A DNA stretch of 36,759 bases, from the NCBI GenBank assembly GCA_965214935.1, contig CBDCCS010000024.1, forward strand, positions 1-36,759, in the 5' to 3' direction. Of this stretch, positions 1 through 36,759 are shown one piece after another. This stretch comes from Candidatus Velthaea sp. Its GTDB lineage: Bacteria > Vulcanimicrobiota > Vulcanimicrobiia > Vulcanimicrobiales > Vulcanimicrobiaceae. How positions within the stretch are numbered: position 1 is the stretch's first letter; the number at the start of each line of letters is the position of its first letter. Both the position numbers and the translations under genes were made by a program. Under the pieces are notes generated by a model. That model was not told the origin of the DNA and searched no databases. It saw only the letters and a list, made by a program, of their open reading frames with translations.

Positions 1-883
1 TATTGACGCCGCCGACGACGGTGTAGATGACGAAGTTGCCGCTGGTGTCGATGGTGAGCGCATCGATCGCGGTCGAGCCGTCATACAAGGCCCGCAGCGC
101 TCCGGATAGCCCGCATAACGCACCGGAGATAACGAAGGCGGCAACTTTATACCGTCGGGCGTCGAAACCCACGAAGATCGACCGCTCCTCGTTTTCGCGG
201 ATCGCCGCCAAGACTTCGCCAAACTGTGAACGCACGAGCGTTCGCACGAAGGCGAGCACGAGAAACAGGACCACCGCGCTGAAAACATACCAGCATTTAA
301 TCGCCGCCAAATCGCCGAACGGCCCCAAGTTGAGCGCGGGCAACGGTGTCGCGAGGTCGATGTGCGCGAAACCAAGGTTGAGCGGCGGCGTGGCGACGCC
401 TTGTAACCCATCGTCGCCGTGCGTGAGATCGCGCCATTGAAAAACAATGAAGTACACCATCTGCGCGAAGGCGACCGTCAGCAGCGCAAAATAAATGCCG
501 TAGAGACGGACGACGAGCGAGCCGATCGCCGCCGCGGCGACCGTTGCAATCGCCACGCCGATGACGATCGGTAACGCGAAACTATGGATGCCCGGGAAAA
601 AGCGCAACAGAGTCAGCGCCGCGCCGTAGCTACCGAGGCCGTAAAACGCAGCGTGACCGTACGAGAGTTGGCCCGCGTACCCCAGCAACACGTTGAGTCC
701 AATGGCCGCAATGCCGACAATGAGGATTTGCGTTGCCAAGCCGCCGTAACCGTTGAGGAACGGCAGCCCGAAAACGAGCGGAAAGACGGCTAATCCGAGC
801 GCCGTCCAGAGATAGAACGCGACGTCACTCGAGCGTCGCGCGTGGACTGACGCCGGTGAGCGTAGCGCCGTCGAGCCGCTCAT
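1..883 (-). CDS. livM: Branched-chain amino acid ABC transporter permease (LivM-type), truncated by left window edge
   Basis: Manual translation from ATG at 883 (ATGA overlap with livH stop): ...GLATQILIVGIAAIGLNVLLGYAGQLSYGHAAFYGLGSY..., the LivM signature. Absent from the ORF track because it has no stop in the window. Confidence 0.9.
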   Translation of the reverse strand, partial: MSGSTALRSPASVHARRSSDVAFYLWTALGLAVFPLVFGLPFLNGYGGLATQILIVGIAAIGLNVLLGYAGQLSYGHAAFYGLGSYGAALTLLRFFPGIHSFALPIVIGVAIATVAAAAIGSLVVRLYGIYFALLTVAFAQMVYFIVFQWRDLTHGDDGLQGVATPPLNLGFAHIDLATPLPALNLGPFGDLAAIKCWYVFSAVVLFLVLAFVRTLVRSQFGEVLAAIRENEERSIFVGFDARRYKVAAFVISGALCGLSGALRALYDGSTAIDALTIDTSGNFVIYTVVGGVN

Positions 884-1755
884 CCCCGGATTACCTCGCT
901 CTCGCCGAACAGGCCCTGCGGTCGAACGAGCAACACGAGCGCCATCGCGACGTAGATGATGACCTCCGCCGCGCCGGGGTAGATGAGGGTCGTCAATGCG
1001 CTCAGTTCGCCGACGATGAGGCCGCCCGCGACCGCGCCCCAGAAACTGCCGAGTCCGCCGATAACAACCACGACGAACGACGGGATTAAAAAATTAAAAC
1101 CGGTTTGCGGATCGATACTGTAGATCGGCGAAGCGGCAACGCCGACGAGACCGGCGAGCGCCGCACCCAGCGCGAAGATCAGCGTCGATGCTTGCCGGAC
1201 GTCGCCGCCGAGCAACTGCACCATGGTACGGTCGCGTACGCCGGCGCGCACGATCAAGCCGTAGTTCGTGCGACTAATGAAAAGCCAGACCAGGCCAACG
1301 ATCGCGACGATGGCCACGGCTAGGTAGATCCGGTACGCCGGATAGTGCAACCCGGCAATTGCCAGCGAGCCGTTGAGCCATTCGGGTAGCGGATACTGCT
1401 GCGTTGTTCCACCGAAGCGGAGGCGCAACGTTTCTTCGACGATGATCGCGATGCCGAACGTCAGCAAAATTTGGGCGGTCGGTTCCTTCGCATAGAAGAA
1501 CCGCAAGACGCAGCGATCGAGCACGACGGCGAAGACGGCAACGGCGAGTGGACCGGCGACAAGCGCCGCTCCAAAACCGAATTGGCCCGCGACCACCAGC
1601 CCAACGTACGCACCGATGGCGTAAAATGCACCGTGGGCGAAGTTGACCAGGCGCAACATTCCGAAGATGATCGTCAAGCCGATCGCGATTGCGACGTAGA
1701 TGAGGCCGAGAATTAGTCCATTGAGTCCGGCTTGGAGCAGACTGGCTGCAGTCAA
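880..1755 (-). CDS. livH: Branched-chain amino acid ABC transporter permease (LivH-type)
   Basis: GLTIIFGMLRLVNFAHG and VVIGGLGS...LLVRPQGLFG motifs; TTG start at 1755 with GGAGA RBS upstream. Confidence 0.92.
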   Translation of the reverse strand: MTAASLLQAGLNGLILGLIYVAIAIGLTIIFGMLRLVNFAHGAFYAIGAYVGLVVAGQFGFGAALVAGPLAVAVFAVVLDRCVLRFFYAKEPTAQILLTFGIAIIVEETLRLRFGGTTQQYPLPEWLNGSLAIAGLHYPAYRIYLAVAIVAIVGLVWLFISRTNYGLIVRAGVRDRTMVQLLGGDVRQASTLIFALGAALAGLVGVAASPIYSIDPQTGFNFLIPSFVVVVIGGLGSFWGAVAGGLIVGELSALTTLIYPGAAEVIIYVAMALVLLVRPQGLFGESEVIRG

Positions 1756-1796
1756 CGGCGTCTCCGGGAAAGACGGTGAAGGCGGGCGAGAAACGA

Positions 1797-1824
1797 ACGG
1801 GCGCCCGCAATAGCGAACGCCCGT
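1797..1824 (-). terminator. Stem-loop after the binding-protein gene (weak terminator or mRNA-stabilising hairpin)
   Basis: Minus-strand RNA ACGGGCGUUCGC-UAUU-GCGGGCGCCCGU forms 12 bp including two G.U pairs that only work on this strand, followed by UCGUUUC. Confidence 0.6.
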
Positions 1825-1843
1825 AGCGGTAGCTGCGGCCTTT

Positions 1844-3082
1844 TTAGGCCGATTCGATCTTACACTTCGAGTCGGCTTGCGGAATAGCGACCGTCTCGCC
1901 GTTGTGCTCTTCGAGAACTTTGGCGAATGCGAACACATCACCGCCGCGTTGGGCGACGGGAACTCCCTCCATCACGAGCACGTTGCTGATGCCTTGATGA
2001 TCCCACTCGCGCCAATATTCGGGTCCCTTGGTGGCGGTGAAGTGGTAGTTTTCCAGCTTCTTGATGACGGCGTCGGGATTGATCGAGCCGGCGCGTTCGA
2101 CCGCCCCTTTGTACTGATACATGTTGACGTACGCGCATTCCGCGCCGTTGGACGGCGGCGTGCCGTACTTGGCGACGAAGGCATCGACAAACTTCTTTGC
2201 CGCTGCATTTTTCGCGGCATAATATTTATAGTAAAACGGCGCGGTACACACCACGTTGTCGAAATTGTCGCCGGTGCCTTTGGCCATATACTCGTCGGCC
2301 AGCGGAACCAGAATCTTGGTCGACTTCGTTAGCCCGAATTGGGCGGCTTGATTGAGGCAGTTGACCATATCTTTGCCGAATTCGGTAATGCACAGCACGT
2401 CGGGTTTGGCCGACTGTGCTTGACTCAGGGCCGATGAGAAATCCGTCGTGCCCAACTTTAACAGCACGTTGTTGAGCGTTTTTGCGCCTTTGGGTTCGAT
2501 CACCGAGATGATGTTGTCGGTAACGCTATGACCCCATGTGTAGTCGGCCGTAATGTAGAACCACTTCCCGGTTCCGTATACCTTGGTCAGCGTGGTCGCC
2601 ATCGCCCGGGCCGACATGTGCGCGTTATTGTAGCGTCGGAAGGTGTGCTTGTGACAACCGGCGTCGGTCGTTTCATCACCGTGGGTGAGCGTCGCCATGA
2701 AGATCGTTTTCATCTGCTGGCACAGGCCCGAAACGGCCACCGCCGTCCCGGTCGACGAGCCGCCGGTGATCATGACCGCGCCGTCGCGTTCGATCATGCG
2801 CCGGGCGTTATCGACCGCGACATCGGCCTTGGTTTGATCGTCACCGACGGTGGACCGCACTTGCATGCCCATGATTCCGCCGCCTTTGTTGATCTCGTCG
2901 ATCGCCAAATTGTAGGCGCGCAACTGATCCTGGCCTTGATCGGAATACGGACCGGATTGCGGGAGATCGAGTCCAACGACGATCTCTTTGGTCGCCGCCA
3001 TGATCTGCGGCCCACCGCCGAGCGTTAGAGCGCCGGCAGCGGCGGAAGCGGCGATAAAACGGCCGCGCGATAAACGTTCCAT
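1844..3082 (-). CDS. ABC transporter substrate-binding protein (LivJ/K-like, Peripla_BP_6 type)
   Basis: Start MERLSRGRFIAASAAAG (Tat-like signal); GLDLPQSGPY, DEINKGGGIMG, ADYTWG and GTTDFSSAL motifs; upstream of livH/livM. Confidence 0.88.
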   Translation of the reverse strand: MERLSRGRFIAASAAAGALTLGGGPQIMAATKEIVVGLDLPQSGPYSDQGQDQLRAYNLAIDEINKGGGIMGMQVRSTVGDDQTKADVAVDNARRMIERDGAVMITGGSSTGTAVAVSGLCQQMKTIFMATLTHGDETTDAGCHKHTFRRYNNAHMSARAMATTLTKVYGTGKWFYITADYTWGHSVTDNIISVIEPKGAKTLNNVLLKLGTTDFSSALSQAQSAKPDVLCITEFGKDMVNCLNQAAQFGLTKSTKILVPLADEYMAKGTGDNFDNVVCTAPFYYKYYAAKNAAAKKFVDAFVAKYGTPPSNGAECAYVNMYQYKGAVERAGSINPDAVIKKLENYHFTATKGPEYWREWDHQGISNVLVMEGVPVAQRGGDVFAFAKVLEEHNGETVAIPQADSKCKIESA

Positions 3083-3253
3083 GGAAAGATGCCTCGACTT
3101 CAAGTGACCTGGCTTACTTGGCCAGGAAGCGGGTTCCGCGGCGGTCAAACATTTCCCGTCATCGGACCTCGCCCGCCGCGGGCGAACTATCCTTCGCGCA
3201 TGCTTGCGGCAAAGCAAGACCTGCCCTTCGCCGGGTTGTATACACGAGGCCCC

Positions 3254-5173
3254 ATGACAGCCACGACGATTGAGACGATTCTTGAAGCCGAGGCGAGCGG
3301 AACGGGCCAGGGGTCGATCCCGCTGCACCGACGCTGGACGATCGGCGTCGATCGGGCGGTGGGGATGGTCGTCGAGCCGATCGTCGCACTGCTCATCGTC
3401 GTCGAAATCGTCATCTTGGCCAGCGGCGTCTTTTCACGCTACGTGTTGCACAACGCGCTCACGTGGACTGATGAACTCGCAACGTTTCTCTTCCTCTGGA
3501 TGACGATGCTGGGAGCGGTGGTTGCTTACCGGCGCGACGAACACATGCGGCTCAATGCTGTTGTCCGCGCCGTATCGGCCGGCACCCGACAGACCCTGGA
3601 CATCATCGCAACCGTCGTCGTCGCGCTGTTTTGCATCGAACTCATTCCGGCGAGCCAGACATTCTACGTGCTCGAACAGATCGACATCTCGCCGTCGCTG
3701 GGCTTCCCGCGGTCGCTCGAAGTCGCCGCGATATTAATTGGTCTGTCACTCATCTTATTGTTGGCGATTGTACGGCTGGTCGATAGTGAGATGCGGCGCG
3801 TGCTGCCGGTCGTGGCGGTCGCGGTGCTCGTCGCCGGCAGTGCACTGGGTTTACACCTCATGAACCCGACGCAAGCCGTGCTCGGCGGCTTGGGGAATTT
3901 CAACCTCATCTTATTCTTCGTCATCGTTGTTGGAGCGTGCGTCGCGGTCGGTGTCCCGATCGCCTTCGCGTTCGGTTTCGGCACGATGAGCTACTTGGCG
4001 CTGGCGACGACGAGCCCGCTGAGCACGGTCGTCGGACGGATGAATGAGGGCGTATCGAATTTAGTGCTGCTCGCGATTCCGCTCTTTATTTTCCTCGGCG
4101 TTCTGATCGTCAACGCCGGAATCGCGCGCCGGCTCGTCGACGCGCTGGCAAGTCTGGTTGGCCATTATCGCGGCGGCCTCAACATCGTGCTCGTCGGCGC
4201 GATGTACTTGGTATCGGGGATATCAGGATCGAAAACGGCTGACATGGCTGCCGTCGCGCCGGTGCTCTTTCCCGAAATGGAGAAGCGCGGTCAGCAGCGC
4301 AGCGAGATGATTGCGCTATTGGCGACCTCGGGCGCGATGGCCGAGACCATCCCACCGAGTCTCGTGCTCATTATCATCGGGACGGTTGCCGGTGTGTCGA
4401 TCCGCGATCTCTTTACCGCCGGCTTGCTTCCGGCGCTCGTTGCGTCGGTCGCGTTGCTCATCGTAGCGCTGCGCCGGTCGCGTTCGGATCGCACCGAATT
4501 AGCGAAACGGCCGAGCGCGGCGTTCATCGCCAAAGCGTTTCTGGTTGCCGTGCCGGGCTTGATTCTACCGCTCGTGATTCGCTTTTTCGTCGTTTCCGGC
4601 ATCGCGACGGCAACGGAAGTCTCGACGGTGGGAATCGTCTACACACTGCTCGTCGGCCTGTTCGTATATCGCGAGTTCGACTGGAAGCGGGCCTATCCGA
4701 TGCTGCGCGAAACGGCCGGCCTAACGGGTGCGATCATGCTGATCATTGCGACGGCAACCGCGATGGGCTGGGCGTTGACGCAGTCGGGCTTCGCGCAGCA
4801 GCTGGCGGACGCCCTCGGTCACGCCGGCGGACCGGTCGGTTTCATGGCGCTGTCGATCGTCGTCTTCATCGTCTTGGGCTCGGTGCTCGAAGGCATTCCC
4901 GCAATGGTGCTGTTCGGGCCGCTGCTTTTTCCCATCGCGCAGCAGTATCATATCAATGAAGTCCATTACGCGATCGTTGCGGTGCTGGCAATGGGGATCG
5001 GCCTCTTTTCACCGCCACTGGGCATCGGTTACTACGGTGCTTGCGCGATCGGCCGCTGCTCGCCCGATCGGGCCGTTAAACCGATGATTCCGTACTTGCT
5101 TGCGTTGCTCGCGGCGCTGATCGTCATTGCGGCGGTTCCCTGGATTTCGATTGGTTTTCTAAAAGCGTCGTAA
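3254..5173 (+). CDS. TRAP transporter fused small/large permease (DctQM)
   Basis: N-terminal DctQ motif SRYVLHNALTWTDELA...GAVVAYRRDEHMR; DctM motifs LLAIPLF, SGISGSKTAD, IPPS, ATATE, SPPLG. Confidence 0.9.
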   Translation: MTATTIETILEAEASGTGQGSIPLHRRWTIGVDRAVGMVVEPIVALLIVVEIVILASGVFSRYVLHNALTWTDELATFLFLWMTMLGAVVAYRRDEHMRLNAVVRAVSAGTRQTLDIIATVVVALFCIELIPASQTFYVLEQIDISPSLGFPRSLEVAAILIGLSLILLLAIVRLVDSEMRRVLPVVAVAVLVAGSALGLHLMNPTQAVLGGLGNFNLILFFVIVVGACVAVGVPIAFAFGFGTMSYLALATTSPLSTVVGRMNEGVSNLVLLAIPLFIFLGVLIVNAGIARRLVDALASLVGHYRGGLNIVLVGAMYLVSGISGSKTADMAAVAPVLFPEMEKRGQQRSEMIALLATSGAMAETIPPSLVLIIIGTVAGVSIRDLFTAGLLPALVASVALLIVALRRSRSDRTELAKRPSAAFIAKAFLVAVPGLILPLVIRFFVVSGIATATEVSTVGIVYTLLVGLFVYREFDWKRAYPMLRETAGLTGAIMLIIATATAMGWALTQSGFAQQLADALGHAGGPVGFMALSIVVFIVLGSVLEGIPAMVLFGPLLFPIAQQYHINEVHYAIVAVLAMGIGLFSPPLGIGYYGACAIGRCSPDRAVKPMIPYLLALLAALIVIAAVPWISIGFLKAS

Positions 5174-5283
5174 GCGTTGACCGTCGCGCAAGGTGTTGTC
5201 GGCTGCACCCGGTCGGCACAGGCACGCGAGCGAAGCCGAGTCGCTCGGGTAATGCCGGCAGACGTAGAGAAGTCTCAATCGTT

Positions 5284-5742
5284 ATGTCACGTTCGTTTGC
5301 CGGGCTCATGGTATGCGCGGCCCTGCTCGCCGGTTGCTCGTCTTCGGTGCCTCGTCTCCATCGCCCGGATCGGGTTGACGCATTTTGCGGCGACCGGGTC
5401 GCCATTGCGACCGCAATTGAAAGTATCGTCGCAAGCACGAGCGACGCTCCGGAGAAGATACCGATTCCGGCGCCCGGCCGCATTCGCTCGCACGTGCAAC
5501 AGAGTGGCGGCGTTCTAGCGCACTGGGACAATCAATTACTATACCTGCCCGTTGTGGCCAAATCGATCGGCGCCCCGGGCGACTATGTTACCCTCGGCGA
5601 TGCGGCCATCGGCGACGGAACCGCCGGTAGCGACTCGCGCCGCATCTACCTGACGTTGAAAACCAGCGACGGACCACGGACGTTCGCGCTGCAGGCCTTC
5701 GACGTGCAGGACGTTTGCAACGAGGGCAAGCTCAAATCTTAA
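5284..5742 (+). CDS. Hypothetical lipoprotein
   Basis: Signal peptide with lipobox LLAGC; 152 aa; fills the gap before the convergent corA. Confidence 0.65.
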   Translation: MSRSFAGLMVCAALLAGCSSSVPRLHRPDRVDAFCGDRVAIATAIESIVASTSDAPEKIPIPAPGRIRSHVQQSGGVLAHWDNQLLYLPVVAKSIGAPGDYVTLGDAAIGDGTAGSDSRRIYLTLKTSDGPRTFALQAFDVQDVCNEGKLKS

Positions 5743-6770
5743 AACCAGCGTTTGAAGCGAAAGTAGCCCAGAAGCGCGGCGAACGCGACGATTTCACTGC
5801 CGATGCCCCAGAATACGAAGGTTTCAGCAGTGGTGATATGGTTGACCAGCCAGCCAAAGTTCTGCCCGAAAAAACCGGTAATGAAGGTGAGCGGTAGAAA
5901 GACCGTCGCGACGATCGTAAGTTGCTTGGCGACCTCGTTCTGACGGTGGGACGCCATCGCTATGTGGGTGTCGCGTGCGTTGTTGATCAGCTCGCGAACA
6001 CTGTCCATCTGGTCGACCACCCGCGCCACATGATCGTAAACGTCGCGGTAATAGGGTAACTCGTCGGCGCCGAACAGGTGCAGATCGCCCCGAATGATCG
6101 GGGCCAAAATTTCACGCATGGGAGTGACCGCGCGCCGGAACCGGCTAAGGTCTTTCTTCATCGCATAAATCTCGAGCAGGACCTGGTTCGTTCGCCGCGC
6201 GTCCCCCAAGAGTGCCGCCTCGAGCGCTTCGACGTGTTCCTCGAAGGCTTCGGAAATGGTCGTATAGTCGTCAACGACGGTATCGAGGATGGTGTACAAC
6301 AGGGCCCCGCTGTCGCGCCGAACGCCGGGCGGCAGCAACGTCCAGCGGCGTTCGATTTCGTCGAGCGGATAGACCGGTGAGGTGCGTACCGTTACGATAT
6401 ATTGAGCGCCGGCAAAAATAGCAAGCTCGTTGATGTTGAGTGACGCGCCGTCACGCGTGGCGCCGTGAACGATGACAAACCAGGATGACTCATAGGTTTC
6501 GATTTTGGGCCGTTCGTGCGCCTTGACCGCATCCTCGATGGCGAGCGGATGCAGTCCGAATTCGGCTTCCATGAGCTGCAGATCGTTTTGCTGGGGATCG
6601 CGAACATCGAGCCACACAAATGCTTCGGAATCACTGAGCAGGTTGCTGATGTCGTCGAGCCGCTCGAGTGGACGCGGCTGGGCCGTACCGTCGTAGATCA
6701 AACACCGAACGGCGGGCAGCCCGACCGTATGCTGTAGCGCTGCAACCACTTCGGGAACCGCCTCGTTCAT
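5739..6770 (-). CDS. corA: CorA-family Mg2+/Co2+ transporter
   Basis: FGLHPLAIED, ERPKIE, YYRDVYDH, LTIVATVFLPLTFITGFFGQNF (GQN variant of GMN). Confidence 0.92.
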   Translation of the reverse strand: MNEAVPEVVAALQHTVGLPAVRCLIYDGTAQPRPLERLDDISNLLSDSEAFVWLDVRDPQQNDLQLMEAEFGLHPLAIEDAVKAHERPKIETYESSWFVIVHGATRDGASLNINELAIFAGAQYIVTVRTSPVYPLDEIERRWTLLPPGVRRDSGALLYTILDTVVDDYTTISEAFEEHVEALEAALLGDARRTNQVLLEIYAMKKDLSRFRRAVTPMREILAPIIRGDLHLFGADELPYYRDVYDHVARVVDQMDSVRELINNARDTHIAMASHRQNEVAKQLTIVATVFLPLTFITGFFGQNFGWLVNHITTAETFVFWGIGSEIVAFAALLGYFRFKRWF

Positions 6771-6851
6771 GGAAAGGCATATTAGTCGCCGCCGCCCGCA
6801 AGCCGCTTGCTAGCAGGCTATGTCGCCGCCGGGTCGAGTGCGGAGCGAATG

Positions 6852-7223
6852 CTAGGAGCGCGTTACGCTGCGAACGCCGACGGGACGCCGGCTGCGCAAC
6901 TGGGGTCCGACGAACTGTTCGAGCCCGAGCGCCACGACCAGCGCGTAGCACTCAACGACGGAAAAATCGGCGGCCCGGGCGCCGAGCGAAATACTCACTG
7001 CGGATCGGATCGTCACGGAAGCGGCAATGATGGCGCACGCACCAAGCGCGAAGCGCAGCAGTCCCCGCCCCCTGCCGCGCTTGTGCTGTACCGCGTCGCG
7101 CAGATCGCTGACGAGCTTCGCCGGTGACCGCGTGCCGACGTTCCAGACGATGAGCGCGGCCGTATCGAGAACGATGGCTACGGCCAGCTGTATCGCGGTC
7201 AGTCCGACCGCTACACTCAACAC
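6852..7223 (-). CDS. Hypothetical membrane protein
   Basis: 123 aa with about three hydrophobic segments; co-directional, starting 19 bp after the sufU stop. Confidence 0.55.
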   Translation of the reverse strand: MLSVAVGLTAIQLAVAIVLDTAALIVWNVGTRSPAKLVSDLRDAVQHKRGRGRGLLRFALGACAIIAASVTIRSAVSISLGARAADFSVVECYALVVALGLEQFVGPQLRSRRPVGVRSVTRS

Positions 7224-7242
7224 GATGCGAAGCGGCGGGCAG

Positions 7243-7638
7243 TTAGCCCGTCTCGTCGGGCCAGGTCGATATCTCGCCGAGCGCTGCTGATTTTAGCACT
7301 TTGAGACCCAGCGTGGCGCATTTCATCCGGGTCGGGCTAATTCCGATGCCCACGTTTTCCAATACGCTCTCCTTTGACAGGCGCGCGACATCCTCGAGCT
7401 TTAGGCCCTTGATGGTATCGAGCAGCATCGAGGTCGACGCTTGGGAGATCGCGCAGCCTTTGCCGGAAAAGCGAACGTCATCGACGCGGCCATCGGCGCC
7501 GACCTGCAGTTCGACCCGGATCGTATCGCCGCACAGCGGATTGAGATCTTCGGCAACGGCCGTCGGCGCATCGAGGTGCCCGAAGTTTCGCGGGTTGCGG
7601 TAGTGGTCGAGAATGTATTCTTTGTAGAAATCGTCCAT
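7243..7638 (-). CDS. sufU: SufU-type Fe-S assembly sulfur-transfer/scaffold protein
   Basis: YKEYILDHYRNPRNFG, NPLCGD, GCAISQAS, PTRMKCA (three Cys); overlaps sufS stop. Confidence 0.92.
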   Translation of the reverse strand: MDDFYKEYILDHYRNPRNFGHLDAPTAVAEDLNPLCGDTIRVELQVGADGRVDDVRFSGKGCAISQASTSMLLDTIKGLKLEDVARLSKESVLENVGIGISPTRMKCATLGLKVLKSAALGEISTWPDETG

Positions 7639-8888
7639 TATGCGAGCCGGAACACGTGCGCTGCCTGTTCGAGCGCGCGCACAAACACGTCGACGTCGTC
7701 TTCGGTATTATACAGGTAGAATGAAGCGCGAGCGGTCGCCGCCAGCTCGAGTTTGTCCATGAGCGGCATCGTACAATGGTGACCGGCTCGAACGCACACG
7801 CCTTCGATGTCGAGCAGTGATGCGATATCGTGCGCGTGAATGTCGCCGAAGTTAAACGAGATGACGCCGCCGCGGTCCGTGCCGGCCGGTGGTCCGTAGA
7901 TCACTAAGCCACGCGGCACCAGGGCCTGCAGGCGTTCGAGCGCGTAGCTGGTCAAACGTACTTCGTGCGCCCGAATCCACTCCATGCCGATGCCGCTCAG
8001 ATAGTCGACTGCGGTACCGAGTGCGATCGCGTCGGCGATGTTACTCGTGCCGGCCTCAAATTTCCACGGTATCTCGTTGAAGCTGGTATGCTCGTAACCG
8101 ACTTTGCGGATCATATCGCCGCCGGTAAGGAACGGCGGCATCGCATCGAGCAACGCCCGCCGGCCATACAAGAAGCCGATTCCGGTCGGTCCGCACATTT
8201 TGTGACCCGACGCGGCGAAGAAGTCGACATCGAGCGCCTGAACGTCGATCGGCATATGAGGTACCGATTGGGCCCCGTCGACGAGCACGATGGCACCGGC
8301 GGCATGCGCGAGCGGAACGATCTGGTCGAGCGGAACGATCGTGCCCATCGTGTTGCTAATGTGCGTGAGTGCAACGAGCTTTACGCCGCTCAGTTTTTCT
8401 TCGAGATCGTCCAGGAGCAGTTCGCCGTCGGCGTCCGCGGTGATGAAGCGCAACTCGGCGCCGGTTTTGGCCGCCAGCAACTGCCACGGCACGAGGTTCG
8501 AGTGGTGCTCGAGCTCCGTTGTTAGGATCGCGTCGCCCGGTTTGAGATGCGCCAAGCCCCAGGAGAAGCTGACGAGGTTGATCGCTTCGGTCGTGTTCCG
8601 CGTCCAAATGACCTCGGCGGCCTCGCGTGCGTTGATGAACCGCGCCACCTTTTCACGCGCTGCCTCGAACGCATCGGTCGCGCGCGCTGCCAGCTCGTAG
8701 ACCCCGCGGTGGATGTTCGCGTTGTACGATGAATAGTACTCGACGAGCGCGTCGATCACGATCTGCGGCTTTTGCGAGCTCGCTGCCGAGTCTAAGAAGA
8801 CCAGACGTTTTCCGCGCGACGTGGGCTTCGCGAGAATCGGAAAATCCGCAACGATGCGGGCCGCTTTGGGATCTGCTGCCGTTAACAT
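7638..8888 (-). CDS. sufS: SufS-type cysteine desulfurase
   Basis: FLDSAASSQKP, NANIHRG, EHHSN, SGHKM (PLP lysine), RAGHHC (class II catalytic Cys). Confidence 0.96.
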   Translation of the reverse strand: MLTAADPKAARIVADFPILAKPTSRGKRLVFLDSAASSQKPQIVIDALVEYYSSYNANIHRGVYELAARATDAFEAAREKVARFINAREAAEVIWTRNTTEAINLVSFSWGLAHLKPGDAILTTELEHHSNLVPWQLLAAKTGAELRFITADADGELLLDDLEEKLSGVKLVALTHISNTMGTIVPLDQIVPLAHAAGAIVLVDGAQSVPHMPIDVQALDVDFFAASGHKMCGPTGIGFLYGRRALLDAMPPFLTGGDMIRKVGYEHTSFNEIPWKFEAGTSNIADAIALGTAVDYLSGIGMEWIRAHEVRLTSYALERLQALVPRGLVIYGPPAGTDRGGVISFNFGDIHAHDIASLLDIEGVCVRAGHHCTMPLMDKLELAATARASFYLYNTEDDVDVFVRALEQAAHVFRLA

Positions 8889-10265
8889 TTAATCGATTTC
8901 CGTTGCGGCGTCGATTTTTCCATCGAGCGCCGTCCGAATCTCATCGCGCAGCCGTTCGCCCGGGAAACGGGAAACGACCGGTTCGAAGAAGCCGAGCGCG
9001 ATCATGCGCAGTGCATCCGCGCGTCCGATGCCGCGACTACGCGCGTAGAAGAGTTGCTCCTCGTCGACCGAACCGACCGTTGCGCCGTGAAACGCTTTGA
9101 CATCGTTGGCCGCAATTTCGAGCGCCGGAACCGAGTCGATGTGCGCAGCTTTCGAGAGCAGCAGCGCATCATCGCGCAACGACGCATCGCTCCCGTGAGC
9201 TTCTTTGCGAATTGCGATGTTCCCGAAAAAACGGCCTTGGCCGCGATCGGTCGCGGCGCTGCGCACGACCGTGTTGGACGTCGTTTGGCCGACGGCGTGC
9301 TCGGTGTGTACGGTAAGATCGACATGCTGCGTTGCACCGGTAAAAAACAAAGCTGACGCTTCGCCGCGCGCGCCGGGCTCCGCCAACTCCGTCGCGATCG
9401 TGCTGTGCGCTAGGGCACCGCCCAACTCCGCGAGGTGCCAGCGCATCACCGCATCGCGACCGCAACGAGCGCCGCGCTGCATGAAGATGCGCGCCTCAAC
9501 ATCGGCTTGCTGCACCGTAACGATATCGAGCTGTGCGTTTGCGCCCACCTGGGCTTCAACGACACCGCAAATGAACGCGTCACCTTCACCGGCATGTCGC
9601 TCGATGACCGTAGCGCGCGCGCCGGCGCCCAGGACGACGACAATGTGCGGAAAAACAGCAGCCGCTTCGGCCGCGCCGTTGACAAACAATAACTGAATTG
9701 GTGCATCGACGACGACACCATCGGGAACGTAAACGAAGGCGCCGCAATTCTGAAATGCAGTTGCAAGCGCGCTGAACCTGCCGGCGTCCGGAGCGACGAC
9801 ACGATCGAGCACGGTCGCCAATAACGCGGGGTGCTCGCGCAGCGCATCAGCCAGCGACGATACCACCACCCGCGCATCCGCGGTTGTCGGACCGGGCGCG
9901 TCCAGCAGGGTTGCGCCGAGGTGCACGAGGCCGCCGGCGTTGTCGGTCGCGAGTGAAGGCCGATCGAGTTCGGGGTCGGTCGCGGCCGGTGCTCCGAACG
10001 GCATCGTCGTCACGTTTCGCCGGTTCGAGACCCAGCGCAGATCTTGAAACGGAAGCTTAGCGTAGTCGTAGCGCCAGGACCGGCCGGGATAGCCGCCCGG
10101 CATCGCCAGCTGGCCGTAAGCAGCGAAAGCCGCCCGGCGCGCCGCGGCGTCAGCGACGCTGCCGCTAGCCGTTCCGCTCTGCGCCAGTAAAGCGATGACC
10201 GCTTCGAGCGTTTCCGCCGTCGGCGCGAAAGGAACCGCCGCCAGCGGCGCGGTGATGCTAGGCAA
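8889..10265 (-). CDS. sufD: Fe-S cluster assembly protein SufD
   Basis: WRY near N-terminus; IDSVPALEIAANDVKAFHGATVGSVDEEQLFYARSRGI; lies between sufC and sufS. Confidence 0.9.
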   Translation of the reverse strand: MPSITAPLAAVPFAPTAETLEAVIALLAQSGTASGSVADAAARRAAFAAYGQLAMPGGYPGRSWRYDYAKLPFQDLRWVSNRRNVTTMPFGAPAATDPELDRPSLATDNAGGLVHLGATLLDAPGPTTADARVVVSSLADALREHPALLATVLDRVVAPDAGRFSALATAFQNCGAFVYVPDGVVVDAPIQLLFVNGAAEAAAVFPHIVVVLGAGARATVIERHAGEGDAFICGVVEAQVGANAQLDIVTVQQADVEARIFMQRGARCGRDAVMRWHLAELGGALAHSTIATELAEPGARGEASALFFTGATQHVDLTVHTEHAVGQTTSNTVVRSAATDRGQGRFFGNIAIRKEAHGSDASLRDDALLLSKAAHIDSVPALEIAANDVKAFHGATVGSVDEEQLFYARSRGIGRADALRMIALGFFEPVVSRFPGERLRDEIRTALDGKIDAATEID

Positions 10266-11021
10266 CGCTGCCCGCGACCTCGTCGCGAATCTTATCGTAG
10301 CCTTCGCGCTCGATGAGGTTGGCCAGCTCCGGTCCGCCCGTCTTCACGATGCGGCCATCCATCATGATGTGCACGACGTCGGCGGGAATATAACCGAGAA
10401 TGCGCGGGTAGTGCGTGATGATCAAGAACGCCGTATTCGCGCCGGCTTCCGTTGCGCGTAGCGCATTGACCGAACGGCCGACCGATTGCAGAGCATCGAC
10501 GTCGAGACCCGAGTCCGTTTCATCGAGTACCGCATATTTCGGTCGCAGCATCGCGAGTTGCAGCATCTCCAGGCGCTTTTTCTCTCCGCCCGAAAAACCG
10601 TCATTAACGTAGCGCGACAAGAACGCGGGGTCCATGTCGAGCACGTCGAGTTGCTCGAAGATCATCTGGCGAAATTTCGCGGGCGGCAAATCGTCGGGCT
10701 TGACGGCCATGCGGGCCGTACGAATGAAATTCGCGACGGAAACGCCCGGAATCGCGGCGGGATATTGGAATGACAGAAACAGCCCCGCCTTGGCGCGCTT
10801 GTCGGGCGCCAGACCGATGAGCTCCTCACCGTCCAAGCGCACCGAGCCGCCGAGCACGTGATAATTTGGGTGCCCGCTCATCGTGAACGCCAATGTCGAT
10901 TTGCCGCTGCCGTTGGGGCCCATGAGGGCGTGCACTTTTCCCGGCGCGACGTGAGATCGATCCCCTTGAGGATCTCTTTCTCCTCGACGGCGACCCGCAG
11001 ATCGCGAATTTCTAAAGACAT
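10258..11021 (-). CDS. sufC: Fe-S cluster assembly ATPase SufC with single-base frameshift near 10950
   Basis: MSLEIRDLRVAVEEKEILKGIDLT (ATG 11021) continues in another frame as VAPGKVHALMGPNGSGKST...GFSGGEKKR...LDETDSGLDVDAL. Confidence 0.92.
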
Positions 11022-11083
11022 GCAGCTCCTGATGATGACGCGCGGGTCGCCCGGGACGGTCCGCGAGCGACGTAACGACCATG

Positions 11084-11150
11084 ATGGTATCCTTTCGCCC
11101 ACTAGAAAGTCAAGGAAAGTCTGGACTTTCTTCGTCAGGGGTGATACGCT
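11084..11150. promoter_or_regulatory. Divergent sigma70-like promoters with a palindromic operator candidate
   Basis: Minus strand TTGACT(11113-11108)-18bp-TACCAT(11089-11084); plus strand TGGACT(11122-11127)-17bp-TACGCT(11145-11150) preceded by TGn; inverted repeat GAAAGTC-TG-GACTTTC at 11115-11130 and a third GAAAGTC at 11105-11111. Confidence 0.6.
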
Positions 11151-11160
11151 GCTCGCACGT

Positions 11161-11835
11161 ATGCACGCCGACCGTTTCTTCGATACTGCCCGCGGAAAGA
11201 TCGTGGCTGCGCTGCGCGCGCGGCCCGGCGCTTCGGCGTTCGATCTGGCGCGTCAGTTCGGTTTGTCGGCGAACGCGATCCGGCAGCAGTTTATTCTGCT
11301 TGAACGCGATGGGCTCGTCGCTGGGGCAAGCGTGCGGCGCGGTAAAACCAAGCCGACCGTTGAGTACCGGTTGACCCCCGCAGCGGAGAAGTATTTTCCA
11401 CAACATTACGATCGAATGCTCAATGCCGTGCTGCGTGAAGTTCGCGCGACCGGCGGCGACACGGCGGTGCAAGCGATCTTTACCTCGATGGGCCGGCGTC
11501 AAGCCGCCCGACTAAACACGCGCATCGGCGAACGGCCGGTCGCCGACCGGGTTGCCGCGTTGACGACGATGCTGCGCGACTCCGGTGTGGCCGCCGAGTC
11601 TGAGGAAACTGCCGGCGGCTTTCTGATCCGCGAACACAACTGCCCATATGCCAAGAGCGTCGGCGAGCATCCCGAAATTTGCAGCGTTATTCACTCGGTG
11701 ATGCAAGAGGTCGTCGCGCCGCACGTCACGCAGACCGATTCGCTCGCAACCGGGGGTGCGGAATGCCGGTTCGAGATCACGACGAGCGATGACCGGGCTG
11801 ATGCGCCGGCCGGCCCCTTACAGGAGAGTGTCTAA
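11161..11835 (+). CDS. sufR: SufR-like helix-turn-helix transcriptional regulator
   Basis: N-terminal HTH (DLARQFGLSANAIRQQ...LERDGLV), FPQHY, C-terminal EHNCPY...C...C metal-binding pattern; divergent from the suf operon. Confidence 0.8.
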   Translation: MHADRFFDTARGKIVAALRARPGASAFDLARQFGLSANAIRQQFILLERDGLVAGASVRRGKTKPTVEYRLTPAAEKYFPQHYDRMLNAVLREVRATGGDTAVQAIFTSMGRRQAARLNTRIGERPVADRVAALTTMLRDSGVAAESEETAGGFLIREHNCPYAKSVGEHPEICSVIHSVMQEVVAPHVTQTDSLATGGAECRFEITTSDDRADAPAGPLQESV

Positions 11836-12369
11836 GTGGATTTCGCGAAGTTTCAGAAGTTGGTTGAGAAGCGGACCGGGTTCCGCACGATGGACGACGC
11901 GATGGCCAGCGGCGAATACTTTAGTGATTCGTGCGGCGACATGTATACCTATTACCTCAAGGTCGGACCGGGCGAACGGATCGAAGATATCTCCTATTTC
12001 ACCACCGGCTGCGGCTTCGGCACGGCAACCTGTTCGCTATTAGTCGAACTGGCGCACGGCAAAACGCTCGATGAAGCGCTGGCGATCAGTGACGAAGACA
12101 TCATGAGCGCGCTGGGCGGTTATCCGGAGAAAAAGAAAGATTACCCGGAGCGCTCGCGCACCGCATTGCGCACGGCGATCGAAGATTATCGGACCAAGCG
12201 CGCCGCCGGCAAGATCACCGACGACATGCTGGAAAAGGCCCGCGCCGTCGCTGCCGCCGCCGCGCTGGCGGAATTGCCCGGAACGGGCAAGACGTCGCAA
12301 GACGAAGCGCAGGACGCCGGCCCCAAGGTTGTCAACAACGGCGGCTTGGTGACGATCAAACTGCATTGA
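11836..12369 (+). CDS. IscU/NifU_N-like scaffold protein, atypical
   Basis: SCGDM, TGCGFG and GKTLDEAL motifs; GTG start abuts the sufR stop with AGGAG RBS; third canonical Cys absent. Confidence 0.8.
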   Translation: MDFAKFQKLVEKRTGFRTMDDAMASGEYFSDSCGDMYTYYLKVGPGERIEDISYFTTGCGFGTATCSLLVELAHGKTLDEALAISDEDIMSALGGYPEKKKDYPERSRTALRTAIEDYRTKRAAGKITDDMLEKARAVAAAAALAELPGTGKTSQDEAQDAGPKVVNNGGLVTIKLH

Positions 12370-12376
12370 TCGCGCG

Positions 12377-12976
12377 CTACGGCGTGGCTACACCTTCGAC
12401 TTCAATACTGATGTCGGCGGTGTAGCCGACAACGAGCGCGCCGGTGGCGTTTGTCGCGGTATTCGAAAGCCCGAAGTCGCGCCGGTCGATGGTCGCCGTC
12501 GCACTGTAGGCAACGCGCTTTTCGCCGCGTCCGCCGGTGCCTTTTCCTTCGAGTTGCCCCTGCAGCGTAACGGGTTTCGAAATGCCGTGCAGCGTAAGGT
12601 TTCCGGCAATCATAAACTTCGCGGCATCTGTGCCCGATATTTGCGTCGAGGCGAATGTCCCCGTTGGATACGTCTCCACGTTAAACCAGTCCGCCGACCG
12701 CAAATCCTTATTGCGGTCATCGTTTTTCGTGTCGATGGTGCTTACATCGAGCGTTGCGTTGACGCTTGTCGGAATATCTCTACCGGCCGCCAGCACGATC
12801 GTTCCGCCCTTGACGGGAATCGTGCCCTTGACCGATGACAGCGCAAAGTGCTTGATTGCAAATTCGGCGCTCGAATGCGCGGGATCGATTTTCCATATTC
12901 CGTCAGCGGCAGATAACGGGTGCGCAAGCAACATCGTACACAGGGCGGTGGCAACGGCAAATCGGCGCGGCAGCAT
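12377..12976 (-). CDS. YceI-family periplasmic protein
   Basis: Signal peptide, WKIDPAHS, IDTKNDDRNKDLRSADWF, GNLTLHGISKPV, IDRRDFG. Confidence 0.92.
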   Translation of the reverse strand: MLPRRFAVATALCTMLLAHPLSAADGIWKIDPAHSSAEFAIKHFALSSVKGTIPVKGGTIVLAAGRDIPTSVNATLDVSTIDTKNDDRNKDLRSADWFNVETYPTGTFASTQISGTDAAKFMIAGNLTLHGISKPVTLQGQLEGKGTGGRGEKRVAYSATATIDRRDFGLSNTATNATGALVVGYTADISIEVEGVATP

Positions 12977-13086
12977 GGTGTTCCTAAAATGGGCGATGGC
13001 GTAGCGTCTGGTACGATCCAACATTTACGCCGGCCTGCTCTACCGAGACGCCGGTGCAAGCGCCGCGACGCCGTTCGTCGTCGTTA

Positions 13087-13745
13087 TTACAAACGCCCGA
13101 TCCGGCCGATGCCGTTGACGCTGCTATGGACGTCCGTCGGCTTACCGGTATACCGAATTTCGCCGACGCCGTTGACGTTCATCGTGAGCTCACCATGCGC
13201 TCGAACATGAATCGATCCGACGCCGTTGTTGTCGACGGTCACGTCGCCCGCGTCGACTGCGGTCGTGTCGATCCGGCCGGTTCCGTTGAGCGAGATCGTT
13301 GCGTTGGCTGCGCGGCCCGATACCACGATCGAAGCGGCGCCTGAGTTTGCGATCGCGATGTCGCCGCCGGTCAGCCCATCGATGACAATCGATCCGGCGC
13401 CGTTGTTTTCGAAGCCGCGCAGCACGGCAACATCGATGGTCAGTTTTGGTGACCGGTCCAGCATCGAATTACCCGAACGCATGCCGACGACGAGCGTGCC
13501 GTCACGCACTTCGCTTGTCACTCGATTCAAGACGTCGGGCGCCGCCGACAGCACGAGCCGAGCCGGATGTTTCCCGGCCGTAATTTGGGTGGTGAACGCG
13601 CCTTCCAACCGGATTTGTCAAAGCCGCTGACGGAGCGCGTTTGGGCGACGTCGTCCGCTGCGCGAGCCGGTAACACCCCGACGGCAGTCACCAGGCCGAC
13701 AGCGACACTCAAAGCGAAATGGCAGAAGCGGCGGCGGTCGTTCAT
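13087..13745 (-). CDS. Secreted GIN-domain (DUF2807-like) beta-repeat protein with frameshift near 13614
   Basis: Signal peptide and TRSVSGFDK in one frame, IRLEGAFT... in another; repeats NGAGSI/NGTGRI/NGVGSI/NGVGEIRYTGKP. Confidence 0.8.
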
Positions 13746-13777
13746 GCCTCCGTTACGGTGGCGGCGGTGCGGATGTT

Positions 13778-14431
13778 TCAGGCCGGCCCGCGGTTGGCGG
13801 TTAGGTACGGATTGGTCCGGCGCTCGGTGCCGATCGTGGTCGGCGGCCCGTGGCCCGGGATGACGATGGTTGCGTCGTCGTACGCGAACAGCTTTTCGTT
13901 AATTGAAGCGACGATGTCGGCCAATGACGTGCCACCTAAATCCCAGCGCCCGACCGCGCCGCGAAACAGCGTGTCGCCGGTCAACAATAGCGTTTTCGCG
14001 GCGCCTTCAACGGCGAACGACGTGCTGCCGGGCGTATGTCCGGGTGTATGCAGTGCGCGCAGCGTTACGTCGCCGACGCAAATGGCATCGCCGTCGTGCA
14101 GATCCGCGTCGATACGAACGACCGGCGGCGTTTGCGCGAGGCCCAGCCAGGCCGCCTGCAACGCCAGCGTAGCGTAGAGCGGTCCGTCCGCGGGGTGCAG
14201 CAACGCGCTTCCGCCGCAGGTGTCGCGCAATTCGCCCAGCGCACCGATATGGTCGATATGAGCGTGCGTATGGAGCAAGTACTTGGCCTGCAACCCAAGT
14301 TGCGCGAGTCGCGCCGCGATGGCCGGAACGTCGTCGCCGCCGTCGATAACGATTGCGTCACCCGTCGCAGCATCACCGACGATGGTACACGTGCACTCGA
14401 GCATACCGACCGCGAAATGCTCGACGATCAC
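13778..14431 (-). CDS. MBL-fold metallo-hydrolase (glyoxalase II-like)
   Basis: THAHIDH, HTPGHTPGS, TGDTLF, PGHG motifs. Confidence 0.92.
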   Translation of the reverse strand: MIVEHFAVGMLECTCTIVGDAATGDAIVIDGGDDVPAIAARLAQLGLQAKYLLHTHAHIDHIGALGELRDTCGGSALLHPADGPLYATLALQAAWLGLAQTPPVVRIDADLHDGDAICVGDVTLRALHTPGHTPGSTSFAVEGAAKTLLLTGDTLFRGAVGRWDLGGTSLADIVASINEKLFAYDDATIVIPGHGPPTTIGTERRTNPYLTANRGPA

Positions 14432-14907
14432 GATGCGCCGAAGTTGCGGTAGCCGCGGTCGTAATAGCCCAACGGGTCACCGCTGCGGTCGCCCGCTTCG
14501 ATGACCGTGCCCAGAAAGATCGTGTGCGTTCCCGACGTCAGCTCTTCGCTCATGAGGCAATCCACGTACGCTAACGTGCCGGCCAACACCGGCGAGCCGC
14601 TGGGGCCGAATTGATACACGACTCCATCGAAACGTGTTTGCGGTTCGCCGCCGGCGAACTGCTCCGCCAGTGCTTTCTGCTCGGCGGCCAAAATGTTGAC
14701 GCAAAAGCGCGCTGACGCGGAAATAAGCGGATGCGCGTGCGCGTTTCGGTTGACGCAAATGAGTACCGTCGGCGGATCGGCGGTGACACTTGCGAACGCG
14801 TTCGCGGTGAAGCCGTGAATGTGACCGTTCAGCGTGGTCGTGACCACCGCCACGCCGGTGGCGAAGCGGCGCATCGCCGCTCGGAAGGCGTCACTCGATA
14901 CGGGCAC
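14428..14907 (-). CDS. Flavin reductase family protein
   Basis: FRAAMRRFATGVAVVT, DPPTVLIC, GTHTIFLG; start may be GTG 14907 or ATG 14922. Confidence 0.9.
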   Translation of the reverse strand: MPVSSDAFRAAMRRFATGVAVVTTTLNGHIHGFTANAFASVTADPPTVLICVNRNAHAHPLISASARFCVNILAAEQKALAEQFAGGEPQTRFDGVVYQFGPSGSPVLAGTLAYVDCLMSEELTSGTHTIFLGTVIEAGDRSGDPLGYYDRGYRNFGAS

Positions 14908-15541
14908 CGATACCAACTCCATCTCCGACGGGAACGATCGTCGCGTCGAGTTGCGGATGCGTGAGAAAGACGCGATTGAAATCGCGGATCGCACGCAGTT
15001 CGGTGCTATCGCGCGATGTCGGCTCGGCGCCCGCTTCGCCGCCCCAGAGCAAATTGTCGACGATGACGAGCCCCGAACGTTTGAGCATCGGGATCGCCAG
15101 CTCGAGGTACGCGGTGTACTCGGTCTTGTCGGCGTCGAGGAAGACAATATCGAGGTTTCGCTGCGACCACATCTCTAAGACTTCGAGCGCCGGTTGATTG
15201 ATGATGTCGACTTTCTCCGCAACGCCGGCCCGGGTCAGATACGACCGTGCGATTTCGGTGCGCTCGGCGTCGGGATCGATGCTCCAGATATGACCCGCGG
15301 GTGGTAGCGCCAGCGCCATCCAAAGTGTCGAATAGCCGTAAGCGGTCCCAATCTCGAGGATCCGGTTGGCCATCATTGCATGCACGAGCGTCGAGAGAAG
15401 CCGGCCCGACGCGCGGTCGATGCTTGGAATGCCGTCGTAGGCGGATTGCTGTTCGAGTTCGAGTAAAAGCGGCGACGGTTCGCGATGGAGCCGGTTCAAA
15501 TAAGACAGGTCGCGCACGAATCTTGTTTGCCGCTCGGGCAA
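14891..15541 (-). CDS. Class I SAM-dependent O-methyltransferase (caffeoyl-CoA/COMT-like)
   Basis: ILEIGTAYGYST, VFLDADK, GLVIVDN, PVGDG motifs. Confidence 0.9.
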   Translation of the reverse strand: MPERQTRFVRDLSYLNRLHREPSPLLLELEQQSAYDGIPSIDRASGRLLSTLVHAMMANRILEIGTAYGYSTLWMALALPPAGHIWSIDPDAERTEIARSYLTRAGVAEKVDIINQPALEVLEMWSQRNLDIVFLDADKTEYTAYLELAIPMLKRSGLVIVDNLLWGGEAGAEPTSRDSTELRAIRDFNRVFLTHPQLDATIVPVGDGVGIGARIE

Positions 15542-15702
15542 AGCGGGAACCTGCCCAGCACGGCCGCCCGCTTGACGCAGCGTATCGGTCCGGCTCTATG
15601 CTGCGGCGGGCTTCCTCCGGCAAGGCCAGCCGGGGCTGCTTTCCGCGTCGTCGAAGAGTCAGCTGCGCGCGTAGGCCGCGTTCATCACCGTTGGAGGTTC
15701 TC

Positions 15703-16323
15703 GTGACCACCCTCACTCAGCAATCGTATACCGCCAAAAAATTCGATCTTGCCGGTTTGCAAGGCATCTCCGATAACACGCTGCAAGTGCACTTCGGTTT
15801 GTACGAAGGCTACGTCAAAAATACGAATTTACTCAACGAACAAATCGCCGAGCAGATCACCGCGGGTACGGCCGCCGGCGCGAACCCGCACTTCGCCGAA
15901 TTGACCCGGCGCCTCGGATTCGAATATAACGGCATGCGGCTGCATGAATATTATTTCGCTAATATGACCAAGAGCCCGGGCGCAACGCCGGCCAGTGCCG
16001 TCAATGACGCGTTCGCCGGCACGTTCGGCGACTTTGAGACGTGGAAGAAAGACTTCACGGCGACCGGAGCGATGCGCGGCGTCGGCTGGGCGATCGCATA
16101 TCAGGACCCGTGGACCGGCCGAATCTCGAATCACTGGGTAACGCTGCATGAGGACGGCAACGTTGCCGGCTTCAACCCGATCCTCGTGATGGATGCCTGG
16201 GAGCACGCGTTCCTGCTCGACTATAAACCGGCGGAACGCTCGAAGTACATCGAAGCGTTTTTCGCCAATATCGATTGGAACGTCGTCGCAGCGCGTCTTA
16301 CGGCGCCGGTCGCGGGGACCTGA
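15703..16323 (+). CDS. Fe/Mn superoxide dismutase family protein
   Basis: GTG start after GGAGG; metal ligands in VHFGLYEGYV, RLHEYYF and MDAWEHAF. Confidence 0.9.
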   Translation: MTTLTQQSYTAKKFDLAGLQGISDNTLQVHFGLYEGYVKNTNLLNEQIAEQITAGTAAGANPHFAELTRRLGFEYNGMRLHEYYFANMTKSPGATPASAVNDAFAGTFGDFETWKKDFTATGAMRGVGWAIAYQDPWTGRISNHWVTLHEDGNVAGFNPILVMDAWEHAFLLDYKPAERSKYIEAFFANIDWNVVAARLTAPVAGT

Positions 16324-16336
16324 GGACCGCGCTGGC

Positions 16337-17053
16337 ATGGCGGTAAAGAAGCGCTTGCGGTTATTTCCCCTGAATACCGTGCTGTTTCCGGGGGCGATTC
16401 TCAATCTGCACGTTTTCGAGCCGCGTTATCGCCAGATGATCTCCGAGTGCCTCGACGCAAACGAGGCATTCGGCGTCGTCCTCATTCGCGAGGGCCAAGA
16501 CGGCGATGCCGACGTGATGCCGCACGACATCGGCACCACGGCCGAAATCTGCGACGTCACGCCGCTGCCGGCGGGCCGCTACTATATTAGTACGACGGGC
16601 CGGCGCCGGTTTAAGATCCGGGATGTCGTCAGCCGCGAACCGTACTTGCTCGTGGAGGTCGATTTTCTTGAAGAAGAGCTCGACGACCGCAGCGCGATCA
16701 GTGAATTATCCGACGAGGTGCGGGACGAATTTCGCGAGTACGTCCGGCTGCTCGTCGAGTTTTCCGGAACGAGCGCCGACTACGATGTGCCGGCCGACCC
16801 CGTCGACGCTTCGTTTTTGATCGGTGACGCCTTACAAGTCGCCGATACGATGAAGCAACGGCTGCTCGAACTGTCCAACACGCAGCAGCGGCTCACCGTG
16901 GAATTAGGATTTTTACGCCGGTTACTGCCCCAATTGCGGACGTTGCTGGAACGCAAAGCCGAGCAGCCGCAGGTTGCGCGGGACGACGCGCCGGGCGGTA
17001 CCTTTCGCACCCACCAAGAACAATTTTTCGGCAAGCATTTCAGTTTGAATTAG
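16337..17053 (+). CDS. LON peptidase substrate-binding (LON-N) domain protein
   Basis: LFPLNTVLFPG...LHVFEPRYRQM; KQRLLE...RL motif; no ATPase or protease domain. Confidence 0.9.
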   Translation: MAVKKRLRLFPLNTVLFPGAILNLHVFEPRYRQMISECLDANEAFGVVLIREGQDGDADVMPHDIGTTAEICDVTPLPAGRYYISTTGRRRFKIRDVVSREPYLLVEVDFLEEELDDRSAISELSDEVRDEFREYVRLLVEFSGTSADYDVPADPVDASFLIGDALQVADTMKQRLLELSNTQQRLTVELGFLRRLLPQLRTLLERKAEQPQVARDDAPGGTFRTHQEQFFGKHFSLN

Positions 17054-17913
17054 CGGTCCGCGCCGCTTTGGCGCTCGGCCGCCGCAACGACGTTGCGCAT
17101 CAAAGCGACGTTCGTCACCGGCCCAACTCCGCCCGGAACCGGCGTAAGGGCACCCGCAACGGCGGCAACTTCGGTGAACGCGACGTCGCCCACAAGCCGG
17201 CCTTCGATAAAGGTTGTGCCCACATCGATGACCGTCGCGCCGGGCCGCACCATATCGGCGCGAATGAGCCCGGGAACCCCGGTCGCAACGACGAGCACGT
17301 CCGCATCGCGCGTATGATGGGCGAGGTCGAGCGTGTAGCGGTGGGTTGAAGTGACCGTCGCATCCTGGCCCATGAGCAGGAGCGTCACCGGCAAGCCGAC
17401 GACGTTCGAGCGTCCCACCATACAGGCGCGCACGCCACGCAGTTCGCGGTGCGGGCTACGTTCGAGCAAGAGCATGACGGCCGCCGGCGTCGCCGGCACA
17501 AATTCGGTACCGCTGCCGAACGCTAACCGGCCTTGATTGGCCGGATTCGCACCATCAACGTCTTTATGCGGGGGCATGGCGCCGGCGATGCGCCGGATCG
17601 CCAGGTGCGCGGGCAAGGGTTGCTGCAAAATGATGCCATGAACGTCGTCGGCGGCGCCAAGCTCGTGCAAGCGCCGGCATACCGCGGCCTCATCCGTTTC
17701 AGGCGCCAACGTGTCGACGACGACGTCAATGCCGATCGCCGTGCCGATCTTGCGCAGGCTGGCCACGTAAGCGAACGAGGCGGCATCTTCGCCGATGATG
17801 AGCACGACCAGCCGGGGTACACAACCGCGCGCGCGCAGTCGTGCCGCTCGCGTACGGAGATCGGCGCGCAACTCGTTCGCGAGCGCACGTCCGTCCAGTA
17901 TCAGCGCTGCCAT
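17050..17913 (-). CDS. folD: Bifunctional methylenetetrahydrofolate dehydrogenase/cyclohydrolase
   Basis: ILDGRALA, HGIILQQPLP, KDVDG, GRSNVVG, VIDVG, TPVPGGVGPVT. Confidence 0.95.
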   Translation of the reverse strand: MAALILDGRALANELRADLRTRAARLRARGCVPRLVVLIIGEDAASFAYVASLRKIGTAIGIDVVVDTLAPETDEAAVCRRLHELGAADDVHGIILQQPLPAHLAIRRIAGAMPPHKDVDGANPANQGRLAFGSGTEFVPATPAAVMLLLERSPHRELRGVRACMVGRSNVVGLPVTLLLMGQDATVTSTHRYTLDLAHHTRDADVLVVATGVPGLIRADMVRPGATVIDVGTTFIEGRLVGDVAFTEVAAVAGALTPVPGGVGPVTNVALMRNVVAAAERQSGADR

Positions 17914-17947
17914 CGGCCGCTGCGTTCGGTCGGTTAAGCGAGCACCC

Positions 17948-18235
17948 CTGGAACGCGTTTGCCGGCACGCTCGGCTCGCACCCGGCTTCGATGCGGCTGC
18001 TTTTGCCGATGCCTTCGCGGGATTCGCGCGACTGTACCACGTTCGCCCGGATCGCATCGTGTGCGCGCCCGATGTCTTGCAGCGCTACGCGGCCGTGTTT
18101 ACCGGCAGCGCCGACCACGCGTTATACGGCCGTGCGCTGCTGTTCGAGGGCGTCCCGCTCGCAAGCGCGGTCGTACCGCCCGGCACGATCGTCTTCGAAG
18201 GTCAGGTCGATGAGCAACGCATGGGCGACTGGTGA
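17948..18235 (+). CDS. Small hypothetical protein (start uncertain)
   Basis: Fills the folD-S46 gap; protein-like sequence FDAAAFADAFAGFARLY...GTIVFEGQVDEQRMGDW; no clear canonical start outside folD. Confidence 0.55.
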   Translation: MERVCRHARLAPGFDAAAFADAFAGFARLYHVRPDRIVCAPDVLQRYAAVFTGSADHALYGRALLFEGVPLASAVVPPGTIVFEGQVDEQRMGDW

Positions 18236-18248
18236 TCGGGCGGTCGAA

Positions 18249-20312
18249 TCATTTTCGAGCGGCTTCGATCTCGCTCACGAGTCGGTCGGCATGATAGACC
18301 TTGGACAGGCCGGCAAGTAACGCACGGCTATCGACCGCCACCGCGCGATTGCGCGTGCCATCGTAACCATACGCGCCGCCCAACGAATAGATGTTGCCGT
18401 CGAAGATAAGGCCGATAACATCGCCCGATGTGTTCATGAGCGGACTGCCCGAATTACCGCCGATGATGTCGTTGGTCGTCGCTAGATTCATCGGAGTCGC
18501 CAAGTTAAGCGTCGACTTTGCAGCTAGCCAGCTTTGGGGTAAGGCGTACGGCTGCGCTCCGGTGGCGCGATCGAACAGGCCACCGATGGTGGTGTACGGC
18601 GCCACCGGCGTACCGTTGGCGTCGTACCCTTTGACGCTGCCGTAACTGAGCCGCAGGGTAAACGTCGCATCCGGATCGACCGACGTGCCGTAGACCGCGA
18701 AGCGCGCTTTGGCGATCCGTTCAGCGGCGCTCCGCGACGGGGCGTCGATCCGCGCCTCGTAGTCTTTGCGGATTGCGCGCGCGGCCGGATCGACGCGTTT
18801 CGCATACACGATCATCGGATCGGTCGATGCATCGACGGCTGCCTGTCCGCCCTCGAAGAGTGCTTTGCGAACGGCCGGATCGCCCAACTTCGTACCGCTC
18901 ACGAGACGCTGCGCCAAGGCATCCGGTGCTTCTTTGCCGAGCACCAGTTTGACCAGCGGATCGTCGGTGCCTAATTGCTCGCGCACTTGCGTGAGCGCAA
19001 AGCTTAACGACACTTCCTCGTAATCCGGAAAGACCGGAATCGGCGCCTCGAGTTCTTGCGCCACGCCGACGAGCGCCGCATCCGTATACTCGGGCAAGCG
19101 TTGGCCGTTGGGCTTCTTGCGTTCCGCTGCGGCTTGGACCAGCGTGTGCGCGTAACCCAGCAGGCCACCGTTGAAGGCATACCCGTTGAAGACGTTATAG
19201 CGTGGCGCTAATTGTTCGCGCAGCGGCTGCAACGCGGCGATCAGATCCCAGGCGGACCCGTCGGCTGCCTGCAAGGCCGGGTTCGCGGCCACGGCGCTGC
19301 GTAACTTTTGCTCGTCGGCAACGCGCGCTGCGAAAAAGGCCGGATCGTTGAGTGCCCGCTGCTGACCGAGAAGCGCCTTGTACGAGTTCTCCACGTAGAA
19401 CCGGGTTTCGTTCGTTTCCCGCTGTTGCTCGGGACCGCGACGCCCGAACTCTTCGAGAATGCCGCGGAATTCGGCCAGCGTCGGAAGCTGGCGCGTAAGA
19501 CTGAATTCTCGCGCGTAGGCCATCTGCGTTTGCGTTAATTCGCGCGACGTCCGGCCCGGGTTGCCGGCGACGAACACCAGATCGCCGGTCTTCGAGCCGT
19601 TCGCACTCCAGCGCAGATAGTCGGGGGTCGCCGCCGGTTTACCGTTTTCGTACGCCCGCACCACACCAATATCGAAGTCGAAGCGCGGAAAATTAAAGTT
19701 ATCCGGATCGCCGCCGAATTGAGCGACGGCAAATTCCGGCGCGAACGCGAGCCGTACATCCGTATACCGGTGGTAGTGATAGAGGTCGTAGACGCCGCCG
19801 TGATAGAGCGACACGACGTCGCACCGGATCGCCGGATCCTTACCGCACGTTTGCTGTGCCGCCGCTTCCGCCGCGTGCTGCGCGGCGTTTGCCGCGTCGC
19901 CTGTTTTGCCGGCCGTCGCGGCTTGAATTTGCGCTGTGACATTCTCGATTGCGGTGAGCGCGTCAAGTTCGAAGTTCGGGCAGGCGCGTTCGTCTTCTTG
20001 ACGTTTGGCCAAGAAGCCGGCCGTGACATAATTCTGTTGGCTCGTCGACAATTGCTCGACACACTCAACGACGCAGTGATGATTCGTCATCACCAAGCCG
20101 GCCGGTGAGATGAATGAAGCCGAACAACCGCCGGCGATACGCACTGACGCCTTGCGGACGCGATCGAGAAATTGAGGCGTCGGCGTGAAGCCGTAGGTTT
20201 GGGCGACTTTCGCCGCCGGAAAGTTATCGAACGTCCACATGCCCTCGTCGGCGGCGGCCAACCCAACCGACGCGAGAAACAGAGCCAAAACAAACGTTGT
20301 GTAGCGCAGCAT
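18249..20312 (-). CDS. S46-family dipeptidyl peptidase (DPP7-like)
   Basis: Signal peptide then DEGMW, GGCSASF, MTNHHC, FGGDPDNF, PDATFTLRLSYG, TNDIIGGNSGSP, FDGN. Confidence 0.95.
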   Translation of the reverse strand: MLRYTTFVLALFLASVGLAAADEGMWTFDNFPAAKVAQTYGFTPTPQFLDRVRKASVRIAGGCSASFISPAGLVMTNHHCVVECVEQLSTSQQNYVTAGFLAKRQEDERACPNFELDALTAIENVTAQIQAATAGKTGDAANAAQHAAEAAAQQTCGKDPAIRCDVVSLYHGGVYDLYHYHRYTDVRLAFAPEFAVAQFGGDPDNFNFPRFDFDIGVVRAYENGKPAATPDYLRWSANGSKTGDLVFVAGNPGRTSRELTQTQMAYAREFSLTRQLPTLAEFRGILEEFGRRGPEQQRETNETRFYVENSYKALLGQQRALNDPAFFAARVADEQKLRSAVAANPALQAADGSAWDLIAALQPLREQLAPRYNVFNGYAFNGGLLGYAHTLVQAAAERKKPNGQRLPEYTDAALVGVAQELEAPIPVFPDYEEVSLSFALTQVREQLGTDDPLVKLVLGKEAPDALAQRLVSGTKLGDPAVRKALFEGGQAAVDASTDPMIVYAKRVDPAARAIRKDYEARIDAPSRSAAERIAKARFAVYGTSVDPDATFTLRLSYGSVKGYDANGTPVAPYTTIGGLFDRATGAQPYALPQSWLAAKSTLNLATPMNLATTNDIIGGNSGSPLMNTSGDVIGLIFDGNIYSLGGAYGYDGTRNRAVAVDSRALLAGLSKVYHADRLVSEIEAARK

Positions 20313-20320
20313 CGCAGTGT

Positions 20321-21217
20321 CTACGATACAGAAATGCCCGGTGTTTCACCGGCCGGCGGTTTTGCCGTCATGAATCGTGCGATTGCCGCGGCGACGAGCG
20401 GCGCCTCCTCGACCATTGGTAAATGGCCGCTGCGTTCGCAAACGAGCGTCTCGGCCTGCGGATACACGGATCGCGTACTGGCCAGCGCTTGGATCGGAAT
20501 GAACCGGTCGTGCCGGCCCCAGATCAGCAGCGTCCTGCCGGTCCAGCCGCCGAGCCGGGCCGCGACGGCCGGAGCGTCGCGGAAATCCTGAATCGCGCCG
20601 GTATAGACGCCGGCGAACGCGCGGCGAACGTCGGCATCGGCGGCGAAGCCGAAGGCCGCTTCCCGAATCTGCGCTGGAATCGAGGCCGGATCGACCACCG
20701 ACCGGTCGAGCGTTCGCTCGACGAAGCTGCGGCCGGGGCGGCGCGTAAAGAGCCAGCGCGCGAGTTGGCTGCCCAACAGCGCATACAAAAAACGCGCGGC
20801 GCGCAGAAAACCGGCCGGCGCGATCAGGATCAGCGCCTCGACGCGCCCGGCGTTTGCCGCGGCGAAGGTAGCCGCGATGTAGCCGCCGAGCGAGTGTCCG
20901 CAGAGCACGAAGCTGGCCGGCGCGAGTTCGTCGATGACGGCCGTGACGACGCGGGCGAAGAACGCCGTATCGTAGCGGGTGTTCGGTTTCTCGCTGCGGC
21001 CGAAGCCCGGCAAGTCGAAAGCGATAATGCGTAGATCGGGATCGAGTAGCGGCACCACGGTGTCCCAGGCGGCTTGCGTCCAATGACCCAGGCCGTGAAC
21101 GAGCACCAGCGTCCGGGCCGCCGGCGCACTGCTGCCGGCCTCAAACGCCACGATATGCAGGCCCGCCGCCACGATACGCCGCTCGCGCCAGCCGGCGACG
21201 ACATTGCTGTCGATCAC
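20321..21217 (-). CDS. Alpha/beta fold hydrolase
   Basis: LVHGLG, DLPGFGRS, GHSLGG nucleophile elbow, WGRHD, SGHLP. Confidence 0.92.
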   Translation of the reverse strand: MIDSNVVAGWRERRIVAAGLHIVAFEAGSSAPAARTLVLVHGLGHWTQAAWDTVVPLLDPDLRIIAFDLPGFGRSEKPNTRYDTAFFARVVTAVIDELAPASFVLCGHSLGGYIAATFAAANAGRVEALILIAPAGFLRAARFLYALLGSQLARWLFTRRPGRSFVERTLDRSVVDPASIPAQIREAAFGFAADADVRRAFAGVYTGAIQDFRDAPAVAARLGGWTGRTLLIWGRHDRFIPIQALASTRSVYPQAETLVCERSGHLPMVEEAPLVAAAIARFMTAKPPAGETPGISVS

Positions 21218-21256
21218 GTGATAAGAACCGGCTGGTATGGGCGCGAAGGACGCCGG

Positions 21257-21793
21257 ATGCGGTGTATGCCCCGACTGTGGGCGTTGGTAATGGCGGTTCT
21301 CCTCGTTAGTTGTTATTCCGGCGGCGGTCCGAAGCGCACGATCGATGGCGGGGCCGGCGGTCCGGGTGCGTTAGCTGGTGCGCCGGCGGTTAGTTACGAC
21401 GTCAAACGATTGGACGGCCGAACCGATGCGCTCGACCGGTATCACGGCTCGGTGGTCGTCATGAATTTGTGGGCAACGTGGTGTCCGCCGTGCCGGGAAG
21501 AAATGCCGGATTTGCAGCGGTTCGCGCGCGAAAGTCAAGCTAAGGGCGTCGTCGTGCTGGGCATCGATCAAGGCGAGTCGGCCGCGACCGCCGGTGCTTT
21601 CGCGCGTGCACACGGCGTCACATTTCCAATCTTGCTCGACGCGGACCAGCAGTACGGACGCAGTTATGCAGCGATCGGCTTACCGACGACTGTTATCGTC
21701 GATCGGACGGGCCATGTGGTCCGCGGTATCGACGGGCAGCTGTCACTCGCGCAGATGCGCGCCGCGGTCGGCCCAGCGCAGCACGCCCGGTGA
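21257..21793 (+). CDS. TlpA/ResA-like thiol-disulfide reductase lipoprotein
   Basis: Lipobox-like LVSC; NLWATWCPPCREEMP; FPILLD; GLPTT. Start 21257 or 21266. Confidence 0.9.
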   Translation: MRCMPRLWALVMAVLLVSCYSGGGPKRTIDGGAGGPGALAGAPAVSYDVKRLDGRTDALDRYHGSVVVMNLWATWCPPCREEMPDLQRFARESQAKGVVVLGIDQGESAATAGAFARAHGVTFPILLDADQQYGRSYAAIGLPTTVIVDRTGHVVRGIDGQLSLAQMRAAVGPAQHAR

Positions 21794-22746
21794 ATGCTCG
21801 CGTCGTTGCCGGCATAGCTGCCGTCGCCGCGATTGCGCTGACCGCGGCGCAGGACGTGCGGCCGGGTCTCGATATTTACCACACCTGGCAATATGCGGCG
21901 CTCATGAGCATCGCGATCATCATGCTGGTAAATTATGCGTGGGGGGCGCGAACGGGCCGCGACGGCTCGAATGGACAGCGCTTCGCGGTCGGCGTTTTGG
22001 GAGCGCTTGTCATCGCGGTGGGCGGGTTGTTGTCGGGTCTGATCGGGCCCGATACGATTGCCGTCGGCGGTTCACCGGGGACCGTCACTCCGGTGCCCGA
22101 TCTGCAAGCGGCGGCGTTTTTCAGTGCCGCCGATCCACAAACAATCGCGCGCGGCGATGCTACCGTTTCGCTGCGGCAGAAGGGGGCCGACCCGATGTTC
22201 GTACCGGCCGGCGGCCGCGTGTATATTGGAACGTCGATTGCATATCTCGAGTCGCGGCCGGCAGCGTATATCGTGGCGCACGACACGCACGGAAATCGCC
22301 TGACGGTGACCCAGCCCAATAATGCGACGTTTCTTTCGCCGGTCTTACTTTTTGCGCAAACGCAGCCGCTGCGCGATAAAAATTATCCGCTCGATACGTT
22401 TGCAACGCCCGGACTGCATCGCATCGCGCGTGCGTTATACTTCAGTGCCGACGATGCGCAGACGTTCAATCATCTGGGTGCCAAGCAGCCGGCCTTGGTG
22501 CTGTCGGTCAATGACGACGCCGGGAAGAGCGTTGGACTTACCATCGCGCCCTCGGGCAAGCCGGTAATTGTCGGCGATCTGCAAGTAACGGCAACGCTGG
22601 GAACCTATCCAAAATTAATGGTCGCGTCGGCGCCGCACCCGGCGGTCTTCGCCATCGGCATGTTGCTCTTCATCGGCGGCGCCGGCTCGGCGTTCGCGCC
22701 GCCGCGCCGGAGCAAACCGCTGGGCGCGCCGGCGGTCGAGCGTTAG
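21790..22746 (+). CDS. Hypothetical membrane protein coupled to TlpA
   Basis: GTGA overlap with tlpA; three N-terminal hydrophobic segments, a soluble domain, one C-terminal TM segment. Confidence 0.7.
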   Translation: MNARVVAGIAAVAAIALTAAQDVRPGLDIYHTWQYAALMSIAIIMLVNYAWGARTGRDGSNGQRFAVGVLGALVIAVGGLLSGLIGPDTIAVGGSPGTVTPVPDLQAAAFFSAADPQTIARGDATVSLRQKGADPMFVPAGGRVYIGTSIAYLESRPAAYIVAHDTHGNRLTVTQPNNATFLSPVLLFAQTQPLRDKNYPLDTFATPGLHRIARALYFSADDAQTFNHLGAKQPALVLSVNDDAGKSVGLTIAPSGKPVIVGDLQVTATLGTYPKLMVASAPHPAVFAIGMLLFIGGAGSAFAPPRRSKPLGAPAVER

Positions 22747-22755
22747 GCTTCGACA

Positions 22756-24021
22756 TCACGTAACGCGTTCGAGCGCGATTCGGGCTGCTTCGTTTTGGCC
22801 ATGGATCGCCCAATCCAGCGGCGTTCCGGACCACAACGTATCGCGGATATCGGTTCGTGCACCGCGCGCGAGAAGAAACTCGATCAAGTCGGCCCGATCG
22901 TCCGCCGCCGCCTGATGCAGGGCCGTGCTATGTGCATGGACCGGCAAGAACGCATCGACATTCGCCGCCGCGTCGAGCGCTACTTGCGCCGCTGCGGGCT
23001 GTCGGTTGATGACGGCCAAACCGAAGGCCGCCTGCACGTCATCCGCGCTCGCAGCGGCCAGCAGCGTGGCAAGCTGACCAATTTCTCCGAGCGCGGCCGC
23101 GATCAACGCGCTAGGCGGATAACCGTATTGGCGTAACTCGCGCAGCGCATCGAGTTCCCGGTGAGCGGCAGTCCAGAGCACGGTGTCGCGCGTTGCGTGC
23201 GCGCCGGCGGCGAGCAGTTCGCGCATGAGCGGCGTTTGCTGCCCCTGTTCGCGGGCCGCGGAACTCGTCATGACCAAATTCAGCGCGTAGTCGAGATCGT
23301 CCGGCTCAACGCCGCGTTCGATCATCGTGCGCGCAATATCCGGACTGTTGGGCGCCATTTGATCGACGAGCGTCGGATTGTTGGCAATGAACCAAAACAG
23401 TTTCGGGTCGCGAAAATAATCGGAGCGCGTCGCCAGCCGGTACGCTTCGGGTCCGACGTTGCGCTCGTGCAGTAACTGCGGTTTGGCAGCGAGGAGCTCG
23501 CGCAAGGCCGCAACGTCGCCGCCATGAATAGCGGCAACCGCGGCGCGAAACGTCGGGTCGGCGATCGTGCTGCGATCTAGGAGCGCGACAATCGCGGCAC
23601 GTTCGCGCGTTCGGCCGCGCCGCGCTGCGTCGAGGGCGATGCGCCCGGCGCGATCGGGTTGCCAGACGAGCGCGCCGCCGGCGATCAACGCTTCGACGAC
23701 TTCTAACGGTCCGTGTCGCGCGGCAAGGTGTAACGGCGGCTCGCGGCCGTCACCGGTGCGCGGATTCACGCCTTCGGCGAGCAGACGGCGGACCTGCGCG
23801 ACGTCGCCGGCGCGGATCGCCGCAACCAGCGGTGACCGGCGAACGCCGCTCTCGCCCGACCGCCGTGCGGCTTCACGCAGCAACGCCGCCCAATTTGGAA
23901 ACCCGTAGGATTGCGCGATTTCGCGCTGTGCGGCGGCGAGCTGCACCGAGCGTTCACGCGCGAAGCGCTTGGCGTGTTTGCGCAAATACTCGGCCGACGG
24001 GCGTAACGGCAGGGCGGGCAT
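22756..24021 (-). CDS. Ankyrin repeat protein with small N-terminal helical domain
   Basis: Ankyrin motifs SPLVAAIRAGD, PPLHLAARHG, TALHQAA, TPLDWA; N-terminus LPLRPSAEYLRKHAK...AQREIAQSYGFPNWAAL. Confidence 0.9.
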   Translation of the reverse strand: MPALPLRPSAEYLRKHAKRFARERSVQLAAAQREIAQSYGFPNWAALLREAARRSGESGVRRSPLVAAIRAGDVAQVRRLLAEGVNPRTGDGREPPLHLAARHGPLEVVEALIAGGALVWQPDRAGRIALDAARRGRTRERAAIVALLDRSTIADPTFRAAVAAIHGGDVAALRELLAAKPQLLHERNVGPEAYRLATRSDYFRDPKLFWFIANNPTLVDQMAPNSPDIARTMIERGVEPDDLDYALNLVMTSSAAREQGQQTPLMRELLAAGAHATRDTVLWTAAHRELDALRELRQYGYPPSALIAAALGEIGQLATLLAAASADDVQAAFGLAVINRQPAAAQVALDAAANVDAFLPVHAHSTALHQAAADDRADLIEFLLARGARTDIRDTLWSGTPLDWAIHGQNEAARIALERVT

Positions 24022-24125
24022 GGTTCGTCCTTTCCTGGTGTGCCCGACGTCCGCAAACGGGCAGGAAAGGTCGAACGAATCGACACGCAGCGAGCCGGTG
24101 GGCTGAGCCCTTTCCGCGGACGGGT
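24022..24125 (-). promoter_or_regulatory. Structured 5' leader (candidate cis-regulatory RNA) of the ankyrin gene
   Basis: 14-of-15 bp stem occluding the RBS, inner hairpin, and 10-bp loop-to-upstream complementarity with strand-specific G.U pairs. Confidence 0.6.
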
Positions 24126-24283
24126 GACCGCCGTTTCGGCCGCCGTCCTTTTCCGTGCCGCCACGGGCGTTTCCCGGCTGCCGGTTTTCGGGACTTCTAT
24201 GCTCGCGCTACCGCAGATCCGGCTGGTTCGTGCTGCGGCGCCTTCGGCAAGGTGCGCATCGCGGCGCGGCAAACGACATTATC

Positions 24284-24646
24284 ATGCAGTCAGACAATTC
24301 GACCTTACGCGGCGTCGACTTCACGATGTATCTGGTCGATGATATGCCGCGGGCGCGCGCCTTTTATGAGGCGCTCTTCGGCTTGACGGCCGGTGCGATC
24401 GACTCCGAGTATTTCGTCGAGTACGACCTTCCGGACGGCGGTACGTTGGCGCTCGCCAGAGATCCCAGCGCGGCTCGCGAGCCGTCGGGCGGCGCGATGT
24501 TCGGCGTAACGGATTCCGAAGCGTCGATCGCGCGGGTCGAGCAGCTTGGGGGCAAACTCCTACGCCGGTACAGCGGCCCCAATTGCAGCACGGGCTGGTG
24601 TATGGACACCGAGGGCAATCCGTTCGGCGTGCATCAGCGCAAGTAG
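24284..24646 (+). CDS. VOC (glyoxalase/bleomycin resistance) family protein
   Basis: VDDMPRARAFYEALFGL, FGVTD...VEQLGG, DTEGNPFGVHQ. Confidence 0.88.
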   Translation: MQSDNSTLRGVDFTMYLVDDMPRARAFYEALFGLTAGAIDSEYFVEYDLPDGGTLALARDPSAAREPSGGAMFGVTDSEASIARVEQLGGKLLRRYSGPNCSTGWCMDTEGNPFGVHQRK

Positions 24647-24734
24647 GAATTCCTGACAGCAACTCCGTTGATGAGGCGGATCTCTCTGCCGATATTGAGA
24701 TTGGCCGAATGGAGTTTCGCCGCGAGTCTAGCGC

Positions 24735-25205
24735 CTAATAGCAACTCCCGCGCTCGCGAATCGCGCGAATTTCCGTTGGGCTGAGGGAGCGCACCGGGGT
24801 CAAACACGACGTATCGAACTTCTTTAGTGTCTCTTTAGTGATGGCACCGGCCGCTTGAAACGGCGCGTAGCTGGCATCGGTGATCGTAGTGCCGTTACTC
24901 GCATCAAACTGCGCGGTCCACGCTTCGGCTTGCTCCTGGGCATACTCGTCGACGATCGAGTTTGGCAGCGTCGTGGGGACGGAGATGGTGGCTCGGCGCA
25001 TGTTGATATCCGCAAGCTGGGCCTGAAGATCAGTGTTGAGCGCGGTGAGCTTCGTGGATTCCAGGTTGACGCCTGGGGTGAGTTGGAGCAGTTCATGCAG
25101 CGTGGCGTAGGTGCCATCTTTACCGATCATGAGCATCCGACTCTTTGTAGAAAACCCGTTGGCGTCGACGAGCGAGATGCCGGTTAGTCGGTGGTTTCGA
25201 CTCAA
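24735..25205 (-). pseudogene. Chimeric ORF ending in an XRE/HigA-like regulator N-terminal fragment
   Basis: Last ~38 aa AGAITKETLKKFDTSCLTPVRSLSPTEIRAIRER resemble the N-terminus of HigA-type HTH antitoxins, stopping before the HTH; the upstream part is unrelated. Confidence 0.5.
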
Positions 25206-25389
25206 TAATTATTCGTATGTCCGATGGCGACTGAATTTGCTTTTCTTAGAAATCCAAGATGGAAGGCCTCCGCTCGCAGGCCTTCGTGCCTGTCGAATGT
25301 AGGTGGGCGGCGAATACCTGACGCGTTTTGAGGTCTTTTTTCGCGCAAACGCCGATGCAAGCACGAGCCTTCGAGTAGAATGAACTAGA

Positions 25390-25908
25390 TCAACTTCTGC
25401 ACCCGGCATCACACCCAGAGCACCAAAACGTCGGAAGATGATTCTTCTTATATGCGTCACGGGCGACGCAATCGATCCTCCTCCAGTAATTAGACGCCCC
25501 GGCAAATAGTGCGACCCCTCCAGGTGAGCGCCCGCCGGAAAGATCAAAATAGAGATTACCACTGCCGATCACCTGGCTACCATCCTGGTGATCTGAATCT
25601 TTAAAAAAGAAAATTAGTTTATCCGCTACCTTCGTAAACATCAGCGCCCAGCGCCGAGTTCGCGGAGTTGCCTCGAGAAGTGTCCGCATAACAATCAGTT
25701 CGTTCTGCGTTAGTCGAAAACCGCCGGCATCGCGGTAGCAGGTTGCGTAGTAAGTCTTCGGTTGCATATAGTGTGAAGTGGCGGACGCCTCTGAAGCATC
25801 AACTGCCGAAAGGAACAGCATAGTCATCAGGTTTAAAGCGAATAATGATCCCACTATAAGCCGAAATCGAGTCCAGCTTTGCCCTGCCGCGCAGATATCG
25901 GTCCGCAT
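25390..25908 (-). CDS. Hypothetical exported/membrane-anchored protein in low-GC block
   Basis: 172 aa ORF with N-terminal hydrophobic segment and Cys-rich tail (FWCSGCDAGC). Confidence 0.5.
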   Translation of the reverse strand: MRTDICAAGQSWTRFRLIVGSLFALNLMTMLFLSAVDASEASATSHYMQPKTYYATCYRDAGGFRLTQNELIVMRTLLEATPRTRRWALMFTKVADKLIFFFKDSDHQDGSQVIGSGNLYFDLSGGRSPGGVALFAGASNYWRRIDCVARDAYKKNHLPTFWCSGCDAGCRS

Positions 25909-25956
25909 TATATTAGGAACCTTATTAATAAATATTGCTTTAGGATTGCGCTTATT

Positions 25957-26700
25957 TTTAGCGTCTGGATACGCGCGGCGTTAATGCCGGACGTATCACG
26001 TTATCAGCGAATTCAAATCTTGGTTACCTATGTTCCCTGGCCAATATAGCAATTGATTCCATACATAGTTTTTTTCCACTTGCGTTAGTATTTGCAAGGT
26101 TGATTCCTTCATATGCATTAAAATTATGGATTACCAATACGGAGGGTTTTCACTGCATAAAACTCCAGTTGCATTATTATATTCTTTTGGATTGCGCCCA
26201 GCATTATCGAATGAAGTTGTAATTTGATATTGCCCACTCGCGTTGGATAACGTATTCGAAGTGTAGGCAATTTCAGGTTGCTGCAAGTTCGGTCCACCCG
26301 CAGTGTTTGCAGCGAAGCCAAACCATTCACCACTCGTAAAGTACTCGATGCTTGACCGATTGAGGTCGAGCGCCTAAAAAATAAAGTTCGAACCATCAAC
26401 CGCAAAATCTGAAACATTTTCGAACTTCATAATTGGAGCGACACTCTGTCCTTTTTACGTAACAGGATTGAAGTATGACGTGGCTAATACAAACTTTGTA
26501 GCGTTTGGGCTTCCAGCAACATTCTGAATCTGAACCGACCTTTGATATTGCCCGCCGCATGGTAAGTTACCTTCGATGTTGCGCCATTGAGTACTGCGGC
26601 TCGTCTGAATACTTGAGGCCTTACAATTTGGCACGAAATGGATCCCTTGAGAAGCCGAAACCCGAGGCTCGTCCAGTAATGTTTTCCCCGCTCCAAAAGG
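25957..26700 (-). pseudogene. AT-rich degraded gene of unknown family
   Basis: One frame stays protein-like across in-frame stops (TAA 26457-26455, TAG 26376-26374): ...LATSYFNPVT*KGQSVAPIMKFENVSDFAVDGSNFIF*ALDLNRSSIEYFTSGEWFGF... Confidence 0.45.
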
Positions 26701-26728
26701 GTCGGTCAAAACCGAGGCCCGGAGTTCC

Positions 26729-27548
26729 CTACAAGGCTCTGGCGCGGTAAAGTGTTGAGCGACCAACGCGGAAAACGCCTGCGACGTGGTTCGGACTCTC
26801 GCCGCGAGCGAGCATCTGCTGCGCCTCGCGGATCTGCGCGGGCGTGAGAGCAAAGGGTCGCCCCAGATGCTCGCCGCGGCACTTTGCTGCAGCGAGACCG
26901 GCGACGGTGCGTTCGCGTAGAACGTCGCGCTCGAATTGCGCAACGGCGCCAAGCACGGAGTAGAGCAGCTGACCCGCTGCGGTGCCGGTATCGATATGTT
27001 CGGTCAATGAGCGCAGCGCTACACCCCGCTCACGCAGCGTTTCGGCCGAGTCGAGCAGATGCGCAGGCTGCGTCCAAGCCGATCGAGTTGCCAGACGACG
27101 GGGTATCCCCGAAGCGAGATCCGCGATCGCGCGCTCGAGCCCGGGTCGCAATCGCAGCGAGCCCGAGGCGGCATCTTCGTGAATGACGGCGCACCCCGCA
27201 GCGCGCAGCGCATCGAGTTGCAGCGCGTCGTTTTCTCGTCCGTCGAGACGCGCCCATAGCCAACTAAGCGCGGCGAGCCGGTTCCAATGACCTGGGAGTC
27301 ATCCGTCGGGACTAGACGCGCTGGAGCCTTCTTTGCGTTCGGTTTCCGGGGTTCAGGGCGCGTCGACGCCGGTTTAGGTGCCGCCGGCGACGCTGCCGGG
27401 GCAAGCTTGACGACGACGCCGGCACGACGTCCTGGCCGTGGCGCTCGACGAGATGATCGAGTCGAGTGTCGTGCCCCGCCACATGCGCGGCGAGCAGCTT
27501 GTCGAGCGGAATTCCGCCTTTTCGTTTCGGGACAGATTTACGGGACAT
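26729..27548 (-). pseudogene. Serine resolvase/invertase with several frameshifts
   Basis: Across frames: LVGYGRVSTDE / LQLDALRAAGC...RPGLERAI / VVWQLDRLGRSL / LRSLTEHIDTGTAAG...AQFERDVLRERTVAGL...LGRP...VGRSTLYR; about four frame changes. Confidence 0.88.
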
Positions 27549-27606
27549 GCGAAGCCGCTTCGCGCCTGGGTCTGCAATCATCCCATAAACGGACGCTTTC
27601 GGGATA
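27523..27606. repeat. res-like recombinase binding repeats
   Basis: CGTTTCGGGACA (27523-27534), TTTACGGGACA (27537-27547) and imperfect dyad ATCCCATAAACG-GA-CGCTTTCGGGAT (27580-27605) at the 5' end of the resolvase. Confidence 0.55.
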
Positions 27607-27711
27607 GACTTCATCTTTAGCCACGCGGTGATTTGACGGCTCGTCCCTATAGCGCAACCGCACCGGAGTTTTCTGCCTTCGACATCATAACCGTTCTCTT
27701 GAGTTGTTGAA

Positions 27712-28065
27712 ATGCAATTGAAGTTGGCATTTGTGGCGTACGCGGTGAGCGACGTCCGGCGCGCGCGAGCGTTTTATACCGAAGTTCTTGGTTTGACGCC
27801 TGGCGAATCGTTCAGTCAGAATTTTATCGAGTTCGACCTGGGCGACGCAACGTTCGCGATCGACGCGGAGCCCCCGGGCATTGTGCCTGGCACGTGTTCG
27901 GGGGTTTCGTTCGAGGTCGACGACGTCGCGTCGACGCGCGCCCTGCTCGCAGAACGCGGCGTCAAGATTACCGGTGTGATGGAGTCGCCAGTTTGTTGGT
28001 TTGCATTTGCCACCGATCCGGACGGGAACAGTTTCCAGATTCACGAGCGAAAACTGACGAGGTAA
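27712..28065 (+). CDS. VOC family protein
   Basis: AVSDVRRARAFYTEVLGL, SFEVDDV, DPDGNSFQIHER. Confidence 0.9.
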   Translation: MQLKLAFVAYAVSDVRRARAFYTEVLGLTPGESFSQNFIEFDLGDATFAIDAEPPGIVPGTCSGVSFEVDDVASTRALLAERGVKITGVMESPVCWFAFATDPDGNSFQIHERKLTR

Positions 28066-28178
28066 GGTCGCCGGGCGAGCCGGGTCCTTCATTGCTGCAA
28101 AGTGAAAGGAACATTAGAGCAACAGCAACTCGTCTCTGAACAGGGTCGCCTTTCGAGACCTGTCGAGCTGGGCAGCAC

Positions 28179-28622
28179 TCAAGCCCGGCCACGGATCAGA
28201 TGCATCAGATCGTCGCGTAATATGGACCATTTCGCTTCGCCACCGACATGAGCCAAGAACGTGGCCTGACTAGACGCCCACAATGGGTAGGCGCAATCAA
28301 GTGCGGTTTGGCCAGTAAGGGTGAGCGCGAGAACGCGCGTGCGGCCGGTCCGTTTCACGGACAGTAATTTTAGCCGACGTAAGTGATCGACATTGCGGCT
28401 GACCGTGGTCTGATCTAAGTCCATTGCTTTGCCGAGGTCCGTGAGGGTGCTAAGCCCGAGTGCCCTGAGATGCGCGAGTAGCGAGAACTGAGTCAATCGC
28501 AGGCCGGCCGGTGCGAGCGCTTCGTCGTAAGCGTTTGTTAAAGCGCGCGCGGCTTTTCGCACGTTTAGACAAACGCACTGATCCCGAACGAGCATTGCCA
28601 TTGTGGAGTCGACCGTCGACAT
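28179..28622 (-). CDS. MarR-family transcriptional regulator
   Basis: CVCLNVRKAARALTNAYDEALAPAGLRLTQFSLL, LDQTTVSRN, LTLTG. Confidence 0.92.
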   Translation of the reverse strand: MSTVDSTMAMLVRDQCVCLNVRKAARALTNAYDEALAPAGLRLTQFSLLAHLRALGLSTLTDLGKAMDLDQTTVSRNVDHLRRLKLLSVKRTGRTRVLALTLTGQTALDCAYPLWASSQATFLAHVGGEAKWSILRDDLMHLIRGRA

Positions 28623-28637
28623 CTATGCGCCCGGGCC

Positions 28638-28679
28638 TTGACAGAATTGTATAACATGCATATACATATGTAGGTACAT
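28638..28679 (+). promoter_or_regulatory. Promoter -35 and tandem palindromic MarR operator candidate
   Basis: TTGACA at 28638-28643; adjacent 12-mers ATGCATATACAT (28656-28667) and ATGTAGGTACAT (28668-28679). Confidence 0.65.
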
Positions 28680-28725
28680 TTGTTTATGGTTTTACGTTTC
28701 CCTTGTTAAGGAGTTCCGCGCAGCC

Positions 28726-29319
28726 ATGAGTCTCGATCCTCCGTCAGCCCTTGCTCGCATGAGCCCTCGCGTCGGTGCAGCGCTCCTAACGTGGGCCGGT
28801 ACCGTTACGGCAGCGAGCGCGACGGGCGTGCTCGCGCGGCTCGCACCTACGACTCTTGCTCCCCTTATCGTGGCTGGCATCGTCGTTCCGACAGTTATCT
28901 ATCACCGATCGCCGGTGCTGCGCGCTGCGGCGCGCGAACTCGGCGTTCATCGCATTTCGCTTATTCATACGTGGCGTATCGCTGCTGGCGTTATGTTTCT
29001 CGCGTATGGTGACGATGACAAGCTCCCGCCGACGTTCGTTCGTAACGCCGGTTGGGGCGATATCATTGCAGGCGCTTTGGCGACGGCGCTTGTGATGCTC
29101 CCGCGAAAACGCACGACATACCTTGCCATCAACGCCGTTGGATTCGCTGATTTTATTGTCGCGGTCGGGACGGGACTCTCCGCAACGCTTCGTCGTGATC
29201 CGCGCATGAACGAAATCGCGAGGCTACCTCTAGCCCTTATCCCACTGTTTGGTGTCGGCGTTTCGGGAGCCGCGCATCTGATTGCTTTCGATCTTTTACG
29301 TAGCGAATCAGGATCTTAA
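28726..29319 (+). CDS. Hypothetical integral membrane protein divergent from MarR
   Basis: About six hydrophobic segments; HTWR, LPPTF...AGWGD, PLALIPLFGV; AAGGAG RBS upstream. Confidence 0.8.
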   Translation: MSLDPPSALARMSPRVGAALLTWAGTVTAASATGVLARLAPTTLAPLIVAGIVVPTVIYHRSPVLRAAARELGVHRISLIHTWRIAAGVMFLAYGDDDKLPPTFVRNAGWGDIIAGALATALVMLPRKRTTYLAINAVGFADFIVAVGTGLSATLRRDPRMNEIARLPLALIPLFGVGVSGAAHLIAFDLLRSESGS

Positions 29320-29339
29320 ACGCGTCCGGAAGAACGTGA

Positions 29340-29792
29340 GAAATGCGCGGCTCGAGCATCCGCGACGTCAAAACGGCGCTCGAAGGGGTACTCGACGACT
29401 CAAAGCGCGCGGATGCAGCACGGGTATTCGATCGGCCGGGCGTTTGCAACGGCCACGAGGTAACTTGCCGTTGATCGTTCTGACCGCAATCCAAACAACG
29501 CAACGTACAGGAAACTGAGAACGCCCCGGACCCTCGTTCGGCGGTGCAGCAATGCGCCGAGTGGATCGAAGAGAATCACGCTCGCGACCGCCTTGCGAGG
29601 TTGTCGTCGCGTGGCGTCCATTTCGTTGTTGACGGTGCCGGGCACAACATACAAAAAGATCGGCCGGCGGCGGTGATTTCAGCCGTCGATGAAGTGGTCG
29701 ACCAGATGCGCTATGGCAAACATCCGCCGTGTATTGCTGCGCAGCGAGCTCCCCGCAGCTGGCGCCCGCAGCAAAACAATGCCCGCGATTAA
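29340..29792 (+). pseudogene. C-terminal remnant of an alpha/beta hydrolase
   Basis: GNLPLIVLTA followed by a stop, then LARLSSRGVHFVVDGAGHNIQKDRPAAVISAVDEVV; no N-terminal half. Confidence 0.65.
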
Positions 29793-31120
29793 TACGGTGA
29801 GACGCTCGTGAAGTGGAAGTTCGGGAACTTTAACGCCGGCGTTACCAACGAGTAGTGGTAGCTGCCGGTCCGGACTTGCGTGTCGGCGATTTCGCAGTTG
29901 GATAACGCCGCGATCATCGACATGTTGAAGCGCATGTTGCGCACGCCGCCGCGGACGACGCCGTCTTCGATGAGAAAGGTGCCGTCGCGCGTCATACCGG
30001 TGAGCAACACCGAGCGCTGATCGACGCTGCGCACGTACCACAGCCGCGTCACGAGCAAACCGCGCTTGGTTTCGGCGATCAGTGCGGCTAGCGATTTCGA
30101 GCCTGCCGCGACGACGGCGAAGTTGGATTGCGGACCATTTAGACTCGGCGCCGGCAGCGCGTGGCCGGTATTGCGCCGGTTCAAGCGCTGGGCCCAGGTC
30201 GAATCGGTCACGATGTCGTTCGCAACGCCGCGCTCGACGAGCGTGACGCGTTGCGTCGGCACGCCTTCGTAATCGAAGGGCAGGCCGGGGTTGAGCGGGT
30301 GGGCGTAATCGTCGTACAGCGTCACGTTGCCGCCCAGTACCGGTTCACCGAGCTTGCCGGTAACGAATGACGAACCGTCGGAGAACGCCTCAGCGGAGAA
30401 GTGCGCGGTCACGAAGCGCAAGAGCTCGCCCGCGGCGGCCGGCAGCAGAATAACCGTCCAGTCACCCGGAGCGACGGCGCTGGGCTCGGACGTTGCAAGG
30501 GCGATTCGAGCCGCCTCGCGACCCAGCGCAGCGCCGTCGAGCGCCGCGATATCGCGCGAGTACCGTTCGGCGAATCCGGTCGAGTCGCTCCCATTCATCT
30601 TCACGTTCGCACCGGCATCGGTGCTGTCGAACGACATGCGCGCGCCGCTCGACGTCACGATCGTGATGCCTTCGTGCGCCGTCATCGCATAGCCCGATGA
30701 CCACAATCCGTTGCTCGCCGCGTGCGCAAAAACCGCGCCCGCAACGCGCGCCCGATCGTCGGGCGTTGCAGCGGCGGTCGCGGCGACGAACGCGCCCGGC
30801 GGCGCGACGGTAGCTGCGTCACCGGCCAGCACCGGCATGATGCTCTCGCGCGGCGCAAACGTCGCGACGTCGTGGGCGCGCGCCACCGTCGCGTCGAGCG
30901 TGGCGTCGTCGAAGGCGTTGGTTGCCGCAATGCCGATGCGGCCGTCGACGATCGCGCGCACCCGAACGGCCGTGTCGCTTTGATCGATATTTTGGTTGAC
31001 GGCTTCGTGCGTGAAGCGCGTCAAAGCGTGATGCGTCGTGGTGACGGTCACTTCGGTCGCATCGGCGCGCGAACGCCCGAGGACGTGCTCGGCCAAGCGC
31101 AGCCGCTCGTCAGCCGTCAT
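29789..31120 (-). CDS. TldE/PmbA-family protein
   Basis: LTRFTHEAVNQN, PFDYEG, NTGHA, GLLVTRLWYVR, LTGMTRDGTFLIEDG, NMRFN; overlaps tldD end. Confidence 0.88.
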   Translation of the reverse strand: MTADERLRLAEHVLGRSRADATEVTVTTTHHALTRFTHEAVNQNIDQSDTAVRVRAIVDGRIGIAATNAFDDATLDATVARAHDVATFAPRESIMPVLAGDAATVAPPGAFVAATAAATPDDRARVAGAVFAHAASNGLWSSGYAMTAHEGITIVTSSGARMSFDSTDAGANVKMNGSDSTGFAERYSRDIAALDGAALGREAARIALATSEPSAVAPGDWTVILLPAAAGELLRFVTAHFSAEAFSDGSSFVTGKLGEPVLGGNVTLYDDYAHPLNPGLPFDYEGVPTQRVTLVERGVANDIVTDSTWAQRLNRRNTGHALPAPSLNGPQSNFAVVAAGSKSLAALIAETKRGLLVTRLWYVRSVDQRSVLLTGMTRDGTFLIEDGVVRGGVRNMRFNMSMIAALSNCEIADTQVRTGSYHYSLVTPALKFPNFHFTSVSPY

Positions 31121-32562
31121 AGCCGACGCCGACATTGACGTTGCGAAAGCGCGCCGGAGCGGCGGCCTGCGTGGTGCGCCCGGTTTGGATCGGCTCGCCT
31201 TTGCCGCAATTGGGCGTGCCCCACGCGAACCACGCCGCCGCATCGCCGATGGCATCGCAACTATTCCAGAATTGCGGCGTTACGCCCGCGTAGGTCGGAT
31301 TCTTGAGCATCCGGCCGCGCTTGCCGTTGCAAATCTCCCAACCGATTTGGCAGCCGAATTGGAAGTTGAGCCGCCGGTCGTCGATCGACCACGAACGATT
31401 CGCCTCCATATACACCCCGTGCTCGATGTCGGTGAAGAGTTCGTCGAACGGCGTGTCACCGGGGAGTAAATTTAAATTACACATGCGGATCATCGGCACG
31501 TGCATCCAGCTTTGCGCCCGCACGCAGGCGTTCGATTCTCGCCCGATTGCGCGGGCCGTATCGCGCGACGTTTCAAACCCCGCCAGCATACCGTCACGAA
31601 TGATGTCCGAGGTAATACTGCGCGTGCCTTCATCGTCGTACGCGGCGGTGGCGATCCCGCGCGGCAGCAGATTGTCGATCTGGATCGTGACGAGCGGTGA
31701 ACCGTAGCGCAGCGTGCCCAGCGCGGACGGCCGCCAGGAAACTCGTGCCGCTGAAATTCGCTTCCCAACCCATGATCCGGTCGAGTTCGGCGGCATGGCC
31801 GCACGACTCGTGGATCTGCAGCGACACTTGTGAGCCGCCTAACACGATATCCATGATGCCGCTGGGACACTGCGGTGCCGTCAACAGCGCATGCGCTTCT
31901 TCGCCGGTACGCTGGGCATTCTCGCGCAACTGCGCCGCTTCAATAATCTCCCAGCCGCCGCTTTGATATAACCCGCGATCGCCGGGCCACATCCGCATTT
32001 GCGCATCACCGCTACCGACGGCGAGCGCACTCATGCCGCTGCCGCTCTGCACGATGGTTTGTGCGATCTGCGATCCGATCGAGGAGAAGAAGAACTTCTC
32101 GGTGTGCCACAGATCGATCCACGCGCGACCGACCGTAATCGAGGGCGCGGCATGCAGCAGCTTCTCGGCGTCGAGCAGGAGCGCCACGCGGTCACCCAGC
32201 GCGACATCGCGTGGATCGCGTTGAGTCACGGTTGCAAACGTATCGACATAGGCGTCGACGGGCGCTTCGCCGATGCGCCGGGTCGCAATGGCCGCGGCGG
32301 CACGCGCGGCGTCGACCGCGCGTGCCGCCGCCATATCGAGCCCGGCGTCATCGAAGGCATTGCTGGCAGCAAAGCCCCAAGCACCGTCGACAAGCGCGCG
32401 GATACCGTAACCGTCGCTGCGTTCGTCGGCCAATCCACTCACGTCGCCGTTGCGAACTTCGGCGCGTTCGGTGCGCGTGCGTTCGAACCGGACGTCGCAA
32501 TACGCCGCACCGCGCGCTGTTGCCGTATCCAAAACGCGCGCAGCGGCGGTCGCAAACTCCAT
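31110..32562 (-). CDS. tldD: TldD-family metalloprotease with single-base frameshift near 31730
   Basis: GYGIRALVDGAWGFA, QIHESCGHAAELDR (HExxxH), then in a second frame YDDEG, PMIRMCNLNL, SWSIDDRRLNFQFG, NCGKGEP. Confidence 0.9.
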
Positions 32563-32572
32563 CGCGCGACGT

Positions 32573-34762
32573 TTACGGCATCTGGGCCGCGGTTCCCGGT
32601 AGCGTCACCTCGCACGCCCGGATGCCGATCGTTCCCGAACTCTTCACCGGCGTGGGCCCGAGCGACCCGACGACGTAGAACGAGCGTAGCGCAATCGGCG
32701 GCGCAAGTGCGGCCGGGATGCGCACTTCGCGTCGCTCGGCGCCCGTCCAGTCGATCGTTTTCGCGAGCGTCAGCGCCGAGCGTTCACCGTAGCGATCGAA
32801 CAGCGCGACGCGAATGCCGGCGCCGCGTCCGTCGCCGTCGATGGCACACGACAGTGCCAGCGGTTCGCCCAAGGGCAGGCCGGCTTCGGCATAAGCGGCC
32901 CGTTCCGAACCGCTGAAATCGTACGCGATCTGCAGCGTCCCCTGTGGCGTGAAACCGAGCGCCCCCGGACCCTCCGGCGGAACGCTGTTGAAGTGCCAGC
33001 CGGCTTGACCGGCGGTATCGAACCCCGGCAGCGGCACCCGATGCCGCCCGACGTGCACGATCTCGCTCGAATGTACCTCGCCGAGCGAAGCGGTAACGAA
33101 GCCGTCGGCGCCCCCGGCGGAAAACAGACCGTCGGCAGTGATGCTGCCGCGCAGCGCGTGCCAATTCACCCGATCGCCGGTCAGCACCGGCCGGTCTCGT
33201 TCATCGAAGGCTCGGGCGTGCAACGCGACGCTGGTGTTCGGTTCCAGATCCGGCCGCTCGGGCCCGATCTCGATCCGGCTGACCGCCGGTACGATGGTGA
33301 GTGGCACGTCGGTCGCGGCGCCGTCGCGGCCAACGTGCAGCGTCGCGATCAGCGGTGTGTTTCCGGTGCGCAACACGTCGTCTGGCCCGATCGACGCGCC
33401 GGCGCCGGCGAGTTGCCACGGTCCCCGCGCCGCGCCCAGCGCGTGTCCGGCCGCATCGACGAGGATCGCGCGCAGATGCACCGCCACGCCCGGCAACGCC
33501 TCGATCGCGCTGGGACGCACGACCAATCGCGCCGCCGGCCCGGGCGGCGCATCGCTATAGACGAATACGCCGTCGGCGACCGGCCGCTCGACGCCGTCGG
33601 ACGGATCGTTCTGCACGGTCGCGCGTGTTTCGCCCAGCACGCGCGCAACGAGCGTCGCCGAGCCGCCGCTGTCGAACTGCATGGCGTCTGACGCGCCCAG
33701 CGCCGTTAACAGGGCGATAAACTCGGCGCGATTGACACCGATCGAAACAGCCGGCCGTCGCCCGTCGATCACCACGAATGCCACGTCGCCGTCGGTGAGG
33801 CGCGCGGCGGCGGCAACGGGAATGCGGCGGTTGCGGTCGGCGTAGCCGGGCGAGGCCGGATCGTCGACGGCATCTCCGCCGGCGAGCAACGCCGGACCGC
33901 CGCCGATCGCGTCGACCACCTCGCCGGCGGAGGGCTGCGTGTCGAATGTGATATCGATGAGATCGCCCACATCGGGTAACGTCGTAAGCCGGCTCTGCGC
34001 CGCCGGTCCTAGCGCCAATGCGAACGCCGGCACCGCGGGAGCCGTACCGGTGTCGATTCGAGTTACCCGAAAACGTCCGCCGGGCGCTGCCACCGGTCCG
34101 ACGTTGGGTGCTGCCACCGGCGTCAGTTCAGCGACCACACACTCCGGTCGCGCGGCCGCGGCACCGTAGGCCGGCGTGAGAAAGGCGGCGCCGTCGTGCG
34201 GTGGCCACTCGTTGAGCGCCGTAACCGGAATCGCCGTGTTCCCGTTAACGACCGCCGTGCCGCTGAAGCGATACGTCTCAAATCGGACGCTGCGGTCGCG
34301 CGCGACGGTGAGCGCGACACGATCGCTGGGCGAACGTACCAGCGCGCCGTTCTGGGCCAACACGCCCAGCGGCGAGTTCGTGTTTCCGATATCGAAGTAA
34401 TCGGCGTTGATGCCCGCCACGGCACCCGTGCGCGCCGCCATCGACGATACCGGTTCGCCGCTGGAAACAAGGTGGTCGTGCGCCAATACGGTGCCGAGTC
34501 GGACACTGGGCTCGCGTGGATCGACGGTAACGAGCGAGATAACCAGCGGGCCGGCTGAGGTTTGCAAGCGGTACGTCGCGCGATCGACGCCGGGGGCGAC
34601 GAACTCGTGCTCGAACGACTGCGTAACGACGAGTGGAAACGGCGCCGCCGGCATCAGCTGGGTCGGGAGATACGCGGCTCCCGCGCCGGGCGCGCGGACC
34701 GCGAGCGACCCGGCCGTGAGGACAAACGCGATCGCGAGCCGATGCCCGTGCCGCAAGCTCAA
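32573..34762 (-). CDS. Secreted phosphodiester glycosidase (NAGPA-like) multidomain protein
   Basis: TTG start overlapping the upstream stop; signal peptide; GAVAGINADYF, AIGGGPALL, VIDGR, QFDSGGSATL, NDPSDGVERPV; C-terminal beta-rich domains. Confidence 0.85.
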   Translation of the reverse strand: MSLRHGHRLAIAFVLTAGSLAVRAPGAGAAYLPTQLMPAAPFPLVVTQSFEHEFVAPGVDRATYRLQTSAGPLVISLVTVDPREPSVRLGTVLAHDHLVSSGEPVSSMAARTGAVAGINADYFDIGNTNSPLGVLAQNGALVRSPSDRVALTVARDRSVRFETYRFSGTAVVNGNTAIPVTALNEWPPHDGAAFLTPAYGAAAARPECVVAELTPVAAPNVGPVAAPGGRFRVTRIDTGTAPAVPAFALALGPAAQSRLTTLPDVGDLIDITFDTQPSAGEVVDAIGGGPALLAGGDAVDDPASPGYADRNRRIPVAAAARLTDGDVAFVVIDGRRPAVSIGVNRAEFIALLTALGASDAMQFDSGGSATLVARVLGETRATVQNDPSDGVERPVADGVFVYSDAPPGPAARLVVRPSAIEALPGVAVHLRAILVDAAGHALGAARGPWQLAGAGASIGPDDVLRTGNTPLIATLHVGRDGAATDVPLTIVPAVSRIEIGPERPDLEPNTSVALHARAFDERDRPVLTGDRVNWHALRGSITADGLFSAGGADGFVTASLGEVHSSEIVHVGRHRVPLPGFDTAGQAGWHFNSVPPEGPGALGFTPQGTLQIAYDFSGSERAAYAEAGLPLGEPLALSCAIDGDGRGAGIRVALFDRYGERSALTLAKTIDWTGAERREVRIPAALAPPIALRSFYVVGSLGPTPVKSSGTIGIRACEVTLPGTAAQMP

Positions 34763-36042
34763 AGCGCGGCGCCCGTGCCGGCGATCGCATCGACGCGTTC
34801 GAACGCCCGGCGCACGTCGGTGTGGGGAGCGATGGTCCAATTGGTGGTGCGGCCGCGGTCGAAGGTAAACGCCGCGACGTCGAATCCGGGCAGGGTTCCG
34901 CACAGCACCGCGCCGTCGGGATCGACGGCGAAAGCCCGCCGGTCCAGCGTGTCGAGCACCACGACGTAGGCGCGCAATTCGGCCGCGCGCGTGCGCGCCA
35001 GCGGCACGACCCAACGGGCCGCGATCGACGCGTGCCACACAAAGAGCCGCACCCCCGCGAGTCGCGGCGCAACGAGCGCGCGCGGATCGAGAATGGCTTC
35101 ATCATCGACTAAGCCGACTTCGTGCGACACCGGGTGGGCGTGTGGATCGAGCAGCAGGTCGGCATCCGCAACGGCGGCGACGGCGTGCAATGCCGGATCG
35201 TTTTTCACCGCGATCGCGATCCGCAGTGCGGCCGCCAAGTCGCGCGGGTCCGAGCCGCGCTCGACCGCTGCCGGAGCGCCGCGCCTAAATGGCGGCGGAC
35301 CCACGGCGACCATACCGCGCAGGATCGTTTCCTGCGTCTCGTCGGCCCGTGCCACGAACGATCCGTCGGCCGCAACGATGGCGCTTTTGCCGCAATAGAC
35401 GACGCTGCGCGCTTCGACGCCGACTTTGTTTGCGGCGACGAGCGGCACGCCGTTTTCCCACGCCCGCACGTTGATCATCAGATCGGCTTGCAGATTCTCG
35501 AGTTGGCCCGGATCGCGACCGCTGCTAACCCACGCGGTCGGGACGACGAGGATTTCCGCGCCGCGCTCGACGAGCGTGTTGGCTAGCGTGGGAATTCGGC
35601 CATCGGCGCAGACCAGGACGCCGAGCCGGCCGGCCGGTGTCGTCACCGGTTCGAGGGCCTCGCCGGCACTGAACCAGCGGCGGTCGAAGTGCCACAGGAA
35701 GCATTTGTCCGCGCTGCCGACGATGCCGCCGGCGGTGACCACATAGGCGGAATTATGAAACCGCTCGCCCACGTAGCGGCCGCTGCCGTACACGATCGTC
35801 GCGCCGCTGCGCGCGGCAATCGTCACGACGTCATGCGCTGCGGCGTCGAGCAACTCCGGCGCGACGGGTTCAGTACCGATAACGTAAGCGGGAACCGTGC
35901 CTTCAGGCAGAACGATGAGTTCGGCTCCCGTGTCGGCGGCGGCGGCAATCTGCGTGCGAATCGCCGGCCAACGTTCGGTAAAGTCGCCGCGATCGTGGGC
36001 GCGAAGTTGCAGCAGCGCAACGGACCTCGGACGAGCGCTCAC
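34759..36042 (-). CDS. Carbon-nitrogen hydrolase family protein with C-terminal extension
   Basis: Glu-Lys-Cys triad contexts VLPEG, ADKCFLWHFD, VCADG; RAWENG, YCGKS. Confidence 0.88.
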   Translation of the reverse strand: MSARPRSVALLQLRAHDRGDFTERWPAIRTQIAAAADTGAELIVLPEGTVPAYVIGTEPVAPELLDAAAHDVVTIAARSGATIVYGSGRYVGERFHNSAYVVTAGGIVGSADKCFLWHFDRRWFSAGEALEPVTTPAGRLGVLVCADGRIPTLANTLVERGAEILVVPTAWVSSGRDPGQLENLQADLMINVRAWENGVPLVAANKVGVEARSVVYCGKSAIVAADGSFVARADETQETILRGMVAVGPPPFRRGAPAAVERGSDPRDLAAALRIAIAVKNDPALHAVAAVADADLLLDPHAHPVSHEVGLVDDEAILDPRALVAPRLAGVRLFVWHASIAARWVVPLARTRAAELRAYVVVLDTLDRRAFAVDPDGAVLCGTLPGFDVAAFTFDRGRTTNWTIAPHTDVRRAFERVDAIAGTGAAL

Positions 36043-36110
36043 GAATACCCACTCCAATCTGCGGCGAAGCACATCGCCGTCAACCCACTTTCGCATAGTT
36101 GAGGATCGCT

Positions 36111-36759
36111 GTGAAACGATTACTCGCGTGTGTTTCGTTGGTCGCCGTTACGACAACTGCGGCGCCCGCCGCTGTCGCGCCGCCGGTGAAAACGAAACCA
36201 GCGCTCGTGCAAAAGCACGTGCCCGCGCCGCCCGTTCGGGTCGCTCCCGCGGACGAGTACTTCGGCAAGCTCAAGATGAGCGTGTTGGGTATTCGTAATA
36301 CGATCAAGGATGTCGGCGCGAATATCGAGATCGATCAGACGCGCTGGACGCAGCAAGCAAGTAAAGCTGCGTTCGCCGAAGATGCCATCCGTGATTGGGA
36401 AAAGAAATATCCTCAAGATACGTGGCTTGCTAAGACGGTATTCGCGCTCGAGCGTATGTATGCCAAACTTGATTCCGGTGAAGGCCGGCGCCGGTCGCTG
36501 GCGTCCATGACGTGGCTCGTGCACGATTTCCCAAAATCGTGGTATGGAAAAGCCGGTAAGCGTGAAATCGCTCAAGGCAAGGTCGGCCACCCGGTCGACA
36601 CCGCGGTCGACCCGGCGGTGCCCAACGCAACGCCGGCGCAAATCGCGGCGCCGAACGTGCTGCCGTCGCCGGCGCCGGGCTCGGGTGCCGCAGCTTCGAG
36701 CGGCGTCGTGGCGCCGCAGGTTCCGGCCGGCATTGGTCCGTCGGCCGCGCCTTATCCCA
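36111..36759 (+). CDS. Secreted hypothetical protein, truncated by right window edge
   Basis: GTG start after GAGGA; MKRLLACVSLVAV signal; APADEYFGKLKMSVLGIRN...DWEKKYPQDTWL; Pro/Ala-rich tail; open to the window end. Confidence 0.75.
   Translation, partial: MKRLLACVSLVAVTTTAAPAAVAPPVKTKPALVQKHVPAPPVRVAPADEYFGKLKMSVLGIRNTIKDVGANIEIDQTRWTQQASKAAFAEDAIRDWEKKYPQDTWLAKTVFALERMYAKLDSGEGRRRSLASMTWLVHDFPKSWYGKAGKREIAQGKVGHPVDTAVDPAVPNATPAQIAAPNVLPSPAPGSGAAASSGVVAPQVPAGIGPSAAPYP

Follow-up and report, generated by a model that had tools for sequence, protein, structure and literature searches.

The ankyrin-repeat gene of Candidatus Velthaea sp. analysed here is preceded by a conserved, covarying RNA structure that comparison of sequences identifies as a cis-regulatory leader, predicted to bury the RBS. 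The leader is real, widespread and uncatalogued, and is likely to be a structured translational leader that serves as an autogenous operator. It lies on the reverse strand of a stretch of 36,759 nucleotides, referred to as the window. A preliminary description of this DNA, as carrying a riboswitch-like leader that sequesters the RBS, is upheld to that extent, and all five elements that it named were found in place; three further elements had escaped it: P1, the pseudoknot PK1 (24133-24131 with 24098-24096) and the CC/GG stem from which the kissing loop projects. The features are as follows.

24022..24143, reverse strand: structured leader, long type; covariance model (CM) R1 match at 24019-24150.
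24150..24174, reverse strand: tentative alternative-sigma boxes GGAA-N17-GAAA, identified by eye in the window's lineage.
24126..24141, reverse strand: P1 hairpin, GGCC/GGUC; 87% of cells paired and 2 of 4 pairs compensatory in 61 leaders.
24131..24133, reverse strand: 5' strand of PK1, CGG within the P1 loop; PK1 84% paired, 4 of 4 pairs compensatory.
24114..24124, reverse strand: Pa, a CC/GG stem presenting the kissing hexamer GUCCGC (24121-24116).
24100..24113, reverse strand: conserved AA junction and P2 hairpin, GGGC-UCA-GCCC.
24096..24098, reverse strand: 3' strand of PK1, CCG, which closes the three-way core.
24077..24095, reverse strand: linker of variable sequence and conserved length (IQR 21-25 nt, 96 leaders).
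24063..24076, reverse strand: anti-SD strand of P3; 13 pairs in the MFE.
24042..24062, reverse strand: P4 hairpin, its loop holding the kissing partner GCGGAC (24054-24049); P4 93% paired across 61 leaders.
24023..24036, reverse strand: Shine-Dalgarno (SD) arm, predicted paired; mean unpaired probability 0.106.
22756..24021, reverse strand: gene of 421 aa, N-terminal domain (NTD) followed by ankyrin repeats.
23863..24021, reverse strand: NTD, three helices with a basic helix 1 (R14, K18); AlphaFold2 pLDDT 83.9, and residue conservation.

The CM R1 match, from a model whose training set included the window leader itself, was the only one in the window's genome. The leader was letter-identical across contigs of the four sequence runs compared (4/4), some of which are possibly the window's own source, and three contigs from other organisms align to 24095-24143 only. 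The segment 24144-24280 was considered as part of the motif and ruled out, as homology begins at P1, which is probably the 5' end of the transcript. No terminator-like site was present in the window leader. Folded as a single sequence, this leader did no better than its shuffles (z -1.06; z -0.86), and the proof of structure is for that reason comparative and not thermodynamic.

A search with the NTD confirmed 511 genome loci, and the best 80 of them were retrieved. The leader was at least partially present in 79 of these 80, one copy being cut by a contig end and one consisting of the 5' core alone; the remaining locus, L045, had none. The record titles of these best 80 of 511 name Acidobacteriota, Eremiobacterota, Pseudomonadota, Verrucomicrobiota, Actinomycetota, Gemmatimonadota and Chloroflexota, together with Planctomycetota, Poribacteria, Methylomirabilota, Ignavibacteria, Aliifodinibius and Deltaproteobacteria, and the leader occurs in more than ten phylum-level groups. 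Removal of near-duplicates and truncated copies from 89 leaders left 61, which were aligned with MAFFT on sequence only; in this alignment RNAalifold selected the long-range helix unaided. The preliminary description had looked to covariation upstream of homologues, and it is present: compensatory changes occur at 32 of 36 pairs of the full model, which has 88% of cells paired against 33-49% for slid controls and was equalled in 0 of 500 shuffles (kinship uncorrected). P2, already recognized as a mini-hairpin, was 97% paired, with one pair A-U in 30 leaders and G-C in 28, and the junction A was invariant in the 61 leaders. The C-G pairs of Pa were kept in 60/61 and 58/61 leaders, with one compensatory change each. 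PK1 was 83-100% paired in a further alignment, A5, although it had been left out of the CM.

The kiss (6 bp) was paired in 61/61 leaders, with compensatory changes at five of its six pairs. In protein-first sets, where a crude pattern parsed 106 of 128 loci (21 unparsed, 1 duplicate), it was intact at all six positions in 103 of the 106, and 15 of 18 variant hexamers were compensated; the three failures were one truncated leader and two mis-parses. These figures are preferred to those from A5, which are biased, many of its rows having been chosen on the kissing sequences. The loop pseudoknot of the preliminary description is, as predicted from these alignments, a loop-loop kiss. Of the 10-bp complementarity assigned to it, conservation covers the central 6 bp (24121-24116 with 24054-24049) and not the flanking column pair; when the upstream segment was shuffled 1500 times, a 10-bp run arose in 1% of cases. 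The helix said to bury the RBS through 14 of 15 pairings also stands, and here it was the count that needed correction. G24062 had been used twice; it can belong to the anti-SD helix or to the inner stem, one at a time, the MFE having 24076-24072 paired with 24027-24023 and 24070-24063 with 24036-24029. The inner stem that had been seen to expose the loop, GCCCG/CGGGC, is the 5-bp P4, stacked on the anti-SD helix in the MFE. The anti-SD strand covaries with the SD. Natural deletions in L002, L031 and L011 keep the 5' core and have lost the anti-SD/P4 domain; in L031 the partnerless kissing hexamer has drifted. A very diverged leader was seen at L222:1501-1627 (G062; 27 bits), with PK1 and kissing sequences altered, and the protein downstream (167 aa, no NCBIfam family) has an NTD-like head at its start. 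A loose core pattern run on viral contigs gave 1 real match and 16 apparent chance matches.

In most homologues the leader is predicted to sit between a sigma-70-type promoter and the start codon. Among 232 leaders, 201 TAnnnT boxes fell within one 7-nt interval before P1, compared with 5-7 in control intervals, and a -35 peak was located 23 nt upstream (60 TTG(A/C)(C/A) boxes). The TAnnnT box is missing from the window and from most of its lineage (L324-L341), in which GGA(C/A)-N15-17-GAA(C/A/G) is mostly found in place of the sigma-70 promoter; these boxes are possibly the promoter of an alternative sigma factor. The lineage-specific promoter-like boxes showed no genome-wide enrichment, and no match to SigH scored over the cut-off.

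Several other observations concern the DNA around the leaders. In the window, a VOC/glyoxalase gene (24155-24646, forward strand) is divergent from the leader. At a distance of 3 kb, a second VOC-like ORF (27712-28065, forward strand; by eye) has a resolvase fragment and a MarR-like gene (by eye) as neighbours; the VOC-like ORFs, MarR-like gene and resolvase fragment suggest a variable island. Two ORFs of 156 and 172 aa at 24735-25908 (reverse strand) have no Pfam match and a G+C content lower than their surroundings (by eye). A group II intron fragment close to the Methylosinus copy was found at L229:232-349 (105 bits).

The NTD is 55-85 aa long across the family (53 residues in the window) and is carried by about 7,700 clusters at 50% identity. 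No Pfam family scored over cut-off for the window head, the rest of the ORF being ankyrin repeats. The nearest homologues of this protein point to Eremiobacterota. Fold searches with the three-helix AlphaFold2 model returned no match with Z over 4.5 or E under 2.6, Atlas matches were unnamed and under 0.9, and none of the fold and family searches of the NTD indicated RNA binding; a model of the full-length protein, built from one sequence, was of low quality (pLDDT 51.6) and was set aside. Many proteins have internal NTD repeats, which retain the hydrophobic core. Of 406 first copies, 98% have lysine or arginine at profile position 16 and 99% at position 20; the corresponding shares for 76 internal copies are 17% and 28%, in a comparison that ignores phylogeny and uses an HMM seeded on first copies. 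These positions are R14 and K18 of the window protein; the basic residues in helix 3 of the long form are missing from its NTD. We propose that the NTD may be an RNA-binding head. Membership of Glyoxalase_8 (PF20066) was considered and rejected, the match covering the N-terminal part only at 12.7-14.3 bits (E 0.04-0.13; cut-off 23.7 bits). The N-termini of Glyoxalase_8 and PRK05973 do share with the NTD a helical head of the form LKxxAKxL...A(x)xxG(F/Y)xxW, but the NTD matches both below their curated cut-offs. No PF20066 gene was present in the 5 genomes searched for the leaders of such genes.

The leader follows the NTD and not the ankyrin repeats, in a near-exclusive coupling that holds whatever domain comes after. 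A pattern for the RNA alone found at least 120 loci in metagenomes, and among the matches listed the next gene had the NTD in 115 of 120, the remaining five being two contig ends, two broken NTD starts and one unrelated; among those listed, unrelated sequence thus lies downstream in 1 of the 118 assessable RNA-first matches. In 151 actinomycete genomes (order of G151) there were 32 with CM matches and 32 with protein profile matches, 31 of them shared, and a CM match abuts 35 of 37 NTD genes, the other two having a core-only or diverged leader (by eye). The window's family, defined as 20 genes sharing its ankyrin body at 55% identity or above (two from the window's genome), has the leader in 11/11 genes with the NTD and 0/9 without it, all of them kin; leader and NTD are adjacent, and linkage alone accounts for part of this co-loss. 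A paralogue at G000:C18:42093-43163 (L010), 62% identical in the ankyrin body, has neither NTD nor leader. At L007 the leader has decayed and K16 is lost together with it; at L045 the NTD is intact and the leader absent. The preliminary description had suggested similar leaders upstream of related ankyrin genes in other phyla, which is borne out as to the many phyla; the view of this as an ankyrin leader is not supported. Behind leader and NTD the cargo is mostly ankyrin, and DUF1835, FliG_C and VOC fusions retain the leader; at the protein level the head is also joined to Clp_N, zf-C4_ClpX, BFN and LRR. Neighbour clustering found no conserved operon beyond genus-level synteny and no pathway signal. 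The distribution is patchy (9/151, 32/151) and plasmid copies exist. Many of the homologues (P0014 included) are tagged 'peptide-methionine (S)-S-oxide reductase' by one source with ankyrin as the only domain listed, and this label is probably a propagated mislabel.

Two further types of leader were found. NTD-VOC genes in Rhizobium, Bosea, Phyllobacterium and Sinorhizobium have the 5' core alone, 97% paired in 13 aligned leaders, with a PK1 pair U-A in 8 and C-G in 5; one further copy is from an actinomycete (core-only loci L223, L226, L231, L279, L281, L293, L294, L297, L299, L300, L304-L306 and L343). These leaders have no kiss, no anti-SD and mostly no clear SD. A rival helix, which GCGCCC beside the AUG could form with GGGCGC of P1/PK1, is 91% paired and is present, by eye, in the MFEs of about 11 of the 13 leaders, with covariation no higher than in shuffles; on this model, folding of the core is predicted to leave the start codon free and so to be the ON state. 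Five VOC homologues without an intact NTD also have no core-only leader.

The other type precedes PRK05973 genes, which are labelled 'DNA helicase'. The NCBIfam match between PRK05973 and the NTD is weak (E 5e-5), and HHalign gives 96.4% (E 1.4e-9), which supports homology of the PRK05973 N-terminus to the NTD as a distant relative. A leader of the same topology and other sequence was found at 9/9 of these genes (8 by pattern, L353 by eye): L346-L354, in G417, G382, G478, G529, G542, NC_008762.1, CP090106.1, NZ_CP081125.1 and CP155823.1. Its 5' part has a C-rich P1 loop with a GGG tail, a CCC/GGG stem presenting CCUCC, AA, and a P2 that is GCAU/AUGC or GUAU/AUAC; then follow the linker, the anti-SD and a P4 loop GGAGGG. 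The kiss of this type is invariant, hence a predicted pairing. Such a kept architecture with changed nucleotides is as expected of a co-diverging RNA-protein pair. The type is present in Sinorhizobium meliloti; a second PRK05973 genome sample gave no additional locus. Downstream of the PRK05973 gene at L347, positions 1293-1358 hold a SorX-like sRNA just below the gathering score.

We propose, at chances a little better than even, that the double-pseudoknot leader is an operator for translational autoregulation, bound by the NTD of its own protein. Basic helix 1 would bind the 5' three-way pseudoknot core. In the OFF state of the long type, the bound, folded core would withhold GGAAAGG, the P4 loop would dock through the 6-bp kiss and the anti-SD would pair with the SD; linker length suggests that folded core, kiss and anti-SD helix can coexist. 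In the ON state, an unstabilized core could let the kiss lengthen as transcription proceeds; the resulting collinear duplex would take up the anti-SD and leave the SD free. The domain behind the head (ankyrin, VOC, DUF1835, ATPase) would serve as cargo, and perhaps as a sensor modulating binding. When the SD is forced open, the window fold lengthens the kiss into the 5' purine run. The collinear ON duplex as drawn lies 12 kcal/mol above OFF in the window (the median SD-opening cost in the leaders is 8.4), so the ON state would have to be kinetic. The preliminary description had GGAAAGG as able to capture the anti-SD, as an anti-anti-SD; the pairing is possible, being compatible in 79-99% of 100 aligned leaders, but its role as the switch is not supported, and this step of the long-type ON state is weak because there is no covariation (column pair 44/127 is A-C in 15 and G-C in 7) and the open-state MFE employs it in just 14/96 leaders. 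Compared with shuffled duplexes, the cognate anti-anti-SD has a z of -2.3, against -15.9 for anti-SD:SD. The coupling of RNA to NTD, the leader kept before non-ankyrin fusions, the lack of conserved neighbours, the basic residues of first copies, the double loss at L007 and the PRK05973 parallel, all read from sequence, support autoregulation. Against it stand the fold and family searches of the NTD that gave no sign of RNA binding, the energetic cost and non-covarying anti-anti-SD of the long-type ON state, the intact NTD without a leader at L045, the high nucleotide conservation of the core, which is equally typical of an aptamer, and the core-only leaders, where binding would turn expression ON, which is unusual for autoregulation. 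This predicted opposite polarity speaks most strongly against plain negative feedback, and in favour of a riboswitch or a ligand-gated head.

An orphan small-molecule or ion riboswitch, in which the core or the core-P4 interface would bind a metabolite or toxic compound linked to NTD function, seems to us unlikely but deserving of serious attention. It would account for a core that is compact, highly conserved and invariant at its junction nucleotides, for the two pseudoknots, and for one core serving two expression platforms of apparently opposite polarity; the VOC cargo is weakly like bleomycin-binding proteins (E 6e-7, below cut-off), which would suit an ON switch. However, an unrelated gene follows in only 1 of the 118 assessable RNA-first matches listed, the leader precedes 0/9 homologues without the NTD, the neighbours give no pathway signal, and the PRK05973 leaders have the core sequence rewritten with the topology retained. 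Some riboswitch classes are tied to a single gene family, and confinement to one makes a riboswitch less likely without excluding it. Translation might otherwise be kept low by a ligand-free, kinetic or ribosome-coupled dampener, or at a site for a host protein, with the linker as standby and the NTD not the binder. The OFF fold, dominant at equilibrium, the conserved linker length and the persistence of 5'-core-only deletions (L002, L031, L011) are all in keeping with this, but it leaves the strict one-domain coupling, the first-copy basic residues and the parallel PRK05973 leader unexplained, and we consider it improbable. Type III toxin-antitoxin systems have tandem pseudoknot repeats and a terminator ahead of a nuclease toxin, and a pseudoknot RNA immediately upstream of its partner gene, patchily distributed (9/151, 32/151) and at times on plasmids, recalls their logic: the RNA would inhibit the protein and translational control would be secondary. 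The single copy in place of a repeat array, the lack of a terminator-like site in the window leader, a cargo that in nearly all cases is not a nuclease (ankyrin in the window) and the covariation of anti-SD with SD render this very improbable.

Comparison of the window with Rfam gave no match, in agreement with the preliminary description, which had recognized no known riboswitch class: at Rfam 15 gathering thresholds there were 0 matches in the window and 0 in 20 homologous loci, and in E-value searches the leaders were unmatched in 8 further loci and 5 PRK05973 loci. The window's matches to M23 and Methylosinus-1 (E 0.8-9.6, search up to E 10) were dismissed as chance. The motif was not found in literature searches. 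The terms 'ankyrin' and 'glyoxalase' are absent from the main texts of PMC5737381 and PMC11109978, whose supplements lay outside the search and may bear on novelty, from the main text and one supplement of PMC8632094 and from 8 supplements of PMC2864571; the main text of PMC11109978 defines a 'protein binding candidate' category.

The leader has likenesses to several known systems. Autogenous translational operators include ribosomal-protein leaders, such as that of rpsO bound by S15, and the thrS operator. Like these, the leader is confined to one gene family and has a pseudoknot near the RBS and a small, basic, helical protein as likely binder; unlike them, its head is uncharacterized and fused to exchangeable cargo, no rRNA or tRNA mimicry was identified, Rfam holds no match and binding is predicted. 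ZTP (pfl) and kissing-loop cobalamin riboswitches dock a 5' subdomain and a 3' hairpin across a variable linker through a loop pseudoknot. The leader has this arrangement, but has no Rfam similarity to E 10 and no purine or B12 genes, and its RBS is hidden by a separate 13-bp helix. In fluoride (crcB) and preQ1-II/III riboswitches, as here, the partner of the P1 loop is a tail lying 3' of the inner hairpin; the leader differs from them in its conserved nucleotides, has an added kissing module and again gives no Rfam match. TipA, AlbA and ClpC2 are one-component sensor-sponge autoregulators that bind DNA; they resemble the system proposed here in joining a nucleic-acid-binding head to a ligand-binding body and controlling their own synthesis, and differ in that the target proposed here is the gene's own mRNA leader.

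A broader proposal, which we advance as speculative and rather doubtful in its entirety, is that these form a superfamily of RNA regulators that are one-component and portable. A promoter, a pseudoknot leader and a small RNA-binding head would move as one cassette, and the sensors or sponges behind it would be interchangeable (ankyrin, VOC, DUF1835, FliG_C, RecA-type ATPase; Clp_N is a further partner of the head). Every lineage would have its own co-evolved pair, a ligand of the cargo would gate binding, and the core would be wired OFF in the long type and ON in the short. The three natural variants (long, core-only and PRK05973-type) permit clean swap tests, and the presence of the PRK05973-type variant in S. 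meliloti makes it testable in a laboratory organism. Orthogonal RNA-protein pairs would serve as translational control parts. Leader and NTD together represent a riboswitch class not catalogued before or else a novel RNA-binding domain and the operator it acts on; in both cases a role would be found for thousands of genes that now carry the label 'ankyrin protein', 'VOC protein' or 'DNA helicase'.
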